Shown piece after piece: positions 1-64,000 of a stretch of DNA of 64,000 bases. Location of the stretch: the NCBI GenBank assembly GCA_028282825.1, contig JANQGZ010000013.1, positions 35,586 through 99,585 of the forward strand. The letters are read 5' to 3'. The notes beneath the pieces are model-generated. The model did no database searches. It was not told the origin of the DNA and saw only the letters and a list, made by a program, of their open reading frames with translations. The position numbers and the translations under genes are program-made. Within the stretch, counting starts at the first letter, position 1, and each line of letters opens with the position of its first letter. The stretch comes from SAR324 cluster bacterium. Lineage in GTDB: Bacteria; SAR324; XYD2-FULL-50-16.

Positions 1-235
1 TGATATGTCCGGGAATGTTTTTGAATGGGTCTCCGATTGGAAAAGCCTTAACGACAACTACTATGCTCGGAGTCCCAGAAAGAATCCACAAGGAGCAAAG
101 CCCAGTGTCCGAAAAGTCGGTAGAGGAGGAGCCTGGAACTTTGGTTCAAGCCATCAACGCTGCACTAACCGCTTTAGCAATTGGCCGGATTTTCATTGTC
201 TCAGTTATGGATTCCGAGTAGTTAAAATTCCCTAA
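1..235 (+). CDS. Formylglycine-generating enzyme (FGE-sulfatase/SUMF1) domain protein, C-terminal part; 5' end lies outside the window
   Basis: DMSGNVFEWVSDW, NPQG, RGGAW and YGFRVV motifs are typical of the FGE-sulfatase C-terminus. Confidence 0.85.
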   Translation, partial: DMSGNVFEWVSDWKSLNDNYYARSPRKNPQGAKPSVRKVGRGGAWNFGSSHQRCTNRFSNWPDFHCLSYGFRVVKIP

Positions 236-972
236 ATACACCTTCCTCCGTCGACCTCTATGCAGACGCCAGTCAAAAACTCTGCTTCATCCGAACAAAG
301 AAACAAGGCTGCACTCGCTATGTCTTGCGGCGTGGAAAGCCTACCCATAGGAATAGACGATTTAAACAATTCCAGCTTTTCGGGACTGTCTTCCCCCATA
401 AACAATGGCAGCATACCTGTCCGCCCTGCAACAGGATTAATCGCGCAAACCCTTATATTCTCCGGAGCCAGTTCAATAGCCAAAGATCGTGTCATTGAAA
501 TGACCGCACCTTTTGAACTGTTGTACCAAACCAATCCCGGGCGAGGTCTCACACCTGCTGTCGAGGCTATATTGAGAATCATGCCTGATCGCTGTTTCCT
601 GAAGATAGGAATGACAGCTTTGCAGGAAAGATAAATCGATTTGACATTAACCTGGAAAATCTTATCAAAAGTCGATTCCTCAACCTCCATTAGGGGACAA
701 TTTCGATGAGTGAATCCGGCATTGTTCACGAAAATATCGATGGTTCCGTATTCTGAGACTGTGCGTTGAACAAGGTTGTCCATCTCCTTTTTCTGGCTGA
801 CATCGGTATTGACAAACAAAGCACCCATTTCATCTGCCAGCTTTTGCCCTTCCTCTTCATTCAGATCAGCAACGACAACGTTGGCTCCCTCTTTCTTAAA
901 TCTTTCCGCCATGCCTTTACCGAATCCGGAAGCCGCCCCGGTTATCACTGCTGTTTTTTTTTCAAGTCTCAT
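232..972 (-). CDS. Short-chain dehydrogenase/reductase (TsaC/FabG-like)
   Basis: TGAASGFG, NNAG, YNSSK (YxxxK) and VDGGRCI motifs. Start moved to ATG 972 (MRLEKK), behind GAAGGG. Confidence 0.9.
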   Translation of the reverse strand: MRLEKKTAVITGAASGFGKGMAERFKKEGANVVVADLNEEEGQKLADEMGALFVNTDVSQKKEMDNLVQRTVSEYGTIDIFVNNAGFTHRNCPLMEVEESTFDKIFQVNVKSIYLSCKAVIPIFRKQRSGMILNIASTAGVRPRPGLVWYNSSKGAVISMTRSLAIELAPENIRVCAINPVAGRTGMLPLFMGEDSPEKLELFKSSIPMGRLSTPQDIASAALFLCSDEAEFLTGVCIEVDGGRCI

Positions 973-1024
973 TGATATGCCCTTCTTCACATTGGCTACA
1001 AAAAAAGTATTAGTGTTTACTAAA

Positions 1025-1094
1025 AGCCCGGATGGGAACTGGTTTGAACGAAGTTACGCAACGCATTGAGGACAAGCCAGTTCCCATCCGGGCT
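1025..1094. repeat. Perfect 18-bp inverted repeat with 34-nt loop
   Basis: AGCCCGGATGGGAACTGG (1025-1042) pairs with CCAGTTCCCATCCGGGCT (1077-1094). A short T-run follows on the minus strand. Confidence 0.9.
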
Positions 1095-1225
1095 ATCTCA
1101 TTTGTGCGAGAATTATTCAGTTTGAGATAGGTTTGGACCAAGTCATACAACGTATTAAGAAAGGCCAACCCCCAGTCGGACTTATCGCCGAACTTGTAAA
1201 CATGACTAAACAATCTAAAGATTAA

Positions 1226-2659
1226 CTACCCATGATACATTGCTATGGTTTTCAAAGTAGTAAATCCATATAAAGCTTCCATACCTTTTTCTCTTCCAAA
1301 GCCGCTTCCTTTCACTCCGCCAAACGGCAATTCCACACCACCCCCGGCGCCATAATTATTGATAAAAACCTGTCCGCATTGTAATTCCCTGGCGAGGCGG
1401 AATTGCCTGGCACCATCGGCGGTCCAGACTCCGGCAACAAGTCCGTAGCTGGTACTATTGGCAATGTCGATCGCTTCTTGCTCACTGGAAAATCGTATGA
1501 TCGACAACACGGGTCCGAAAATCTCCTCCTGTGCGAGACAGTGTTGGGGAGGTACATTACCAAACAAAATCGGCAGGGTGTAAAAACCGTCTTTCGGTAT
1601 AGATGCTGCGAATTTGCCCTTGGCCAGTATTTGCAAATCCGATGATTGTTTTAGGTAATTATTGACTCCGTTCAGCTGCTTTTGACTGATTAATGGCCCC
1701 AAGTCATAATCTTCATTTGCCGGTCCAACGGTCAACATTTCAAACTTCCGCATCAGTTTTCCCGCAAATTCTTCATAGATCGGATTATGAATCAAAACCC
1801 TGCTTCCAGCGGAACAGGTCTGTCCGGCATTTTGAATAGCTGCATTAATAATAATCGGAAGGGCTTTGTCCTGATCCGCATCGTCAAAGACGATCTGGGG
1901 GGATTTGCCTCCCAACTCAAGGGTCGTCTGAATAGTATTATTGGCAGCTGCTTTTTGCACCAGCATTCCAACTTTTTGTGATCCGGTGAAACTTAGGTGA
2001 TCAATTCCGGGATGAGATGCCAGTGCAGCGCCTGCCTCCTCCCCATAGCCGGTGATAATGTTAACGCTTCCTTCCGGGAATTTCGCTTTTTGACACAACT
2101 CACCCAAAAACAGGGTGGATAAAGAGGCATCTTCACCCGGTTTTATCACAACAGCGTTTCCTGCTGCCAATGCACCAATGACGCTACGACCTATTATCTG
2201 CAAGGGATAGTTCCAGGGAATGATATGGGCTGTCACCCCATGCGGTTCCCTAAGTGTCATCACTGTATAGCCGTTTTGATAAGGAATGGTTTCCCCATGC
2301 AGTTTATCAACAGCTCCAGCATAGAATTCACAATATCGGGCACAGGCAATGACATCATTTTTAGCCTGGGTCAAGGGCTTACCTACATCGTTAGATTCGA
2401 TTTCTGTGAGTTGCTCTTGATGTTCCAAAATCAATGATCCCAACCGTGTCAGGTATCTGCCCCTTTCCACAGGAGAAAGATTCCTCCACTTCCCTGTTGC
2501 TGCCTGTCGGGCTGCTTGCACAGCCTTATCAATATCTTTATCAATTCCCCTGGCCAATTCACCAAACTGCTCTCCAGTGCTGGGATTGATCACTTTTATT
2601 TCATCTCCCGACGCGCTATCGGTCCAACTTCCATCGATAAACAGCCTTTTGCGATCCAT
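1226..2659 (-). CDS. NAD(P)-dependent aldehyde dehydrogenase
   Basis: IIPWNYP, FTGS, LELGGKSP, NAGQTCSAG (catalytic Cys), EEIFGPV and PFGG motifs. Confidence 0.95.
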   Translation of the reverse strand: MDRKRLFIDGSWTDSASGDEIKVINPSTGEQFGELARGIDKDIDKAVQAARQAATGKWRNLSPVERGRYLTRLGSLILEHQEQLTEIESNDVGKPLTQAKNDVIACARYCEFYAGAVDKLHGETIPYQNGYTVMTLREPHGVTAHIIPWNYPLQIIGRSVIGALAAGNAVVIKPGEDASLSTLFLGELCQKAKFPEGSVNIITGYGEEAGAALASHPGIDHLSFTGSQKVGMLVQKAAANNTIQTTLELGGKSPQIVFDDADQDKALPIIINAAIQNAGQTCSAGSRVLIHNPIYEEFAGKLMRKFEMLTVGPANEDYDLGPLISQKQLNGVNNYLKQSSDLQILAKGKFAASIPKDGFYTLPILFGNVPPQHCLAQEEIFGPVLSIIRFSSEQEAIDIANSTSYGLVAGVWTADGARQFRLARELQCGQVFINNYGAGGGVELPFGGVKGSGFGREKGMEALYGFTTLKTIAMYHG

Positions 2660-2704
2660 ATATATTTTGGGGGAAATACTGACTGATTGGTTTCGTCAGC
2701 AAAT

Positions 2705-3667
2705 TCAATCGAATGTTGCGTGGTGACATGCGACAAAATGTCCTGCCTTTTCAAGCAACTCGGGTGCTTGCTGAACACAAATCTCAGTGGCCAGGCTGCA
2801 TCGATCCACAAAAGGACAACTGTTAGGTTCAAGTATATAGCCGGAATGCACCGTTTTGTCAGCCTGATTCTTCATTTCCGGATCGACGCTGGGTATTGCT
2901 GACAATAACAGTTGTGTGTAGGGATGAAAAGGTTTTTCGAAGATCTCTCCTGTCAGGCCCTGCTCAACTATCCTTCCAAGATAGATCACAGCCAGTCGTT
3001 GGGTTACAAATTCGACCACACTTAAATCGTGACTGATAAACAAAAACGCCAGATCGTATTTTTCCTGCAAATCCATCATCAAATTAAGTACCTGGGCCTG
3101 AACTGAGACATCAAGAGCTGAAACAGATTCATCTGCGACAATCAATGACGGTTTGGTTATCAATGCCCTGGCAATGGCAATTCGTTGACGCTGACCTCCT
3201 GAAAATTCATGTGGGTACTTCTCTAAATCATTTTTGCTCAAACCCACTTCTGCCAGCATGGATATAACCCTATCTTTTCTGTCTGAAGATGAAATGGATT
3301 TTTCGAGCGTATCGAGCGGTTCCGAAACAATGGATAGTACTTTTTTTCTTGGATTCAACGAACTGTATGGATCTTGGAAAACCATCTGGAAATGCTTTCG
3401 CAACTTTCTTAATTTTTCTTGCGATACTGAAAATAAATCGTTTTCGTTATAAAAAACAGTTCCTGAAGTAGGAGAGTCCAAAGCCATAACTATTCTTGCC
3501 AACGTGGATTTACCACAACCGGATTCACCCACTATTCCATAACTTTCACCTTTCTCAATGGATAGATTGATACCGTGCAATGCCCTGAAAACAGGAGGCT
3601 TTTGAAAGATAAATTTACGCGGCAAGGAATATTCTTTTACCAGGTCTTGTACTCTAATCAACGGCAT
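2705..3667 (-). CDS. Peptide ABC transporter ATP-binding subunit (DppF/OppF-like)
   Basis: [21 protein letters not shown] and the C-terminal oligopeptide-ABC Cys motif. Confidence 0.95.
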   Translation of the reverse strand: MPLIRVQDLVKEYSLPRKFIFQKPPVFRALHGINLSIEKGESYGIVGESGCGKSTLARIVMALDSPTSGTVFYNENDLFSVSQEKLRKLRKHFQMVFQDPYSSLNPRKKVLSIVSEPLDTLEKSISSSDRKDRVISMLAEVGLSKNDLEKYPHEFSGGQRQRIAIARALITKPSLIVADESVSALDVSVQAQVLNLMMDLQEKYDLAFLFISHDLSVVEFVTQRLAVIYLGRIVEQGLTGEIFEKPFHPYTQLLLSAIPSVDPEMKNQADKTVHSGYILEPNSCPFVDRCSLATEICVQQAPELLEKAGHFVACHHATFD

Positions 3668-3669
3668 AT

Positions 3670-4653
3670 TCAGTCTCGCTCATTCAGAACAGGATGAAAG
3701 CACCACGCCGTATGACCTGGTGAGATTTCAATCGGTGGTGGATCGTTTTGTGAACATTGTTCACTGGCAAATGAGCATCTGTCCGCAAACGTACAACCTT
3801 TTGGTAATTGGTGAAGATTCGGTACCTGACCGGGAATACTTGGCAACCTTCTTTTTCCGACAGTTTTGGATGATCCGGGACGGGGTATGGCAGAAAACAA
3901 GCCTAGTGAGTAGGGGTGGCCCATTTTCTTAAATACATCAATAGTCTTGCCCTGCTCCATAATCCGACCGGTATACATTACGATGACGTTTTCCGTGGTT
4001 TGGGCAATGACGCCCAAATCATGACTGATCATCACCAGCGCCATGCCTGACTTATCTGCCAATTCACTGATTAGCTTCAATATTTGATCTTGAACTGTTA
4101 CATCCAGTGCCGTTGTCGGTTCATCTGCTATCAGAACATCCGGTTCACAGGCAATGGCCATGGCTATCATCACTCTTTGCCGCTGCCCCCCGGAAAGCTG
4201 GTGTGGGTAAAGGTTCAAGGGAAATCTCGGTTCCGGCAGTCCTACCCTGTCCAATAGTTCCAATATCCGCTTTCTACATTCAGACTTATCAAGCTTAAAA
4301 TGCAGGGTCAGGGATTCTGACAGCTGGTCTCCGATGGTTTTGACCGGGTTCAAAGCTGTCATTGGTTCTTGAAAGATCATGCTAATGCGCCTTCCCCGGA
4401 TGTTACACATCTGACGATGACTTTGTTTCAGCAGGTCTATTCCGTCCAATTGCACATTGCCCGATATTTTAGATTTGGGAGGCAACAACGACATTAGAGT
4501 TAAAGCAGTAATCGATTTACCGCAACCCGATTCACCGACAATCCCCAGCCGATCCCCCCTGTTAAGGGAAAAGTTAATGTCTTTTATTATCTGCAGAGGA
4601 CCATCGATACTAGGAATGGTGACTGATAAGCCTTTTGCTTGAAGTAAGGGCAT
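3670..4653 (-). CDS. Peptide ABC transporter ATP-binding subunit (DppD/OppD-like)
   Basis: [27 protein letters not shown] and DEPTTALD motifs. Confidence 0.95.
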
Positions 4654-4656
4654 TGA

Positions 4657-5505
4657 TTACCTGTTCCTGCGCAATTTTGGATCCAGAACGTCTCTTAAGC
4701 CGTCCCCAAAGAGGTTTAACCCAAGCACTGTAAGAGCAATAGCCAAGCCCGGATAAATAGCAAGCTGCGGTGCAAAATGCAAAAAAGTCTGGGCTTCATT
4801 GAGCATTTTTCCCCAGCTGGCGGCTGGTGGTTGCGTTCCCAAACCAAGGTAACTTAAACCTGCTTCAGCAAGAATTCCCAGTGCAAATTGAATAGTCGCT
4901 TGAACGATCAGTACGCTGAATGTATTAGGCAGTACGTGTTCTATTGAAATCCTGAATTTTCTTTTTCCTGCACTGCGCGCCGCCAGGATGAATTCTCTTT
5001 TCCAAATACCGAGGGCTGCCCCCCTTGTCACCCTGGCAAATACGGGAATGTTAAAAATGCCGATCGCAATAATTGAATTGATCGCCCCGGGTCCCATGAT
5101 TGCGGTGATCATAATAGCTGATATCAGGGAGGGAAATGCAAAAGTAAAATCATTAAATCTCATAATCAGCTCATCCACCCAGCCCTTTCTGGATGCCGCT
5201 ATCAAACCCAATGGAACACCAAATCCCATCCCAATTCCGATTGCTACGAAAGCTACTATGACAGAGTTTTTAGCGCCCATGATCAGCATCGATAATATAT
5301 CCCTGCCGAAGTGATCAGTTCCCAAAAGATAGTTCCCGTTTGGCGCTAACAGTTTATCTGAAACATTGAAATCTTCTATAGGATGCGGCACCCAAATGTA
5401 AGACAGGATTGCAATCAAGAAAAACAACATAGTAATTGTTCCGCCTAAAACAAAACTTCTGTTCTTGATACCATGACGAAAAATTTCCAGGGTGCGCTCA
5501 AACAT
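4657..5505 (-). CDS. Peptide ABC transporter permease (DppC-like)
   Basis: LGTDHFGRD, EAA-like loop, LSYLGLG and GDGLRDVLDP motifs. Confidence 0.95.
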   Translation of the reverse strand: MFERTLEIFRHGIKNRSFVLGGTITMLFFLIAILSYIWVPHPIEDFNVSDKLLAPNGNYLLGTDHFGRDILSMLIMGAKNSVIVAFVAIGIGMGFGVPLGLIAASRKGWVDELIMRFNDFTFAFPSLISAIMITAIMGPGAINSIIAIGIFNIPVFARVTRGAALGIWKREFILAARSAGKRKFRISIEHVLPNTFSVLIVQATIQFALGILAEAGLSYLGLGTQPPAASWGKMLNEAQTFLHFAPQLAIYPGLAIALTVLGLNLFGDGLRDVLDPKLRRNR

Positions 5506-6451
5506 CCTCGCCCCCTCTCAACCTGGGATCTATCGCGGCATAAAGAAGATCTACGATAAAATTGATCAGAATAACCATAACAGCGAGCAGGATGACGAGA
5601 TTCTTTACGACAATCAAATCACGCTGGGCAATTGACTGGAATATTAATCTTCCGATACCCGGAAGATAAAACACATTTTCAATGATAATGGTACCGGCCA
5701 AAAGAAAGGAAAACTGAAGTCCCATGATTGTCACAACCGGAATCATGGCATTGCGCAAGGCATGACGCCATAAAATTCTCAAACGGCCGCTGCCCTTGGC
5801 CTGGGCAGTTCTGATATAATCTTCTTTAAGTACCTCCAGCATCGAAGATCTCGTCACCCTTGCCAGAATTGCAGATTGAGGAAGAGCTAAAGCAATAGTT
5901 GGCAGAAGCAAAGAAGTAAGCGCCGGGATCATTCCGGCATCCCATCCGGCAAATCCTCCTGCCGGCAGCCATCTTAGACTTACCGAAAAAACAATAACCA
6001 ACAATAGCGCAAACCAGAAGTTCGGAACTGCTATTCCCAGTTGGGAAAATATCATCACAATAAAATCCAAAGGATTGGAATGATTAGAAGCGGCAATGAT
6101 ACCAAGAGGAATAGCAATAACTGTGGAAAGTGTGATGGCAAAAACAGCCAGGGGAAAACTGAGTTGGATACGTTCCTTGATTAATTCAAAAACCGGCACG
6201 TCATAGGTGTAGCTGGTCCCAAGATCGCCCTGGACTAAGTCTCCCAACCAGCTGATATATCTAACTACAACTGGCCGATTTAGTCCCATTTCTTCCCTTA
6301 GAGCGGCGAGTGTTTCAGGCTCGGCGTTGATCCCGAGCATGACGGCAGCGGGATCGCCCGGAAGAATTTCCAGGACAACAAAAACGATCAGGGTAGCGAC
6401 CAGCAAGGTGAGAAACATCGTTACCAGTCGCTTGAAAAGAAATACTCTCAT
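5498..6451 (-). CDS. Peptide ABC transporter permease (DppB-like)
   Basis: PGDPA, GDLGTS, DYIRTAQAKG and DLLYAAIDPR motifs. Confidence 0.95.
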   Translation of the reverse strand: MRVFLFKRLVTMFLTLLVATLIVFVVLEILPGDPAAVMLGINAEPETLAALREEMGLNRPVVVRYISWLGDLVQGDLGTSYTYDVPVFELIKERIQLSFPLAVFAITLSTVIAIPLGIIAASNHSNPLDFIVMIFSQLGIAVPNFWFALLLVIVFSVSLRWLPAGGFAGWDAGMIPALTSLLLPTIALALPQSAILARVTRSSMLEVLKEDYIRTAQAKGSGRLRILWRHALRNAMIPVVTIMGLQFSFLLAGTIIIENVFYLPGIGRLIFQSIAQRDLIVVKNLVILLAVMVILINFIVDLLYAAIDPRLRGGEDV

Positions 6452-6457
6452 CCGGAA

Positions 6458-7945
6458 CTATTTCCAGTATACTTCTGTCAGATCATTGGCTTGAACAGGG
6501 CTGTTTTCCCAAAGTCCCATAATGTTTTTATTCCAGACGCCATGTTTGGCCAGTTGAAATAAAAAACCATTCACACAATCATTGGAAATGATGCGCTGGG
6601 CCTGGCCCATCAGCTCATAACGTTTTTTTGTATCCACAGTTGCGTTTAAATTAGTAATCAAGTCGCGGAATTTTGGATTATCGTAGTTAAAATAATAGTC
6701 GGTACGGGCATAAATTCCAATATCCATGGGTTCGGTGTGGGATACAATAGTCAGATCATAGTCTTTTTTTCTGAAGACCTGATCCAACCATTGGGCCCAT
6801 TCCACAGGCACAATTTCAAGCTTAATACCAATTTTAGCCAATTGGGATACAATGATTTCTCCACCTCTTCTCGCGTAACTGGGAGGAGGCAGCTTGATTA
6901 CGGCATTAAAACCGTTTGGATAGCCCGCCTCGGCAAGCAGTTTTTTAGCCTTGTTTATATTAAACTCAAAATGGTCAGTGAGGTCGACATAAGCCGGGTG
7001 ATGGGGAGCAAAATGAGTCCCGATGGGAGTGCCATACCCAAACATGGCGCCATCGATTATTGCCTTCCTGTCAATTGCATGTGCCATGGCTTGCCTTACT
7101 GCTAAATTGGCAAAAGGCCCCCTTTTATTGTTTGTAGAAAGAATTGTTTCCCCTTCGGTGCTGCCAATCACAACTCTGAATCTAGGGTCTGTTTTAAACT
7201 GGGAAACACTCTCCGGGGCCGGGATATTTGCAAAGGCATCAATGTCTCCTGCCATCAATGCAGCTACAGCCGCCGCCGGATCAGGTATTATTTTGAAAGT
7301 CGCTCTCTTTAATTTAGCTGGTTCACCCCAATAGGTCAGATTCTTAGCAAGCTCAACTCGATCGCCCTTGACCCAACGCTTAAAAATAAAGGGACCCGTT
7401 CCTACGGGCTTGCTTTTATTGGTAGCGGCGCTGTTGGAATCTACAATAACTGCATCCCCCCAGCCCATGTTGAATAAAAAACTACCTGTTGGTTGCTTCA
7501 AGGTAACCACGACAGTGTGTGCGTCTTTCTTTCTTACCAGTTTTATCGGTTTGAACAATTGTTTCTGAGCGTTCACGCTTTTTTCGGAACGAGCTCGATT
7601 TAATGAATACACAACGTCGTCTGCATCGAATATTGAGCCGTCATGAAACTTAACCCCTTTTTGCAACATAAAAATGTAAACCAGTTTATCATTCGATATT
7701 TTCCAACTTTTTGCCAAGGCCGGTTTCACAGCACCATTTCTATCGATTCGAGTTAATCCCTCAAACACGTTGGCATATACAATCTCATCAATTGCTGCTG
7801 CCGCGCCTGCTGTCGGGTCCAAGTGAGGAGGTTCAAGCACCACGCCCATGGTCAAACTGTTTTTAAGCGCCATGGCCGGCGATGATATGGTTAACAATGC
7901 CAAGGTAAACAACAGTCCTTGAAGTATGAATTTTGAACCTTTCAT
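6458..7945 (-). CDS. Family 5 ABC substrate-binding protein (DppA-like)
   Basis: Signal peptide plus LDP, VFEGL, KFHDG and PVGTGPF motifs. Confidence 0.93.
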   Translation of the reverse strand: MKGSKFILQGLLFTLALLTISSPAMALKNSLTMGVVLEPPHLDPTAGAAAAIDEIVYANVFEGLTRIDRNGAVKPALAKSWKISNDKLVYIFMLQKGVKFHDGSIFDADDVVYSLNRARSEKSVNAQKQLFKPIKLVRKKDAHTVVVTLKQPTGSFLFNMGWGDAVIVDSNSAATNKSKPVGTGPFIFKRWVKGDRVELAKNLTYWGEPAKLKRATFKIIPDPAAAVAALMAGDIDAFANIPAPESVSQFKTDPRFRVVIGSTEGETILSTNNKRGPFANLAVRQAMAHAIDRKAIIDGAMFGYGTPIGTHFAPHHPAYVDLTDHFEFNINKAKKLLAEAGYPNGFNAVIKLPPPSYARRGGEIIVSQLAKIGIKLEIVPVEWAQWLDQVFRKKDYDLTIVSHTEPMDIGIYARTDYYFNYDNPKFRDLITNLNATVDTKKRYELMGQAQRIISNDCVNGFLFQLAKHGVWNKNIMGLWENSPVQANDLTEVYWK

Positions 7946-8011
7946 AGGGCCTCCTCCTTTGATTTTCTGCTCCTTGAAGTGAAATTGATGATGGTATTAT
8001 CCCAATTACAA

Positions 8012-9028
8012 TCAACCTTTAGATAATTGTTCACGAAATTTGTCACGATAGCTTTCAAATCCTCCCAGACTTTCGGCTTCATACACTCCCCTGGCAATGG
8101 ATCTGGTGACACAATCCGCGGCCAACATCCCGAGTTTCGCCAAAGCAGCAGCAGGATCCGAAAGTGCTTGTTTACCGGTTGATATCACGAAAACACTGTC
8201 TCCATCAAACGGAGAATGTACAGGTCTGATGGCTCTGGCCAGGCCATCTTGTGCCATAATAGCAACCCGCCTCGCTTGCGATTTTGTTAGAATAGCATCG
8301 GTTGCAACGGTAACAATTGTTGTGTTCTTGCCAACGGGCAATTCAAAGGTAAAATCCAGATTGCTGATTCCGGACGGCAAATTTGCTTGCCCCCCTAACT
8401 CGTTGTTTTGTTCCCAAGGAGATGCCCACAGTATGTGACTATCCGGTACTGTCACTGATCCCATGGAATTCACGGCTGCAATCGCACCTATGGTAATGTC
8501 ATTATTTCCATCTTTAAAAACAAACGATGCACTTCCCAAACCTCCTTTAATTCCACCAGATACAGCCCCCATACCCGCACCGTAGTTCCCCAGCTCAAAA
8601 GTGGCACTGCAGTTAGCTGCTGCTTTTTTTGCAAGATCCGCATAAGGAGACTTGTCACCCCACTCCTTGTCGCCTCCGTTTAACAGGTCAAATAGTATTG
8701 CGCTGGGAACGATAGGGATAATGGTATCGCCTAGCTGAAAACCGATCTTTTGATCGGCCAGGTAGGACATGACACCACCTGCTGCATCCAATCCATATGC
8801 GGAACCACCGCTAAGAACTACCGCATGGATAACCTCGACCAAACAGTCGGAATTCAATGCATCGGTCTCCCGGGTTCCGGGCCCTCCTCCCCTAACATCC
8901 ACCGAGGCTATCGCGGGTTCCAGCGGTTTAATAACTGTAACGCCGCTCCTTAAATTGTGATCTTCGGAGTTTCCGACTGTAATTCCCGGCACATCCGTTA
9001 TCAGGTTTTTCTCTCCAGTTCTGATCAT
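8012..9028 (-). CDS. P1/S58 family peptidase (DmpA-like Ntn hydrolase)
   Basis: NLITDVPGITVG, GGGPGTRET, LSGGSAYGL, NTTI (autoprocessing site) and HSPFDGD motifs. Confidence 0.9.
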   Translation of the reverse strand: MIRTGEKNLITDVPGITVGNSEDHNLRSGVTVIKPLEPAIASVDVRGGGPGTRETDALNSDCLVEVIHAVVLSGGSAYGLDAAGGVMSYLADQKIGFQLGDTIIPIVPSAILFDLLNGGDKEWGDKSPYADLAKKAAANCSATFELGNYGAGMGAVSGGIKGGLGSASFVFKDGNNDITIGAIAAVNSMGSVTVPDSHILWASPWEQNNELGGQANLPSGISNLDFTFELPVGKNTTIVTVATDAILTKSQARRVAIMAQDGLARAIRPVHSPFDGDSVFVISTGKQALSDPAAALAKLGMLAADCVTRSIARGVYEAESLGGFESYRDKFREQLSKG

Positions 9029-9049
9029 AGGTCTATTAGGTTAATCGTC

Positions 9050-10537
9050 TCAATTCTTGTTGAAATCTACGTTTTGATCCAAAGGGAAGATTGGCCGTCG
9101 TAATTTCTTAAAATCCAATCGCTCAAATCGAGAGGTGGTGACACCCTCGCCATCGCAATGCAAGGTTTGCTTGCCAATTGAAGCAAATCCCGCTCGATAG
9201 TGAATACGCGATTTTAACAAGAGGTATTTTTCGTGCTCAGGCAAAATGCCTACGGATGTAAATACTCCCACATCCCAGGGCTCATGATGAAGGGACACCA
9301 CCACTATTTTGATTTTTCCCGTATCAAATACCGCTGTGGGTCCCATGTCCACCTGGACACCTGTGTACATCGGCCCATGAACAGTCCACTTCCCATCACT
9401 CAATACTCTGAGTTTACCCCTTAATTTCAATGGCTTTGGAGTGAGATGCAAAGAAGGAATCGCAGTTTTTCCACCCAGATTGATTGTCATTTCCTTACCA
9501 ACACCGACCTTTTGCATTTCGACTACAGCTTCAGGATCATAAACCGCTGCTACTGATGCACCATCAATCCCCTGATCCACCATTTCCTTGATCACAACCA
9601 TGACATCCTGAGTCCCACCAGAACCGCAATTGTCCTCATGGTCCAAAAGAATGACAGGGTAGTCATTCAATTGCTCGGCCTGTTTGATCTGTTCTTGGAG
9701 TGAACCGCATTGATAGACAAATTGGTCTTTTTGCTTCCAGGCCAGGTTTGCAATTTCGAAACTTGTTTGTTTCGCCAGTTCCGGATTTTGATTTGTTACA
9801 ACCAGGGCTGAAGCACCAGCATCAGGCATGTCAGCCAATGGGAATCCACCGAAAAATGTAGCGGCCAAAACATTTTCTTGTTTTTCTGCTTCCTTGCAGG
9901 CTTTAATCAATGACTTGGTCGGCTGGTCATCGGTTCCCTGTTTTAAGGTATGCGTCAACATGGGCAACTGTTGCCTTACCATCACAGGTTTTATTTTCTC
10001 TTCATATGCATCAAGAACCACCTGACCAATTTGTTTACCCACTTCGTACATGTCGACATGAGGGTACGTTTTATAGCCAATCAAGGCAGTGCAATTGTCT
10101 ACCATTTTCCGGGTTAAATTGCAGTGGAAGTCACAGGTAACAGCAATGGGGAGATTGGGGGAGATCGTTCGGATTTTTTCGAGCAAAGTCCCTTCGCCGT
10201 CATCGGTAGTTTCGGAAACCATTGCCCCATGCAGATCCAATAAAGCAAGATCACATCCCGAGTCTATGGAGTCGCAGATGGAATCCGTAAGACGATTATA
10301 AGCTTCAGCATGAACAATCCCTGAAGGCATGGCTTCAGCTGCAACGGGAGTTATGATTTCCGCTCCGATACTCTTTGCAAGATCAATGTAAGCCGCAATG
10401 GGCATGCCGGTATTTTGATACGCTTCCAAAACGTCTTGTCCGAAATGGATTCCCCAGTTTTCAAAACGTTTTAGGTTTGTGGGAATGGGTGAAAATGTAT
10501 TGGTTTCATGTTTCATCATGGCAATGACAATTTTCAT
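9050..10537 (-). CDS. M81 family metallopeptidase (MlrC-like)
   Basis: HETNTFS, LHGAM, DFHCN, YKTYPHVD, DNCGSG and KSRIHYRAGF motifs. Confidence 0.92.
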   Translation of the reverse strand: MKIVIAMMKHETNTFSPIPTNLKRFENWGIHFGQDVLEAYQNTGMPIAAYIDLAKSIGAEIITPVAAEAMPSGIVHAEAYNRLTDSICDSIDSGCDLALLDLHGAMVSETTDDGEGTLLEKIRTISPNLPIAVTCDFHCNLTRKMVDNCTALIGYKTYPHVDMYEVGKQIGQVVLDAYEEKIKPVMVRQQLPMLTHTLKQGTDDQPTKSLIKACKEAEKQENVLAATFFGGFPLADMPDAGASALVVTNQNPELAKQTSFEIANLAWKQKDQFVYQCGSLQEQIKQAEQLNDYPVILLDHEDNCGSGGTQDVMVVIKEMVDQGIDGASVAAVYDPEAVVEMQKVGVGKEMTINLGGKTAIPSLHLTPKPLKLRGKLRVLSDGKWTVHGPMYTGVQVDMGPTAVFDTGKIKIVVVSLHHEPWDVGVFTSVGILPEHEKYLLLKSRIHYRAGFASIGKQTLHCDGEGVTTSRFERLDFKKLRRPIFPLDQNVDFNKN

Positions 10538-10570
10538 CTGTAACTCCTTTTCAGCTTTTTCACCTTATCA

Positions 10571-11614
10571 TTACCACCAGTTTAAAACATCTTCTGCAAA
10601 TCCAAGAAAATCTTCCACTTGTAATTCTGTTCCGTCATCCAAAACAGCTTTCCCTGTAAAATGACCAAATACCTGATGCTGGACTGAACGAATCAACTTA
10701 AAGTCGGTATTGGAATCCCTGTCCAATAATGGTGTAAATGTCATCTCGAATCGGCTGTCATTACTGGTAAATGTCCAGGGTTGGAGGTAATCATTTTCAT
10801 CGAACTTAAAGATCACTTCATCCAATTTATGTGCTTGTCCTTTATAGAACAGCATATTCTCTGAGGCCACTGATCTGTCGCTGAAACCATATCCCAGATT
10901 CCAGCCAAAAGATTCTCCTTCCAACAATCCGGATGCCGAACTCCAATACCAGCGATTTTTATAGGTCCAATTCCCCCTGCCCCAATCCAAACCGCCAAAG
11001 CCGGTGTGGGGTGTAAAATCATATTTTTGATCACCAATAATTACCCTGCCTTCTGCCGGCATGCAGTTAATTTTGCGATTATAATAAAATGCCTTGCGAT
11101 TTTCTTTCCAGGAAGTGGCAATGACCATGCTGTCACATTCCGTGCCCTCGGATAGCAGGATTTTGCCGTCCAACCCCTGTTTGCCCTTATTATCTATAAA
11201 GTCCGGGGCTTCAAATGAAAGCAATCTTACCCCTTTGGAGACATCAAAATTTAGTTTGAGCTTTTTGTCTTGATAGGCTGATGTTCCAGCTTCAGATGTG
11301 GCGGGAAGCTTGGTTTTGCCCATGGGTAGGAGAGAAAGAGTATCCAGCTGGGTAAACGTTTTCTTTTGGAAATCCAACCAGCAGATTGCTGATAAACCAA
11401 TATAACCGAGATCTGCAATGGTGAAGGTGATTCCGTAGCCCCTGTCTGGCGCCAGAATGTAATAATAATCCCATTCCTTGATACGATGCCAGGCTGCTTT
11501 TATGCGTTTGCGACTGTAACGCCAGTATGGTTTGGTTGCGTACCCCGGATGTACGATATGTCCATTATTATCCAGCAAATCGCATGGTTCGGTTATCCTG
11601 TTCTGCTGTCCCAC
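10571..11614 (-). CDS. DUF2804-like protein
   Basis: KEWDYY, DLGY, LDWGRG, WYWSSASG, ENMLF and HQVFGHF motifs; ends in W. Confidence 0.75.
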   Translation of the reverse strand: MGQQNRITEPCDLLDNNGHIVHPGYATKPYWRYSRKRIKAAWHRIKEWDYYYILAPDRGYGITFTIADLGYIGLSAICWLDFQKKTFTQLDTLSLLPMGKTKLPATSEAGTSAYQDKKLKLNFDVSKGVRLLSFEAPDFIDNKGKQGLDGKILLSEGTECDSMVIATSWKENRKAFYYNRKINCMPAEGRVIIGDQKYDFTPHTGFGGLDWGRGNWTYKNRWYWSSASGLLEGESFGWNLGYGFSDRSVASENMLFYKGQAHKLDEVIFKFDENDYLQPWTFTSNDSRFEMTFTPLLDRDSNTDFKLIRSVQHQVFGHFTGKAVLDDGTELQVEDFLGFAEDVLNWW

Positions 11615-11971
11615 GCTATCTCCTTATTTTGTGAATAGACTCAATGGATCAGTGTATACTCATCTTTGACGCATAAAAAAGCAATAAAACCAGGACAATT
11701 CAAAATTGCGCCAAACCGCTTATTATAAACTCGGATAACGCGATATTAATTAACGCAATGATACTACTACACGATTGAGTATGCTAGCAAGTTGGAAGAG
11801 AGTCAAGGTGCAGTGGGAGCTTAGCCCAAAATCAATGTTGTGTTACCTGGTCTTAATTCAAGAACGTGAAAATAAAAAATCAAAAGCTTTTAAAATGAGA
11901 AATGGATCTTTTAGGTGGGTAACCTGGAGCTGCGGTTCGCCCCAGGTTGGAACAATTGAAGTTAAATTCGA

Positions 11972-13696
11972 TTAAGTTGCCAATTTTTGACCTCTAAGCC
12001 GCTTTATCCAGATACCACTTAACAGGTAGGCGTATAACCAGGTTCCGACGATGACAATAACGAACACCTTGGCTATATCAGTTACATCACCATCAAGTGA
12101 GAATGCAGGAACATATCCAAAGAGAAATGGTCCCAGATATAAAAATTTTGCAAATTTAAATGAGGTAAAAGCGGTTTTCCACATATTCGCCCCCGCAATA
12201 GTTGCACCGGCAAAGGCCGCGATACAGACGGGCGGAGTGATGTTTGAATCCTGGGATAGCCAGTAGACGATCATATGAGCTGCAATTTCATTCACTCCAA
12301 GATGCAATAGCGCAGGGACAGCAACCACTGCAGTAATCAGGTAAGCTGCGGTAACCGGAACTCCCATACCCAGAATCAGGGAAGCAAGTGCGATGAAAAG
12401 AATTGTCATCCATAAACGACCGGCAGCCAGTTCAATAACAATATCGGCAAAGGTCAGTATCAAACCGCTGAATGTCAAGACACCGATAATGATTCCGATT
12501 ACGCCGACCGTCGCACCGATTGTTAAACTATTCTCAGTTCCGGCCCTGGCTGCTTCCACAAATCGTTTGAAACCAATTCGGGTGTCTTTTCTCACCCAAC
12601 TCACAACCAGACAAGTGAATAATCCAATGATAGCGGAATAGGCAGGGGAATATCCATAAAGCATCAGGATGGTAATCACAACCAGCGGCATGGTATAATA
12701 CCATTGTTTTTTAAGTATTTCCTTTGCGCTATGTTCGCTTTTTTCCCCTTTAACGTTGTGAATTTTAGCTTCAAAATGAACCATCAGAAAAACACTGAAA
12801 ACATACATCAAGGCTGGGAAGATAGCGACCAGCATGATCTGGGAATAGGGAACACCTGTTAATTCCGCCATGATAAATCCACCAGCTCCCATAATTGGAG
12901 GCATGAACATCCCTGAAATTGAAGCTGCGGGTTCTATACCTCCGGCCACGTGTGGTCTAAAACCGGCTCGCTTCATCATGGGAATTGTGAATGCCCCGGT
13001 AGACACCGTGTTTGCAATGGCACTACCGGAAATCGAACCAAACAAACCACTGGCGATTACGGCTACCTTACCCGGTCCGCCAACCCTATGACCAACCGCT
13101 GCCAACGGGAAGTCAATGAAAAAGCGCTGGGCTCCCGATTTTTCCAGAAAAGCTCCAAACAAAACAAATAAGATGACGTAGGTTGCCAAAACATTGGCCA
13201 TGATTCCAAATACCCCGTCGCTTTTATAAAAGATGCTGGTGCACAACTCCATAAACGGTGCGCCGGCATGTGAGATAATCTCCGGCATATAATCACCGTA
13301 GACACCAAAAAAGAGAAGAACGATACCCATAATTACAAAGACATTCCCCACGACCCGGCGAGCCAGCTCGATTCCTATCAACACTCCGATCACAGCGATA
13401 TATTGATCCAGTAGCGTTTCAGCGCCAGTCCGATAATTAATGGCTTCAAAATTCCATATCCAATAACCGATACTGACAATTGATGCCACCAGTAATATAT
13501 AATCAAGTATTCTGAATATCAGGTATTTGGACTTGTAGGACATAAAAATGAGGACATAGGTAATGATCACATAAATACCGCGATGATACTGCGTTGAAGC
13601 CGGTTGCAGTACTGCAGAGTAGGAATAAAATAAAATCAGAAACACAGACAGTACATCAAAAACTACCTGCTCGACTCGATTTAATTGTTTGTACAC
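11972..13696 (-). CDS. TAXI-TRAP fused permease (4TM/12TM, DctQM-like)
   Basis: Polytopic membrane protein with GSISGSAIAN, MPPIMGAGGF, LGMGVP and ITPPV motifs. Confidence 0.92.
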   Translation of the reverse strand: MYKQLNRVEQVVFDVLSVFLILFYSYSAVLQPASTQYHRGIYVIITYVLIFMSYKSKYLIFRILDYILLVASIVSIGYWIWNFEAINYRTGAETLLDQYIAVIGVLIGIELARRVVGNVFVIMGIVLLFFGVYGDYMPEIISHAGAPFMELCTSIFYKSDGVFGIMANVLATYVILFVLFGAFLEKSGAQRFFIDFPLAAVGHRVGGPGKVAVIASGLFGSISGSAIANTVSTGAFTIPMMKRAGFRPHVAGGIEPAASISGMFMPPIMGAGGFIMAELTGVPYSQIMLVAIFPALMYVFSVFLMVHFEAKIHNVKGEKSEHSAKEILKKQWYYTMPLVVITILMLYGYSPAYSAIIGLFTCLVVSWVRKDTRIGFKRFVEAARAGTENSLTIGATVGVIGIIIGVLTFSGLILTFADIVIELAAGRLWMTILFIALASLILGMGVPVTAAYLITAVVAVPALLHLGVNEIAAHMIVYWLSQDSNITPPVCIAAFAGATIAGANMWKTAFTSFKFAKFLYLGPFLFGYVPAFSLDGDVTDIAKVFVIVIVGTWLYAYLLSGIWIKRLRGQKLAT

Positions 13697-13947
13697 GGCG
13701 AACTACCTTGAAAAAATTGCATTGAGGAATTGGAAACAAAACACTTTGCTGCTTGATTCATTCGCATAAAAACATCAGCAATTTGTTAAGATCGATTGAT
13801 GTTTTAGATGGGAATACTTGCAGAAAATAACTACCATTTCGAACGCTTCGTGAGGCATACTCAAGAAATGGGTATACTTCATGAGCCGCTCGAAAATCGA
13901 TTGAAATAAATGAGCTAGGAAATCTTAAAATCGATAGTAACGTTAAA

Positions 13948-13978
13948 CCGCGGGATGAAAATACTATCGATCCCGCGG
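13948..13978. repeat. GC-rich intercistronic stem-loop
   Basis: CCGCGGGAT (13948-13956) pairs with ATCCCGCGG (13970-13978). Confidence 0.75.
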
Positions 13979-14096
13979 GTGTTTTTACTCAAACATAAGT
14001 ATCGGCATTGTATCAACCCCTTTTCCTGATCCGTCTAATAGAACCAGGTTATTGGAAGTTGAACCTGCTTTCATATTATACTTTCACTCTTACTAA

Positions 14097-15074
14097 TTAA
14101 AGCATGCCTTTTTCTTTCCAGAATCTTTCCGCTCCCGGATGAAAAGGAGTGATAATAAACTTGGAACCGGTTTCAAGGCTCATATTTTTAAAAGTCTTTT
14201 TCTGACCATGCATGTGCTTGATACCTTCGTCGGAGTAAACTTTTGAGAGCAAGTCATAAACAACATCAGCATCAACTTTCGAATTCGCTACCCAAAGAGC
14301 ACTATCCTGAAATGAGGGAGAATCGGAATTCACACCCCTATAAGTTCCGGCTGGTATTTCAAGTTGTCCAAAATAAGGATATTTTTTGAAGAAACCGGAA
14401 CTCTTTGCGTCCGCGGCTAAGTCGAGCAAAGCAATGTCATTTGTCTGCGCAGCCATGATAACTGCTCCACTTGGGAAAGCTGTGAAGAGCCAGAAGGCAT
14501 CCAATTGGTTGTTACCGAACGCCGCAGCCGCATCATTGTATCCCATGGCGTTTCTTTCAATTTTATCCCAAACTCCCATATGGGTGAAAAAGAGTTGACA
14601 GTTTGCAAACGCACCGGAACCTGCATTTCCAACACCAACTTTTTTACCAGCCAGATCTTTCACACTTTTGATACCCGAGTCTTTTTTTACTACCAATTGA
14701 GCCGGGGCACCATACAGCCATGCTACAGCAAGCACATCCGTATACTTTCTAGTATCTTTTGCCAGTAAGCCATTTCTAGCCTGCCAAACTATTCCGGAGT
14801 ACGTTGTACTGAAATGCTGACGACCTGAATTTGTCTTTCTCAAATTTTCTGTAGCTCCACCTGAAGTCTGAGCTTTCACAGAATACATTTTAGATTCTTT
14901 CACAGACTTCATCACCTGGATTCCATTTGCTACAACCTGGAAAGTTCCACCAGCAGGGCCACCACCAAAGACAATTCTTTTCTTTCTGGCAAAAGCATCT
15001 GAAGTAACCATAACTACGCAAATCGCAGCAATGATCAGTCCGCTGAAAAGACGTGTTAAGTTTCTTTTGTTCAT
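14097..15074 (-). CDS. TAXI family TRAP substrate-binding protein
   Basis: Signal peptide plus GGGPAGGTF, SGGATEN, VGNAGSG, IPAGTY and PFHPGAERFW motifs. Confidence 0.92.
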   Translation of the reverse strand: MNKRNLTRLFSGLIIAAICVVMVTSDAFARKKRIVFGGGPAGGTFQVVANGIQVMKSVKESKMYSVKAQTSGGATENLRKTNSGRQHFSTTYSGIVWQARNGLLAKDTRKYTDVLAVAWLYGAPAQLVVKKDSGIKSVKDLAGKKVGVGNAGSGAFANCQLFFTHMGVWDKIERNAMGYNDAAAAFGNNQLDAFWLFTAFPSGAVIMAAQTNDIALLDLAADAKSSGFFKKYPYFGQLEIPAGTYRGVNSDSPSFQDSALWVANSKVDADVVYDLLSKVYSDEGIKHMHGQKKTFKNMSLETGSKFIITPFHPGAERFWKEKGML

Positions 15075-15413
15075 GGGAATATCTCCTTATTTTAATTTCA
15101 TTATAACCAAAAACAGTTTTGAAGCGTTTGAAGTAAGTGATAAGGTTACAATTAGGAAACATCAATTGATTTCACTACAATTAATATATATATGAAATCA
15201 ACTGTAATTACCTGAAATTTAAACACTTCCTTCTAGGCAAATCGGATTTGATACCTTAACAAAAATTAAAACAGGCTTATTATTGCACGAGTTTCATTTG
15301 ACTGAAAGAAGCGATTGCATTCTTCAATAAAACCACTGTTTTCAGCCTGTTTTATAACCATCCAAATCCGGAAAAATGGTGTTGGTTCTTTGGTATTTTT
15401 TGGGTAAAAGCGA

Positions 15414-16400
15414 TCAGTTCCTCTGTTGGTTTGCCGCGATCTCTAGTTGAATGCCATGCTCACTCCAAAATTTTTCTGCTCCTTTATGCAGCGGAGTCAG
15501 TATTCCGGTAAGCCCATCTTCAATAGACATCTGACTTGCAGTGGACTTGATTCGTCTTAAATAGGTTAATCCTTCCCTTGTGAAAATTTCTTTTAGCGCC
15601 TTGTAGACAATATCATCTCGTACCCCTTTTCTGGCTATCCATAAAGCTGAATCGAAAAACGAGGCTGTTGCATGAGTAACGCCTTCATAAGTATTAGCCG
15701 GGATAAAAATTGGCTGATAAAACGGCAATTTTTCACTTAATCCATGATGAGTCGCAATGGGATAAACATGCAGCAATTCAATATCATGTGTGGTTGAAAG
15801 CTCAATTATTGCACGAGTAGGATATCCGGCTAAAATCCACATGGCGTCTATCTTCCCGGTTTTCATGGCATTTGCTGCGTTGGTATATCCCAGGTAGTGC
15901 CTGTCAATTTGGTTCCAGAGCCCCACCAGCTTGAGAAAACGCTCAGCCGATGCTGCCGCTCCGGAACCTGCTGCCCCTAGCGCAACTCTCCTTCCTTTTA
16001 GTTGTGGTACGTTCGAAATTCCACTGTCTTTTCTCACTGTTAACTGAGCCGGAGCCTTGTATAGAAATGCAACAGCACGAATATTTTGGTATTTTTTGTT
16101 GTCGTTAGTAATGTTTCCGCTACTGGCGAGATAAAGATCACCGGAATAGGCAATACCAAAATCCGCCGTTCCTTTGTCCACTTTGCGAATATTCTCCACG
16201 CTTCCTTTGGAAGACTGGTTGGATACTCTCAAGTCGGCAATGTTTTTTGATAGCCTCAAAGCAATTCCGTTTGAGAAATACTGAAAAGTCCCTCCGCTTG
16301 GTCCCCCTGTAAATTTCAGAAAATCCTTGGCCATACAGACCGATGATGCAGCTAAAATCGAAAAAAGAGTTGTAAGAGTAATTAGAAATAATCGAGACAT
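15414..16400 (-). CDS. Second TAXI family substrate-binding protein
   Basis: Signal peptide plus GGPSGGTF, SKGSVEN, GAAGSG, IPANTY and PLHKGAEKFW motifs. Confidence 0.9.
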   Translation of the reverse strand: MSRLFLITLTTLFSILAASSVCMAKDFLKFTGGPSGGTFQYFSNGIALRLSKNIADLRVSNQSSKGSVENIRKVDKGTADFGIAYSGDLYLASSGNITNDNKKYQNIRAVAFLYKAPAQLTVRKDSGISNVPQLKGRRVALGAAGSGAAASAERFLKLVGLWNQIDRHYLGYTNAANAMKTGKIDAMWILAGYPTRAIIELSTTHDIELLHVYPIATHHGLSEKLPFYQPIFIPANTYEGVTHATASFFDSALWIARKGVRDDIVYKALKEIFTREGLTYLRRIKSTASQMSIEDGLTGILTPLHKGAEKFWSEHGIQLEIAANQQRN

Positions 16401-16745
16401 TCGAGTTTCAGTTTCAACTTTGATATCGGCTTAACAAAGAATGGATTTTGGTGATTTTAGACTAAAACCTTTGGTATTTAGTTTTTTAAGGTAGGACATT
16501 CTACGTAAAAACTTTGCCTTAACGTCAACAATTTCCTCTTTATTTTCATTGATTTAATAAATTTGTTTAATGTCATTTTACAAATAAATATCATAAAAAT
16601 CACAACAAGGCTTAGTTTGTTGTTTTTACATCAATTTAATTGATATTTGTGGTTGGATGAAAGGCAGGAGATAGGAATTTAAAGGGTTACTCCACTCTGC
16701 GGAAAAAACGCTTGAATTCGTGAGTTATCAAGTTTTATCGGTTTA

Positions 16746-17429
16746 TTACGTTTTAGAATATTTATGTTCCGGGCGTCCTTGAGAGCCGTAAGTAAGTTCC
16801 TTTTTAATCAAGTCGCTTTCAGCAAGATAACGAAGATATCGTTGAACAGTGGCCAAAGAAAGTCCTGTTGCCTTTGTTATTTCCTCAGCACTTCTGGCAT
16901 AAGGATTATTGTCAAAGCAGTGCAGTACCTTCTTCATAGTCAATTCCTGCATTCCTTTTGGAAGTTTGCGAGAATTTCCGAAACTGGCAACACTTCGGTG
17001 AAGCAGCTGATCCAGCTCATTTTGTTCCAGTTCTTCTCTTTCAAATGTCTCCCTGACCTGCTTGAATCGATTCAAGGCCACCTGAAATCTCTCCAGGGCG
17101 CAAGGCTTTATAATATAGTCTATAACTCCCATGCGCACAACTCGCTGTACTATTTTTGATTCTTTTGCAGCAGTAATAGCAATGACATCAAGCGCCAAGC
17201 CTTGTTTTCTGACTTCTCGCAATAACTCCACACCATCGACGTCCGGCATGTAGACATCCATTATCATCAAATCTGTGAACTCTTTCTGAAGGCTTTCCAA
17301 GGCTTCTGCACCGCTCTTCGCTGTCCCTGTGACTGAAAACTCAGGTAGTGTCAGGGTAAATTCTTTCCAGATATTGGCGACTCTGAAGTCATCTTCGACA
17401 ATCAATACTCTGTAATTGCTCATTATCAA
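16746..17429 (-). CDS. CitB/DcuR/MalR-type response regulator
   Basis: Receiver domain (VEDD, DVYMPD, YIIKP), LPKG linker, and HTH with RYLRYL...YGSQGRP. Confidence 0.92.
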   Translation of the reverse strand: MIMSNYRVLIVEDDFRVANIWKEFTLTLPEFSVTGTAKSGAEALESLQKEFTDLMIMDVYMPDVDGVELLREVRKQGLALDVIAITAAKESKIVQRVVRMGVIDYIIKPCALERFQVALNRFKQVRETFEREELEQNELDQLLHRSVASFGNSRKLPKGMQELTMKKVLHCFDNNPYARSAEEITKATGLSLATVQRYLRYLAESDLIKKELTYGSQGRPEHKYSKT

Positions 17430-17432
17430 GCT

Positions 17433-19325
17433 TTATTCAGGTTGTTTAGGAATGGTTACTTCAAACATAGTACCGTTTTCACATTTGTACTGTATCATGC
17501 CCCCCATACTGATAATATGGTTTTTTGTGATGTATAAACCCATACCAATATGTTTTTCACCCAGTTCACCGAGTTCTGAAGTGTCAACAGCGTATTGTCC
17601 TTTTTTTGTAGTAAAACCCTGTTCGAAAATTCTACCGGAGATGCTGTGTGAAATTCCGGGTCCGTTATCTTCAACAGAAAAATAGAAAGAATCAGGATAT
17701 TCTTTTACAGCCACTCGAATCTCCTTATCGCTTCGCTTCAATTCGCGCACTGCGTCCATGGCATTCTGCACCAGGTTTCCAATGATGCTGACAATTCCAT
17801 TTCGGTCGATGTAATCCGGCAGGACAGTTAATTGGGATTCTTCGGCCAATGAAAGAGATATACCGAGCTCATTGGCCCTGTTGAACTTACCCAGTAAGAT
17901 AGCTGAAACCGCAGGATCTCCAATGTTTTCCAGATATAAGGAAATTCGTTGCTCATGCGAGACCTGCAGGGACTGTATGAATGAAAGGACCTCTTCCGTT
18001 TTACCCAACTGAACCATTCCCTGGATGGTTTGCAATCTGTTCTTAAATTCGTGATTGTTGGCACGCAAGGCATCAATATAGGTATTTACATGAGTCAACT
18101 CACTGGCTAATCGTGACAATTCTTCTTTTTTTCTGAAACAGACAATACCGCCAATCGTATCGTTTCTATACATGACGGGAATTCGTGTCGTCAAAACAGT
18201 GATTTTTCCTCTTTGTTGCTCCTGATCGTAATGAGCCTCACCGCTTTTCATTACCTCAGGCAGTTTCGAGTTTGGGAACAACTCAAGGATATGTTTTCCC
18301 AGGTAGTCTTTCCTCAACCCCAAAAGATCTTTTGCTCGTTGATTAATCAGGGTTACTTTTGCTTCTCTGTTTACCGCGACTATTCCATCCCGAATGGCCT
18401 CCAATATGGCAGCCAACTCCAAATTCAACTTGGACAGATCGAGCGCTTCTGCTCCAAAAACAAATACCACCAATAGACCGGCAGAGATAGTGATTGCAGT
18501 TACCAGCAAACTCAAAATCTTCTGCCTTTGCTCCAACCTTTCTGTTATGGCAAATTGCCGCTTGAGCTCTTGCTGTGCAGTATCCACGTTGTCTACAACC
18601 AAAAGCTCGATCATCTCGGCATTGATCTGCATGAGGGGAGTCAGGTCATCAATATTTGCATTTTCAAAATAGAGTCTTACCAGATTATCCTGATATGCCC
18701 TTAATTTCTCCAAGACATCAGGATTTCCAGTTTCCCGGGCATACTCGAAGAATTCGACAAAATAGTTGGATTTGGATTTTTGAGGAAGGATGTCCGATAG
18801 TTCCAAATCCTGACTGTTTTCCAATAATCGCATTTTTAATATCAACTCAATTGGAAATTCTTTCTCAAGATTACTGCGAAGTTCAACCAATTGACCTCGG
18901 ACACTCCCATCGAACACCAGATCTCTTCTCGTAACCGAGTCAACCAATGATTGAAATGTTTCCAAATATACCACAGCTGATTCATTAATCGCCCTGGACA
19001 TTTCGATTTGGTCAAAATCTTTGATTTTTCTTCCCAATCCCTCCAGTTCAAGCGCTTTTTCCCGGAGTAAAGCTACTTTTGCCGTTACCGCTATGGCTAA
19101 ATCCAGATTCATGGACTGGATAAATAAATTCTGGTCCTGTCTGGCTTCAGACATATATTGATAGATGCTGTTCGACAAAATCACGCTATTGGTAAAAAAT
19201 TGAATGTTTTTTTTACCTTCAACCACTTTGGCCAGAGAGTAATAACCATAAATGGCTGCGATAGTCACCGATACCAACAGGGTAATATAACCGGTAATCA
19301 GTTTGGAACGAATGGTAAATTGCAT
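17433..19325 (-). CDS. CitA/DcuS-type sensor histidine kinase
   Basis: Two TM segments, PAS domain, LRANNHEFKNRL H-box, GNLVQNA, DNGPG, GFTTK and GMGL. Confidence 0.9.
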   Translation of the reverse strand: MQFTIRSKLITGYITLLVSVTIAAIYGYYSLAKVVEGKKNIQFFTNSVILSNSIYQYMSEARQDQNLFIQSMNLDLAIAVTAKVALLREKALELEGLGRKIKDFDQIEMSRAINESAVVYLETFQSLVDSVTRRDLVFDGSVRGQLVELRSNLEKEFPIELILKMRLLENSQDLELSDILPQKSKSNYFVEFFEYARETGNPDVLEKLRAYQDNLVRLYFENANIDDLTPLMQINAEMIELLVVDNVDTAQQELKRQFAITERLEQRQKILSLLVTAITISAGLLVVFVFGAEALDLSKLNLELAAILEAIRDGIVAVNREAKVTLINQRAKDLLGLRKDYLGKHILELFPNSKLPEVMKSGEAHYDQEQQRGKITVLTTRIPVMYRNDTIGGIVCFRKKEELSRLASELTHVNTYIDALRANNHEFKNRLQTIQGMVQLGKTEEVLSFIQSLQVSHEQRISLYLENIGDPAVSAILLGKFNRANELGISLSLAEESQLTVLPDYIDRNGIVSIIGNLVQNAMDAVRELKRSDKEIRVAVKEYPDSFYFSVEDNGPGISHSISGRIFEQGFTTKKGQYAVDTSELGELGEKHIGMGLYITKNHIISMGGMIQYKCENGTMFEVTIPKQPE

Positions 19326-19479
19326 AGTCTTTATTTGTCGTCTTGTACGCGTTTCCAGACTCTGTTAATCTTGTTTTTTAATGGCATACTAGTGGAAATC
19401 GTCCTGCAAGGAAAGTCCAAACATAGTCAACAGCGGTTTCCAAAATTGAGATGGGCTTATATGTTAAGAAGGCAAATTC

Positions 19480-20061
19480 ATGTCGAAAATACGGTGTGGT
19501 TGGGTGAAACCGGAAAACGAGTTGTATCTTGATTATCATGACAAAGAATGGGGCGTTCCGGTACACAATGACAAAATTTTATTTGAATTTCTGGTTCTTG
19601 AAAGTTTTCAAGCCGGTTTGAGTTGGGAGCTAATCCTCAAAAAAAGGGAAAACTTTCGAAAAGCATTTGCCAATTTTGAGGTGGAAGAGGTTGCCCGTTT
19701 CCAAGAAAAGAAAATTCTGGAATTGCTGAACGATGCGTCTATTGTCCGTAACAAATTGAAAATCAATGCAACGATTAATAATGCTCAGAAATTTATAGCA
19801 GTACAAGAAGAATTCGGAAGTTTTGATAGATATATCTGGAGATTTATTGATGGAAAACCGATCGTTAATAAATGGAAAACATTAAAACAGGTTCCTGCAA
19901 ACACGGCTCTTTCAGACAAAATAAGCAAGGACTTGAAGCAAAGGGGCTTTAAATTTTTGGGAACTACCGTCGTTTATTCACACCTGCAGGCAACAGGCTT
20001 GATCAACGACCATATTGTTGACTGTTTTAGATATGAAGAAATCATTGCGTCACAAACATAG
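19480..20061 (+). CDS. tag: DNA-3-methyladenine glycosylase I
   Basis: RCGW, YHDKEWG, LESFQAGLSW, RNKLKI and GLINDHIVDC motifs. Confidence 0.95.
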   Translation: MSKIRCGWVKPENELYLDYHDKEWGVPVHNDKILFEFLVLESFQAGLSWELILKKRENFRKAFANFEVEEVARFQEKKILELLNDASIVRNKLKINATINNAQKFIAVQEEFGSFDRYIWRFIDGKPIVNKWKTLKQVPANTALSDKISKDLKQRGFKFLGTTVVYSHLQATGLINDHIVDCFRYEEIIASQT

Positions 20062-20068
20062 TCAGCAG

Positions 20069-20692
20069 TTACTGCTGCCGGATTGAGTCAATAAAGTGGT
20101 CAACAGCGAACTCATACACTTCATAATGATTATCGTTACGAAGAATTGTCGTTTCCAGTTTTTTATACAAAGTCAGGCTGTGGATCATTCCCCAAAACAT
20201 AATGGAACAACGCCGGGAATCGAGGTTTTTGAACACTTTGGTTTCAATACCTTCCCGTATAACCTGCTCTGCCACAATTAAGGTTTTTTCGGCCTGAAAA
20301 TCCACTTTGTCTTTTAATTGAGGCTCAAATAATATTTCGGGATTCGAAATAAAGTAGTTGATGATGAAATAATAGTTTTTGCGCTTCTGACTGAAATCCA
20401 GAAATGAGAGAGCAATCTGTTTTAGCTTTTCCTCCGGGCCCTTGGCATTATTAATAGCCTTTGAAACATGTGACTTGAGAAGATCCAGCCCTTCTTGCTG
20501 CAACGTAATAAACAGATCCTCCTTGTTTTTAAAGTAGGAATACAAGGTGGCTACTCCCAGTTCCGCCTTTTTCGCGATTTGATTCATTGAAGCAGCATTG
20601 ATTCCTTTTTTGTGGAGCAGCTCTCTTGCTGCTTTCAGTATCTGCTCACGCCTCGCTTGTTTTTCCCTTTCCCTTCGTTCTTTGAGCCCCAA
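20069..20692 (-). CDS. TetR/AcrR family regulator
   Basis: N-terminal HTH: IAKKAELGVATLYSYFKNKEDLF. Confidence 0.92.
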   Translation of the reverse strand: MGLKERREREKQARREQILKAARELLHKKGINAASMNQIAKKAELGVATLYSYFKNKEDLFITLQQEGLDLLKSHVSKAINNAKGPEEKLKQIALSFLDFSQKRKNYYFIINYFISNPEILFEPQLKDKVDFQAEKTLIVAEQVIREGIETKVFKNLDSRRCSIMFWGMIHSLTLYKKLETTILRNDNHYEVYEFAVDHFIDSIRQQ

Positions 20693-20721
20693 TATGATCT
20701 CCGAAATGTTATTAAAATCCC

Positions 20722-21744
20722 TTAAAATTCTTCACCGATATTTAGCATGACCTTTATGGATTCACCGGTGTGAATTTTGGTTTTATATACTTCCGGCAAC
20801 TCCTCCAGACTGCACCAATCCGATATTAAATCCTTCCCATTAAGCTTGCCTTCTGCCATCCAGTTTAAACACTGACGATTTTCCTGGTGGGTATTTCCAT
20901 ATGAACCGGTGAGATTCAATTCTTTGAACATCAAAACCGCAGGATTTATGGAGACATCTTCATAAATAACGCTTAATTGACAGACACTGGCTGTTGGTCC
21001 GGCGACATTCATTGCTGTTGCAAGCATGGTGGACAATCCGCTGCATTCAAAAACGGTATCGAATCCTGCCGCACCCCTATACCTAAATGTTTCGCTAAGT
21101 AAATCATCTTTCAGAGGGTCAATTGACAGATCGGCACCGAATTTTTCTGCCAGCTTGCGTTTGCTTTCCATGGGTTCAGAAACAGCGATCGGTCCGTATT
21201 CAAGAATCTTGAGTATTTTAACCAAGGCAAGACCGACGGCACCAGCACCTATGACAAGTGCCGAACCCGAACGTTTCCCGGAGCGATAAATCCCATGCAA
21301 ACCTACGGCAAATAATTCCGCTAAGGCAGCATTTTGCGAATCAACCGAGTCTGGTATCGGAATGAGCATTTGAGGATAGACTTTAATATACTCTGCAAAT
21401 CCACCAGGTAAATCCCCAATACCAATTGATCGCCGATTGTTGGAGCAAAGCTCCGGTCTGCCTGATTTACAACCAATACACTCACCGCAATAGGTTGGGC
21501 GGATAATGGCTTTCATGCCAATATCTACATCTTTGACTGCTGGTCCTTTGTCGACAACACTCCCGCTGACTTCATGTCCCAAAATGATTCCATCCGGAGT
21601 GCCTTCAGTTTCGATCAACGAATGGTCGGATCCACAGAAACCGGTGTTTGAGACTTTTAGCAGAACCTGATCGGGTTCCGGGATTAGATCCGGCACTTCT
21701 GAGTAATAAAGCCCTATTCCTTTTTTGAAAATAACCGCTTTCAT
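20722..21744 (-). CDS. Zn-dependent alcohol dehydrogenase (MDR family)
   Basis: CGSDH, GHE, CGECIGC-x7-C structural Zn site and GAGAVG. Confidence 0.92.
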   Translation of the reverse strand: MKAVIFKKGIGLYYSEVPDLIPEPDQVLLKVSNTGFCGSDHSLIETEGTPDGIILGHEVSGSVVDKGPAVKDVDIGMKAIIRPTYCGECIGCKSGRPELCSNNRRSIGIGDLPGGFAEYIKVYPQMLIPIPDSVDSQNAALAELFAVGLHGIYRSGKRSGSALVIGAGAVGLALVKILKILEYGPIAVSEPMESKRKLAEKFGADLSIDPLKDDLLSETFRYRGAAGFDTVFECSGLSTMLATAMNVAGPTASVCQLSVIYEDVSINPAVLMFKELNLTGSYGNTHQENRQCLNWMAEGKLNGKDLISDWCSLEELPEVYKTKIHTGESIKVMLNIGEEF

Positions 21745-21968
21745 ATTAGACTAAAAACTGCAAAGACAATGCTGGCCAACGTTCGTTGAAGAACACCGTC
21801 AGGCATGGTCACTGCGAGAAATGTGACATATGGAATGTTAATTTGAAAATAGCACTGATCAAGCAAACCATTATGCTATGAGAAATCGAATAGTTTTCGA
21901 TAAAGGAAAGGTACTCTAGGAGGGTCTAAATGTCAATTCCCCGCAAAGACAGGGAATTGACGATATGA

Positions 21969-22688
21969 TTATCTGCAGTGAACACAAATTTTGAAGGTAT
22001 CTTCCGGTAGGTCAAACGATTTTTGTAGATGTTCCAATTGCTTAACCGGTGCGAATTCGCGTCCGCAGCTTTCGCACTTCTGCATTTCAAAATCGGTATT
22101 CCAGATGGTTCTAACACCGTTTTTCTCGGTATATTGAATAAAATCAACGGGGCAGACATATGCACATGAACCACAAGCAATACAATCTGGTGGAGCTTCA
22201 TCAAAAGGAGTAGCGATCATTTTGTTCACACCACGGTTTTTATAACCGATGGCGTTCACGCCAACAACCTCTTGACATGTTCTGATACACATTCCACACA
22301 AGATACATCCTCTAATATCCTTATCAAATCTGCTTTGGTCGACACCATGTCGTTCAGCGATTTTTCGGATTGTTGGATGTTTGGCATTACGAACCAAAAG
22401 CAATTCAATCACCATTTGCCTTACGCGTTCAACGCTTTCTGCATTAGTGTCAACTTCCAATCCTTCAGCTACTTCATAGATACAGGAAGCGACTTGTCTG
22501 ATGCGTTTTCCATGTTTTATTTCGACAACACACAGTCGGCAGGCGCCATAAGGCTTTAGCTCAGCATTATGACAAAGATGCGGAATATATATATTGGCAC
22601 TTTGTGCTGCTTCCAAGATCGTTGTCCCTGCTGGAGCTTCTATCGACCTTCCGTCTATTGTCAGACTTACTTTTTCCGGCATGTTCAT
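21969..22688 (-). CDS. Fe-S subunit, HoxU/NuoG-N/HydA-N-like (BfuA-like) with no catalytic domain
   Basis: [2Fe-2S] ligands (IPHLC..GACRLC..SC), CILCGMCIRTC, CIACGSCAYVCP and a C-terminal CESC...CVHC. Confidence 0.85.
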   Translation of the reverse strand: MNMPEKVSLTIDGRSIEAPAGTTILEAAQSANIYIPHLCHNAELKPYGACRLCVVEIKHGKRIRQVASCIYEVAEGLEVDTNAESVERVRQMVIELLLVRNAKHPTIRKIAERHGVDQSRFDKDIRGCILCGMCIRTCQEVVGVNAIGYKNRGVNKMIATPFDEAPPDCIACGSCAYVCPVDFIQYTEKNGVRTIWNTDFEMQKCESCGREFAPVKQLEHLQKSFDLPEDTFKICVHCR

Positions 22689-22716
22689 CTCTCGTTAATG
22701 TAGTTCCAAATATATG

Positions 22717-24570
22717 TTATTCCACAATGACTGCGTCAAATTTACAGACTTCGTAGCAAGCACCGCACTGGATACATTTTTCCTGATCCAGGATGTGTAC
22801 TTCCTTCTTCTCACCTGTAATTGCGTCAGTCGGACAAGGCTTGATACAAAGTTTACATCCTGTACAGGCTTCTTCGTCGATCAGGAAAGTGATCAACGAT
22901 TTACAAACACCTGCTGGACATTTGTGATCCTTAATGTGGGCTTCGTATTCATCTCTGAAGTATCGAATAGTACTTAGAACGGGTGCAGGAGCCGAACCAC
23001 CTAAAGCACACAAGGAGCCATCAGCAATTCCTTGACCCAACCATTCCAATGTATCAATGTCTTCTTCTTTTCCTTCACCGGCACAAATCCGATCAAGAAT
23101 CAGTCTCATTTGATGAACACCCTCTCGACATGGTGTACATTTTCCGCATGATTCGTCTTCCAGGAACTGGGTAAAATATCGTGCGATATCAACCATGCAG
23201 GTTCGATCATCCATGACAATCAAACCACCCGATCCCATCATGGAGCCGAGTTTTGTCAACTCATCAAAATCAACAGGAACATCGAGATACTGCTCAGGAA
23301 TACATCCACCGGAAGGTCCACCAGTCTGAACCGCCTTGAATTTTCTTCCTTTGGGGATTCCACCACCAATTTCATAAACAATTTCTCTTAAGGTGATTCC
23401 CATGGGAACTTCAACCAAACCGGTATTATTAATCTTTCCAGTCAAGGCAAAAATCTTGGTTCCCTTACTATTTTCAGTTCCAATCGTCTGGTACCACTTG
23501 GCACCTCGGTTTATAATCAGCGGAACGTTAGCCCAGGTTTCGACATTGTTCAAACAGGTAGGTTTGTCGTAAAGACCACGGTCTGTCGCATGAATATACT
23601 TGGCACGAGGAATACCTGCTCGACCTTCAATGGAAGCAAACAGCGCTGAAGATTCACCACATACAAACGCTCCACCACCGCGGTTGATTTGGATATCAAA
23701 GTCAAATCCGCTTCCCAGGATATTTTTACCTAATAGTCCCAGTTCTCGAGCCTGCTCAATAGCAATTTCAGTATTAGTCACAGCCAATGGATACTCATGT
23801 CTTACATAAATATAACCATGGTTTGATCCCATTCCATAAGCACCGATGATCATTCCTTCCAGAACCGCATGCGGGTTACCTTCCAGAATACTTCGATCCA
23901 TGTATGCACCAGGATCTCCCTCATCCGCGTTACAGATTACATATTTTGGATCACCTACTGCCTTTTTCACAGAATCCCATTTCCAACCCGCTGGGAAACC
24001 TCCACCACCTCTTCCTCGAAGATTGGCTTCAATCACCTCATCAATGATGCCTTGAGGTTTAAATTCAGTAAGGGATTTTGCAAGAGCAGCATAACCTTCA
24101 TTGCCAATGTAATCCAGAATTTTGGTTGGATCGATCAGCTGGTTCATGGCCAGGATATAGCGTTGTTGCTTTTTATAAAACTCAACATCCTGCTCTTTGA
24201 CAATCTTTTCAGATGTTTGCGGGTCGACATATAACAAGCGCTCAATTATCTCACCGTTGAGAACGGTTTTTTCGATAATTTCCGGTGCGTCCTTTAAGCC
24301 GACCTTTTGATAATAAATATTGTCAGGACTGATCAAAATCATCGGTCCTCTTTCACAAAATCCATGACAACCGGAAGCCCTTACTTCCATGACATCATGT
24401 AACTTTTGCTTTTCAATTTCCTCTTCAAACCCATCAATCAGTTTTTGTGTTCCATAAGCCAGACAACCACTACCGGCACAAATAATGATGCGGGTCTTTT
24501 TTGGATTTATCGCTTCCGTTGTTTTCTTTTGGAAGTCAAAAAACTCTTGGGGTGTGTTTAATTTTTCCAT
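22717..24570 (-). CDS. NuoF/HydB-like NADH-binding flavoprotein (BfuB-like)
   Basis: N-terminal thioredoxin-like [2Fe-2S] domain, GRGGGGFP, NADEGDPGAYMDR, ESCGKCTPCREG, HKCPAGVC and a C-terminal 2x[4Fe-4S] domain. Confidence 0.93.
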   Translation of the reverse strand: MEKLNTPQEFFDFQKKTTEAINPKKTRIIICAGSGCLAYGTQKLIDGFEEEIEKQKLHDVMEVRASGCHGFCERGPMILISPDNIYYQKVGLKDAPEIIEKTVLNGEIIERLLYVDPQTSEKIVKEQDVEFYKKQQRYILAMNQLIDPTKILDYIGNEGYAALAKSLTEFKPQGIIDEVIEANLRGRGGGGFPAGWKWDSVKKAVGDPKYVICNADEGDPGAYMDRSILEGNPHAVLEGMIIGAYGMGSNHGYIYVRHEYPLAVTNTEIAIEQARELGLLGKNILGSGFDFDIQINRGGGAFVCGESSALFASIEGRAGIPRAKYIHATDRGLYDKPTCLNNVETWANVPLIINRGAKWYQTIGTENSKGTKIFALTGKINNTGLVEVPMGITLREIVYEIGGGIPKGRKFKAVQTGGPSGGCIPEQYLDVPVDFDELTKLGSMMGSGGLIVMDDRTCMVDIARYFTQFLEDESCGKCTPCREGVHQMRLILDRICAGEGKEEDIDTLEWLGQGIADGSLCALGGSAPAPVLSTIRYFRDEYEAHIKDHKCPAGVCKSLITFLIDEEACTGCKLCIKPCPTDAITGEKKEVHILDQEKCIQCGACYEVCKFDAVIVE

Positions 24571-25034
24571 TATTCATTCCCTTCTTTGCCAAGCTTTTTC
24601 AGGAGTTTATCCGTTTTTGCGATGGTCATTTTACCATGGTAATCGCCGTTGACTACCAATACCGGACCTAACGCGCAAGCTCCCACACAATTTACTGTTT
24701 CGAAAGTGTACTTCAAGTCTTCAGTTGTTTCGCCCGCCTTCATATCCAATGTTCGCTCAATGTTATCGGTAATCTGAGGTACACCACGCACGTGGCAAGC
24801 TGTTCCCTGGCACAAAGCGAGTTGGTATTTTCCACGAGGTTCCAAACTAAATGCTGTATAAAAGGTTGCAACCTCATAAATCTGGGCGATCGAAACTTTC
24901 AAAAACTGACTGACATAGTCCAACGCTTCTCTTGGCAAATAGTTCAGTTCTTTTTGAACATCCTGGAGCACTGGAACCAAAAACCCTTTATCAGAGTCGT
25001 ACTTTTCAACGATTGATTTTATTGTATTTTCCAT
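24570..25034 (-). CDS. NuoE/HydC-like [2Fe-2S] subunit (BfuC-like)
   Basis: VATFY, CQGTACHVRG and CVGACALGP motifs. Confidence 0.93.
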   Translation of the reverse strand: MENTIKSIVEKYDSDKGFLVPVLQDVQKELNYLPREALDYVSQFLKVSIAQIYEVATFYTAFSLEPRGKYQLALCQGTACHVRGVPQITDNIERTLDMKAGETTEDLKYTFETVNCVGACALGPVLVVNGDYHGKMTIAKTDKLLKKLGKEGNE

Positions 25035-25043
25035 ATCGCAAAC

Positions 25044-25973
25044 CTATAAGACGGTTCTTTTTGTAAGTCGTTCGTATTCAGCAGTTACAGTTTTCTGAAA
25101 ATCTTCCCTTTGAGCTGGAGATAAACCTCTGAATCGACCTTGTGGCTTCAGATATTCTTCTACAGGTCTCAGTTCCAAATCAGGATATGTCATCTTGTAT
25201 CTGCCGTTGATAACTTCATAAAGCGGAAAAACACCTGTTTCAACCGCTAACCTTCCTATCCAGATCGCTTTTTCGCTGGCTATTCTCCAACCAGTTGGAC
25301 AAACAGAAAGGATATGAACATAAGCAGGCCCCTTTGTTGCGGCTGCTCTTTTGACTTTCTCAATTAAATCCAATGGGTAACTGGCACAGGCTGTTGCAAC
25401 ATATGGAATATTGTGTGCCACCATAATTTTCGGCATATCTTTTTTCCCTGAGAACTCTTCTCCGGGATTGATCTTACCGCCAGGTGTCGTGGTTGTGGTA
25501 GCCCCTACAGGTGTTGCGGATGATCGTTGGATACCAGTATTCATGTAGGCCTCGTTGTCGTAACAAACATAGACCATATCATGCCCCCGTTCCATTGCTC
25601 CTGAAAGAGCCTGGAATCCAATATCAAGCGTGGCACCGTCTCCACCCATGCCCAAGAAAACAGTTTCTTTTTCGGGCAGTTTTCCCTTGCGAACTAGTGC
25701 TTTAAAACCTGCTTCAAGCCCTGAAGCTACAGCGCCTGCATTTTCAAATGCTACGTGAATCCAGGGAACGCCCCAGCTGGTATGAGGATATGCAGATGAA
25801 ACTACTTCCATACATCCGGTAGCCGCAGCTACAACAACATTTTCTCCCAAAGCTTTAGCAACGAGTCTGACAGCCAAAGCCTCAGCACAACCCTGACAGG
25901 ATTTATGTCCAGGGGTAAAAAATTCTTTTTCGTTTACAAGACGCGAGGCGTAAACGTTTAATGGCTCCATCAT
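25044..25973 (-). CDS. porB: Pyruvate/2-oxoacid:ferredoxin oxidoreductase beta subunit
   Basis: GHKSCQGC, ATGC, GGDG...DNEAYMNTGIQRS (TPP-binding) and CPTGW. Confidence 0.92.
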   Translation of the reverse strand: MMEPLNVYASRLVNEKEFFTPGHKSCQGCAEALAVRLVAKALGENVVVAAATGCMEVVSSAYPHTSWGVPWIHVAFENAGAVASGLEAGFKALVRKGKLPEKETVFLGMGGDGATLDIGFQALSGAMERGHDMVYVCYDNEAYMNTGIQRSSATPVGATTTTTPGGKINPGEEFSGKKDMPKIMVAHNIPYVATACASYPLDLIEKVKRAAATKGPAYVHILSVCPTGWRIASEKAIWIGRLAVETGVFPLYEVINGRYKMTYPDLELRPVEEYLKPQGRFRGLSPAQREDFQKTVTAEYERLTKRTVL

Positions 25974-27148
25974 TCTCTGACTCCGTGATAAACATATTCA
26001 GATTGGTTGACAGAATCGTTGGCTCTGCTTTTCGATTCTTCATAAATCTTGATAAAATCATCCTGGGTTACATCTCTTCCAGCCAATCCGCAAACATAAT
26101 TAGTGATCACTGGACGATTCTCTGTGTGATACAATGCGGATCTGATCTCGGAAGCAACTGGTCCACCCGGTCCACCAAATGAAACAGCACGATCGATAAC
26201 GATCAGTTGCTTAACACCTTTCACTGTTTCAACCAGTTCTTCCAGTGGAAACGGTCTCCAAAGTCTTAATTTCATCAATCCAACCGATTCACCTTTTTCC
26301 TTGAGTTCATCTATAGCCAGGGATGCAATTCCACCCAAGCTTCCCATGGTCAGGATTAAGGTTTCCGCCCCTTCAGCTTTGTAGGTCTCTATTGGTTGAT
26401 AATATCTACCAGTGATATCGCCCATTTCTTTCCAGGCATCAATCAAAACAGATTTTGATTGAATCAAACCATGATCCTGGTGTTTTTTAGCTTCGGTAAA
26501 AATATTTGGCATTCCCAGTGCGCCCATGGTGATTGGTTTATCGGGATGCAATCGGTTGACAGGCTTGAGTTCGGGCAGGAATTTTTTAACCCAGTCTTTT
26601 TGCCAGTATTCAATCGGCTCAATCATATGGGTTAGCAGGAAACCATCCAGGTTAACGATAAAAGGAAGAGACACATTTGGATCTTCCGCTACCCTGAAGG
26701 CATATATCATATGGTCATAAACATCCTGACCGGTCTCGGTAAAAATCTGAATACAGCCACTGTCACGAATCGACATCACGTCTGAATGATCGTTCCAGAT
26801 ACTTAATGGACCGGAAAGCGATCGGTTAGCTAATGCCATCACGATGGGTAATCTCAAAGAGGCTGCCAAAAACACAATCTCATTCATCAACGCCAGGCCC
26901 TGTGAACTAGTACAGGTAAATGTTCTGGCACCAGCTGCTGAGGATCCGCAAGCAACACTCATGGCAGAATGCTCGGATTCGACCGGAATATATTCCGCAT
27001 CCAATTCTCCATGGGCAACCATCTCGGCTAAATGTTCTACGATATGGGTTTGTGGCGTAATAGGGTAGGCAGATACCACATCAACATCCGCCAGGCCTGC
27101 TGCTTCTGCAGCAGCTATTGATACTTCTACTCCAACTCGTTTACTCAT
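25970..27148 (-). CDS. porA: Pyruvate/2-oxoacid:ferredoxin oxidoreductase alpha subunit
   Basis: AYPITPQT, VESEHSA, TSSQGL and WNDHSD motifs. Confidence 0.93.
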   Translation of the reverse strand: MSKRVGVEVSIAAAEAAGLADVDVVSAYPITPQTHIVEHLAEMVAHGELDAEYIPVESEHSAMSVACGSSAAGARTFTCTSSQGLALMNEIVFLAASLRLPIVMALANRSLSGPLSIWNDHSDVMSIRDSGCIQIFTETGQDVYDHMIYAFRVAEDPNVSLPFIVNLDGFLLTHMIEPIEYWQKDWVKKFLPELKPVNRLHPDKPITMGALGMPNIFTEAKKHQDHGLIQSKSVLIDAWKEMGDITGRYYQPIETYKAEGAETLILTMGSLGGIASLAIDELKEKGESVGLMKLRLWRPFPLEELVETVKGVKQLIVIDRAVSFGGPGGPVASEIRSALYHTENRPVITNYVCGLAGRDVTQDDFIKIYEESKSRANDSVNQSEYVYHGVRE

Positions 27149-27441
27149 TATTCCTCCTCGGCCACCATGTTAATACATCCGGTAAAACATTCCTGTGCGC
27201 AGATACCACAACCCTTGCAGTAGTACAGGTCAGCCTCAAAAAAACTATCTTCCGTTTTTAAAATGGCCATATCAGGACAGAAAATGTAGCAAACACCACA
27301 TTTTATACACTTACTCTTGTCGACAACCGGTCTTAATGATCTCCAGTCACCAGTTTTATATTCCTTACCGGAACCGGGTTGGCTTATGGTGAAGCCAACT
27401 TCCAAATCTTTCCATCCGGGTTCTTTTGGGGTAGTTGTCAC
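27148..27441 (-). CDS. porD: 2-oxoacid:ferredoxin oxidoreductase delta subunit (2x[4Fe-4S])
   Basis: TGDWRSLRP, CIKCGVCYIFCP and YCKGCGICAQEC. Confidence 0.93.
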   Translation of the reverse strand: MTTTPKEPGWKDLEVGFTISQPGSGKEYKTGDWRSLRPVVDKSKCIKCGVCYIFCPDMAILKTEDSFFEADLYYCKGCGICAQECFTGCINMVAEEE

Positions 27442-27512
27442 GTTTTCTCCTATGAAACTTCAGCTTAAAAGCAGGAAAGTGTTGAAAACTTGGTTTTAAT
27501 TAAGCTGCTATC

Positions 27513-28091
27513 TTAGGCTGGAACAGCAGCAATCGATTTATCGAAATCGGCATAGTCTGTCTCTTTATATGCTCGTTTCAATGTTCCTATGTTTTTTTCC
27601 GCTATTTTGCCAAAACGCTCTTTAAAAGGGGTCACCATATCTTCCACAGTGATAAAATCTTTCATCTTAAGAAGAGCACCAATCATAGTTGTATTGGTAA
27701 TTGGCAAACCCAATTCTTCCATGGCGATTTTGGTTGCATTGACGGAAGCAAAACAGTTACCGATTTTAAGTTCCTGCTGAAGCTCTTTTCCTGAATATTT
27801 GGAATTGGCTACAACAACACCATCCTCTTTAATACCGGCTGCAATATCAACCAAGCGTAAAATTGACGGATCCAATACCAATACAACATCCGGATGGTAA
27901 ACCATTGTCCGGGTTCTGATCGGCTTATCATCAATCCTTAAAAAAGCGGTAACCGGTGCACCCCTTCTTTCCGGACCAAAACTTGGAAATGCTTGCGCGT
28001 ATTTCCCTTTGTTAATGGCTGCAATGGCGAGCAGTTCAGCTGATGTTACAGCTCCCTGGCCTCCCCGGCCATGTAATCTGATTTCAATCAT
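27513..28091 (-). CDS. porC: 2-oxoacid:ferredoxin oxidoreductase gamma subunit
   Basis: EIRLHGRGGQGAVT and FGPERRGAPV motifs. Start moved to ATG 28091. Confidence 0.93.
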   Translation of the reverse strand: MIEIRLHGRGGQGAVTSAELLAIAAINKGKYAQAFPSFGPERRGAPVTAFLRIDDKPIRTRTMVYHPDVVLVLDPSILRLVDIAAGIKEDGVVVANSKYSGKELQQELKIGNCFASVNATKIAMEELGLPITNTTMIGALLKMKDFITVEDMVTPFKERFGKIAEKNIGTLKRAYKETDYADFDKSIAAVPA

Positions 28092-28911
28092 GCTTCTTAA
28101 CCAATCTATCAGCAAACAATTGTCTCTCGCACAATAAACCTATGCCCTCGAAATTGCCTGCCTTGTTTTTTAAAAATGAATTGGAACGGACTGAATTGAT
28201 CTAATAACCAACCAATAAGTGATTTACTGATTAATTGGAAGGAATAAATCTATCTGACTGTTGCATTTTGATACAATCAGCAATTGTGATGCCACAGCCA
28301 AAACTACAAAAAATTAGATCTTATTTTTCAACAAGTTAACCAAAGTTCGTTTTTTACATCATCGCATTTTTCACGAGAGTATTCTCATTATTGAGATATT
28401 TGTCAATACGCAAAACTGGGAAATATCGACTCCATTTTGTTTTGGATAGGGATTCAACACTCTGTTATTATTTGTTTTTACTCCTAATGGTCTTAGAAAA
28501 ATCAACAGGATTTCAATAATAAAAAACCAACTTCAATAAATTTTCCCTTTGATTTTAGAAAGTTACAATTTTAAGCTTACGACTCAATTCGATTTTCTTG
28601 AGATATTTATCATTCAAATCCAGTTAAATTGCTGCGGCATTATAGCTAAATAATCTTGAGATTGACAAATAGAATTTTATGTCAGCTTGAGGTATTCAAT
28701 TTCAATGTTGATCTTGCCAGAGCATTTGGTTTCAAAAATGTGCCATTAGAGTTGCTATTTTGTTAGAGTTGGTAGCTGTTTTATTGAACAAAACCTAAAA
28801 GTTAATATTCAATAGCCAGGGATTTGAAATCCTTTTAATATAAAACGGGTTATTGTTATGTCCAAATTGAGTGGTTACAACTAGAGAATAAAAATTCAAA
28901 TTAGATCGCAA

Positions 28912-29601
28912 ATGGAAGAATTGAAAGAAAAGTCCGATTATGTATCGTTCATTAAATCAGCCCAGAATAAATCGGATCAGACCGAATGCAAGCGTTGCTG
29001 TACATGTTGCGCAAAAGGAGGCCCTGCCCTGCATAAAGAAGATTTGGATTTGATTCAATCAGGTAAATTACATGGCAGGTTTTTGTTTACCATCCGTGAG
29101 GGGGAACCAGCCAAAGACAATGTCAAAGGAGGTTTGGTTCAAGCCGATACCGACATTATTAAGATCAAGTCAAAAGATGGAACAGATGCTTGTTTGTACG
29201 CAAATTTTACAAACAATCAATGTAGTATATATGAGGACAGACCCATTGAATGCAAGACATTAAAATGCTGGGACACGGCTAAGATTGAAGCATTGTATAA
29301 TAAAAACAGGTTAACAAGAAAAGATATCATTGGAGGAATCCAAGGATTATGGGAACTGGTTGAAGAACATCAGCAAAAATGCTCGTTTTCCAAAGTGAAA
29401 CAGATTATTGAGGAAGCCAAGGGAAAGATTGAGGGGCAAGCTTTGAAGCAACTACTGGAGATAGTGCAATACGACATTTCTATTCGAACCTTGGTGTTAG
29501 AAAAAACAGATACGGATCCAAATCTGATTCCCTTTCTCTTTGGAACCCCTATGCAGTCCATATTGAGGAAGTTGGGAATTGAATTCAAACAGCGTTCTTA
29601 A
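28912..29601 (+). CDS. YkgJ family (CxxCxxCC) cysteine-cluster protein
   Basis: CKRCCTCC...C...CSIYEDRPIEC. Confidence 0.85.
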   Translation: MEELKEKSDYVSFIKSAQNKSDQTECKRCCTCCAKGGPALHKEDLDLIQSGKLHGRFLFTIREGEPAKDNVKGGLVQADTDIIKIKSKDGTDACLYANFTNNQCSIYEDRPIECKTLKCWDTAKIEALYNKNRLTRKDIIGGIQGLWELVEEHQQKCSFSKVKQIIEEAKGKIEGQALKQLLEIVQYDISIRTLVLEKTDTDPNLIPFLFGTPMQSILRKLGIEFKQRS

Positions 29602-29629
29602 CGTAAATAATACATGTTTATATTAATTG

Positions 29630-30745
29630 ATTAACCAACTTTCCGGGTTTTTAAGATATTTATTAATTAGGTTGGTACTACTTTTGTATTTCCCGCTCAG
29701 TCTATAGTCTTCCTGACAGATGAAACAATTCACAACGAATTTACAGTGCCCCCATAAATCCAGCTTTGATACTGGTTCAATGCACTACTCGTTGGTTGAA
29801 ACTTGCATTAGTGATTTATAAAGACTATAAAATGCATACCAACGCGCATGTTAAGGTGATCGATCAATTTGGCAATTTGTTTGTATCGTGGATTCATTGA
29901 TTGCAACCAAAGTGCAAAAAGAGTCTGATCGTCATAAATAATAGATAGTTATTTGACAAATTAATATCAAATAAAGGGTTGATTTTCGAATAATGGTCTG
30001 ATAAACCTCTTTGTCAAAGGAGGTTAAAAAGGGGAAAGCCTTTAAAAACAGCCTTTTTCATGGTTGTTCCAGATCAATTTTTTAATCTCTTTAAGGTTTA
30101 TCAAAACAAAAAGGCCCAATAGTCTACTAGGCATACTAGGTGATTGACCTTGGAAAGGGTATTTAATGGTAATTAAGTTAAATCAGTCACTTGACCAGAG
30201 TTTCCTATTTGTAGATTTAAAAAACGATGCATTAGAGTTGATATTTCTAATTAAATAACATAGCATCGCCTTTTATTTGGGTTAATGAAGAGAACAACAG
30301 ATTGTGGGAGTTTAACCAGCGGTCTTTCTTTCGTCGTTAGTTTTTAACAATCCAATTTGTTTAGGTTCTTAGGCACTACCTGATCAGTCAGTTTGACTTT
30401 TTCGTTGAAGTTATAGGATTGAGTTTGGTAGGCTGCTGAATACAACAGCGATTGAAGCATAATTTGCTGTTACACGATTCACCGACATCCCGTTGAACTT
30501 CCAACGTGAAGGCCGGGAAAGAGTGAAACTGGCAGGCTAACTGGAGACGATATTTTCAAATAAGTTTATTACTCTCCTTTCTTTTTGGTACATATCACCG
30601 GTAAGTCTGTTGGTAAAAATGAAACGCTTTGCCAGCGTATTCAATTATCGCTTGGAACAAGAAAGCTTGTTCCGGGGGATTTTTCAAAAATGTCTCTTTG
30701 GTCATGCTTAGAGGCAAGGTTAGTTTTTATAAAAACTAAACATAA
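29630..30745 (+). ncRNA. Candidate large structured RNA or very long structured 5' leader (not assignable to a known family)
   Basis: No ORF of 60 aa or more across 1.16 kb. Many nested helices, several with G-U pairs in the + orientation (see findings). Confidence 0.5.
30720..30739. promoter_or_regulatory. Perfect 20-bp palindrome just upstream of the porin RBS
   Basis: TTAGTTTTTATAAAAACTAA is its own reverse complement; AAGGAG RBS follows. Confidence 0.6.
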
Positions 30746-30765
30746 TTTCTTTAAAAGGAGTTAAA

Positions 30766-31842
30766 ATGCTTAAGAAATTATTGACAGGTTGTCTGACAAT
30801 CGCAATGATCGGCGCGTTTTCAGCCAGTGCTTCTGCTGAAGCCGAATTTAAATGGACTGGTGACGTGACCGGTAGTTTAATTCAAACTTCTACAAAAGCT
30901 GAAACCACAGGTGATTCTGAAACTCTCACCTACATGGATATGGTAGCTTCTGCTGACTTGGAATTAAGTGTCAAGGTTCCAGGTGATGTATGGACCGGTG
31001 AAGCTAAGTTCGAGTTGGATTTGACAGCTGGTAACACAGAAGATGATGACAAAGAGATCTTAACTTCAGCAGTTAATGTTGATGACCTTTATGTAGTGGC
31101 TTCCAAAGAAGGTTTAGCAATCACTTTTGGTGAATTCGATCCCTTTGGAATTGGTAAAGGTGGTGAATACCTGGGTGAAATCGATGACACTGAACAAGCT
31201 GGTGGATTCGGTGCTTTTAGTGAAAAAGGCCTGGCTATGGTTGGTTTGACTGACGTCGGACTGAATCTGATTTTGGGTATGAACAAGGTTGGTGATGCTG
31301 ATGATAAGGAAGTAGCTTCAGAAACTGTTTTTGGTGCTAACTTTGATAAAGCGTTTGGTGATCTCGCTTTTGCTGTCTCATACTATTCAGCTTCCCGATC
31401 CATCAATGAAGATGATGGTGATGCTACCAAGGATAGTGATAATGATGGTTACAGCGCTTCAGAAATTTCACTGGCTGTTCAATACACATTGGGTCAAATG
31501 GCATTCGCTTTGAATTATACCCAGTATAACGATAAGGATGGTGGTCCGGAAGAGAATGAAAACAAAGACACCTACATGGGACTCATGTTTGATATGGGAC
31601 TCGATGATGGTATGGGTCTGTCAGTTGCATACGAAACCGTAAAGGCAACTAACAACACTGGTGCTACCGGTGCGAAAGACATTGATACTGACAAGACACT
31701 CTTGAACGTTACCTTCCAGTTTATGTTAGGCCCTGTAACAAACTATGTTGCTTACCAAGCCACAACTTCGAAGAAAGACATAGATGATAATGAGGCTGGT
31801 ACAGAAGCTCAGCTTGGTTATTCAATGAGAGTTGCGTTCTAA
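30766..31842 (+). CDS. Outer-membrane beta-barrel, porin-like
   Basis: Signal peptide (ASA|EAE), alternating beta-strand pattern, C-terminal Phe (YSMRVAF), strong AAGGAG RBS and very acidic loops. Confidence 0.8.
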   Translation: MLKKLLTGCLTIAMIGAFSASASAEAEFKWTGDVTGSLIQTSTKAETTGDSETLTYMDMVASADLELSVKVPGDVWTGEAKFELDLTAGNTEDDDKEILTSAVNVDDLYVVASKEGLAITFGEFDPFGIGKGGEYLGEIDDTEQAGGFGAFSEKGLAMVGLTDVGLNLILGMNKVGDADDKEVASETVFGANFDKAFGDLAFAVSYYSASRSINEDDGDATKDSDNDGYSASEISLAVQYTLGQMAFALNYTQYNDKDGGPEENENKDTYMGLMFDMGLDDGMGLSVAYETVKATNNTGATGAKDIDTDKTLLNVTFQFMLGPVTNYVAYQATTSKKDIDDNEAGTEAQLGYSMRVAF

Positions 31843-31873
31843 TAACATCCGTTTTTAGGACACTGTGTTTTTT

Positions 31874-31911
31874 AAGCCACTGCAGGATTACTCCTGCAGT
31901 GGCTTTTTTTT
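31874..31911 (+). terminator. Rho-independent terminator after the porin gene
   Basis: AAGCCACTGCAGGA-TTAC-TCCTGCAGTGGCTT followed by a T-run. Confidence 0.9.
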
Positions 31912-31920
31912 GCAAAAAAA

Positions 31921-32607
31921 CTAACTCAAATCTATGTTTTGCAACTGCTCATAAATGGTTTTAATCTTTTCCTGATGCTCAGGCGGGACAGTTAAAATTT
32001 TTGCCGGATGATTATTGATCAGCCTGGGGTGAATTGTCTCCTCGCTTCCTCTTAATATTTCCTTATTTTCGTTTTCTTCCAGATAGACAATCAAATCTGT
32101 TAAATTTCCTGAGACGCCGAAGGTGTCGATGTGTTCGATGTATTGTTTGAAGAGGTTGTTGACGGATAATACAAAGGGATCCATGTCGGCGAAACCGTCT
32201 TCTTCACAGTATTCTTTGGAGCACATGCTTCTACATTCAAAGGGTCTCACTTCGTAAATCGGACAGGCATCGTCTTCCAGAATCGGACAACTTCCCCAGA
32301 AGGGGTCTGAATCTCCCTCCACAGGTACCGGTTCATCATTTGCGTAAATTTCCGCCAGTCTGTTAATGGTCACTTTCGGTTGAAATCGTTTCTTGCCTTT
32401 TTCGAGCTTCAGTCTGTCAATTAAATCCAACCTGTTGTTTTCCTTTAAATAGTTCATGATTTCATAGGCTTCCAGGCTAGTCATGGTTACATTTCTTGTG
32501 CAGCACCCTGAGCAGCTTTTTTTGCAGGCCAGTTCATAATCTTTAATAAAATCATCATAGATTTGATAGATTTTCTTTAAAATTTCCTTACGTCGTTCTA
32601 AATTCAC
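31921..32607 (-). CDS. YkgJ family cysteine-cluster protein
   Basis: CKKSCSGCC...CPIL..CPIYEVRPFECR. Confidence 0.85.
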   Translation of the reverse strand: MNLERRKEILKKIYQIYDDFIKDYELACKKSCSGCCTRNVTMTSLEAYEIMNYLKENNRLDLIDRLKLEKGKKRFQPKVTINRLAEIYANDEPVPVEGDSDPFWGSCPILEDDACPIYEVRPFECRSMCSKEYCEEDGFADMDPFVLSVNNLFKQYIEHIDTFGVSGNLTDLIVYLEENENKEILRGSEETIHPRLINNHPAKILTVPPEHQEKIKTIYEQLQNIDLS

Positions 32608-32910
32608 AATTCTCCTTCGGCAAATCTTTCCGGAAACGTATTTTGTTTCCGATTTAATATGGTAACGAAAAATCTTGATTGAATATTGCGTCGGTATTCC
32701 AAACAGCCTCTATTCACTCTTTCCACCCGTTTCTTGGTCCAAAAGTGCTAGTACGACGACACAATATCCGGGAATTTTATTTTGAATGAAATATTATAGG
32801 TCTATTTTAAGGCAGGGTTTGTGGAAAAACTACTTCAATCATATCTGAATATGATTGTAAATCAGTCTGGAAAAGGAAAACACAAAGTGAATTGTCAAGC
32901 GTGGAAGGGA

Positions 32911-32940
32911 TGAGGCATTTCAGTTATTGAAAATGCCTCA
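32911..32940 (-). terminator. Stem-loop downstream of the amino-acid ABC operon
   Basis: TGAGGCATTT pairs with AAATGCCTCA (10-bp stem). Confidence 0.55.
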
Positions 32941-32954
32941 AAAATAGCAAATGA

Positions 32955-33689
32955 CTATAGAATCTGAGAAAGGAACAGCTTTGTTCGTTCTTCTTTTGGA
33001 TTTTCGAAAAAATGCTCCGGGGTGCCAACCTCTATTATTTTTCCTTCATCCATCATCACAACCTGGTCACCTACTTCTCTGGCGAAACCCATTTCGTGAG
33101 AAACAACAACCATGGTCATTCCTTCTTTGGCGAGGGTTTTCATAACATCCAGCACTTCGCCGACCATCTCCGGATCCAATGCGGACGTTGGTTCATCAAA
33201 TAACATGATTTTAGGATCCATTGCCAAGGCTCGAGCAATTGCAACCCTTTGTTGTTGACCACCTGATAACTGAGCCGGGTAAACCTCGGATTTTTCGCTG
33301 ATGCCTACTTTTTTAAGAAGCTGATTTGTTTTCTTGTCGGCATCTTCTTTTGAGCGTTTTCTGACTTTCATCTGCGCCAGGTTGATGTTTTCTCTAACTG
33401 ATTTATGTGGGAAGAGATTAAACGATTGAAACACCATACCTACTTCAGCTCGAATTTTATTAATATTGACTCCCTTGCCTTTGATGTCGACACCATCAAT
33501 AACTATCTTGCCTGAATCAGTAGTTTCCAACTGATTGATACAACGCAAAAGGGTTGATTTCCCGGAGCCTGAAGGACCACAAACCACTACTACTTCGCCT
33601 TTATTGACTTTATAGGAAACATTGTCAACGGCTTTAACGATATGGGCGCCGACAATGAACGTTTTGTTGATATTCTCTAATTTAATCAC
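32955..33689 (-). CDS. Polar amino-acid ABC transporter ATP-binding subunit (GlnQ-like)
   Basis: [17 protein letters not shown] and [14 protein letters not shown] start at 33689 behind AAAGGAGA, overlapping the permease end. Confidence 0.95.
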
Positions 33690-34644
33690 TGACGGAAAAT
33701 CTCCTTTCGATGTAGCGGACAAACATGGACAGAGGGAATGTAAGCAACAGGTATAGAGCTGCAACAGTAAACCAGATTTCGAAGACCGCAAAGGTTGAGG
33801 TAATAATTTCCCTTCCCGCTTTCGTAAGCTCGGTAATTGCTATTACTGAAAGCAGGGAGGAATCCTTAATCAAGGATATAAACTGTCCAGCCAAAGGCGG
33901 CATGATTCTTTTGAAGGCCTGTGGCAGGATGATATAGCCCATGGATTGAAAATAATTCATTCCAAGTGACCTGGCTGCCTCCATCTGTCCCGGATCGATC
34001 GACTGAATACCGGCCCGGACGATTTCTGCTACGTATGCCCCTGCAAAAACCGAAAGGGCTATTACTCCGGAGGAAGTTCTACCAAATCCCAGAACCGTGG
34101 CTAAAAAATAGTATATAATAAATACCTGCACCAATAAGGGTGTCCCGCGGATAAGCTCCACGTATATGGTTGACAAGCCCTTGATCATCGGATTGGAAGA
34201 TATACGACCCAAACCGGCAAAAAGACCTATGATCATGCCGAAAAAAGTCGCGTAAATAGAGAATTTTAATGTCAACAAGAGACCTTTTATTAGAATTCCT
34301 TGTTGCCAAACCTTTATATATCCCAGCTCGGTATTTTCATTCACTCTTTTTCCAGCCTCAATTCTGAGGCTTTTGGTTTCAACCTCAACCAATTCGACAG
34401 TACTGTTGTCATAGGTTATTTTAATTTCAGATAACTCACCGTTTTTTGTAATAACGCTGACAACGCCGTCATTTTTTGCAAACTGGTCCACAGGACCATT
34501 GAAGAAGAAGTTATGTGGAACCCGGTTCCAGTACCATTTATACTCAACTTTGTCGGTGAGAATTGTTAATCCCCACCCCAGCAGCACTAATACGCCAACC
34601 AGGCAAAGATACCAGAAAACCTTTTTAACTAGTTCAGAAGCCAT
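33682..34644 (-). CDS. Polar amino-acid ABC transporter permease
   Basis: [26 protein letters not shown] and LIKDSSL motifs. Confidence 0.95.
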
Positions 34645-34821
34645 AAAGAAGTGACTCTATAATTGTAGAATTATGCTATAAACAACAGATTTGTAAAAAT
34701 CTCGTGACCTGCCTACTATTTTGTCATCCTCGAGAAAAGATGGCTGGATATTTAGCATGATTGACTCTTACTAACCTCTCTTTTCGCCAGAAAAACAACC
34801 AGTCAGCAACTCTATAAAATT

Positions 34822-34846
34822 AAAAAAGGCGGGATAATGTCCCGCC
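34822..34846 (-). terminator. Terminator-like hairpin after the SBP gene
   Basis: Minus strand reads GGCGGGA-CATTA-TCCCGCC-TTTTTT. Confidence 0.75.
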
Positions 34847-34859
34847 ACGAATTAACAGA

Positions 34860-35702
34860 CTATTGTACTTTTTCAAGCCAGCTTGAATCTTTAAACCATT
34901 TGGCATAAATTTCATCATAGGTTCCGTCATTTCGAACCTGATACATGAAGTTATTCAGCCAATTCAGAAAGTTAGGGTCATTTTGTCGGATTGCCCATCC
35001 CAGCGGTTCAAACGTAAAAGGCTTGTCGAGATGAACAATTTTACCCTTTCCTTTGCTGCTTGCCATAATGGCGTTGAATGGAAGGTCATATACAAATGCA
35101 TCGATTTTACCTGCTATGACTTCTAGGGAACCTTCCTGCTCAGTTTCGTAGCTTAGGTACTTTGCCCTGGGAATCATTCTTTTTACTGCCTGTTCTCCTG
35201 TGGTTCCAAGTTTGGAAGCTACAGTATACCTTGGATTATTCAGTTGCTCATAGGAAGTAATCTTACCTTCGAGTTTCTTACTCAAAAGAATGGTCTGCCC
35301 AACAGTAATGTATGGAGAAGCAAAATTGATCTTCAGATTACGTCCTTGTGTGATTGTCATACCTGAAGCGATGATATCAAACTTTTTTGTCAACAAAGCA
35401 GCAATAATTCCATCCCAGTTGGTATTAACATATTCAACTTCAACCCCCATGGCCTTTGCCATTGCCGTTGTCATGTCCACATCAAAACCAATGATTTCTC
35501 CCTGCTTATCTCTCATTTCGAACGGCATATAACCGGCTTCCAAACCTACCAGTAGCTTACCACGTTTTAAGATAGTGTTGATGGTATCTTCAGCGGCAGG
35601 TTGCTGTGCTGTCTGGGCACTTTGATCCTGTTGTCCTTGCTGGCAAGCACTAAGAGCAAAGATAAGAGCAAAAGCCAGTACGCCTAACAAAACTTTTTTC
35701 AT
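34860..35702 (-). CDS. Family 3 amino-acid-binding lipoprotein
   Basis: Start at ATG 35702 behind GGAGG; LSAC lipobox, GFDVD, WDGII and GMTIT. Confidence 0.93.
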   Translation of the reverse strand: MKKVLLGVLAFALIFALSACQQGQQDQSAQTAQQPAAEDTINTILKRGKLLVGLEAGYMPFEMRDKQGEIIGFDVDMTTAMAKAMGVEVEYVNTNWDGIIAALLTKKFDIIASGMTITQGRNLKINFASPYITVGQTILLSKKLEGKITSYEQLNNPRYTVASKLGTTGEQAVKRMIPRAKYLSYETEQEGSLEVIAGKIDAFVYDLPFNAIMASSKGKGKIVHLDKPFTFEPLGWAIRQNDPNFLNWLNNFMYQVRNDGTYDEIYAKWFKDSSWLEKVQ

Positions 35703-36490
35703 GAAATCCTCCTTTTTTAAATACTTTAAATAAACCAAGCACCGGGAATACAGAGTAACTGCAAGTGGATGATGGCTATTTCTCCCAAAATTCAATCAGT
35801 AACAGATTTGGTTTTATAAAATGCAATGGCCCTTTAATCATAGCGTATTGCAACACGATCTGTTCCTGAGGCGATCTAACGTTTCCGTTAAACTCCTCCA
35901 TTTACTGAGAAATGTAATAAGTAACAAAATACGCTGCATACTACAACCAAAACTTGGTAAAAACTGGTTTCCAAATATTTTAATTGGGATTCATTTTGCT
36001 TTTAATTACAACCTGTTCGCCATTTAACTGTCCTTTTCCGATAAGACATTTGGAATCTATTCAACTTGGATATGGTACCCGATTAACTCTTCAATAAAAG
36101 CAAACAATGACAATATTGTAGAACAATTCATATAACTATTCACCACAGAGACATAGAGGTCACGGAAAAAAGACTTAACAATAATAAAAGAATAAATATA
36201 TGTCGGATTACCGCCACTGCTGCTGACTTCTGCAAACTCAGGGAGTCAAAAAATCTGGTTAATCTTTACCGATTTTTTAGGCTTGAAGTCACTTCAATTA
36301 ATAAAGCTTCTACCCTTCGTGATGAAAACAAACAGGGGTTAATTAGGCCGAACAGATACCAATTCATTTAATATAGAATGTGAACGCCTGAATCCAAACT
36401 TGATGTTTCAAAAGTTATTACTGAAGTGTATACTCGCAGACAATGATACAACCGGGATCTCACATCAAAAAGCCATGACCAGGAAACTTT

Positions 36491-39400
36491 ATGTCAAAAC
36501 GGATTGAAAGGTTCTGCCAGGAATTTGCTCTTAAGCCCTTTTATTCATTTGTAAATACCAGACTGAATGATCAAGCAACACGGGAACAGATCAAGATTTT
36601 GGAAGCTCTGGAGCCTTTCATCCGCCAGTTTCACGGTAAATTTGTCAATTTCTATGGTTTAGCAAAATCCGGGGCCTTTGATCAAAAAAAATACGAGAAT
36701 CGTCTTTCAGAGTTCTACTCTGAGTTCTGCGAACAAATCTTTGCTCATGATCTGGAAAAGGCTGTTGTCTGGTTGCTGGAACAAGATATTCATGAAAACA
36801 AGAAACTGTTCCCGAACCGGCCAATAGCAAATAATTATCAAGATATTATGCGCAGCCTTAGTGTCTTGATTGAGCTTTTCAAAAGTGTTCCCGTTTCTGA
36901 GCAAGAGACTTATCAAAAGGTTTTCCTTCATGTCCAAAACATACTGTCTCCCACTCTTGACGATGAATTTGAGCAACTTGGAAGGGATCTGTTGGATCAA
37001 CTGAAGGATTTTGATGCGCGTAAAGACGGCATTGAATCTCCAAAATTCGATGCTCTAAAGTTACAGATTCAAAAGACCAATAAGCAGATCCGTCATTTGT
37101 TAATGAGCAACAACACCTTTGTCTCTATCCTCCAGCAAATTACTGAAATAAACAAAGCCCTTAAAACTGTCAGAAAGAATGATTTTGAATCCGTTTTGGG
37201 GGCCAACGACATTGAAAGGTTTTGGAATGGATTGCGGGAATTAGGATACTCAGGCGGTGACAAGTATCTTTATGGCGATTTTGCAAAGTTAAAAAAAGAA
37301 ATAGTCCCCTGGATTCAAGATGCTTTCCCCACAACCTCAGAAGTGTTGATTGCTATTTTACAAAACACCTATCAACTACCCGAACTCCCGTTACTGGATA
37401 AGGAAATTGTCCCGGAGGCAGTCCACTTATACAGTATTCAACTGCTTGGCGAGGTAGGCCTTCGAACCAGAGAATCAATCAATCTGATCCTGGGCTACCA
37501 TACCAGGTTTGTCGATAAAATGGTTAGAGATGGAGCGTTTCAAGCTTTAAGAAAAAACTCCGACCAAGTGCAGGACTATTTTTTAGTATCTTTGGGAAAA
37601 GCTGACGATTATGACCAGATGCTGCAAATAGTAGATAAACATGACTCCATATTTGAGCACATACAAGCAGAAATGCTGGTAAAAACTTTTGGAGAATCAT
37701 TTCGAGCCTCTTTAAAAAGGTTGGATGCCACCACCCAACCGGATGGTATCCTGCTGGGTAATTTCATTCGTTCAGCGTACATGAAACCACCCGGTAACGA
37801 GTTAGAAGATGCTGCACATCTTAAGTCAGAGAAACTTTTGAATCACTTCGAATTCATCAACAACAAGCTTAATAATTTCAAACGGTTCATAGAATCAAAA
37901 ACCAAAGATGGTTTTGTGTGTCTGATCAGGATGTGGGGTCTTAATTATATTGTATCCTGGGCACTGACAGATTTTATTGCCGAAGAACGCCTGTTTACAT
38001 TTATCATCAGGGCTGCGACAGAATCCCCGGTGACAAGAGTCACGACAGTGGGCAGGGTCATTCCGATGCAGGATATTGTCACGTTGCTTTCCAAGGAGCC
38101 GGATGCAAAAGAACTGATCCAAAAACTGATGACCTTTCTTTTAAATTCAAAAATCTCTTTTGATTACAGGCTATTCAGTTCCCTATTTCAGGTTGTCGCT
38201 CAACGGCAGCAGCAACTGAGAAATGGGATCACAATCAGGGATGGATTCAGCGAGCAACGCGGATACACTCAAAGTTTGGAATCGACACCTGTATCCAGTC
38301 AAGGATCAGACCTTCAAGATCCCCACATTTTTCATCCTATCGTCGTTTTCCTGATCACCGTACTTCATATGAAGTTTATTAACATTCCCAAAGACGCGTT
38401 CGTGGAAACCGATATTAGTCTTTACTTAAACTCCCTGGCTGAACATCAAAAGACGCCTGAATTAGGCTACCAGATGTACCTGGCTCATCAATTGATCTCA
38501 TGTATTCCTTATATTAAAGACTTTTCCAGCCAGCATGAAACAATCATCCGTAAAACTATTGCAGATTTAGATGAATTTTATAAACGAAAGAACATCCTGT
38601 TCCACTATCACCGAATAAAAATTCACCGGGCCCCCTCAAAATTGGATCTGGATTTCTGCATGGAGATTCTTGAAGGATTGTCTACAAAAAATCCGGATGA
38701 TGTATTGTTCAACCTGAAGCGATTGATGAAAGGTATTGGAGATGAGGCCATCCCTGATATGGAGGAGTACTTTTCTCATTACAGATCTAAAATCGAAAAT
38801 TTAGGTAAACATTTATCTGCTTTTAAAAAGCGATACCTGAACAAAGAATGGTATGAAATTGCAGAAAGTCCGGAATTTACAAATACAGTGAGGGATTTAC
38901 CTGGAATCGATGCCGATTCCGCAAGGGATATTATTGCCCTTATAAAACTTGTGAATGCTCTTTCCAATTATTGGACCCAGAGGGTTAACGATAGTTTTTT
39001 GCAAGATTATCTTGCAGACGAAGAACAAGAAGCATTTGAAAAAGCCCCAGTGTTGCAAAAATTAGATGTTATCAGGGACAAAAGAGCAACATTCAAAGAT
39101 CTAATAAATCGATTCGACCCGAATCTAGAGCCATACCAACATATTTTCCTTAAAAGACACGTCATACAGGGTGACTGGAATTTCGATTTTTTTGGTTTCT
39201 GGCCTTACTACAAAGAAACCAAATTTGAAGCCTACAACGTGGATCGAAAACTGGCCGAGCTGGAAAGGCTGCTTTTACAGGAACACGTTCGGCAACTTAC
39301 CGGAAATGATTACCAGATTGACCAGATCAACCATATTCATCTCTCACACTTAAGAGATTTGATGGATTGCTTGCAACGAATCATGGTTCACCTGGTTGAT

Positions 39401-41443
39401 GAGGGCCTGTCGCCATCAAAATACTTTTTGGATACAATCGACGTACTTAAAAAGGATCAGTTAACTATATCCCAGTTACATGATATTTTAGGTATTTTAT
39501 ATCATCGCGAGCTTTCCCATATCGACTCATTTATAGCCAACACTTTCGGTCATTTTCCGGCTCAAATTACCAAGGCACTGGGAAGAGAAAACCTGGATTT
39601 TGGATTGGAAAAACTAAATGTGAGCAATGAGGAACTGCTTTACCCTTTGGTGCAGGAAACCGTCCTGGGTAATATTATTGGTGGAATTCAGCCGATTCAT
39701 ATATTGGAAGATCACTTGGGAAAGATGATGCAATTCACATTGCGTTTAAAAAAGCTGGATGCATCAAAACTGATTTTTGATGCCGATGAAAGACCTGCAA
39801 ACAGGCTTTCACCGGTTTATTACGGCTATAAATCTTATGCCCTGCAAACTCTTGCTCAAGACGGATTTAATGTTCCGGCATTAGTTACTATTCCTGTCAA
39901 TTATTATAGTGATCACCCGGAATTCATTTCCAATGCATGTCATACGGAATATAAAACCCATCTAATCCGTCAAATCCTGCAGTTGGAGAATAAAACCAAG
40001 AAGAGGTTTGATTTTAATTTTAGCAAATTGACTGAGGAACAACGGGATTTAATAAATACTTCAAGAAAAGACTCTCACGTATCCGGACAGACCCATTCAC
40101 AACTGTTTTTGTCAGCCAGAAGTGGTTCTTATCGGTCTATGCCAGGGATTCTGGGTACTGTTCTCAATATCGGTTTCAAAGACGTATTGAATCCTGAGTT
40201 TTGTTCTCAAAACATGCGTTTTGACTTAAACACCTACCGCATGTTCATTAGCACCTTTGGTAATGTGGTATTAGGTATTAACGAAACCTCTTTTTCCCAA
40301 ATCGTCGACGAGAGCAAAAAAGAGATTGAAGACAAGTTTTCCAGAAAAATTAAATGGGAAGATCTAAGTGATGGGCAAATAATCAATATAATCAAAGGGT
40401 TTAAGCAGCTAGTCGAATCTCGAAATCAAAAACTTCCCGATGAAAAACAGTATCATATTGATTGGAATGATCCTTTGGAACTTCTGGCAATATCCACAAT
40501 TGGTGTTTGGAATTCCTGGACTTCATCTGCCGCAGAAAGGCTAAGAAACTTCCTGGATATTTCTCCTGACTGGAAGACCCCCGTGACACTAATGGAAATG
40601 AAGCAGGCTGATAAAAATCCCCGGTCATTTAGTGCTATTTTGTTTTCGGGTGATCCTCAAGGTAAGATCGACAGACCTCATGGAGACCTGTTGTTTGGGA
40701 GGCCAGGCGAAGATATTGCTTCGGGCCTGGCATCGGGAGGTGAACATCTGGAAAACCTGGAAACAAAAGAACCGGAACTGTATTCACAGATAGCAGGCCT
40801 TCTGGAACAAATTAAGATCAATAAGGGCTATATCAACGTAGATGTGGAAATGGTCGGGGAGTTTGATCCCGAAACGGAGCACATGGAATTGTTTGTAGTG
40901 CAAGAAAGGCAGATGCCTTTGGGTACACGAGGGGAAAGTGAGGATTACAGGCTCACACCAACAGATACCCCTCCGGTTGCAACCGGGAAAGGTGTCAATG
41001 GCGGCGTACAACACGGTGTGCTTTTAGATGGCATTGCTCAGGAGTATTACGATCTCCGCGAGACTGTTAAGCAGGTCCGTATTAAATTAGGCTCAAAAGA
41101 CGAATTTCACGGTCCGGGAATATTTCTTTTAATGAAATACGTTACACCTGAAGAAGCTTTGAAGATGAATATAGAAGGTGTGGACGGGGTGATTACATCA
41201 AAAATTGGTAAATCAAGTCATGCCTCAATAGCAGCTAAAAGGGACGGGAAACTGTTTGTTTGCGAGGCGTCTGTGGTATTAAAAGAGAAGGATTGGTTTA
41301 TTGGTGATCGTAAAATCAACCTGGGGAATTCTGCTGATCCGGATCTTTTTACCATTGTCGGCAATCCCAAATCGGTCTCTCCTTACAGCGGAAACATCTA
41401 TGATGGCTGCTTACCTTTAACAAAAGTGGTGAAAAAACGATAG
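36491..41443 (+). CDS. Giant PPDK-related protein: ~1100-aa unknown N-terminus + ATP-grasp + phospho-His swivel domain, no pyruvate-binding barrel
   Basis: GYKSYAL..GFNVP, SARSG..SMPGILGTVLNIG, GEDIASG, LFVVQER and ITSKIGKSSHASIAA (His~1577). The protein ends ~70 aa later. Confidence 0.8.
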   Translation: MSKRIERFCQEFALKPFYSFVNTRLNDQATREQIKILEALEPFIRQFHGKFVNFYGLAKSGAFDQKKYENRLSEFYSEFCEQIFAHDLEKAVVWLLEQDIHENKKLFPNRPIANNYQDIMRSLSVLIELFKSVPVSEQETYQKVFLHVQNILSPTLDDEFEQLGRDLLDQLKDFDARKDGIESPKFDALKLQIQKTNKQIRHLLMSNNTFVSILQQITEINKALKTVRKNDFESVLGANDIERFWNGLRELGYSGGDKYLYGDFAKLKKEIVPWIQDAFPTTSEVLIAILQNTYQLPELPLLDKEIVPEAVHLYSIQLLGEVGLRTRESINLILGYHTRFVDKMVRDGAFQALRKNSDQVQDYFLVSLGKADDYDQMLQIVDKHDSIFEHIQAEMLVKTFGESFRASLKRLDATTQPDGILLGNFIRSAYMKPPGNELEDAAHLKSEKLLNHFEFINNKLNNFKRFIESKTKDGFVCLIRMWGLNYIVSWALTDFIAEERLFTFIIRAATESPVTRVTTVGRVIPMQDIVTLLSKEPDAKELIQKLMTFLLNSKISFDYRLFSSLFQVVAQRQQQLRNGITIRDGFSEQRGYTQSLESTPVSSQGSDLQDPHIFHPIVVFLITVLHMKFINIPKDAFVETDISLYLNSLAEHQKTPELGYQMYLAHQLISCIPYIKDFSSQHETIIRKTIADLDEFYKRKNILFHYHRIKIHRAPSKLDLDFCMEILEGLSTKNPDDVLFNLKRLMKGIGDEAIPDMEEYFSHYRSKIENLGKHLSAFKKRYLNKEWYEIAESPEFTNTVRDLPGIDADSARDIIALIKLVNALSNYWTQRVNDSFLQDYLADEEQEAFEKAPVLQKLDVIRDKRATFKDLINRFDPNLEPYQHIFLKRHVIQGDWNFDFFGFWPYYKETKFEAYNVDRKLAELERLLLQEHVRQLTGNDYQIDQINHIHLSHLRDLMDCLQRIMVHLVDEGLSPSKYFLDTIDVLKKDQLTISQLHDILGILYHRELSHIDSFIANTFGHFPAQITKALGRENLDFGLEKLNVSNEELLYPLVQETVLGNIIGGIQPIHILEDHLGKMMQFTLRLKKLDASKLIFDADERPANRLSPVYYGYKSYALQTLAQDGFNVPALVTIPVNYYSDHPEFISNACHTEYKTHLIRQILQLENKTKKRFDFNFSKLTEEQRDLINTSRKDSHVSGQTHSQLFLSARSGSYRSMPGILGTVLNIGFKDVLNPEFCSQNMRFDLNTYRMFISTFGNVVLGINETSFSQIVDESKKEIEDKFSRKIKWEDLSDGQIINIIKGFKQLVESRNQKLPDEKQYHIDWNDPLELLAISTIGVWNSWTSSAAERLRNFLDISPDWKTPVTLMEMKQADKNPRSFSAILFSGDPQGKIDRPHGDLLFGRPGEDIASGLASGGEHLENLETKEPELYSQIAGLLEQIKINKGYINVDVEMVGEFDPETEHMELFVVQERQMPLGTRGESEDYRLTPTDTPPVATGKGVNGGVQHGVLLDGIAQEYYDLRETVKQVRIKLGSKDEFHGPGIFLLMKYVTPEEALKMNIEGVDGVITSKIGKSSHASIAAKRDGKLFVCEASVVLKEKDWFIGDRKINLGNSADPDLFTIVGNPKSVSPYSGNIYDGCLPLTKVVKKR

Positions 41444-41445
41444 CC

Positions 41446-42177
41446 TTACTCATGATCAAACAAATAGCCTATCGCCCGGAGGCTCTTAAAATATTGCGGT
41501 TTTTTGGGATTGTCCTCAAAGTACTTCCGAAATCGAACGATAAAATTGTCAATGGTTCGAGTCTCAGTTCTCCTGGTATAGCCCCAGCCAATCTCAAGCA
41601 ATTTAGCCCTGGATAAAGGCTTTCCCTTGTTATTGATAAACAGCTTCAGTAACTTTATCTCCTGCTCTGTCAGGTTCACTTTTCCGGACTTACAATAAGC
41701 CACTGCCTGGGCAAAATCGATACTGTTAGTTCCGAAGTTGTACTGCTCAGCGCTTGGTAAAACTTCTGATTCTTGCACCAGGCTAGAATCCTGATTCCAG
41801 GAAAAACGGGTTAACAGTCGTTCGACTCGCAATAGAAATTCATTAAGATCAAAAGGTTTCTGCAAGTAATCATCCACGCCATAATGAAAGCATTCGACTT
41901 TATCATCCGGGGAGCTCTTCGCGGAAAGCACTAAAATCGGGATTTTCTCATCTTCCAGACGAATGCTTCGCAGAACAGAGACTCCATCGATTTCCGGGAG
42001 CATGATGTCCAGTACAATCAAGTCCGGTTTCCATTCCTTCCAATCTTGCAAGGCAGTCATTCCGTCAACGGCAATCCTAACGTCATACCCTTGCATTGTA
42101 AGATTTAAACGAAGACCTTCAGCTATGTGATCATCGTCTTCCACAACCAACACTCTTTTATGTTCTTGCTTTTCCAT
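41446..42177 (-). CDS. OmpR/PhoB family response regulator
   Basis: VEDD, LDIMLP, KPF and winged HTH (TRTIDNFIVRFRKYFE, GYLF). Confidence 0.93.
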   Translation of the reverse strand: MEKQEHKRVLVVEDDDHIAEGLRLNLTMQGYDVRIAVDGMTALQDWKEWKPDLIVLDIMLPEIDGVSVLRSIRLEDEKIPILVLSAKSSPDDKVECFHYGVDDYLQKPFDLNEFLLRVERLLTRFSWNQDSSLVQESEVLPSAEQYNFGTNSIDFAQAVAYCKSGKVNLTEQEIKLLKLFINNKGKPLSRAKLLEIGWGYTRRTETRTIDNFIVRFRKYFEDNPKKPQYFKSLRAIGYLFDHE

Positions 42178-42182
42178 AGTTT

Positions 42183-43160
42183 TTAGTCAGACCGGGTACG
42201 TTGGTGCAAAATTGGATCATAAGGCAAGACTAATGTGAATTGAGATCCTTTACCCTTGCCCCTGCTTTCTACTTTCAGTTTTCCGCTATAGATTCTTGCT
42301 ATATTTTCAGCAACATACAGCCCCAAGCCACTTCCTTTTGCCGACATATCATCCGAAGTACCTACCTGGTAAAACTTCCTAAATATTTTTTTAAGTTCAG
42401 ATTTCTCGATACCGATTCCATTATCCAGGAAACGCACCTGGATATTGTTTTTTTGTCGCTGAAATATGATGTCAATTTTAGGTTTATCCGAATCATTGTA
42501 GGTGATGGCATTAGTAATAATATTCATTAAGAACATTTCATATAAAGGAAGATTGATATTAAACATGAAATCACCGTCAGTCTGGTTTTCCACAGTGATT
42601 TCACTTTTATCAAACAAATGACCGTTCTCACTTAAAAAATCTTTTGTAGCCAGTACCAGCTCTATAATCGCTTTCTCACTGGAATAAGTACTGCTTTCAA
42701 TGCGGGCTAAATTCAGGATTTGACTGACATTATCGGACAGCCGTTCGGCATCCTGAATCATAAAATCGATGTATTTAAGCTGGTCCGATCTTGGCAGTTC
42801 ATATTTGACAAAGGTCTCAAGGTATAACTTGAGTGATGTAACAGGTGTTTTTAGTTCGTGGGTAAAATTATTGATGAAATTGTTTTGCAGTCTGTAAAGC
42901 TGCATGATTTTCTGATTGTATACAAAGATCATGAATATACAGATCAAAATAAATCCCACCAGAATGGACAGTACCATGATCACAATCCAGGTCTGTGGTT
43001 CCAACGCCTGCTTTGCATCAATATTGAACCGCTTGATAACGGCCCTGAGACCTTCGCTAACCTCCAAATACCAATAAATATAAAGTACCAGCGACAGAAA
43101 AAGGGCAATGATAGATGATATCAAAGTGATAATAGGATACATCCATTTTGACTTATTCAT
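42183..43160 (-). CDS. Sensor histidine kinase with two TM helices and a short loop
   Basis: THELKTP H-box, NAITY, DNGIG, IFRKFY and GSGLGL. Confidence 0.93.
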   Translation of the reverse strand: MNKSKWMYPIITLISSIIALFLSLVLYIYWYLEVSEGLRAVIKRFNIDAKQALEPQTWIVIMVLSILVGFILICIFMIFVYNQKIMQLYRLQNNFINNFTHELKTPVTSLKLYLETFVKYELPRSDQLKYIDFMIQDAERLSDNVSQILNLARIESSTYSSEKAIIELVLATKDFLSENGHLFDKSEITVENQTDGDFMFNINLPLYEMFLMNIITNAITYNDSDKPKIDIIFQRQKNNIQVRFLDNGIGIEKSELKKIFRKFYQVGTSDDMSAKGSGLGLYVAENIARIYSGKLKVESRGKGKGSQFTLVLPYDPILHQRTRSD

Positions 43161-43306
43161 CCTCTAATTGCTCCTTCATGGCGGTTTTGATTACTTCGGG
43201 ATCGGATTCCGGCTTACGCAGCGGTTCTGAAAACATCCTACTAATATCGGAACAACTATGTGAAGACGGTTTTAAACTCGGTGACAGCCTGACTTCAATA
43301 CCAGTA

Positions 43307-43363
43307 GGCAGTCTTCTCTTGTAAAACTTTCGTCATTGAGAAGTTTTACAAGGGGAGGCTGTT
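43307..43363. repeat. Long intergenic inverted repeat
   Basis: Perfect core CTTGTAAAACTT (43318-43329) / AAGTTTTACAAG (43341-43352), extended by G-U-containing arms. Confidence 0.8.
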
Positions 43364-43412
43364 TTGGTTAGTACTATTGTCTACGAACCGGTTTGGAAAA
43401 GTTCTCGTTGTT

Positions 43413-44021
43413 TTAGGTAGGTGGCCAGGGATCATCCGATTCATGTCCCGTTTCGATCAGAGTTATCAAGTTAAAAAGAATACGAGCTGTCAGCCCCCAT
43501 ATCACATCGTTTCTATATTCATATAAGTAACTCGGCACCTCAAACCCTTTCCAGTTGTATGTTCCGACTGAAAACGAGTGATTTGATCTCAGGAATGAAA
43601 ATGGAATGACCAGAAGTCTTTCCACTTCGGTTTCGCTGGGGCTGAAATTAGCGGGGTAAGGCAAAAGCCCTACAAATGGGGTGACCCAAAAGCTGGAAAC
43701 CGTTGTAAATTGGGGTTTCAGTCTGCCCCACAATTCTATGGATTCCCTGTTAACACCAAATTCCTCTTCCGTCTCTCTCAAAGCCACACTTGAATCATCA
43801 TTATCCCGTTCATCTCTGGAACCACCGGGGAAAGATATCTGACCACCATGAGGTCCCTGGTCATCCGGTCTTTTCATAAAAACCAGGTGTAGTCCTGTTG
43901 GCTGCAAATAAAATGGAATCAAGACAGAAGCTTGCTTAAAACTGGAAGGAGCTGTCTCAATTTTTGGTCTATATTGGCTCAGCTTTGTTTTTATGTCATT
44001 GGCCAGGGAGTCCGCCATCAC
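43413..44021 (-). CDS. Nudix CoA pyrophosphatase (NudL-like)
   Basis: ASVLIP, HGGQISFPGG, ALRETEEEFG and IWGLTA motifs. Confidence 0.92.
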   Translation of the reverse strand: MMADSLANDIKTKLSQYRPKIETAPSSFKQASVLIPFYLQPTGLHLVFMKRPDDQGPHGGQISFPGGSRDERDNDDSSVALRETEEEFGVNRESIELWGRLKPQFTTVSSFWVTPFVGLLPYPANFSPSETEVERLLVIPFSFLRSNHSFSVGTYNWKGFEVPSYLYEYRNDVIWGLTARILFNLITLIETGHESDDPWPPT

Positions 44022-44683
44022 TATTTAAGATAAGAGTTAATGAAATCTATAATTGGTTTTTTCCCTTCAATAATACCGTAATGCCCTTCGCATAAAACAT
44101 CCGGTTCCAGTGTAATCAGCTTTTTTAAGGACTTTCTATAGTCACTTTCATCAGATTTTAAGCTGGGATGTAACGGACCGTGAACATCTTGACCAAAAAT
44201 GATGGTTTTTCCATCTGACTCCATCATATAGACTACGGACCCGGGTGAGTGTCCCGGGATATGGATGGCTGATATTTCACGTCCACCGACAAATATCGAT
44301 TCTTTGGATTTCTTCAATTTTCGATCGATTTTTACGGGAGAAATGGTTGAATCATACCATGTTGCTGCGGTTACGATATTATCACCTTCTTCCAGATAGA
44401 TCGCATCCAGTTCATGAGCAACGGTTTTGCATCCAAGTTTTTCTTTAAGTGATTTTGCACCGCCAGTATGATCATAATGGCAATGCGTTATCAATAACAG
44501 GTTGATTTGCCTGGGGTTAATTCCCAATGACTCGATATTCGCTAAAAGGCTCTTTTCTTCGTGTCCACAGCCGCAGTCGACCATCAGTGACTGGCCATTT
44601 ATCGTAACAAGAAAAGTTGCTGCATCTTGTGCCGAAGTAAATCCCTCACCTCCGACTTGATAAACTTCACTGGTAATTTCCAT
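44021..44683 (-). CDS. Metallo-beta-lactamase fold hydrolase
   Basis: THCHYDHTGG, PGHSPGS, GQD and EGH motifs. Confidence 0.9.
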   Translation of the reverse strand: MEITSEVYQVGGEGFTSAQDAATFLVTINGQSLMVDCGCGHEEKSLLANIESLGINPRQINLLLITHCHYDHTGGAKSLKEKLGCKTVAHELDAIYLEEGDNIVTAATWYDSTISPVKIDRKLKKSKESIFVGGREISAIHIPGHSPGSVVYMMESDGKTIIFGQDVHGPLHPSLKSDESDYRKSLKKLITLEPDVLCEGHYGIIEGKKPIIDFINSYLK

Positions 44684-45055
44684 GAAATATAAACTTAAAG
44701 GTTACGTCCTTGTAATTAGAGTTGTTTCAAAATCTTATTTTTTATTGTACATAAATAATAATGCCAGTCTTTAAATCCATCAATCAAGCGAGACCTTACA
44801 GACTTGTTCGGATTTGGCACAGCAAACCATTCTTGCTCAATCACTCACGTTTAAAGGAACCAATATTAAACGGTAACCGCTTAGCTGTTGATCTATTTGG
44901 CACTAACCCTCATTTCCATTGATTGTTCTTTTGATAACGCTTTCAAAAAACTATAATACGATTATGAGCTACTCGAAAAGCTTATTCATAAAAATGCCGA
45001 ATGATTTTCTTTTCCTGAGTCATCTTCTTCCCCAAAAATTACAATTCAAATTGTT

Positions 45056-45934
45056 ATGACACAAAGATCATCTATCCTTTGCCCGGATTGCAATAAACTC
45101 ATAAGCAACTATATTGATGAATGCCCGCATTGTGGATTGAAGTCACCGGGTCAAAAAAGCAAAATTTACAAACTTTTCGGAGCCAATCAGCGCAGTTTTG
45201 TGAAGATTATCATAACCGTCAATGTGATATTTTTTGTTGCTTCTTTTTTAGTGCCGTTGATTTTTCCTATAGGTGGTCCTCTGACAGGGAGATCATTGGG
45301 AATATTACCGGCACCAAGAAGCCAGGCTCTTGCTTTATTGGGCTGGGCTGACCTTCGAATGCTTGCAAGAGGAGATTGGTGGGTTTTAGTTACAGCCATG
45401 TTTTTGCATGGTGGCATTTTGCACATTATGTTTAATATGCTGTGGGTTCGAGATCTTGGTCCTCAAGCAGAAGTAATGTTTAGCCCTCACAAAATGTTAA
45501 TCATTTATGTACTTTCAGGAATCGGAGGCAATGTAGCAGCAGTCTATACCCCCGTTGTTGCAAATTCTGTCTTATCCCTTTCTATGGGTAACTACCCGGT
45601 TGTTGGCGCATCAGGGGCAGTTTTTGGCTTAATTGGAGCAATCATAGCGTTTGGAAAAAAACGAGGTGGATTCTGGGGACGTCAAATCGTCCGGCAACTT
45701 GGCATGTGGGCAGCTATTTTAATCGCCATGGGATTTATCTTTCCGGGTATAAGCAACGCCGGTCACATTGGAGGCTTTGTTTCGGGCTACCTGGTTGGCC
45801 GGGTAATGCCTTTGCGCAGTACTCCTTCGGCAAACAAAATTTACATCGTGCTTGGTACCGGTATGTTGGTTTTATGTGGGTATTCGTTTTTTCAAATGAT
45901 ATTGCGACTTATATACGTTCATTCCCAATTGTAG
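45056..45934 (+). CDS. Rhomboid intramembrane serine protease with N-terminal Zn ribbon
   Basis: CPDC..CPHC, FLHGGILHIMFNM, GASG (Ser) and AGHIGG (His). Confidence 0.92.
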   Translation: MTQRSSILCPDCNKLISNYIDECPHCGLKSPGQKSKIYKLFGANQRSFVKIIITVNVIFFVASFLVPLIFPIGGPLTGRSLGILPAPRSQALALLGWADLRMLARGDWWVLVTAMFLHGGILHIMFNMLWVRDLGPQAEVMFSPHKMLIIYVLSGIGGNVAAVYTPVVANSVLSLSMGNYPVVGASGAVFGLIGAIIAFGKKRGGFWGRQIVRQLGMWAAILIAMGFIFPGISNAGHIGGFVSGYLVGRVMPLRSTPSANKIYIVLGTGMLVLCGYSFFQMILRLIYVHSQL

Positions 45935-46163
45935 GACGATGATGCATGTTTTGATGAAAGAAAACCCGCCGTTATCTTAAATTCTTAATTAAGAATTCAG
46001 CTAAATGCAGCATGACAATAGGCCATAATCCGGGAATACAATCTGAGAATCTGTTTTGAATGGATTTAGGGAAATTAAGTGAGGAGTCAAAGACTCGGTT
46101 AACTTTTTCGATCTGAATAAGTTAACCGGCAAGAATCTAAATGAAAAAGAGGCCAACCAAGCA

Positions 46164-46210
46164 TTTTAAGGTCTTAATCAGAAGATCTCTCAAGAGTAAA
46201 GACCTTAAAA
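46164..46210. terminator. Stem-loop immediately downstream of gap, between convergent genes
   Basis: TTTTAAGGTCTT pairs with AAGACCTTAAAA (12-bp perfect stem). Confidence 0.55.
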
Positions 46211-46218
46211 AGTTGTTA

Positions 46219-47262
<1,044 letters not shown>

Positions 47263-47682
47263 TTATTGGTGCAACTTAGTAAATTAGTACTTTCATCCAT
47301 CTATAATGCTCTTTTCTCTTTTGATTGGTGACATCTACAAGCGTACCATGTCTGCAATAAAAGGCAATAATTACATAGTCTTTTACAAGTTTGAGCCCAA
47401 AAAAAGTGAGGTCCGGCCTCTTCACATTTTCTTCACAAACTTATCTGATTTCACAGGACAAAAAATTCAAATCAGAGAATAGTGACCTGAATAAAATCTC
47501 TCTATGGTCAGTCTCATTGATTTGCAGTAAACTACACATAAATCCAATATCACTTCACAAACCTTTGGAAATAAGCGTCAATACATTGTTGGCATATTAC
47601 TTGATTTTATATGCTATCAATCCTTAAATGGTTTCCAATTGGAAAGCCAATAACAAATTAGCTGTTAGATTCAAGAGTTATT

Positions 47683-49065
47683 ATGGAACCGGAAGTTGTC
47701 GAGCAGGGTCAATCTGTCAATGATGCGACCATTAACAGAGAACAAGAGGAAAGCACCTCGAACGAAAGAGTTGTCCCGAAAGATTTTGCCCAAAGGCTGG
47801 CGGCAAAAATTGCTTCCATCAATGAAAGGGAATTGGATGAAGAAGTAGCATCCAGCCAGGTAGCATCAATAATCTATCGAAATATGAATTCAGCGGAAAT
47901 GTTCCCCTATTTCATTGAAACGATAGAGGCTTTACTACGCAACGAAGACAACCAAAGATTTGCGGCAACAACCTGGACGGCTGTTTTATGGCATGAAGAC
48001 GAACACCCCGAATATCGCCAATTCCTTGAAAAAATTCTGGATTTCGTAATCTCGGGTCATTCAAAAGCAGACAGACCGCCCTACGAAAGTGATGATATCG
48101 AAGGTGAATTCTCTGCTTATGCTTATTATCTTGGAGAGTCCTTTATTCAGATGATGAAGCTGAATAGTGATCTCTACAATGTCTTAACGGATATCTACAG
48201 CTACGTTATCCGCACTGAGATGCATCGGGATTTAAAAAGGAAAAAAGACGAAGCGGATAAAAAAAGAGTCATTACCGGCAGAAAAAGAGATCGCGATGGA
48301 GATATTGTCAATCCCAAGAAGCTTTACGATGATATTGTGGATTACATTTCCCAGCGAGGTACCTTCCGCTCTGATACCCTCAACCAGAAGAACCCCAACG
48401 AGTACATTATTATCCTGGCAGACCGTATGCGAAGTACACGACGCTACGTGATTCAGGACATCATGAACCGGTTCGCACTTGAGAAAAAGAAACAACTTGA
48501 AAAAGAACTCAGGGAAAGGGAAGCAAGTGCTGAAGAAGTAATTACTGCCGTCACTCCTTTCAAACACGGCCTGTATTTGTTTTGGCTGGAAAAGAGATAT
48601 AATTTCAAATATCTGGCAGTAGAAAAAGTAAGAATTACATTACAAATTTTTGCCATATTCCTGGGATTAGGGGCCGTGGGTGTTGGATTTCTGGAGCTGG
48701 CTCCTGTGAGTCTGATTGAAGGTCTTTTGATTGGAGCAATGATGACAGGATATGCAAAGATGTTCTGCTCTCGTTACGTCTTTAATGCGTTTTATCCCAA
48801 AGATGTAACTGTTGAACTGGAAAAAGACGTGGGCGCATTCACCCCGGTCTTTCGAAAGATGTCGCTGCAGCAAATGAACTCTTTTATGCTGAAACAGATC
48901 AAAGAGCCTGACAATGGCTTACTGCTGCACCTGTTACCGGAGTATGTCCGCTATATTTTTGCTGTAATGCCGGACCGCACTGAAATTCTGATGACCAAGG
49001 AAAACATTAATGAATTGATGGAACGGGTTGAAGTAAATCTCAGCAAATTTCAGAGAGGACGTTAG
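47683..49065 (+). CDS. Hypothetical protein, helical, with a two-TM hairpin in the C-terminal third
   Basis: 460-aa ORF with hydrophobic IFAIFLGLGAVGVGFL and LIEGLLIGAMM segments; no recognisable motif. Confidence 0.7.
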   Translation: MEPEVVEQGQSVNDATINREQEESTSNERVVPKDFAQRLAAKIASINERELDEEVASSQVASIIYRNMNSAEMFPYFIETIEALLRNEDNQRFAATTWTAVLWHEDEHPEYRQFLEKILDFVISGHSKADRPPYESDDIEGEFSAYAYYLGESFIQMMKLNSDLYNVLTDIYSYVIRTEMHRDLKRKKDEADKKRVITGRKRDRDGDIVNPKKLYDDIVDYISQRGTFRSDTLNQKNPNEYIIILADRMRSTRRYVIQDIMNRFALEKKKQLEKELREREASAEEVITAVTPFKHGLYLFWLEKRYNFKYLAVEKVRITLQIFAIFLGLGAVGVGFLELAPVSLIEGLLIGAMMTGYAKMFCSRYVFNAFYPKDVTVELEKDVGAFTPVFRKMSLQQMNSFMLKQIKEPDNGLLLHLLPEYVRYIFAVMPDRTEILMTKENINELMERVEVNLSKFQRGR

Positions 49066-49071
49066 ATACGA

Positions 49072-49935
49072 TCAACCGGAAAATTCATTATAAGGGTGGC
49101 GATGATCCGGACCCTTCATTTCTATAAAATCACACATCCCTTTTAAACGAGAATATATTCTGGAATAGACTCGTTGTTCAAGCGTCTCCTTTTTTTGTTT
49201 TTCTTTAGCTCCCTCTTTATCTGTTCTTACAAAGACAGGTTCCACATAGGTTGTGCTCTTTTTTTCTGTGTAGTTTGTTGTAAAAATTGTGGTTTTCCGC
49301 ATATTGTATCGATTGGAGATAATCGAATCCAGAATGGCTATTTCCCAATCGCTTTTTCGACCTTTTCCCAACTCATCAACAACAAGAATTTCAGCATTAT
49401 TGATTTTCTCCAGTAAACCGGATTCGGACAGACCCTTGTCATACCCTGTTTTAATTTCACTGAGCAAACTGGAAAACTCCCTGAAAATCCCGGGAATCCC
49501 GTGATTCAACGTGAAATCTCTTAAAATGGTACTCACCAATCTTGTTTTGCCAACACCGACTCCTCCCATAAAAAGAAGTCCTTTGCGATTGCCATTTTTA
49601 TAATTCCTGAAGAAGAAAGATGCTGTTCGCAGAGCCTCTTCCAATGAGGGATCACCAGAAACATCGAAATTTTTAAAGGTAGCATCAAAAAACTGACCGG
49701 GAATTTGCGCATTGTTAAAAAGCGTAATCCGTTGATCCAGATTTTTACATTCACAGGGAATAGCTTGTTCCCTTTCCTGTTCGTCATATTGAAAAAGAAA
49801 GCCGGTACCGTCACAGGTTTTACATTCGCCAAAACAACTCGGACAATATTCCGCCCAGGCATACTGGCCTTTTGCGACTACCTGAATCTTTGTATCTTCA
49901 CAATTTCTACACTTTCTTTTTACCTGACTACCCAT
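49072..49935 (-). CDS. DnaC/DnaI/IstB-like AAA+ ATPase with N-terminal Cys-rich Zn fingers
   Basis: CRNC, CPSC, CKTC and CEC; Walker A GGVGVGKT, Walker B VVDELG, IISNRYN, TTN and RIYSRL. Confidence 0.85.
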   Translation of the reverse strand: MGSQVKRKCRNCEDTKIQVVAKGQYAWAEYCPSCFGECKTCDGTGFLFQYDEQEREQAIPCECKNLDQRITLFNNAQIPGQFFDATFKNFDVSGDPSLEEALRTASFFFRNYKNGNRKGLLFMGGVGVGKTRLVSTILRDFTLNHGIPGIFREFSSLLSEIKTGYDKGLSESGLLEKINNAEILVVDELGKGRKSDWEIAILDSIISNRYNMRKTTIFTTNYTEKKSTTYVEPVFVRTDKEGAKEKQKKETLEQRVYSRIYSRLKGMCDFIEMKGPDHRHPYNEFSG

Positions 49936-50214
49936 TAAATACTCCTTGAAGCAAATGACATATTTCTAAAAAGGCTCATACCGAATCCACTAAGATCAGC
50001 CGCCGTTTCAGATCTCTTTCCACTGAGATAACGGGTTGTCTTTTAATACGTTAAACGTTAGCATCATTGGATATGAATCGGCCTGGAATCGGTTCATTCC
50101 TGCCTTTGAATGGTAACAGTGTAGTGCCAACACCCGGACTTGTAAAACCCTTTTATCGGCAAGGCTGGTAATGAACCATTGCAGTATTCCGCAAACAGAA
50201 TTCAATCCGAGATT

Positions 50215-50655
50215 ATGAAAAAAAAGATTATTATCGGCTCTGATCATGGAGGGTATGATTTAAAAGAGATTTTGATCAAACACCTTGAGGAAGCTTCTTA
50301 CGAAGTTGAAGATGCAGGCTGCTTCAACGGGGAATCCGTTCACTACCCGGAAATAGCAAAAGTGGTTGCATCACAAATTTCCGGCGGGAGTTTTCAACAA
50401 GGAATCCTGGTTTGTGGAACCGGAATTGGTATGTCCATAGCTGCAAATCGATTTAACGGTGTCAGAGCCACATTATGTCACGACCACTTTACCGCCAGAA
50501 TGTCTCGCGAACATAATAACTCTAATATATTGGTTTTAGGGGGAAGAGTGACAGGTGACGAGGTTGCCCGAGATATTCTTGAAGTATGGCTCAATACCGA
50601 TTTTCAGGGCGGACGCCACAGTACCAGAATCGGAATGTTTGACGAGTTAACCTGA
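50215..50655 (+). CDS. rpiB: Ribose-5-phosphate isomerase B
   Basis: GSDHGG, CGTGIGMSIAAN, REHNNSN and GGRH. Start moved to ATG 50215. Confidence 0.95.
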   Translation: MKKKIIIGSDHGGYDLKEILIKHLEEASYEVEDAGCFNGESVHYPEIAKVVASQISGGSFQQGILVCGTGIGMSIAANRFNGVRATLCHDHFTARMSREHNNSNILVLGGRVTGDEVARDILEVWLNTDFQGGRHSTRIGMFDELT

Positions 50656-50706
50656 TATTGAGGATTTTCTTTCACGAATTTTATAACTCCTTTTCAGCAT
50701 AAAACC

Positions 50707-51951
50707 ATGAAAGACTTAAAAGCGTTCGACCAAGAATTGTATCAAGCCATTGAAAATGAGCAGAAAAGGCAAGTAGAAAAACTTGAACTGATTGCTTCGG
50801 AAAACGTAGTATCCCCAAGAGTTCTGGAGGCCACAGGGTCAGTTATGACCAACAAATATGCAGAGGGATATCCCGCAAAAAGGTATTATGGTGGCTGCGA
50901 ATTTGTTGATAATTCGGAAAACCTGGCCATTGAAAGAGCAAATGCCATCTTTGGCTCTGACCATGCCAACGTGCAGCCTCATTCAGGCTCACAGGCAAAT
51001 ATGGCAGTTTACATGGCTGAACTCAAACCGGGCGATACCGTGTTGGGAATGGATTTGTCCCATGGAGGCCATCTCACCCACGGTTCCCCTGTAAACTTTT
51101 CCGGCATTTTGTATCAGATAGTACATTACGGTGTAAGAGAGGATAATCAACACATCGATTACGACCAGGTTAAGGATCTGGCCAAGGAGCACAAGCCAAA
51201 AATGATCGTTGTTGGGGCAAGCGCTTACCCAAGAGCAATTGATTTCAAACTGTTCAGAGAAATAGCAGATTCAGTTGGTGCTGTTGTCATGGTCGATATG
51301 GCGCATATTGCCGGATTGATTGCTGCCGGTGTCCATGACAACCCCGTTCCTCATGCACAGTATGTGACCACTACAACCCACAAAACCCTGCGGGGTCCCA
51401 GGGGAGGTATGATCCTTTGTCAGGAAGACTACACGAAGAAGTTGAATTCCAAAATTTTCCCGGGAATTCAGGGAGGTCCGCTTTGCCACGTGATTGCGGC
51501 AAAGGCCGTGGCACTTAAGGAAGCACAAAGCCCTGAATTTAAGGAATATGCAAAGCAGGTTATTAAGAACGCACAGGCCTTGGCCAATGCATTAATTGCA
51601 AAAGGATATCATCTAACTAGCGGTGGAACGGATAATCACATGATGTTGGTTGATCTGACCAACAAAGATATCACCGGTAAAGAAGCTCAATTCGCCCTCG
51701 ATAAAGCCAATATCACCACAAACAGAAATACTGTACCATTTGAAACCAGAAGTCCTTTTGTTACCAGCGGTATCCGCTTAGGAACCCCTGCCCTGACATC
51801 CAGAGGATTGAAAGAAAAAGATATTGAAACAATAGCCGATTTTATCGATCAGGTTCTGGTTAATATATCTGATGAGGAAAAAGTCCTTAAAATCGGTGAA
51901 ACGGTAAAAGAGTTTTCCTGCTCCTTTCCGGAATTTGAGGATACCTTTTAG
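50707..51951 (+). CDS. glyA: Serine hydroxymethyltransferase
   Basis: [21 protein letters not shown] and [13 protein letters not shown]. Confidence 0.98.
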
Positions 51952-51981
51952 TCAAATGTTTAGACTCAGCCGGGAAACAAT

Positions 51982-52764
51982 ATGCAGGAAGGCGAACAGA
52001 GAGAAAAATACAGAGAAACAATCAGACAGGTGATCCTGCAGGCAGGTGCCCTGGCCAAAGATTACTTCAGAAAATCATCCGGATTGACCTTCAACAAAAA
52101 AAGTCCGAAAGACTTGGTAACGGAGGCCGATATTCATGTTGAGAGATTTATCCGGGGGCAGTTAACCGGGAAATTCCCGGGGCTGGGATTTTGGGGCGAA
52201 GAAACAGGCAAAAGCGAAGAATTGGAGAACTGCTGGATCGTTGATCCAATTGATGGAACCCATTCTTTTTTCAGGGGCCAGTATTTTTGGAGCATCAGCA
52301 TTGCTTTGAAACTGAAAGGGGAGTTGCAGTTGGGAGCTGTATACGCTCCAGCCCTCGATGATTTATACTTGGGTGAAACGGATAAAGGATCCACTAGAAA
52401 CGGGCATCCTATTTCATGCTCTCAAACAAATGCTTTGAATGAGGCCATGGTCTGCACTGGCTTTGCCTGCCTGCGATCAGATCTTGAAGATAACAACCTG
52501 GGCAGATTTACCAGGGTTGCTTTAAAAACAAGGGACCAGAGAAGATGTGGCTCTGCAGCCCTTGAAATGTGTATGGTGGGAGAGGGACAACTGGATGCTT
52601 TTTGGGAACAACACTTAAACCTTTACGACGTAGCAGCTGGTGCAGTTATAGCGCAAGAAGCCGGTGCCGTAGTCAGCGATTTCAGTGGGAAAAAGGGATT
52701 AAATCCGGAGGAAGTACTTGTATCCACTCCTGCACTGCATCAGGACATGGTCGATTTAATGTAG
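51982..52764 (+). CDS. Inositol monophosphatase family protein (SuhB-like)
   Basis: DLVTEAD, GEE, WIVDPIDGT, GSAAL and YDVAAG. Confidence 0.92.
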   Translation: MQEGEQREKYRETIRQVILQAGALAKDYFRKSSGLTFNKKSPKDLVTEADIHVERFIRGQLTGKFPGLGFWGEETGKSEELENCWIVDPIDGTHSFFRGQYFWSISIALKLKGELQLGAVYAPALDDLYLGETDKGSTRNGHPISCSQTNALNEAMVCTGFACLRSDLEDNNLGRFTRVALKTRDQRRCGSAALEMCMVGEGQLDAFWEQHLNLYDVAAGAVIAQEAGAVVSDFSGKKGLNPEEVLVSTPALHQDMVDLM

Positions 52765-52774
52765 TGGTTTGTGT

Positions 52775-53338
52775 TTAGTTGATGATGGGGTCAAAGGGAT
52801 CTGATTGATCGAAAAGATGTTCCGGATCTGCACCAAGGCTTTTGAACGCTTCATCCCACTTTTTAACGAAGTCGACTTCAAAGAGCAGATCGAGATCAAA
52901 TTCACCATACCACCATGACCCTTCTTCGATTTCACGGTCAAGTTGCTTTACGCCCCACCCGGAATAGCCAACACCTGCATAAAAAATTTCCGGGCAGTTT
53001 TCGTCAGATAAAAGTGGAATTAGCTCTTGAGCAGACGTTAAATAGAAATTATCATGGACCTTGATAGTAGAAATCCCTTGAAAAACAGGTGAATGTATTG
53101 CCCAGAAAAAATCGGTTTGTACGGGTCCACCGAATAAAATAGGAATTTCCAGTGATTGTTTGTGGTCGATTTTCATCAAGCTCAAAGCATCCTTCACCAT
53201 TGTACCCGTTGGCAGATTTATGATGAATCCTAAGGCCCCGCTGTCTTTGTATTCCGCCATAAGAATCACGGAATTGGAGAAAATAGGACTTTTTAAGGAA
53301 GGCATGGCGATTAAAAAGTTTGCTTTACCAAATGTCAT
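52775..53338 (-). CDS. YqgE/AlgH (DUF179) family protein
   Basis: LIAMP, GALGFIIN, GGPV and GYSGW..QLDREI..GSW. Confidence 0.9.
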   Translation of the reverse strand: MTFGKANFLIAMPSLKSPIFSNSVILMAEYKDSGALGFIINLPTGTMVKDALSLMKIDHKQSLEIPILFGGPVQTDFFWAIHSPVFQGISTIKVHDNFYLTSAQELIPLLSDENCPEIFYAGVGYSGWGVKQLDREIEEGSWWYGEFDLDLLFEVDFVKKWDEAFKSLGADPEHLFDQSDPFDPIIN

Positions 53339-53483
53339 GAGATTCCTATGTCATCCGGGTTGCTTGCTGTAGGTTTCTTGAAAACGAATATGCTTCTTAA
53401 CGTCAGGATGAAACTTTTTTGATAATTAAGCAACAAAAAGAGGACTTTTAAATTAAGCATTAATCATCACTGAATATCGACAA

Positions 53484-54167
53484 ATGAAGAATACTAGCCG
53501 AAAGATCTGTGCAATTATTCTGCCACTGGTACTGATGTTGAGCACCGGTGCCTGCCGAAAGCTTGATAAAGACGGCGGTTACTACGACGAAGAGACAAAA
53601 ACATATAAATACGTCACCCCTACCAAGCGCGGAATTCAAAAATCAGCCCTGCAGGTGTTTAGCCCGATACCGGGAAAACTTCAGCAGGTTTACGGGATAG
53701 TAACACGTATCGAAGCTGATGCAAAATCTTTTTGGTTGAAAATAGACGATAGAAAACCCTATATGATTTTGGCCGAAAGCCTGTCCGGTGGTAACAGAAA
53801 CGACAAAACCAAAGAACTTAAAATACAGCTTAAACATGTGTCTCCACAAGGTTCAGTTTCACGTAGAGGCAACTTTAGAAAAAAATGGCGAGATCATGTG
53901 ATAGCAAATTTAAAAAATCAGATGGTTAACAGACAAGTCCTTGTTGAAATCGATTATGAAGAAAAGGCAAGGAAACTTTGGGGGATCTGTTTTGTGGTGG
54001 TCAAAACCAAAGATGGAGATCGTGCCAGAAATATTAATCTTTGGATGATTAGACAGGGACTCTCCTACTATTTCATTGATAGGGGCAAAGCCGTGGAAGA
54101 CAAGGTCTTTCGCAATGCTCAGTTGATAGCGAGAAAGAACAAAGCCGGGCTTTGGAAGTATCAATAA
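53484..54167 (+). CDS. Thermonuclease (SNase)-like lipoprotein
   Basis: STGAC lipobox; C-terminal NLWMIRQGLS...AQLIARKNKAGLW. Confidence 0.7.
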   Translation: MKNTSRKICAIILPLVLMLSTGACRKLDKDGGYYDEETKTYKYVTPTKRGIQKSALQVFSPIPGKLQQVYGIVTRIEADAKSFWLKIDDRKPYMILAESLSGGNRNDKTKELKIQLKHVSPQGSVSRRGNFRKKWRDHVIANLKNQMVNRQVLVEIDYEEKARKLWGICFVVVKTKDGDRARNINLWMIRQGLSYYFIDRGKAVEDKVFRNAQLIARKNKAGLWKYQ

Positions 54168-54319
54168 ACCCCGGTCATCGAATTGCAAACATAGCTATCA
54201 CCTTGTAGCTCGCTCGCGCTTCGCAATCAAGTGAACCATTTCGGGTAATACCTGATTGAAGCCTGCTATTCTCGCAGGCAGTTTTTATTATAACATTATT
54301 GTAATTTGAAGGAGTTTAC

Positions 54320-54742
54320 ATGGCAGTAGAACGAACACTATCTATCATCAAACCTGACGGTGTAAAAAAAGGAGTGATTGGAAATATTTTGAATCGTTTT
54401 GAAACAGCTGGCCTGAAACTGGTTGCGATGAAACTGGTTCAGCTTAGTAAAAAAGAAGCCGAGGGCTTTTATGCTGTTCATAGCGATAAAGGTTTTTTTG
54501 ATGAACTCACCACGTTTATGTCTAGTGGACCGGTCGTAATTTCAGTACTTGAAGGCGAAGACGCCATCGCTAAAAACAGGGAACTTATGGGAGCAACAAA
54601 TCCGAAAGATGCAGCCCCGGGGACCATTCGTGCGGATTACTCCGATTACGTCGGTGAGAACACTGTCCATGGCTCTGATGCTCCTGAAACTGCCAGAACT
54701 GAAATCGCTTATTTTTTTGCCGAAACGGAACTGGTAAATTAA
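54320..54742 (+). CDS. ndk: Nucleoside diphosphate kinase
   Basis: [23 protein letters not shown] and NTVHGSD. Confidence 0.98.
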
Positions 54743-54951
54743 TTTCAAATTGATATCCTAAAAAGCAGGGTCTTTGTGCAGAGCCCTGCAAGGAACGCCA
54801 TTCAGCAGTAAATTGTGATTGACAAGCAGAGCCAAAGCTCGTACCAACAAAAAGGCTGCCTCAAGATTTTTCTAATTGAGGCAAAAGATTACAAGTGAAT
54901 TAAAAATCAACACGTTAAAGATTCTCTAATCATTGAAGTATAGGAGCACCA

Positions 54952-56196
54952 TTGATTTTACGAGACTTGAGACTGAAGTTTAAGGAAACCATGCCGATTA
55001 GTGATGGATTTTTTAAACTTATGCAAAAAACCTTCGGTTTTTATACTTCTATCTGTAACGAGTTTTTTAAAAACCTGGGGAAAAATGTAGAATCGAATAA
55101 CCTGGGAACTTATCTGCAAAATGAAATTCGACCAAAACTGTTTGATCCCAAGCATTGCAAAGAGATCGAATCGATTAAAAAGCAGTTTTTGTCTGAAAAT
55201 ATAAAATTGGAACAATTCGTTGCAGAGAACCATTTTGATGTGGATTTTATAAATGATTTCAGTCAACTGAAAAAAGTATCTGATGCCATTTACGAATTGC
55301 TGCAGACTCACTGGGAATTTTACAAATATGAGAAATCAGTCGCCAGTAACGAGGCAATCATCGCTTTTATTCTGGAGATAGACAGGATAGGAATTCGCTG
55401 GGACGTTTATCTGGAAAAATATTTAACAGTCTCGGGAGTACTAAAATCGATTGTCGGTGATGTACAAAAGGACGGCTTTTCTCAATTGAGTGTCCGTTAC
55501 CATTTACCGAAAGATAGCAGCTTTACCCTTGAAGTGTGCACCAATTTAATCAACTTCTTTCAAACCAGTTACGAGTTTGTTTTAAAAATTCACGATCTCG
55601 CGGAAGATGCTCCACTCCTGGAAATCAATAATCTAAATGTTGGAAATCCGATTTTCATTGAATTGCTGGTACCAACCAATTTTGAAAGCAGTTTTAACAG
55701 ATTTTTGGGATATTTGTCTGTGGACGTTTTAAAGAGGGAAACGTTGGTTAAGTTTGTTATGGAAATCGTCCGATTACAGCAAGGAAAGGAGATCCCAAAA
55801 ACGGCCATTACGAATTTCCAAAAGAAGATTGCAAAAATGCTTAATCAACTTCCTGAAGGAGGCTATTTCTCAATCAACGCAGAGGATAGCGAGGACAGTG
55901 TGAAGTTGTTGAGTTCCATGTGCGATGAAATGGACAGGTTGAAGGTTGAATACAAGGATTTACTGACTGGATCAACCAATCGACTTGCCCGAAACAAGCA
56001 ACCTCTCGCAAATCTCTCTCCAATTGCAAAAAAAACGAGCCCGGAAACCGGAGATAAAATAGAAAAGGCTTCGCTTGATCAAAAACCACCATCAACAGCA
56101 AGTTCCTCAAAAAAGGAGCCCAAAAAAGATCAGAGTGAGTCGACTGTGAAGATAAATGTCAAAAACAAAGAGCACATTCAATACTTGACCTCATGA
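54952..56196 (+). CDS. Hypothetical protein
   Basis: 414-aa ORF; TTG start behind AGGAG; disordered Lys/Ser-rich C-terminus. Confidence 0.7.
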   Translation: MILRDLRLKFKETMPISDGFFKLMQKTFGFYTSICNEFFKNLGKNVESNNLGTYLQNEIRPKLFDPKHCKEIESIKKQFLSENIKLEQFVAENHFDVDFINDFSQLKKVSDAIYELLQTHWEFYKYEKSVASNEAIIAFILEIDRIGIRWDVYLEKYLTVSGVLKSIVGDVQKDGFSQLSVRYHLPKDSSFTLEVCTNLINFFQTSYEFVLKIHDLAEDAPLLEINNLNVGNPIFIELLVPTNFESSFNRFLGYLSVDVLKRETLVKFVMEIVRLQQGKEIPKTAITNFQKKIAKMLNQLPEGGYFSINAEDSEDSVKLLSSMCDEMDRLKVEYKDLLTGSTNRLARNKQPLANLSPIAKKTSPETGDKIEKASLDQKPPSTASSSKKEPKKDQSESTVKINVKNKEHIQYLTS

Positions 56197-56454
56197 TCCC
56201 CGCTTTGCTATTCGGTTCATACCTAATATACGGCTGACCTGCATTTTAAAGTGCACGGTCGCCATTGCAGTAAATAATTTACCTAATGAACCTCCGACAC
56301 TTCAAAAGCCATATAAATCCAGCGTACTTGGCCGGAGACCTGCATTGATGAAAAGAATTATTAGTGATATTGGTATAGTTTGAAATGGAGAAAGGCAGGG
56401 AACAAAGAAAGCAGCGGTAGATACTGCCATTCGATTAACCATTTGGAGTAAAAC

Positions 56455-59400
56455 ATGTCGCCTAAGCAAGACAAAAAAATCAAAGAATTACATTCACGAA
56501 TTCAAGAGATCCCAATAGCCATAGTCGGGATGTCAGCTATTTTCCCGGAATCAAAAAATTTACAGGCATATTGGGACAATATTGTCAAAGAGGTCGACTG
56601 TATCATCGATGTTCCTGAAACCCGCTGGAATTTGGAAGACTACTATGATCCTGATCCCGAAAAAGAAGACAAAACCTATTGTAAACGTGGCGGATTTATT
56701 CCTGAGATAGATTTTGATCCAATGGAATTCGGCCTTCCCCCCAATATTCTGGAAGTTACCGATGTTCACCAGCTCCTTTCTCTTGTTTTGGCGAAGGAGG
56801 TATTGCGAGATGGCGGATATGAAAACGCCTCCGACGAATTAAGACAAAATATCGGTGTCATCCTGGGTGTTGGTGGTGGGCAGAAGATGATGATACCACT
56901 GGTTTCCAGGCTTCAATACCCTGTTTGGGAACGGGTGTTGAAGAACGCAGGTGTTTCCGATGGCGATACCTCAAAAATCGTTGAAAAAATTAAAAAAGCA
57001 TATGTTGGATGGGAAGAAAACGCCTTCCCGGGCGCATTGGGCAATGTTATTGCCGGCAGAATAGCCAATAGACTGGATTTAGGCGGTACAAACAGCGTTG
57101 TAGATGCAGCGTGTGCGAGCTCTCTCAGTGGTATTCGCATGGCAATCAGCGAGTTGCTGGAATACAGAGCTGACATGATGATCACAGGTGGGGTAGACAC
57201 CGATAACTCACCCTACATGTATCTATGCTTCAGCAAAACCCAGGCTTTCACAGCTGCCGATAAATCAACCCCATTTAGTGCTAATTCCGACGGTATGATC
57301 ATGGGCGAAGGTATCGGGATGCTGTTGTTAAAACGATTGAAAGATGCCGAGCGAGATAACGATCGGATTTATGCTGTCATCAAAGGAATGGGATCTTCCA
57401 GCGATGGAAAATTCAAGAGTATTTATGCTCCCAGGGCCAAAGGCCAGGAATTGGCCCTTAAACGTGCTTATAGAGACGCTGCAATAGATCCGGGCACTAT
57501 CGGTTTGCTGGAAGCTCACGGAACGGGTACTGCTGCCGGTGATTTGGCTGAAGTAACGGCTTTAAAAAACTTCTTTTCCCAACAGGACAAGGAAAAGCAA
57601 CATATCGCCATGGGGAGCGTTAAATCACAAATCGGTCATACCAAAAATGCCGCCGGTGCCGCCGGAATAATCAAAATGGCGCTCTCCCTGTATCATAAGA
57701 CCCTTCCAGCCACTATCAATATTGATGAGCCAAACCGGGATCTTGATCTTGAAAATTCACCCTTCTTTTTAAATACCAAAGTAAGACCCTGGTTCCATTA
57801 CTCTGATAAACATCCCAGACGAGCCGGTCTTAGTGCGTTTGGTTTTGGGGGCACCAATTTTCACTATATTCTGGAAGAACATCAATCTAAAGCGGAAGGC
57901 AACTACCGAATGCATCAGGTCTCATATCCGGTTATTTTGAATGCTAAAACAATCGATGAATTAGTTGCTGCCTGCAAGGAAACCACCGCGCTGTTAAGCG
58001 ACAAAAAGGCCGACCTAAAACTGGCGCATTTAGTTGATGAACAAAAGAATGCAAAGATACCTCAATCAAATGCCCGACTGGGATTTGTAGCAGTAAACGC
58101 CAAGGAAGCCGTTGATTTTCTGACAAAAGCAATTGAAAAATTGGAGTCAGAGCCTGATGCAGAGGCCTGGAATACACGAAAAGGTTTGTATTTTCAAAAG
58201 AAGGGAATCGATCCCAAAGGCAAGGTGGTAGCCCTTTTTGCTGGGCAGGGATCACCCTATCTGAACATGGGAAAAGAACTGATTAATAATTTCCCCATAT
58301 TGATGAAAAATCAGCAGTTTATGGATCGATTGTTTATTGAGGACAACCGACCGCCACTATCCTCGATTCTTTATCCGCGACCGGTGTTTGACAAAAAAAC
58401 CGCGAAGCAGCAGGAAAAGGAGTTAAATTTAACTCAAAACGCGCAACCTTCCATTGGTGTTTTTAGCGCCGGACAATACCAGATTCTCAATCAAGCCGGC
58501 TTTAAACCTGACTTCACGGCAGGGCACAGCTTTGGTGAGTTAACCGCACTTTGGGCGGCAGGCGTTCTCAACGACGAGGATTATTTTAAGCTTGCCAAAG
58601 CCAGAGGGAAAGCCATGGCCGCCCCGGATGATCCTAATTTTGATGCCGGTGCCATGGTGGCGGTTATGGGAGATGTTAAAAACCTTGCAGATGATATCAA
58701 AGATTTCAAGGGGGTGACCATTGCCAACTATAACTCAAAGAGCCAGGTCGTTATTGCAGGCCCCACGGAAGAAGTAATAAAAGCGCAAGAAGCAATTAAG
58801 GATAAATATCGAACAATACTATTAGGAGTTTCTGCAGCCTTTCACACCGAGTTGGTAGGACATGCCCAGAAACCGTTTGCAGAAGATATTGAAAAAGCAA
58901 GTTTCAAAAAACCGGCGTGTAAAGTGTATTCCAATGCTTCAGCCAAACCTTATCCGCAAACACCAAAATCGATTCAAAAAACCTTAAAGGATCATATCCT
59001 TAACTCAGTCCAGTTCAAACAGGAAATAGAAAATATATACGATGATGGTGGCAGGATTTTTGTAGAATTCGGGCCTCAAAGCATTCTAACCCGACTGGTA
59101 GACAATATTTTAGAAGGGAAATCTTATATATCTGTGGCGCTAAACGCAAATGCAAAAAAAGAGAGCGATCGTCAATTTAGAGAAGGTATTGTCAAACTCA
59201 AAGTGGCCGGTCTTTCTTTATCCGATTTCGACCCCTATCAATATAAGCCCGCTGTTTCGGACAAGAAGAAAAATGCGCTTACTCTGAAAATCAGTGGAAC
59301 CAATTATGTGAGTGAGAAAACCAGAAGAGTGTTTGAAGATGCCTTACAGGATGGCTTTAAGATTAAGCAGGCTGAAGCAGTAACCAGTCTGACGACTCAA

Positions 59401-60912
59401 AACAATCCCCAAAAACCCATAATGAGTAATTCAGAAAACGAAACAAACAAAAAAGTGTCAGTGACACCGCAAGGTGATAGTCTGACATATGCGATGCAGA
59501 GTCTGGAAAGAGGACTGGCAAACTTTTACAATCACCAGAATGAAACATTGCGTATTCACGAGCAGTTCCTGAATAATCAATCGGAATATTCCAGAAGTTT
59601 CTTCCAGATTATGCAGCAACAGGCTCAAACCGGAGCTCCTACGTTGAGCAAGGATGTGTCGCAAAGTATAGGTCAATTTCACTCTCACCAGGCCGAAACC
59701 TTACGTGTACATGAGCAGTATCTAAGGCATCAAACAGAATACTCGAAGCATTCATTTGAACTGATCAGACAGCAACAGGCGGCTTTTACCGGTGGTTCTC
59801 AAATAGCAGCACCCCAGTCCGTGACCATCACAGATTATCAACCGCCTGCTTACCCGGCTCCGACCCCACCTAAAATAGAACAAATTAAACCCATTACACC
59901 GCAGCCCGTTCAACCGGCAGCAACACCACCTGCTCAACCAGTTCCTCCTGCGCAGACTGTTGAAGAGCCGGTAGTTGAATCGATCAGTGCTGATACGTTG
60001 ACCAAGGCTTTGTTGGAGGTGGTTGCTGAAAAAACGGGTTACCAGTCCGACATGTTGGAATTAAGCATGGACATGGAGGCAGATCTTGGTATCGATTCCA
60101 TCAAGCGTGTTGAAATCCTGAACGGCATCCAGGAACAATTACCCGAACTGCCTCAGCTTAACCCGGAAGAATTGGCAGAACTCAGAACACTGGAACAGAT
60201 CGCAGACTATATGAAGACTCACGCGGGTGGATTTGAACCCGCAAAATCACAACCGGAACCGGAACCACAGGTAGCCCAGGGGCCTGCTCCTGCAGCTGAC
60301 AGGAATGGATTTGTTGGTGTTTTGCTGAATGTAATCAGTGAAAAAACCGGCTATCAGGCCGATATGCTTGAAATGGATATGGATATGGAAGCAGACCTGG
60401 GAATCGATTCGATTAAACGCGTCGAAATCCTGAACGGGTTGCAGGAACAAATGCCGGATATGCCATCTGTCAATCCGGAAGAACTTGCAGAATTAAGGAC
60501 ATTACAGCAAATTGCAGACTACGTGATGGGCAAATCTGTGATAGAGGAAGCTTCCGCTCCCGTGCAATCTGCTCCACAAGCTGATCAGACCAGTGGACTG
60601 GAAATATTGACTAAAGCCTTATTGGAAGTTGTCAGCGAAAAAACAGGATATCTGGAAGATATGCTTGAGCTTTCCATGGACCTGGAAGCGGACCTTGGCA
60701 TTGACTCCATTAAAAGGGTGGAGATTTTAAACGGTATTCAGGAAAAGCTACCGGATATGCCGGAGACAAACCCCGAAGAGCTTGCTGAACTGCGTACCTT
60801 GGAACAGATTGTTAATAAAATGATTCAGGCTGGAAGTCCGATCACTGCGGCTAAAACTGAAAATGTAAAAAAAAAACAAGTAATCGCCAACACGGCATCG
60901 ATCGCAGGTTAG
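56455..60912 (+). CDS. pfaA: PfaA/HglE-like iterative PKS, KS-MAT-ACPx3 part
   Basis: DAACASS, EAHGTGT, GHTK, GHSFGE (AT), AAFH and three LGIDSIKRVEIL ACP motifs. Confidence 0.9.
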   Translation: MSPKQDKKIKELHSRIQEIPIAIVGMSAIFPESKNLQAYWDNIVKEVDCIIDVPETRWNLEDYYDPDPEKEDKTYCKRGGFIPEIDFDPMEFGLPPNILEVTDVHQLLSLVLAKEVLRDGGYENASDELRQNIGVILGVGGGQKMMIPLVSRLQYPVWERVLKNAGVSDGDTSKIVEKIKKAYVGWEENAFPGALGNVIAGRIANRLDLGGTNSVVDAACASSLSGIRMAISELLEYRADMMITGGVDTDNSPYMYLCFSKTQAFTAADKSTPFSANSDGMIMGEGIGMLLLKRLKDAERDNDRIYAVIKGMGSSSDGKFKSIYAPRAKGQELALKRAYRDAAIDPGTIGLLEAHGTGTAAGDLAEVTALKNFFSQQDKEKQHIAMGSVKSQIGHTKNAAGAAGIIKMALSLYHKTLPATINIDEPNRDLDLENSPFFLNTKVRPWFHYSDKHPRRAGLSAFGFGGTNFHYILEEHQSKAEGNYRMHQVSYPVILNAKTIDELVAACKETTALLSDKKADLKLAHLVDEQKNAKIPQSNARLGFVAVNAKEAVDFLTKAIEKLESEPDAEAWNTRKGLYFQKKGIDPKGKVVALFAGQGSPYLNMGKELINNFPILMKNQQFMDRLFIEDNRPPLSSILYPRPVFDKKTAKQQEKELNLTQNAQPSIGVFSAGQYQILNQAGFKPDFTAGHSFGELTALWAAGVLNDEDYFKLAKARGKAMAAPDDPNFDAGAMVAVMGDVKNLADDIKDFKGVTIANYNSKSQVVIAGPTEEVIKAQEAIKDKYRTILLGVSAAFHTELVGHAQKPFAEDIEKASFKKPACKVYSNASAKPYPQTPKSIQKTLKDHILNSVQFKQEIENIYDDGGRIFVEFGPQSILTRLVDNILEGKSYISVALNANAKKESDRQFREGIVKLKVAGLSLSDFDPYQYKPAVSDKKKNALTLKISGTNYVSEKTRRVFEDALQDGFKIKQAEAVTSLTTQNNPQKPIMSNSENETNKKVSVTPQGDSLTYAMQSLERGLANFYNHQNETLRIHEQFLNNQSEYSRSFFQIMQQQAQTGAPTLSKDVSQSIGQFHSHQAETLRVHEQYLRHQTEYSKHSFELIRQQQAAFTGGSQIAAPQSVTITDYQPPAYPAPTPPKIEQIKPITPQPVQPAATPPAQPVPPAQTVEEPVVESISADTLTKALLEVVAEKTGYQSDMLELSMDMEADLGIDSIKRVEILNGIQEQLPELPQLNPEELAELRTLEQIADYMKTHAGGFEPAKSQPEPEPQVAQGPAPAADRNGFVGVLLNVISEKTGYQADMLEMDMDMEADLGIDSIKRVEILNGLQEQMPDMPSVNPEELAELRTLQQIADYVMGKSVIEEASAPVQSAPQADQTSGLEILTKALLEVVSEKTGYLEDMLELSMDLEADLGIDSIKRVEILNGIQEKLPDMPETNPEELAELRTLEQIVNKMIQAGSPITAAKTENVKKKQVIANTASIAG
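59998..60830 (+). repeat. Three tandem ACP-domain repeats
   Basis: EKTGY..DMLE..MDxEADLGIDSIKRVEILNG..PEELAELRTL repeated three times (Ser codons at 60097, 60409, 60706). Confidence 0.92.
60867..60876 (+). other. A10 homopolymer, candidate slippage / -1 frameshift site
   Basis: GTA AAA AAA AAA C lies in the overlap of the 0 frame (stop at 60912) and the -1 frame (open from 60861). Confidence 0.65.
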
Positions 60913-63350
60913 TTAAATCTATCCCACTTGCAAGGCCGGACAGTTCTGCTGTCCGGTTCCCTTCTGAACACATTTGTCTGATTACCGACGATGGTACTTC
61001 ACTGACAGCTAACGTTGCTAAAACCCTCAATCAACTGGGTTGGAGCAAAGTGGTTGTTTTGGAATTTCCTGCTTCCATTGTGCCCCAATCCGGGAGGCCG
61101 GATAACCTTGACAAAGCCGTTCTTTCAGACACCAAGGAAGAAACACTTATTCAGGTGCTTTCTGATACCAAGAAAACATATGGATCGATTGGAGGATTCG
61201 TTCATCTTCATCCGGTAAATGACAAACCATCCGGAATTGATTCTGTCTTTAAGCATTCTGAAAAAGAGATTCTCAAAACGGTCTTTTTCCTGGCCAAACA
61301 TCTCAAAAACGAATTGGTAGAGGCCTCTCAATCCGGCCGCAGCTGTTTTCTATCGCTGACTCGAATGAATGGCAAGTTGGGTTTTGCTGACCCTTCCGCT
61401 TACAGTGTGATCGCAGGTGGACTTTCGGGATTGATAAAAACAGTCCGGATCGAATGGGGTTCTGTTTTTTGCCGGTCTCTTGACTTTGAACCAAAAGCAT
61501 CGCATCAGTTCATCATGAATTCCTTGAAAGATGAACTGGTTGATCCTGATTTGCGATTAACAGAAATTGCTTACTCCACCTCAGGTCGTTCTACCTTATC
61601 GGCTGATGTAGAGAATTTCGACATTGAGCAGATCGCCACCGAAGCTATCGACAGCAGTTCCGTATTCCTGGTAGCAGGTGGTGCAAAAGGCGTAACAGCA
61701 TCTTGTATCAAGCAGCTGGCTCAGCGTTTCCAACCTTCATTTATACTTTTGGGAAGAAGTGATAACTCGATGCCGGAACCGGATTGGAGCCGTGGGGTCG
61801 ATGACGAAACGGAGCTTAAAATGCGTTGCATGGAAGCATTCAAAGCTGAGGGGGAGAAGCCCACACCTGTAAAAATTACCAATCGATTAAAGCCGATTCT
61901 CGCTCAAAGAGAAATCAACCAAACCATTTCCGACCTTCAGGCTGCGGGTTCCACAGTTGAATATTTCAGTGCCGATATTCTGGATACAGCGAGTCTTAAA
62001 AAGAAACTACAGGTAGTAGTAAAAAACCTTGGCAATATTACCGGTATTGTCCATGGCGCTGGCATCTTGGCCGATAAGCTTATCACGGAAAAAACTGAAA
62101 AAGACTATCAAATGGTGTTTGATACCAAAGTCGAAGGCTTGCAGTCTTTGATTCAGGCTGTCGACAATAACAAGTTAAAACATTTGGTATTGTTTTCATC
62201 AGCAGCCGGATTTTACGGCAATGAAGCACAATCAGATTATGCTGTTGCCAACGAGGTCTTGAATAAATTTGCCCATCATTTCAAGCAAAAGCATGCCGGA
62301 TGTCACGTGGTTTCCTTTAATTGGGGACCTTGGGATGGAGGCATGGTAACGCCGCAATTGAAGAGGATGTTTGAAGAAAGAAAGATCAAGGTGATACCAC
62401 CTGAAGTTGGATCATCCATCATGGCGGATGAACTGGCACTCAAAGATAAATCCGCTGTTCAGCTTGTAGTAGGGAGTTCCATGGTAATTCCGAGGGATGC
62501 CGGGTCGGAACTTTGTTCATACAATCTTTCCCGCAACCTGAGCCTGGAAGATAATCCTTTTCTAACTCACCACGTCATAGGCAACGAGCCTGTTTTACCC
62601 ATAATTTGTGCACTTTCCTGGATGGCAGACAGTTGCGAAAAACTGTACCCGGGTTATCAATTTGTCGCTTGCAAAGAAACCAAGGTTTTAAAGGGTATTG
62701 TCTTCAATGAATCCGCACCTCAGGAATATCAGGTTACAATCGATGAGCTGGATAAGTCGGAACCGGGAAGGATTTTGTTTCAGGTTCAAGTATCAAGTGA
62801 AAAAGCCGGCAAAACCGTTTTTCACTACAGTTCGAAAATTCGCCTTGCCCGGAAACATCAGCAACCGCTTTCATTAAACAGCTTCAATTTGAATGATTCA
62901 ACGGTAAAAGCAGGAGCTGATTTCTACTCTGACGGTACCCTCTTTCATGATCCAATTTTCCAGATTGTAACCCGACAACAAAATATTGACAAAAAGCGTT
63001 TAACCCTGGCTTGTCAAGCGCCAAAACTGACTCGTCGTCAAAAAGGCCAATTCCACTCTGATACCTTCAACTCATTTGCCGATGATGTGTTATTGCAGGC
63101 GCTTTTAATTTGGGTTCGCAACAGCTTTCAGGCAGCCAGTTTGCCATTGAGCATTGGCGAAGGAAATCTCTACGCGACTACACCTTTTGATGAGCCGTTT
63201 TTTGTCACCATGGATGTAACTTCAGCATCGGAAAACAAACTGGTAGCAACTGTTTGCAGCCATGATGAACAAGGGAGAGTTTATACTCAATTAAAGAACG
63301 CAGAAGTGATTATCAGCAAAGCCTTGAATGATAAGTTCATGAAAAACTAG
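60876..63350 (+). CDS. PfaA C-terminal KR-DH part, encoded in the -1 frame
   Basis: Frame is open from 60861 with HICLITDDGT upstream of the annotated GTG 61050; GGAKGVT, HGAGILAD, FSSAAG..Y, WGPWDGGM and HVIGNEPVLP (DH). Confidence 0.85.
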   Translation, partial: TSNRQHGIDRRLVKSIPLARPDSSAVRFPSEHICLITDDGTSLTANVAKTLNQLGWSKVVVLEFPASIVPQSGRPDNLDKAVLSDTKEETLIQVLSDTKKTYGSIGGFVHLHPVNDKPSGIDSVFKHSEKEILKTVFFLAKHLKNELVEASQSGRSCFLSLTRMNGKLGFADPSAYSVIAGGLSGLIKTVRIEWGSVFCRSLDFEPKASHQFIMNSLKDELVDPDLRLTEIAYSTSGRSTLSADVENFDIEQIATEAIDSSSVFLVAGGAKGVTASCIKQLAQRFQPSFILLGRSDNSMPEPDWSRGVDDETELKMRCMEAFKAEGEKPTPVKITNRLKPILAQREINQTISDLQAAGSTVEYFSADILDTASLKKKLQVVVKNLGNITGIVHGAGILADKLITEKTEKDYQMVFDTKVEGLQSLIQAVDNNKLKHLVLFSSAAGFYGNEAQSDYAVANEVLNKFAHHFKQKHAGCHVVSFNWGPWDGGMVTPQLKRMFEERKIKVIPPEVGSSIMADELALKDKSAVQLVVGSSMVIPRDAGSELCSYNLSRNLSLEDNPFLTHHVIGNEPVLPIICALSWMADSCEKLYPGYQFVACKETKVLKGIVFNESAPQEYQVTIDELDKSEPGRILFQVQVSSEKAGKTVFHYSSKIRLARKHQQPLSLNSFNLNDSTVKAGADFYSDGTLFHDPIFQIVTRQQNIDKKRLTLACQAPKLTRRQKGQFHSDTFNSFADDVLLQALLIWVRNSFQAASLPLSIGEGNLYATTPFDEPFFVTMDVTSASENKLVATVCSHDEQGRVYTQLKNAEVIISKALNDKFMKN

Positions 63351-63680
63351 GGAACCAGCTATATCGGCAATGAAGAACCCTATTTAGAACTCAGGCTTTT
63401 CTGCTTTTTGGGACGCGAGTACATTGCGTCCATAATCATCTTGTAAGACATTGTTTTTATGAGGTAATGGCACAGAATTACTGCTAGGTTTTCTCATGAC
63501 TTTTCCCTGGTTCCTGTGTTAGGATTGGCTATCACACGGGGAAAAATGTTTATGCAAGCAATCATACAACCTGTAAACCCTTTGTCAGCAGTATGTTACA
63601 GGTATGTTTTTTGCTTTTACATTATCAAGAAGAATTCCCATTAAGATACCCGTACAAAACCCACAAAAAGAGGATACAAC

Positions 63681-64000
63681 GTGAGCGTTGGTAAAATGAC
63701 AGGTCCCAAAAAAGCTGCAATCTTATTGCTGGCTTTAGGAGAAGAAGGGGCTTCTGAAATTTTAAAAAACCTGGAAGATCGTGAAATCCAGCAAGTCGGA
63801 TACTACATGGCCCGGTTTACCGATGTATCTCCTGAGGAATTGGATAATGTATTGGAGGAATTCTATCGGAAAGCCGCTATGCAAGATCAAGGCGTTACCA
63901 TTAATGCCAGTGGTGACTTTGTTAAAAACGCACTGACCAAGGCATTGGGAGATGACAAGGCAAAAACCCTGGTGGATAATCTGCAGTCCTCTGCCGATGA
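63681..64000 (+). CDS. fliG: Flagellar motor switch protein FliG, N-terminal part (runs off the window)
   Basis: GTG behind GAGGA; reads MSVGKMTGPKKAAILLLALGEEGASEILKNLEDREIQ...VLEEF...ALTKALGDDKA. Not in the supplied ORF track. Confidence 0.88.
   Translation, partial: MSVGKMTGPKKAAILLLALGEEGASEILKNLEDREIQQVGYYMARFTDVSPEELDNVLEEFYRKAAMQDQGVTINASGDFVKNALTKALGDDKAKTLVDNLQSSAD

Follow-up and report, generated by a model that had tools for sequence, protein, structure and literature searches.

What lies in the 1,164 nt (positions 29602-30765 of the window, which is the whole 64,000-nt stretch of DNA analyzed here) between a CxxCxxCC gene upstream and a porin gene downstream? This gap is among the 22 longest of the 4,688 ORF-free gaps in the genome, its largest ORF (59 amino acids) has no counterpart kept in relatives, and the gene that follows it is the single match to Porin_4 in the genome. 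A preliminary description, correct in calling about 1.1 kb of this DNA ORF-free, proposed an RNA of consecutive nested domains that might be a giant porin leader. In our analysis, spacer fills roughly the first 0.37 kb of the gap, upstream control DNA the next 0.3 kb or so, and the leader the final 0.5 kb or so. The segment from about 30273 to 30798, some 490 nt and then the first 11 codons, is probably a structured, cis-acting 5' leader on the mRNA of the organism's only Porin_4 porin, best read as a genus-specific and undescribed cis-regulatory element in which attenuation and start-site occlusion would control the gene. The host belongs to an uncultured marine lineage and has an 8-Mb genome.

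Layout and conservation of the gap

A gap of 1.06 to 1.55 kb separates the CxxCxxCC gene from the porin in all five genus genomes, and a covariance model finds one match in each (E values from 6.5e-37 to 3.5e-53), always in the same orientation as the porin. Over the class, the model matched 5 of 88 genomes, all of one genus; beyond the genus, nothing was found by blastn against 60 relatives or by the model over family and class. Orthologues of the CxxCxxCC gene in the sister genus have neither a porin nor a long gap behind them. Because the conserved blocks of the gap are all single-copy in the genome, a repeat or mobile element is ruled out. Comparison with boxA or the 16S 3' end led nowhere, since neither G000 nor any other of the five genus genomes contains rRNA genes. 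The preliminary description could not match the region to a riboswitch, intron, tmRNA, RNase P, or 6S RNA. No family in Rfam 15 reached its gathering score anywhere in the window; five sub-threshold matches in 29400-30900 (14 to 22 bits against gathering scores of 40 to 60, the best reaching 22.3 bits against 50) appeared at permissive thresholds, are at chance level, and were rejected.

Folding z-scores, proposed earlier as a check, speak for the region less clearly than they seem to. The whole gap folds with a z of -5.2 on the plus strand and -3.3 on the minus strand (30 dinucleotide shuffles), but such values recur in other long gaps of this genome: in a random sample of 23 ORF-free gaps, each 600 nt or longer, three reach z <= -5 and five reach z <= -3, and the scores alone are not exceptional for gaps of this kind. 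Plus-strand values in 200-nt windows range from -0.7 to +0.6 over 29600-29999; over 29900-30899, eight of ten windows fall between -2.1 and -4.5, with the remaining two at -1.0 and -0.1 and the minus strand mostly weaker.

All nine helices checked by script, out of those listed in the preliminary description, lie at the stated positions, five of them fully Watson-Crick and four with one G-U each, along with its smaller inner motifs, but just part of the region exceeds chance. Identity between genomes G000 and G004 in the spacer is 15 to 66%, with large deletions, and the domain proposed at 29703-29829 is already missing from the nearest species, in which its 5' arm is deleted. The domain proposed at 29994-30197 fades with distance, TGATAAACCT/AGGTTTATCA forming 10, 8, 5, 5, and 1 of 10 pairs in the five genomes. 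The segment 29979-30270 holds conserved blocks that resemble promoter and operator DNA, and RNAalifold returns a consensus structure of only 8 pairs. As 29630-29975 is unconserved with z near 0 and 29994-30237 looks like DNA sites, there is no RNA of 1.1 kb built from nested domains. A giant porin leader is untenable in 29630-29975 and a poor fit in 29994-30237, but the idea does apply to the 3' part, which comprises about 45% of the region and, in addition, the gene's first 33 nt. There a plus-strand, noncoding, multi-hairpin RNA has support from covariation, and RNA-library contigs connect it to the porin start; from 30296 on, the helices first listed are conserved, with compensatory changes.

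Coordinates of all features are collected in Table 1. Block A lies 258 to 259 nt from block C in all five genomes and could serve as a weak upstream promoter, P1, or be bound by a protein. The block B hairpin is the sole consensus helix of the P1-P2 segment (8 pairs, three with double changes). Its TTGTT-N4-ATCAA box, with half-sites invariant and center variable in five genomes, looks like an FNR/CRP-type site, the family consensus of which is a TTGAT-N4-ATCAA-like inverted repeat at a fixed distance from a start site. P2 has the makings of a sigma70-type promoter, with near-consensus hexamers, both invariant in the five genomes, a spacing within 16 to 18 nt, and conservation in relatives. 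It lies about 490 nt upstream of the porin ATG, its region is 96% identical between G000 and G004, and it scored 9 of 12 in a consensus promoter scan, a match that is weak by itself because the scan returned seven such sites against 4.0±2.2 expected. Transcription is predicted to start near 30273.

No reading frame is conserved among relatives in 29960-30300, the P1-P2 segment included, and a 20-amino-acid ORF at 30060-30122 was rejected as a small protein, being kept in merely three of the five genomes. The CGATGC/GCATCG hairpin followed by CCUUUUAUUU was considered as a terminator of an upstream RNA; it forms 6, 6, 6, 1, and 3 of 6 pairs across the five genomes around a 32-nt loop. The promoter reading fits that site better.

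Table 1. Features of the gap and the porin gene in window coordinates
Feature	Position	Strand	Description
Spacer behind CxxCxxCC gene	29602-29975		Unconserved; includes the 29703-29829 domain proposed earlier
Block A	29979-30007	+	TTGATT-N17-TAAACC with invariant GGTCTG; conserved in 5/5 genus genomes
Block B	30033-30077	+	Small hairpin GGAAAGCC/GGTTGTTCC, overlaps TTGTT-N4-ATCAA (30064-30077)
Candidate promoter P2	30219-30266	+	A-tract; -35 TTGATA (30238-43); 17-nt spacer; -10 TAGCAT (30261-66)
Leader hairpin a	30296-30361	+	AACAGATTG/CAATTTGTT; inner helix 30315-20/30336-41
Leader hairpin b	30378-30433	+	Outer helix about 30378-85/30426-33; inner TCAGT/ATTGA
Hairpin H0	30446-30469	+	Sequence differs per species; 8 pairs, 5 with double changes
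Core helix 1	30478-30527	+	TTCAC/GTGAA (a helix proposed earlier) around TCCCG/CGGGA and CTTC/GAAG
Core 15-pair helix	30528-30614	+	30528-44/30598-614 plus GATAT/ATATC; closes 38-nt loop 30554-30591
Hairpin UGAAACGCU/AGCGUAUUCA	30620-30643	+	9 pairs, 98.6% paired, nearly invariant
H4	30647-30684	+	Intrinsic-terminator-like hairpin plus U5; putative attenuator
H5	30691-30716	+	UGUCUCU/AGAGGCA; inner hairpins inserted in G002 and G001
Perfect 20-nt palindrome	30720-30739	+	TTAGTTTTTATAAAAACTAA; RNA hairpin or DNA operator
Start-site module	30742-30798	+	AUAAUUUCUU (30742-51) pairs with codons 3-6, AAGAAAUUAU (30772-81)
Porin gene (Porin_4)	30766-31842	+	Pfam PF13609, E = 1e-15; gene the leader would serve

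Structure and RNA-library coverage of the probable leader

Across 30267-30483 in five genomes, 48 pairs could be scored, with 84% paired and 19 pairs changed on both sides, against 11.3±2.3 in shuffles (none of 500 reaching 19) and 2 to 11 in slid controls. The outer helix of hairpin a, as described earlier, persists in G004 and G002, where G-U and G-C replace each other, and three of the six pairs of its inner helix carry double changes. Hairpin b comprises 12 pairs in two helices, six with double changes and 88 to 89% of cells paired, in a register other than the CTACC/GGTAG one first proposed. H0 is directly followed by five U residues in G003 and in one metagenome contig.

For the core, the alignment covers 209 nt in eight sequences, the five genus genomes and three metagenome contigs. 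L013, one of the five metagenome matches, matched a coding region by chance and was excluded; L017 and L018 are the same as G001, and L019 is the same as G003. Of 61 core pairs, 11 changed on both sides, compared with 4.4±1.5 in 500 shuffles (none reaching 11) and 2 to 4 in six slid controls. The shuffle figures are not to be read as a probability, and the structure under test was itself derived from these alignments. Standard pairs fill 96.8% of pair cells. The strand is also marked, as the identical pairs count 456 of 471 on the plus strand against 412 of 471 on the minus strand, with 46 G-U cells in the core. The 15-pair helix (helix 4) has five pairs with double changes and four with one-sided compatible changes at 98.3% paired; the helix 1 domain is 97 to 100% paired and nearly invariant. 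Several of the best-conserved helices give no covariation evidence because they never vary.

The 38-nt loop closed by helix 4 holds the pyrimidine-rich AAGUUUAUUACUCUCCUUUCUUUU, invariant in all eight sequences and single-copy in the genome. Its pairing with the porin Shine-Dalgarno (SD) sequence has a predicted energy of -13.3 kcal/mol, which 6.5% of 1,000 shuffled loops equal; an anti-SD loop acting on the porin's own SD was rejected, being no better than shuffles and not the best cis target. Alignment inspection also disposed of a pseudoknot between the loop and GGGAAAGAG, with changes in G001 and G003 uncompensated, and of an RBS-like reading of the loop on the minus strand, where the start codon is not conserved. 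With covarying stems and invariant loop nucleotides the core has the look of a riboswitch aptamer, a resemblance drawn from only eight related sequences and with no ligand candidate.

The preliminary description was wrong in seeing no clear U-tailed terminator before the RBS: the GGAACAAG/CTTGTTCC helix that it lists forms 11 pairs, and GGATTTTT comes after the stem. A consensus scan places this hairpin, H4, at 30651-30676 (11 pairs, five of them G-C, loop of 4, tail GGATTTTTCA). Half of its 10 consensus pairs carry double changes, hairpin energies lie between -10 and -19 kcal/mol, and all eight sequences retain the U tract. H4 has the sequence features by which an intrinsic terminator is recognized, namely a stem of five or more pairs with some G+C, a short loop, and a U-rich tract next to the stem (here short, 5 U), and it may terminate transcription. 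A search for an antiterminator partner gave none that was consistent, the best partner of the 5' arm falling in different alignment columns in each sequence. H5 shows U-G/C-G and U-A/C-G exchanges and folds at -8.7 to -17.3 kcal/mol in all eight sequences. The palindrome is single-copy in the genome and invariant in seven of eight sequences, G003 having U-G in place of one U-A. In the predicted fold, the invariant start-site helix encloses the SD AAGGAG (30755-60) and the AUG (30766). Conservation extends into the gene: codons 1 to 11 hold three variable positions in 33 nt among eight sequences, with synonymous sites also invariant, and divergence sets in abruptly from codon 12-13. No reading frame of the leader, in any frame, is kept among relatives.

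RNA evidence comes from metatranscriptome contigs of four runs (four studies) out of eight runs listed. Contigs of close relatives cover the leader in all four, and in three of them (X1, X3, and X7) a single contig connects the core leader with the start of the porin, running through H4: X1 record 2 spans 30288-31187, X3 record 6 spans 30617-30824, and X7 record 7 runs from 30492 into the coding sequence. Contigs of this kind reveal neither where a transcript starts or ends nor its strand, and DNA can be present in RNA libraries. The contig starts at 30288 (X1) and 30492 (X3 and X7) were rejected as 5' ends since DNA contigs break nearby. With DNA metagenome contigs breaking near 30478-30511, strain variation, not a 5' end, is the probable cause of the starts near 30492 in two RNA studies. 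From 29000 to 30037 no contig was found in any of the four runs, which is not readable as silence because relatives diverge there.

Proposed mechanism and competing explanations

The mechanism that we infer, including its start site, termination at H4, the trans factor, and the direction of control, would run as follows. Transcription would begin mainly at the conserved sigma70-type promoter P2 with its upstream A-tract, possibly with a second start at the weaker block A about 260 nt further up. The RNA would fold in order, three hairpins of variable sequence (30296-30469) and then the highly conserved core (30478-30643), whose 15-pair covarying helix would display the invariant pyrimidine-rich loop; downstream would follow H4 with its U5, H5, the palindromic hairpin, and the helix around the SD and AUG. 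Porin output would be set after initiation, in one way by premature termination at H4 (attenuation) and in a second way by start-site occlusion. A trans factor, either a protein or a small RNA, would tip the balance by docking at the invariant loop. Stabilization of a very abundant mRNA may be a further role of the many hairpins.

Promoter-like and terminator-like sites bracket 30273-30684, and the hairpin plus U tail that H4 resembles is the usual 3' module of bacterial sRNAs. The segment from P2 to H4 (about 410 nt) could accordingly be viewed as a separate or dual-function sRNA whose loop, complementary to a strong RBS, acts in trans, the porin being read merely by read-through or from its own promoter. 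An invariant 24-nt loop displayed by a covarying helix would suit this role, and most copies of the loop's 12-nt core elsewhere in the genome are RBS regions read in reverse complement, which would give the loop many SD sequences as possible partners. Precedent for an sRNA that derives from an attenuator and acts in trans comes from rnTrpL (PMC6614838). We nevertheless regard this explanation as unlikely, as the contigs pass H4 into the porin coding sequence in three of four runs, and H5, the palindrome, and the start-site helix 3' of H4 are conserved too, H5 with pair exchanges, which argues that they are transcribed from upstream; a promoter scan of 30685-30765 found no plus-strand promoter-like site. 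The leader may instead combine these roles as a new class of large riboregulator, in which the core senses a signal (protein, small RNA, or metabolite) via the 38-nt loop and chooses between termination at H4 and read-through, the roughly 410-nt RNA with its perfect anti-RBS sequence acts in trans, and the stretch doubles as a 5' anchor for recombination of porin alleles; we consider this combination quite unlikely.

Could conservation reflect DNA rather than RNA? The blocks would then be promoters and operators of a tightly regulated porin, the hairpins incidental, and the 3' near-identity a product of recombination, with the stretch as a 5' anchor for porin allele exchange. Blocks A, B, and C do resemble protein sites at a fixed spacing, and the palindrome and much of the core never vary. 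G000 and G004 are 95 to 100% identical over 30472-30831, compared with 71 to 83% in the flanking coding gene, drop to 45 to 70% in the porin body, and return to 85 to 95% beyond the porin in 31972-32211 (60-nt windows of 91, 85, 86, and 95%); similarly, M014 and M016 have leaders 97% identical and porins 53% identical. The near-complete identity of G000 and G004 across the core may reflect recent recombination rather than selection. Among sequences with leader cores 64 to 100% identical, porins share 28 to 53% of amino acids, so the porin appears to evolve or be exchanged very fast, behind an RNA better conserved than the neighboring genes. Recombination, however, accounts for the identity of two species and not for conserved pairing across all. 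Compensatory and G-U-compatible changes are concentrated in the stems that vary between species (helix 4, H4, H0, and hairpins a and b), pairing is asymmetric between strands, and the core folds with plus-strand z-scores of -3.4 to -6.7 in all five genomes; we find a mainly DNA-level account distinctly unlikely. Chance pairing in AT-rich DNA, the caveat raised at the outset, would leave nothing functional in the gap; it is true of 29602-29975 and largely true of the helices in 29994-30197, and strong z-scores do occur in 3 of 23 other long gaps. For 30273-30798 that caveat fails: covariation, one covariance-model match per genus genome, and conservation above that of neighboring genes refute chance pairing in the 3' part, leaving it barely credible as an explanation of the locus.

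Relation to known leaders

What a Gram-negative cell takes in is determined by its porins, and phages and predators use them as prime targets. A structured leader ahead of the only Porin_4 gene suggests that envelope permeability is subject to an undescribed layer of post-transcriptional control, within a reach limited by a mechanism that is inferred and a genus known solely from metagenome assemblies. Bacterial leaders several hundred nucleotides long are few, and this one joins them as a candidate supported by covariation. The literature searched contained no described porin leader of this kind.

The E. coli ompA leader, about 133 nt with two stem-loops, stabilizes the mRNA of a major outer membrane protein. 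Like it, the porin leader is a noncoding series of hairpins on the gene of a very abundant outer membrane protein, and would act after initiation with single-stranded segments open to trans factors. Unlike it, the porin leader is about 490 nt long and contains nine or more helices, along with a terminator-like hairpin and a start site predicted to be occluded, and the two have no sequence or Rfam similarity. Riboswitch and attenuator leaders offer another comparison, sharing an invariant loop on covarying stems and, before the SD, a hairpin of variable sequence with a U tract. Riboswitch classes usually serve several genes and taxa, whereas the porin leader stands before one gene, in one genus, in one copy per genome; no mutually exclusive antiterminator was found for it, and its gene context suggests no ligand.

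The rne 5' UTR of proteobacteria (Rfam rne5) is a long, multi-hairpin autoregulatory leader, in which several hundred nucleotides form successive hairpins and a protein is proposed to read one stem-loop (PMC13692253). The porin leader shares this build but matches neither rne5 nor another Rfam family and precedes a different class of gene. Closest in subject are porins themselves, controlled in enterobacteria by sRNAs of the MicF/MicA/RybB type and, in the case of Shewanella oneidensis Omp35, under post-transcriptional control with a predicted 5' UTR element (PMC2659441). There, too, porin output is set at the RNA level, and a cis element in a porin 5' UTR had been proposed earlier; the leader described here comes from another lineage, bears no sequence relation to Omp35, and has support from covariation.

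Porin locus and the DNA ahead of the probable leader

The sole PF13609 match in the source genome (an 8.0-Mb assembly of 132 contigs, 42% G+C; window handle G000:C20:35586-99585) is a porin gene behind an ORF-free gap of 1,164 nt (29602-30765), among the 22 longest of the genome's 4,688 ORF-free gaps. The same gene arrangement recurs in all four other genus genomes, with a gap of 1.06 to 1.55 kb. Because a sister genus carries an orthologue of the first CxxCxxCC-domain gene with no porin behind it, the porin and leader together resemble an insertion specific to the genus. The unit is flanked by two paralogous CxxCxxCC-domain (PF03692) genes, and a second long ORF-free gap (28116-28911, 796 nt) lies directly upstream, with folding z-scores of -1.2 to +1.5 on the + strand and down to -2.0 on the - strand at its 5' edge (28100-28299). 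Searches of the five genus genomes (88 to 93% complete) yielded no 16S rRNA gene, and their assemblies lack rRNA genes altogether.

Features of the porin leader region and RNA-library contigs placed on it (window positions)
Feature	Positions	Strand	Remarks
CxxCxxCC-domain gene	28912-29601	+	upstream of gap
Zone i, spacer	29602-29975		unalignable beyond nearest species; 15-66% identity there, with deletions
Zone ii	29979-30270		three conserved blocks, A, B, and C
Block A (P1)	29979-30007		TTGATT-N17-TAAACC plus invariant GGTCTG; promoter-like
Block B	30064-30077		TTGTT-CCAG-ATCAA in source genome; half-sites invariant, 4-nt center varies, five genus genomes
Block C (P2)	30219-30266	+	A-tract, then TTGATA-N17-TAGCAT; also listed as promoter-like by scan, independently
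15-pair helix	30528-44/30598-614		5 compensatory pairs, 4 one-sided compatible
H4, terminator-like hairpin	30647-30680		5 of 10 pairs compensatory
Perfect 20-nt palindrome	30720-30739		next after H5
Porin_4 gene	30766-31842	+	downstream of gap
Second CxxCxxCC-domain gene	31921-32607	-	paralogue of the first
Run X1 contigs	30038-30290; 30288-31187		depth 4.4; depth 24.2
Run X2 contigs	30334-30705; 30719 into CDS
Run X3 contigs	30492-30650; 30617-30824
Run X7 contig	30492 into CDS

The preliminary description had drawn nested helices across most of the gap and read them as a candidate large noncoding RNA or a giant porin leader; that observation is now confirmed in part, and the leader interpretation is partly supported. 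All nine helices checked occur where they were drawn, four with one G-U each. The 5'-most domain (29703-29829) sits in the spacer and is unsupported, and helices proposed within zone ii decay with distance across the five genomes, TGATAAACCT/AGGTTTATCA keeping 10, 8, 5, 5, and 1 of its 10 pairs.

We read zone ii as probable upstream control DNA. The distance from block A to block C (29979-30266) is 258 to 259 nt in all five genus genomes despite diverged sequence between them, a stretch in which consensus structure is nearly absent (8 pairs, -3.8 kcal/mol). Fold z-scores of zone ii segments are inconsistent (+0.7 to -3.8), and no ORF is conserved there among the five genus genomes. Block B resembles an FNR/CRP-family box; were it one, the porin might be under oxygen- or cAMP-type control. 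A 20-codon ORF (MVVPDQFF...) at 30060-30122 has equal length and ending in G000, G004, and G002 and is lost in G001 and G003. Between P1 and P2, a - strand terminator-like hairpin with a T-run (30114-30132) is kept in the nearest species, G004, and is unrecognizable by eye in the other three genomes.

Structure and covariation of the probable leader RNA

A third zone, running from about 30273 to porin codon 11, differs from the first two. Across the five genomes, segment 30267-30483 forms 48 consensus pairs (84% paired) in three hairpins, two of them already drawn in the preliminary description, and the core (30478-30686; five genomes plus three metagenome contigs) forms 61 (96.8% paired). With sequences few and related, and structures derived from the alignments on which they were tested, 19 pairs in the former changed on both sides versus 11.3 ± 2.3 in shuffles (0/500) and 2 to 11 in slid controls, and 11 in the core versus 4.4 ± 1.5 (0/500) and 2 to 4. 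Judged by these substitutions, the best-supported of the predicted elements are the 15-pair helix, which closes GATAT/ATATC and a 38-nt loop holding invariant AAGUUUAUUACUCUCCUUUCUUUU, and hairpin H4. Helix TTCAC/GTGAA is conserved as originally drawn, but invariant; hairpin ACGCU/AGCGU is also conserved and invariant. More cells pair on the + strand (456 of 471) than on the - strand (412 of 471), with 46 G-U cells, a comparison biased by prediction of the structure on the + strand. No reading frame is kept across the leader among relatives.

The core folds with + strand z-scores of -3.4 to -6.7 in all five genomes. For the whole gap (30 shuffles), z was -5.2 on the + strand and -3.3 on the -. 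The signal is localized, with z near 0 for windows in 29600-29999. In 8 of 10 + strand windows spanning 29900-30899, z was -2.1 to -4.5, and the - strand was usually weaker. Long ORF-free gaps sampled at random from the same genome show such values too, three of 23 reaching z <= -5, and therefore thermodynamics by itself is not decisive. These three gaps (C60:58354-59009, C81:240833-241524, and C98:70223-70851), with z of -5 to -7.7, may hold other structured RNAs.

The claim that no U-tailed terminator precedes the porin is contradicted by H4, which the consensus scan finds terminator-like (11 pairs, 5 of them G-C, a loop of 4, and tail GGATTTTTCA). Its energy ranges from -10 to -19 kcal/mol, and all eight sequences keep the U tract. 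In the next hairpin, H5 (30691-30716), pairing is kept through U-G/C-G and U-A/C-G exchanges, and inserted inner hairpins are tolerated. In the predicted fold, AUAAUUUCUU (30742-51) pairs with codons 3 to 6 (30772-81), enclosing the SD and AUG. Codons 1 to 11 vary at 3 positions in 33 nt among the eight sequences, with abrupt divergence from codon 12-13.

Eight RNA runs contained a small share of the stretch's sequence words, and in all four runs compared (four studies) contigs of close relatives lie over the leader. Judging by their spans, RNA-library assemblies join the leader to the start of the porin, in three runs across H4. These contigs carry no information on ends or strand and could include DNA carry-over; they support, and do not prove, a transcribed leader.

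Distribution, proposed mechanism, and porin divergence

Querying metagenomes with the most conserved 22-mer returned five stretches: three new variants, one copy of G001, and a chance match inside a gene, which was dropped. Scanning genomes with block C recovered only G001 and G003 again. A covariance model built from the core gave a single match per genome in the five of the genus (E 6.5e-37 to 3.5e-53) and none elsewhere among 19 family or 88 class genomes. The element has no Rfam identity: no match reached gathering score, and those at E up to 10 were at chance level. The porin leader, which belongs to no Rfam family and lacked those riboswitch features that were testable, is probably a new, genus-restricted cis-regulatory mRNA leader; the literature searched gave no description of it. 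The ompA 5' UTR is a known structured leader that the porin leader would resemble in its way of working, and riboswitch and attenuator leaders have a similar layout. The rne 5' UTR (PMC13692253) is a similar known structured leader, and a 5' UTR element was proposed before for a Shewanella porin (PMC2659441).

We consider it rather probable that the element acts in cis on porin mRNA. Transcription from P2 would place about 490 nt of leader before the start codon, H4 would end a share of transcripts, the invariant helix would occlude the start site, and the invariant loop could be a handle for a trans factor. Pairing of the loop with the SD was no better than for shuffled loops, and a search for a conserved antiterminator found none. 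Because the loop is complementary to the strong RBS usual in this genome, a terminated transcript of about 410 nt might act in trans, an explanation we regard as unlikely.

The proposed leader also borders a highly divergent gene. Between G000 and G004, identity is 71 to 83% in the upstream gene, 95 to 100% in 30472-30831, and 45 to 70% in the porin body (44 to 45% for amino acids); porin amino acid identity among all sequences is 27 to 53%, and metagenome variants M014 and M016 are 97% identical in their cores and 53% identical in their porins. This contrast may reflect very strong RNA selection, recent recombination, or both. Under recombination the leader would be a 5' anchor for porin allele exchange, but this cannot account for conserved pairing among more distant species. 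The hypervariability of the porin body itself points to diversifying selection or to alleles being swapped through recombination. That body (30832-31971) lies between the 5' stretch at 95 to 100% identity and a 3' stretch (31972-32211) at 85 to 95%.

Follow-up and report, generated by a model that had tools for sequence, protein, structure and literature searches.

A barrel-less PPDK-type dikinase module joined to a conserved helical domain in a 1650-residue protein of a SAR324 cluster bacterium

Enzymes that combine an ATP-grasp domain with a swivelling phospho-histidine domain form a small repertoire, to which every added acceptor domain has brought new chemistry, with outcomes that include PEP synthesis, starch phosphorylation, rifampin inactivation, aromatic catabolism and VadK signalling. 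The stretch of DNA analysed here (the window, 64,000 nucleotides) encodes a 1650-aa protein, P0001, in which such a module follows some 1100 residues of different character, and this raises the question of what the module phosphorylates. The original prediction, a re-purposed dikinase whose large N-terminus binds an acceptor of its own, was partly supported: P0001 consists of a dikinase module of the PPDK type without a barrel, plus a conserved helical domain that may bind the acceptor. The protein is encoded by one unbroken frame (36491-41443, + strand), the ATG of which is preceded by an AGGA-type ribosome-binding site, and is laid out together with its neighbours as follows.

36491..41443, + strand: whole open reading frame of P0001, 1650 aa (frame; orthologues at 54-99% identity over the full length)
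36491..38317, + strand: residues 1-609, clade-specific helical extension (AF2, conservation, absence in distant relatives)
38318..39760, + strand: residues 610-1090, conserved helical core with a beta-hairpin at ~882-908 (alignment, model)
39803..40954, + strand: residues ~1105-1488, PPDK-type ATP-grasp nucleotide-binding domain (profile, PDB and fold matches)
40955..41440, + strand: residues ~1489-1650, swivel phospho-His carrier domain, with the His1577 codon at 41219-41221 (PEP-utilizers, VIA-align)
41446..43160, - strand: neighbours only, convergent: response regulator of the OmpR type (41446-42177), histidine kinase (42183-43160)

The dikinase module and its known counterparts

PPDK nucleotide-binding motifs had been predicted to begin at residue ~1110, and to be followed by an intact swivel histidine with a serine in place of the regulatory threonine. 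Alignment to PPDK bore out both points: K1114 is the counterpart of the GGKG lysine, and the P0001 motif GKSSHAS pairs with GMTSHAA, which sets His1577 on the catalytic histidine and Ser1575 on the regulatory threonine. K1114, R1210, the SMPG loop, D1451/E1453 and Q1471/R1473 are common to P0001 and canonical PPDKs, the catalytic motifs are all intact in P0001 and in 26 of 27 aligned relatives, and His1577 is invariant across the 20-sequence family (27/28 in a wider aligned set). Pfam, NCBIfam and PADLOC searches over the whole of P0001 matched the dikinase part alone and returned no defence family. Within this part, the NCBIfam model TIGR01828 matched residues 1184-1449 (E 4.7e-37) with 127.4 bits, under its curated cut-off of 843 bits, and the Pfam family PEP-utilizers matched residues 1546-1597, also under cut-off (E 2e-4). 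PDB sequences retrieved with P0001 by phmmer were exclusively PPDKs (best E 5e-24), as were those retrieved with the C-terminal family profile (E 1e-30).

The same assignment, well outside what chance would give, was reached from structure. Residues 600-1650 were modelled by AlphaFold as a single compact unit (pLDDT 87.7, pTM 0.86), in which the ATP-grasp domain (model residues 507-889) runs directly into the carrier domain (model residues 890-1047). VIA-align placed residues 1106-1646 of this model onto residues 19-518 of maize PPDK (1vbg; Z 25.5), and matched the carrier domain to the PPDK phosphoryl carrier domain 2fm4 (Z 12.1). P0001 stops 73 residues past His1577, at a point aligned to PPDK position ~518, where three canonical PPDKs run on into the barrel. 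Pfam found no PF02896 barrel in P0001, and this absence is family-wide, 24 of 24 non-giant relatives ending 67-107 residues past the His column. The identities of the domains, the loss of the barrel and the conservation of the catalytic residues are thus established by these results, and because P0001 has no PEP/pyruvate barrel it is not a stand-alone PPDK, as had been expected.

In comparison with PPDK (EC 2.7.9.1; TIGR01828; PDB 1kbl, 1vbg, 5jvj), P0001 retains the order of ATP-grasp followed by swivel His and shares the GGKG Lys, RSG...SMPG, GED, D-x-E, Q-x-R and S-H-A motifs. It differs in its low TIGR01828 score (127 bits against 843), in the missing PEP/pyruvate TIM barrel, in the 1100-residue helical N-terminus, in a 24-residue insert before the RSG motif (seen across the family), in a shortened inter-domain linker, in an insert in the His domain, and in the serine that replaces the regulatory threonine.

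Rifampin phosphotransferase and the two-component kinases HpeHI and MarK use a dedicated substrate domain to turn an ATP-grasp domain and a swivel His on an acceptor other than pyruvate; in rifampin phosphotransferase this domain lies between the ATP-grasp and His domains. Glucan and phosphoglucan water dikinases carry CBM45/CBM20 starch-binding modules, and their His domain is followed by a C-terminal ATP-grasp domain. Unlike in rifampin phosphotransferase, the extra domain of P0001 is N-terminal and the ATP-grasp domain is followed directly by the His domain; unlike the water dikinases, P0001 has the order ATP-grasp then His and no CBM was found by Pfam in residues 1-1100. Its ATP-grasp fold was matched to 5hv1 (Z 20.6) and to HpeI 9goj (Z 15.4) by VIA-align, and no RPH sequence was found in the PDB with the C-terminal profile at E<=0.01. 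The substrate-binding domain of rifampin phosphotransferase is described as a separate one (PMC4844700).

Closer in architecture are VadK (Rv1127c) and the 'short PPDK' proteins of NF004531/PRK05878, which, like P0001, are barrel-less and carry an ATP-grasp domain and the catalytic His. VadK is described as an ATP-binding domain and a His domain only, with a measured mass of ~50.5 kDa (PMC13400623), whereas P0001 has, in addition, a conserved core of 480 residues and an extension of 600. The short PPDKs are two-domain proteins of ~490-530 aa that score >456 bits with NF004531, whereas P0001 has 1650 aa and scores 80.8 bits.

The helical N-terminus and its conserved core

Residues 1-1100 are predicted to be all-helical, in keeping with the original reading. 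That reading also treated them as one unknown domain of ~1100 aa, which held in so far as no Pfam, NCBIfam or PDB sequence match was found (no PDB sequence was retrieved with the N-terminal profile at E<=10), and failed in its extent, since, judged from the alignments, residues ~610-1090 alone are the conserved partner of the dikinase module and residues 1-600 are clade-specific. A Pfam search at E<=5 on eight N-terminal sequences gave nothing consistent, the best family appearing in two of the eight, and neither HPt nor any other signalling family was found in the N-terminus at this threshold.

The extension is well modelled (AF2 pLDDT ~90 for residues 1-430), and residues ~40-400 look like solenoids of the ARM/HEAT/TOG type. 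The N-terminal model reached at most Z 8.5 to CAP-G, TOG and armadillo proteins in VIA-align, a value under the meaningful level for helical repeats and below the noise level for helical proteins, and Foldseek on the model of residues 1-1100 found generic solenoids alone (FANCI, importins; TM ~0.1). Residues 1-609 are the least conserved part of P0001 (0.56-0.64), and distant relatives lack the extension of residues 1-600, their matches beginning at q~300 or q~610. Residues 1-600 are a solenoid-like extension of this clade and would probably act in docking or regulation.

The core is constrained as strongly as the catalytic parts. In the close family its mean conservation is 0.73, against 0.70 and 0.76 for the catalytic parts, and 117 of its 481 columns are invariant. 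Among 28 aligned sequences, R687, R708, H712, H890, Y907 and E909 are invariant, together with other residues, and K911 is kept in at least 90%. These form the motif set R687, R708-x3-H712, K-R-H890 and Y907-x-E-x-K911, which stands directly upstream of the PPDK-type module and holds down to 24% identity. The model of the core is confident when it is folded together with the dikinase module; fold searches, in which the core was included within larger models, matched only generic helix bundles to residues 948-1090 (Z ~8.7). When the core (610-1090) and the carrier (1489-1650), two pieces of one chain, were submitted to complex prediction, the median score was 0.43 and that of the best control 0.00, a result classed as 'weak support'. 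In calibration, 116 of 157 solved complexes came up to the mark, as did 2 of 215 mismatches, but scores of <=0.60 were found for just 18 of those 157 solved complexes and for both mismatches that passed. At least 96% of the contacts agreed between runs, with partner pLDDT of at least 77. A constraint equal to that of the catalytic module, combined with constant co-occurrence, fits a role of the core as acceptor site or second active site, which is what we propose from the alignments, and its invariant Arg/His/Lys set would resemble a ligand-binding or catalytic site more than a docking surface.

Relatives and genomic neighbourhood

Full-length orthologues (54-99% identity) occur in 5/5 genomes of the same genus and in 3/3 of a second genus. 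The family is rare: when the N-terminal alignment was used for an exhaustive profile search, 15 representatives or clusters were recovered among 1.84 billion, 13 of them long proteins of >=1486 aa. Of eight long relatives searched against both libraries, seven gave PPDK_N and/or TIGR01828 (P0025 and P0031-P0036; P0026 was the exception), and P0024 and P0027-P0029 align through the motifs of the dikinase module. In the long proteins found, core and PPDK-like module co-occur obligately, and this too is established. Together with P0045, the relatives P0024-P0036 and the Omnitrophota giant proteins make up an unnamed superfamily that has the core motifs and the module order in common with P0001, whereas the 600-residue N-terminal extension is particular to the P0001 clade. 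P0045, a PPDK_N protein, aligns with the P0001 core and shares its motifs (hhalign probability 90.7%, E 1.3e-6); the link of the family to other PPDK_N proteins is weak. In two of three giants, a GAPDH-like domain that keeps the SCTT cysteine motif follows the module. PPDK_N ranks among the 20 commonest domains in giant proteins of Omnitrophota (bioRxiv 10.1101/2023.11.21.568195).

By eye, several distant relatives begin with hydrophobic, signal-like N-termini, which is odd for an ATP-dependent cytoplasmic enzyme; the P0001 clade has none.

A likely mis-annotation as PPDK had also been foreseen. This does not apply to the close family, all members of which are named 'hypothetical protein', and applies only to distant relatives, some of which are named 'PEP/pyruvate-binding domain-containing protein' or 'pyruvate,orthophosphate dikinase'. 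The best ESM Atlas scores (0.85 and 0.84), to be read as leads only, belonged to one cluster without a name and to others called 'PPDK family'. The literature searched on ATP-grasp/swivel phosphohistidine dikinases, PPDK_N fusions and Omnitrophota giants held no description of the P0001 family.

No neighbourhood is conserved across lineages. The convergent OmpR-type regulator and histidine kinase downstream of P0001 are syntenic at 5/5 loci of the genus; in the second genus, which differs in its two-component neighbours, histidine-kinase and receiver matches adjoin the gene at 3/3 loci, and at two of them, L013 and L015, which were scanned with Pfam, a cNMP-binding hybrid histidine kinase lies directly upstream on the same strand. 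A Margulisbacteria-type locus instead carries ilv, surE, a glycosyltransferase-like gene and a phosphoglucomutase gene, with no two-component gene within 8 kb. A type I GAPDH gene lies 4.8 kb downstream of the P0001 gene in the genus, and no GAPDH gene was found near the gene at the three loci of the second genus or at the Margulisbacteria-type locus. The genome also encodes a 480-aa PRK08289-type GAPDH, which adjoins no dikinase, and P0001 has no special GAPDH fused or adjacent to it.

Candidate acceptors and competing explanations

We consider it reasonably probable that P0001 derives from PPDK and acts as an ATP-driven phosphotransferase, with a swivelling phospho-histidine and a novel acceptor site. 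ATP would be bound by the ATP-grasp domain (~1105-1488) and His1577 on the carrier would be pyrophosphorylated or phosphorylated; the carrier domain would then hand the phosphoryl group to a second site. This site may be the family-specific helical core (~610-1090), replacing the absent PEP/pyruvate TIM barrel, where R687, R708, H712, H890, Y907, E909 and K911, selected by their conservation, could hold an anionic acceptor. VadK, a barrel-less PPDK relative, is reported to autophosphorylate on His with ATP and Mg (PMC13400623), which indicates that phospho-His chemistry survives the loss of the barrel.

A narrower version, rather improbable in our estimate, is that the core is a new catalytic fold passing the phosphoryl group from the swivel His to an anionic central metabolite. 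In its boldest form it would be a 3-phosphoglycerate (phosphate) dikinase, spending two phosphoanhydride bonds to provide GAPDH with 1,3-bisphosphoglycerate; if true, lower glycolysis or gluconeogenesis would include a hitherto undescribed step, in effect irreversible and common to the P0001 clade and its GAPDH-fused giant relatives. More generally, a conserved helical domain of 480 residues, for which the searches gave no matching family or solved structure, is always tied to a PPDK-type module, both in free-standing proteins of 1500-1700 aa and within Omnitrophota giant proteins. Once the acceptor is identified, a new enzyme activity or type of metabolic regulator would be defined, and a domain met repeatedly in giant proteins would gain a function, while the GAPDH link in part of the superfamily offers a concrete, testable hypothesis on central carbon metabolism.

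The main rival is a regulatory histidine kinase like VadK, the module of which would only autophosphorylate, its phospho-state controlling partners held by the helical or solenoid N-terminus with no small-molecule acceptor involved. VadK, according to PMC13400623, autophosphorylates and interacts with metabolic enzymes while lacking a barrel, P0001 matches the short-PPDK model NF004531 (E 8e-23), and residues ~40-400 resemble protein-binding alpha-solenoids, but at no more than Z 8.5. We nevertheless hold this rival to be unlikely: the match lies far under the NF004531 cut-off of 456 bits, nothing in VadK corresponds to the N-terminal 1100 residues, the solenoid part shows the lowest conservation and is missing from distant relatives, and the invariant residues of the core look suited to a ligand or to catalysis rather than to docking. 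A dikinase of the triose-phosphate stage, with a core that binds a glycolytic intermediate such as 3-phosphoglycerate and that works with GAPDH, would draw on the GAPDH-like domains of the giants, on the motifs shared with P0045 and on the GAPDH gene of this genus. It remains a long shot, as the GAPDH link is loose or absent in the P0001 clade: the gene in the window encodes an ordinary type I enzyme on the opposite strand, five genes away, and neither the other loci nor the PRK08289-type gene extend the association.

The two-component neighbours bear on a phosphorelay, which the original prediction had offered as an alternative, and in which phosphate would pass from ATP through His1577 to a histidine of the core (H712 or H890, acting like an HPt) and on to the receiver of a neighbouring protein. 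The invariance of both histidines and the adjacency in both genera agree with it, but the genome holds at least 158 stretches matching HK/REC, so that adjacency by chance is not rare and counts as weak evidence; the arrangement differs between the genera and is missing from the Margulisbacteria-type locus, and the N-terminus yielded no HPt family at E<=5. This alternative is weak, and its chances appear slim. A split or degenerate PPDK, serving as a pseudoenzyme scaffold or as the partner of a separately encoded barrel, is scarcely credible with catalytic motifs so widely intact and the barrel lost in all 24 non-giant relatives. A separate barrel was looked for in the genome, which encodes its own full-length PPDK (917-aa frame, C96) and no orphan PEP/pyruvate barrel among its PF02896 matches; no barrel partner is available because all five matches sit in multidomain frames of 578-917 aa, and the split form that depends on an orphan barrel is rejected. 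The degenerate form finds a precedent in the relative P0026, in which His1577, R1210 and D1451/E1453 are lost. P0026 keeps the core motifs beside its degenerate module, which suggests that the core may have a role independent of phosphotransfer.

The dikinase module

The subject of this section is P0001, a PPDK-type (pyruvate, phosphate dikinase) protein ending in an ATP-grasp and a swivel phospho-His carrier domain.

36407-36434: weak promoter-like site (9/12) before the P0001 gene
36491-41443 (+): P0001, an uninterrupted frame translating to 1650 residues, with an AGGA-type ribosome-binding site preceding its ATG

Pfam gave a single, sub-threshold match (PEP-utilizers, residues 1546-1597, E 2e-4), and the NCBIfam models TIGR01828 (PPDK; residues 1184-1449, E 4.7e-37) and NF004531 (short PPDK; E 8e-23) were both matched. 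All 11 distinct PDB sequences retrieved with phmmer were PPDKs, with 'GKSSHAS' of P0001 lying over the PPDK 'GMTSHAA'; this alignment points to His1577 as the catalytic histidine and to Ser1575 at the regulatory Thr position, as originally predicted. A profile of the C-terminal 560 residues of the family likewise retrieved PPDKs only from the PDB (E 1e-30), with neither rifampin phosphotransferase nor PEP synthase at E ≤ 0.01.

MAFFT was used to align six family members with canonical PPDKs, namely P0042, P0043 and the one encoded in the source genome. P0001 shares with all three the Lys of GGKG (K1114), in agreement with the expectation that nucleotide-binding motifs start near residue 1110, together with L-S-x-R-S-G...S-M-P-G (R1210), Y-R-x-F, G-E-D, S-H-A, D1451-x-E1453 and Q1471-x-R1473. 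We take these elements to correspond to the PPDK mutagenesis residues K22, R92, D321, E323, Q335 and R337. Compared with the PPDKs, the six family members have a shorter linker and two inserts, one of 24 residues ahead of the RSG motif and one in the carrier domain, and P0001 stops where the PPDKs run on into the PEP/pyruvate TIM barrel (PF02896), the absence of which had also been foreseen. What the original prediction had seen in the sequence was thus borne out throughout.

The helical core and its relatives

A word-indexed search recovered 23 proteins, every assigned name being 'hypothetical protein', most of them of about 1650 aa and 54-99% identical to P0001; three were shorter (1125-1461 aa), and one from Margulisbacteria (1690 aa) was 44% identical. 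Across the 88 species covered from the window's phylum, the long form occurred only in the five genomes of the own genus (5/5) and those of a second genus (3/3), the remaining matches being far weaker, located in shorter frames and restricted to the dikinase portion of the query. An exhaustive search of 1.84 billion representatives with a profile of the N-terminal alignment (E ≤ 0.001) yielded 15 matches, namely 13 long proteins and two short fragments (167 and 332 aa). Matches began at query residue ~300-325 in P0025-P0029 and at ~380 in P0024, were confined to ~610-1085 in P0031-P0033 (1505-1630 aa), and lay mid-chain in three giant proteins (3598-4477 aa, one with the name Omnitrophica); PPDK_N directly followed the core in the giants and in P0031-P0033. 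Taken with regional conservation, these ranges argue that the segment truly paired with the dikinase module is a core of ~480 residues, the first 600 residues being a clade add-on.

Mean conservation of P0001 regions in the close family
Residues 1-300: 0.56
Residues 301-609: 0.64
Residues 610-1090 (core): 0.73
Residues 1105-1488 (ATP-grasp): 0.70
Residues 1489-1650 (carrier domain): 0.76

R687, R708, H712, H890, Y907, E909, G972 and some hydrophobic positions were invariant in all 28 aligned sequences, and K911 was kept in at least 90% of them; from this invariant cluster of basic and His residues, the acceptor may be anionic. The catalytic His column was kept in 27 of the 28, and the missing barrel appears to be a family trait, because all 24 non-giant relatives terminate 67-107 residues past it. 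The exception, P0026 (1522 aa), has Pro for the catalytic His and has lost the RSG arginine (R1210) and D1451/E1453 while keeping the core motifs; it may represent a pseudoenzyme branch. In one orthologue (G013:C186:5530-10474, locus L008/L015) the reading frame breaks in two around residue ~1575, exactly where the catalytic His motif lies; a frameshift or an assembly error could account for this. By eye, the N-termini of P0025 and P0031-P0036 are hydrophobic and signal- or anchor-like, that of P0025 being lipoprotein-like (...LLAAC), and P0001 has no such start. Two giants, P0034 (3801 aa) and P0035 (4477 aa), one of them named Omnitrophica, combine core, PPDK module and a GAPDH-like domain, to which P0035 adds two CsrA domains.

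With the P0033 core as query, two further proteins were found. One, P0045, is a partial PPDK_N protein named PPDK by JGI, which hhalign matched to the N-terminal profile of the P0001 family (probability 90.7%, E 1.3e-6, query 622-1097) with R-x3-H, K-R-H and Y-x-E-T-K-F aligned, so the core reaches beyond the 15 clusters; the other, P0044, matched more weakly (54.6%).

When residues 1-1100 were modelled with AF2 from a 20-row alignment (mean pLDDT 76), residues 1-430 came out very confident, and the most conserved stretches (572-714 and 889-907) modelled poorly. Residues 600-1650, modelled from a deeper, 28-row alignment, formed one compact unit (mean pLDDT 87.7, pTM 0.86) in which the core was confident and the motif around 882-908 a beta-hairpin. 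Foldseek returned PPDKs for this model (E 1e-20), and VIA-align superposed residues 1106-1646 on residues 19-518 of maize PPDK (Z 25.5), with further matches to the ATP-grasp of rifampin phosphotransferase (Z 20.6), HpeI (Z 15.4) and the PPDK carrier domain (Z 12.1). The original prediction had proposed Foldseek on residues 1-1100 and a helical N-terminus: the AF2 model of that span was indeed all-helical, and the matches of the helical parts were generic, to solenoids at residues ~40-400 (Z ≤ 8.5) and helix bundles at 948-1090 (Z ~8.7). The fold matches of the core derive from these two models rather than from the core alone, and no new fold is claimed.

Candidate functions

The type of chemistry is already known, and no description of the acceptor domain, architecture or family was found in the literature searched, the sole related item being a figure legend reporting frequent PPDK_N in Omnitrophota giant proteins (bioRxiv 10.1101/2023.11.21.568195). 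The best-supported reading, and probably the right one, is that P0001 would act as an ATP-driven swivel-His phosphotransferase whose second site, for the acceptor, would lie in the helical core. A regulatory kinase like VadK (Rv1127c), a PPDK relative that also lacks the barrel (PMC13400623), is a rather less likely reading. A triose-stage dikinase acting with GAPDH seems unlikely: a GAPDH-like domain with its SCTT cysteine motif kept lies 600-900 residues past the module in two of the three giants, and no such link is evident in P0001's own clade. TIGR01534 marks the GAPDH of the window as type I and ordinary (439.8 bits vs cut-off 367.2); it is located 4.8 kb away on the opposite strand and in the own genus only, and the PRK08289-type 480-aa GAPDH of the source genome lies elsewhere, with no dikinase adjoining.

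We give still less credence to a phosphorelay donor. The convergent OmpR-type regulator and histidine kinase downstream of the gene are syntenic in all five loci of the own genus, histidine-kinase and receiver matches adjoin it in 3/3 loci of the second, and in L013 and L015, the Pfam-scanned loci of the latter, the gene immediately upstream, in the same orientation, encodes a cNMP-binding hybrid kinase. The link is nevertheless weak, because at least 158 stretches (HK/REC) of the source genome, which is very rich in two-component proteins, match a hybrid histidine kinase, and no HK/REC gene lies near the Margulisbacteria-type locus. Least credible of all is a pseudoenzyme or split PPDK: the source genome holds a canonical PPDK (917-aa frame), and all five of its PF02896 barrels lie inside 578-917-aa frames, so this search found no orphan barrel, the separately encoded partner that the original prediction had named as contrary evidence.

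Genomic setting

The source assembly comprises 8 Mb in 132 contigs (92% complete) and encodes three other barrel-less PPDK_N proteins (contigs C8, C12 and C55). The window is ordinary chromosome, with a divergent amino-acid ABC transporter upstream of the P0001 gene and, beyond the two-component pair, NUDIX, MBL, rhomboid and type I GAPDH genes. This DNA is present in metagenomes from corals and coral reefs, where three studies, one possibly the source of the assembly, contained at least one third of the sampled words. In the second genus (L013:4580-9968, L015:273-5495), two large proteins of 594 aa and 1117-1124 aa, neither with a Pfam match, are encoded convergently to the dikinase gene, and the source genome encodes a relative of the larger one at 27% identity (1001-aa frame, contig C30).

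28912-32607: porin gene between two CxxCxxCC (PF03692) paralogues of opposite orientation, an arrangement kept in related genomes
47683-49935: 460-aa protein without Pfam match adjoining an IstB-like ATPase gene, both conserved (77-97% identity) in two related genomes
56455-63350 (+): large KS-AT-ACP protein (1485 aa), then KR-DH protein (766 aa), a pair resembling synthases of the PUFA or polyketide type

Follow-up and report, generated by a model that had tools for sequence, protein, structure and literature searches.

In Escherichia coli, dnaX undergoes a -1 ribosomal frameshift at A_AAA_AAG that gives rise to the tau/gamma pair. 'Reversed' forms of the gene, in which the shift is required for the long product, have also been described, and the Thermus thermophilus gene has a run of nine on which RNA polymerase slips (PMC5009743). 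Transcriptional frameshifting is likewise reported for tssM of Citrobacter rodentium, where it is presented as rescuing a gene that is prematurely interrupted in that species (PMC4256274).

Among polyunsaturated fatty-acid (PUFA) synthases, the 'type D' pfa clusters of Aureispira marina and Psychroflexus torquis have been described with a KR region apart from pfaA (PMC4882568; PMC3914696, there as 'pfaA1A2BCD'). The Aureispira genes made product in E. coli, at low yield (PMC4882568, PMC5067506). The literature searched, which included the accessible parts of PMC5009743, PMC3711429 and PMC4066793, did not describe pfaA, hglE or PUFA synthase genes as recoded; the supplementary tables of frameshift surveys, which might list such genes, lay outside that search. 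Here we analyse a PfaA-like synthase gene that is split at a run of ten A residues within a 64,000-nucleotide stretch of a SAR324 cluster bacterium assembly (the window, to which all positions refer).

Anatomy of the split synthase gene

The zero-frame codons around the run read GTA AAA AAA AAA CAA. Upstream of this site, Pfam assigned KS (PF00109 and PF02801), a KS C-terminal extension (PF16197), AT (PF00698) and three tandem ACPs (PF00550, three matches) to the zero-frame ORF. The -1 frame carries a TGA just before it opens and contains no stop from 60861 until 63348-63350. Its product begins with a Lys tract, followed by conserved HGIDRR and LPxPD-like motifs. The sequence and ORF list therefore confirm the split at A10, the stop at 60912 and the open -1 frame that a first, sequence-only reading had described (Table 1). 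The fused KS-AT-ACP3-KR-DH protein of about 2298 aa that it had predicted also stands: the 1474 aa that end with the third Lys and the 824 aa that begin at the Thr codon (60876-60878) amount to 2298 aa, and the Pfam domains agree. The order KS-AT-tandem ACPs-KR-PKS-type DH, read from Pfam matches in both frames and, for the KR fold, from a predicted model, is that of the PfaA-type subunit of PUFA/heterocyst-glycolipid-type synthases.

Table 1. Positions of the features of the split synthase gene in the window
Feature	Position	Strand	Details and basis
Zero-frame ORF, short product	56455..60912	+	1485 aa; ORF list, translation, Pfam
Frame-change window	60858..60912	+	Overlap of 54 nt between the -1-frame TGA (60858-60860) and the zero-frame TAG (60910-60912)
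Slip site A10	60867..60876	+	Two in-phase A_AAA_AAA heptamers (60867-60873 and 60870-60876); GTA at 60865-67, three AAA, CAA
-1-frame coding after the proposed shift	60876..63350	+	824 aa and stop; linker strand, KR structural subdomain, KR catalytic subdomain, PKS dehydratase
8-bp inverted repeat / hairpin	60936-60943 / 60949-60956	+	Sequence; one mismatch in the sister species (G004)
First ATG/GTG/TTG in the KR frame	61050..61052	+	Inside a predicted strand; ORF list, AF2 model
KR catalytic subdomain	about 61662-62336	+	-1 frame; Pfam
PKS dehydratase (DH)	about 62529-63308	+	-1 frame; Pfam

The genes around the split synthase include FliG, a RadA-like gene and others, and the synthase gene is adjacent to neither pfaC nor pfaD. 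PfaD-family matches above the cut-off sit on contigs C108 and C90 and not next to the split gene, and KS matches adjoin the PfaD-family copy on C108. Runs of at least ten A or T occur 49 times in the genome, compared with about 44 expected from composition. As an A10 run is not unusual by itself in this genome, its significance lies in the comparison with relatives.

Frame relation and slippery motifs in homologous loci

A contig search with a single KR N-terminal protein as query returned no relative, and the search was repeated with alignment A2 as query. The survey set consisted of the best 80 of 552 matches to a query built from the window's relatives, together with 20 relatives. These 100 loci yielded 98 that were usable and, among them, 95 distinct ones; most loci come from short-read metagenome-assembled genomes. 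Relative to the upstream ORF, the KR frame was -1 in 69 of the 95 distinct loci, in frame in 21 and +1 in five, proportions that describe this selection of best matches and relatives and should not be extended to PfaA-like genes in general.

Every -1 row (72 of 72, representing the 69 distinct loci) carried an in-phase X_XXY_YYZ heptamer inside the overlap. The motif comprised at least nine As in 57 of the distinct -1 loci, and the others had A_AAA_AAG (nine loci), A7 (two) or G_GGA_AAG (one); these short motifs, 12 distinct loci in total, were in phase without exception. All -1 members of the window's family clade keep A9-A11. Runs of A9-A12 were also kept in 7 of the 21 in-frame loci and in all five +1 loci. 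In GC-rich loci, A9-A10 persisted at 60-63% GC, and one locus of 70% GC had A7. The KR frame opened no more than 6 nt from the heptamer in 29 of the 72 -1 rows. The zero-frame stop, which lies 33 nt from the site in the window, followed the motif by 0-9 nt in other clades.

Frame state was clustered on the KR tree. On this quick tree the -1 state required 9 changes, whereas shuffled states required 23.2 on average and none of 500 shuffles was as low. Two uncultured Aureispira loci (L046 and L084) carried A10 and A9, respectively, with the KR in -1. Four cyanobacterial loci had an A9 or A10 run at the ACP/KR junction and the KR in +1. The contrast drawn earlier with cyanobacterial HglE and HglG as separately encoded proteins is not supported by these four, which may not be hgl-cluster genes.

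In the in-frame loci that bear a run, stops in the alternative frames were found 1-11 codons past the run. Such stops fit a dnaX-like two-product logic; their occurrence is near chance expectation and was not counted as evidence.

With the -1 state, the in-phase heptamers and the conserved -1-frame protein, the survey lends strong comparative support to the suggestion of the sequence-only reading that recoding at the ACP/KR boundary yields both a KR-less and a full-length synthase.

Proposed recoding and its route

We propose that the PfaA-like synthase is a single recoded gene. Judged from the comparative pattern, programmed recoding at the A10, by one route or the other, very probably yields a short and a full-length synthase from this gene. 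Standard decoding would stop at 60912 and release the 1485-aa KS-AT-ACP3 protein, while a fraction of products would shift to -1 at the run and extend to the KS-AT-ACP3-KR-DH protein of about 2298 aa. After the third Lys codon, reading would resume at ACA 60876-60878, so that both routes would lead to the same protein. Since two products would arise from one site, the site may set the ratio of the carrier-rich short form to the full-length subunit.

The route that we favour as dominant here is slippage of RNA polymerase on the A10, which would produce mRNAs with one extra A. This part of the recoding reading, with polymerase slippage as the major route, has in our view about an even chance of being correct. 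The site has an A/T run of at least nine, and the run is conserved whatever the frame relation, both of which are expected for transcriptional slippage. The prevalence of runs of nine or more As among -1 loci (57 of 69), their presence in GC-rich loci and their retention in seven in-frame and five +1 loci, compared with the 7 nt that a ribosome needs, point to polymerase slippage.

Ribosomes slipping by -1 on the in-phase A_AAA_AAA, decoded by the apparently sole tRNA-Lys (UUU), may contribute. It is possible, if rather doubtful, that they provide the main or only route here and that polymerase slippage is negligible, a variant of the recoding reading that would give the same products. An in-phase heptamer lies in the overlap at every -1 locus, and the downstream frame, which has no start of its own, shows conservation beginning at the shift site, as expected for -1 ribosomal frameshifting. 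The short motifs A_AAA_AAG, A7 and G_GGA_AAG, which are too short for efficient polymerase slippage and are all in phase, point to ribosomal shifting in those 12 loci. In addition, UUU was the only tRNA-Lys found in the 92%-complete assembly; having this tRNA-Lys alone is what renders dnaX prone to shifting in E. coli (PMC5009743). However, the -1 members of the window's clade all have runs longer than a ribosome needs, and a -1 shift is not open to the +1 loci that carry A9/A10.

The lack of stimulatory elements also argues against a mainly ribosomal route at the window site, where we found neither a 3' stem-loop or pseudoknot 5-9 nt away, nor a 5' SD-like element, nor an adjacent stop. RNAalifold predicted 0 pairs for the region from the slip site to +100 nt in eight clade members. 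Folds of single sequences gave differing small hairpins that shared no register and frequently took in the CCGGAC encoding the conserved Pro-Asp. No SD-like element was evident 5' of the slip site. As both a conserved 3' structure and an evident 5' SD-like element are missing, ribosomal -1 shifting on A_AAA_AAA alone may be inefficient, and because the zero-frame stop is 33 nt away no stop-codon stimulation is expected in the window.

The 8-bp hairpin noted earlier as following the zero-frame stop is present in the sequence, but its role as a conserved stimulator was rejected: about 60 nt separate it, on the 3' side, from the slip site, too far for an effect on a ribosome there, and RNAalifold found 0 pairs in the eight relatives.

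The KR-DH frame lacks a usable start of its own in the window

A different explanation is that the locus holds two separate genes, as in the 'type D' pfa clusters, with KR-DH translation initiating internally, at GTG 61050 or at a non-canonical codon, and a Lys-rich tail as all that the A-run encodes. Published accounts of Aureispira marina and Psychroflexus torquis, in which pfaA and the KR region are separate (PMC4882568; PMC3914696), agree with such an arrangement, as does a GGAG located 4 nt 5' of GTG 61050. The GGAG, however, is part of conserved Gly-Trp-Ser codons, and there is no ATG, GTG or TTG in the KR frame between 60861 and 61050. The 60 residues encoded by this interval are conserved and are predicted to fold as part of the KR.

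In an AF2 model of high confidence (pLDDT 89.8, pTM 0.91), two strands (residues 12-20 and 35-39) and a helix (45-55) all precede residue 61, which corresponds to GTG 61050. Initiation there would thus cost the KR structural subdomain two strands and one helix. Foldseek matched the whole model to full-length, two-subdomain PKS ketoreductases, and the SDR structure 6zzq_A aligns from residue 38. The -1-frame protein was conserved from the Lys tract or about 11 residues after the run onward (alignments A2 and A4), its predicted fold also begins about 11 residues after the run, and its conservation begins upstream of the stop of the upstream ORF (ORF1). Independent initiation of the KR, which the sequence-only reading had named as an outcome that would speak against recoding, is therefore not supported in the window, where the KR has no start that would preserve its fold.

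Among the relatives, use of the first ATG, GTG or TTG would cut the conserved strand in 34 of 72 -1 rows, and use of the first ATG would do so in 65. In the remaining 38 rows, mostly Saprospiraceae, an ATG, GTG or TTG lies upstream of the conserved strand, and the KR may be initiated independently there. These upstream codons favour two genes; in many lineages, nevertheless, the opening of the KR frame coincides exactly with the slippery motif, which is invariably in phase. We consider two separate genes an improbable explanation of the window locus.

A promoter/terminator scan of 60400-61400 detected no promoter-like site. The same scan returned one terminator-like site, on the minus strand and within shuffle expectation.

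The A10 run is present in the DNA

Contigs from four coral-metagenome runs of three studies (X1, X3, X4 and X5) spanned the run with 0 gaps, although contigs hide minority lengths. One of them (X4) represents a strain about 1.9% diverged, in which the run length was unchanged. The A10 and the break recur unchanged in a sister species (G004; 83% DNA identity), whose flanking synonymous sites are different; the conserved A-run and frame break that the sequence-only reading had looked to close homologues for are thus both found. The break is not an assembly error, and a true A11 misread as A10, which had been put forward as the main alternative, disagrees with the independent contigs.

The idea of a phase-variable switch fares no better, as neither run length nor frame varies among strains, species or families; no difference in run length was seen in the contigs of the four runs, the diverged strain included, or in G004, minority variants being invisible in contigs. 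Homopolymers are error-prone and mutable and the data are metagenome assemblies, yet an origin of the break in sequencing or assembly error, in a phase-variable contingency tract or in a decaying pseudogene is very improbable given the constant run length across runs and strains, a -1 state shared by 69 of the 95 distinct loci, whose assemblies are independent (with isolates included for the +1 cyanobacterial form), the clustering of frame state by clade instead of scatter, and the intact conserved domains in both halves.

Wider reading and comparison with known systems

The survey invites a wider reading, on which we are evenly divided. The ACP/KR boundary of PfaA/HglE-type synthases would be an ancient, cross-phylum recoding switch that fixes the ratio of KR-less to full-length protein and that has been re-implemented repeatedly, as in dnaX: by polymerase slippage on A9-A11, by -1 shifting on A_AAA_AAG or G_GGA_AAG, by a +1 configuration in cyanobacteria and by an in-frame run. 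To our knowledge, programmed frameshifting or polymerase slippage is known in few non-mobile bacterial genes, and a new gene family would join these if a widespread lipid/polyketide megasynthase proved to be a conserved case. 'Split' pfaA/hglE-like genes would be re-annotated as one recoded gene, not as two genes or a pseudogene, and it would become testable whether the ratio of KR-less KS-AT-ACP to full-length protein tunes the synthase.

If the wider reading is correct, the 'separate KR gene' of type D clusters (Aureispira, Psychroflexus) would be the frameshifted continuation of pfaA, which would bear on the low yields from heterologous expression of type D clusters. Cloning of such clusters aims at polyunsaturated fatty-acid production, and the mode of KR expression could matter in practice, the reported Aureispira yield being low (PMC5067506).

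The type D pfa clusters resemble the window gene in having the same domain order, split between the tandem ACPs and the KR. In contrast to our proposal, the accessible parts of their descriptions present two separate genes, with no mention of a slippery site (PMC4882568; PMC3914696; PMC5067506), and the window gene, unlike type D clusters, is not next to pfaC or pfaD. The tssM gene, too, is large, non-mobile and interrupted by a poly-A tract, and two length variants arise from it by slippage (PMC4256274), as proposed here; the synthase break differs in being kept across families and phyla.

The comparison with dnaX (PMC5009743, accessible part) has two sides. The synthase is a megasynthase and not a polymerase subunit, its long form would depend on the shift in most lineages, no SD-like or stem-loop stimulator was found at its site, and +1 configurations exist. 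Like dnaX, however, it would be one gene whose slippery tract of Lys codons gives rise to two products, a short one and a long one. Its lineages vary among in-frame runs, out-of-frame runs and A_AAA_AAG with a close stop, as those of dnaX do, and the window assembly shares with the E. coli dnaX host an apparently sole tRNA-Lys (UUU).

Architecture and context of the split gene

The PfaA-like synthase of the window is encoded in two overlapping frames. The zero-frame ORF carries a KS, a KS C-terminal extension, an acyltransferase and three phosphopantetheine-binding stretches, and the -1 frame encodes a KR domain and a PKS-type dehydratase (all Pfam assignments). The two meet at a run of ten A's, and by residue count of both translations a shift within this run gives a product of 1474 + 824 = 2298 aa. 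A sequence-only reading had proposed programmed recoding here, and everything it said of the sequence itself was correct (A10, both frames, GTG 61050, a product of ~2298 aa and an 8-bp inverted repeat, 60936-43 / 60949-56).

Features of the split synthase gene, its surroundings and related loci
Feature	Position	Strand	Basis or detail
Zero-frame ORF, 1485 aa	56455..60912	+	ORF listing and translation
-1 frame, open	60861 (directly after TGA) to 63350	+	translation
A10 run	60867-60876	+	zero-frame codons GTA AAA AAA AAA CAA at 60865-60879
Earliest ATG/GTG/TTG of -1 frame	GTG 61050	+	ORF listing
Complete FliG gene, directly 3' of synthase	window 63681-64000 and L101:767-1780		
PfaD-family / KS-type regions, window's genome (G000)	G000:C108:3817-12293 and 27409-29904; G000:C90:157318-158619		
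Cyanobacterial +1 loci L033, L094, L097, L099	junction ~2449-2460 in each locus		A9/A10

The A10 run by itself is not rare in this genome: 49 A/T runs of at least 10 occur in 7.97 Mb (42.4% GC), against ~44 expected from composition, and AAA accounts for 69% of Lys codons in long ORFs. On the sense strand of stop-to-stop frames of at least 300 aa there are four A10 and 52 A9 runs, some of which might be further slippage sites.

The synthase lies outside any pfa cluster, with NDK and inositol monophosphatase on its 5' side and FliG, a RadA-like ATPase, a response regulator with an HD domain and others on its 3' side. The complete FliG gene directly 3' of the synthase makes a flagellated organism probable. 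Contigs C108 and C90, unlinked to the pfaA-like gene, each hold a gene for a PfaD-family enoyl reductase that passes the curated cut-off; the C108 copy adjoins KS-type matches resembling a pfaC-like gene. Many further KS loci are present in the genome, and contig C79 (~15300-62300, minus strand), with at least 12 KS-type tblastn matches on one strand, is a very large PKS locus.

Conservation of the frame break

We surveyed 20 loci from genomes related to the window together with 80 named loci, the best 80 of 552 tblastn-confirmed matches to an alignment of the KR N-terminal region. For each locus the last ACP and the KR N-terminus were placed by tblastn and their frames compared; L017 (no KR within the locus) and L068 (no ACP) were left out. 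Among the 98 usable rows the KR was in -1 in 72, in frame in 21 and in +1 in 5. Three pairs represented the same DNA twice (L004 and L021, L013 and L049, L014 and L027), and the 95 distinct loci, window counted, divide into 69, 21 and 5, proportions that apply to the relatives nearest the query and are not representative of all PfaA-like genes. The -1 loci belong to Bacteroidota (Saprospiraceae/Lewinellaceae and others), to one Anaerolineae MAG, and to the family and class of the window, which public records label, among other names, as 'bacterium', 'uncultured Pseudomonadota', 'Deltaproteobacteria' and 'Proteobacteria'. In-frame loci are chiefly from Gammaproteobacteria, Desulfobacterales and Hydrogenedentota, and the +1 loci from three Nostoc, one Vasconcelosia and one Saprospiraceae MAG.

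A slippery motif accompanies the frame break throughout the -1 loci: all 72 rows contain an in-phase (zero-frame) X_XXY_YYZ heptamer inside the two-frame overlap. By motif, the 69 distinct loci comprise 57 with at least nine A's, 9 with A_AAA_AAG, 2 with A7 and 1 with G_GGA_AAG. The phase test is empty for runs of at least nine A's because every phase holds a heptamer, but it is informative for the 12 short motifs, which are all in phase and are spread over several separate clades of the KR tree. The overlap is frequently just 21 nt. Typically the -1-frame stop abuts the run on its 5' side and the zero-frame stop follows 0-15 nt 3' of it. In 29 of the 72 rows, no more than 6 nt separate the heptamer from the point where the KR frame becomes open. 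The run is kept even in GC-rich loci (L012, A9, and L018, A10, 63% GC; L040, A7, 70% GC).

On a quick maximum-likelihood tree of the KR region (96 rows; L013 and L015 left out as too short) the frame states are strongly clustered. The -1 state requires 9 changes, compared with a shuffled mean of 23.2, and none of 500 shuffles was as low; as kin share labels, the result shows inheritance over long times and does not amount to a statistical proof. The KR is in -1 in 50 of 53 rows of a Bacteroidota clade and 13 of 17 rows of the window's family clade, and in frame in all 13 of a gammaproteobacterial/Desulfobacterales clade. Within that Bacteroidota clade the motif varies (A9, A10, A_AAA_AAG, G_GGA_AAG) while frame relation and phase stay constant. 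L028, on a contig labelled Candidatus Gracilibacteria, groups with Nostoc sequences, and its label may be a product of mis-binning. Given the conserved frame break and in-phase motifs, the best reading of the ACP/KR boundary is that it would be a conserved programmed recoding site, as first proposed, of a known mechanistic kind.

Alternatives to recoding

If the two frames were independently translated genes, the earliest ATG/GTG/TTG start for the KR would be GTG 61050. The -1-frame protein is alignable across clades from the Lys tract on (including in the 49-sequence alignment A4), and conserved in it are a His..Ile..Arg-Lys/Arg..Val strand, an LPxPD motif and a CLITDDGT-like strand; the zero-frame tails end after 1-11 codons of clade-specific sequence. 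Residue 9 of the SDR structure 6zzq_A, in its first strand, aligns to residue 38 onward of the -1-frame protein, and the PksJ KR is the match for the catalytic half. A model of window 60870-62525, built by AlphaFold2 with alignment A4 (mean pLDDT 89.8, pTM 0.91), superposes as a whole on the two-subdomain PKS ketoreductases 5d2e, 5ktk, 4j1q and 2fr0 (target-normalised TM 0.76-0.81). Predicted strands 12-20 and 35-39 and helix 45-55 (block pLDDT 86-96) lie in the 60 residues before model residue 61, which GTG 61050 encodes. Taken together, the SDR alignment, model and superposition indicate that a start there would remove the top of the KR fold. No sigma-70-like promoter pattern was found in 60400-61400. 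The first ATG/GTG/TTG falls too late for the conserved strand in 34 of the 72 -1 rows, and the first ATG in 65; the remaining 38 rows, largely from Saprospiraceae whose Thr/Ser/Pro-rich linker is longer, contain some candidate start, and by the start-codon test alone the KR may be initiated independently there. For this window, two separate genes are unlikely.

A sequencing error is very unlikely as the cause of the break. Four coral-metagenome runs, drawn from three studies (X1; X3 record 7; X4 record 9; X5 record 12), have contigs that span the A10 run with zero indels, at the consensus level of Logan contigs, in which minority run lengths are invisible; X1 is possibly the origin of the window DNA itself. 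X4 record 9 is a diverged strain (17 substitutions in 899 bases) with unchanged run length. An identical A10 and both ORFs recur in the genome of a second species of the genus (G004; 83% identity over 1201 bases), where third-codon positions near the run differ from those of the window. Phase variation at A10 is likewise very unlikely.

A joint that 'goes back', with 161 letters between, occurs at window 60300-60450 in the contigs of three runs and reflects the near-identity of the tandem ACP repeats; the ACP number may be uncertain or variable between assemblies.

Probable routes of frame change

Slippage by RNA polymerase on A10 or a -1 shift by the ribosome would yield the same protein. We infer that polymerase slippage is the main route at the window, with a ribosomal contribution besides. 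Bacterial RNA-polymerase slippage is efficient on runs of nine A's or T's, according to PMC5009743, and at least nine A's are kept in 57 of the 69 -1 loci, though seven suffice for the ribosome. Within the family clade of the window, every -1 member carries A9-A11. The run also persists where a -1 ribosomal shift would be useless or impossible (A9-A12 in 7 in-frame loci; A9 or A10 at the same junction in 5/5 +1 loci). As the cyanobacterial loci are in +1, a -1 ribosomal shift could not join them; joining would need mRNA with one A fewer or two more, or a +1/-2 shift. L044, a Saprospiraceae MAG locus with A9 at ~663, is the sole +1 locus within an otherwise -1 clade; it may reflect a misassembly, or else a genuine variant rescuable by polymerase slippage only.

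The zero-frame stop, 33 nt away in the window, and the absence of a conserved 3' structure also favour polymerase slippage. The 8-bp hairpin pointed out in the sequence-only reading exists, but it lies ~60 nt 3' of the slip site, 24 nt past the zero-frame stop, and has one mismatch in G004. Single folds of relatives gave other small hairpins in other registers, and RNAalifold predicted no shared pairs 3' of the slip site across eight clade members; the hairpin is thus not supported as a recoding element. In the strain contigs X4 and X5 the hairpin differs by T>C at 60944 (loop) and C>T at 60953 (3' arm), and the second change makes a G-C pair G-U.

For the ribosome as a contributing route speak the twelve in-phase short motifs, among them A_AAA_AAG, the classic dnaX heptamer, which a stop follows at 0-3 nt. 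tRNA-Lys(UUU) is the only tRNA-Lys found in the assembly (41 tRNAs, 92% complete), the state described in PMC5009743 as making the E. coli dnaX site shifty. Evidence for both routes suggests reading the synthase family as a slippery Lys tract with routes that would differ by lineage.

Relation to known systems

Recoding in this gene family does not appear to have been described before. A review of bacterial PUFA genes places the KR region apart from pfaA in Aureispira marina and Psychroflexus torquis ('type D'; PMC4882568), the P. torquis genome paper depicts pfaA1A2BCD (PMC3914696), and A. marina genes A to E gave low productivity in E. coli (PMC5067506); the available portions of all three make no mention of a slippery site. 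A full-text literature search found no recoding in these synthases, nor did the accessible parts of a 2016 recoding review, the GeneTack survey and an E. coli heptamer survey, whose supplementary tables might list it.

Among the nearest known counterparts are two dnaX genes. E. coli dnaX has the A_AAA_AAG heptamer in common with some -1 synthase loci, but not with the window, which has A10. Thermus thermophilus dnaX, with a run of nine, makes two products through RNA-polymerase slippage (PMC5009743), the route that would probably dominate at the window's A10.
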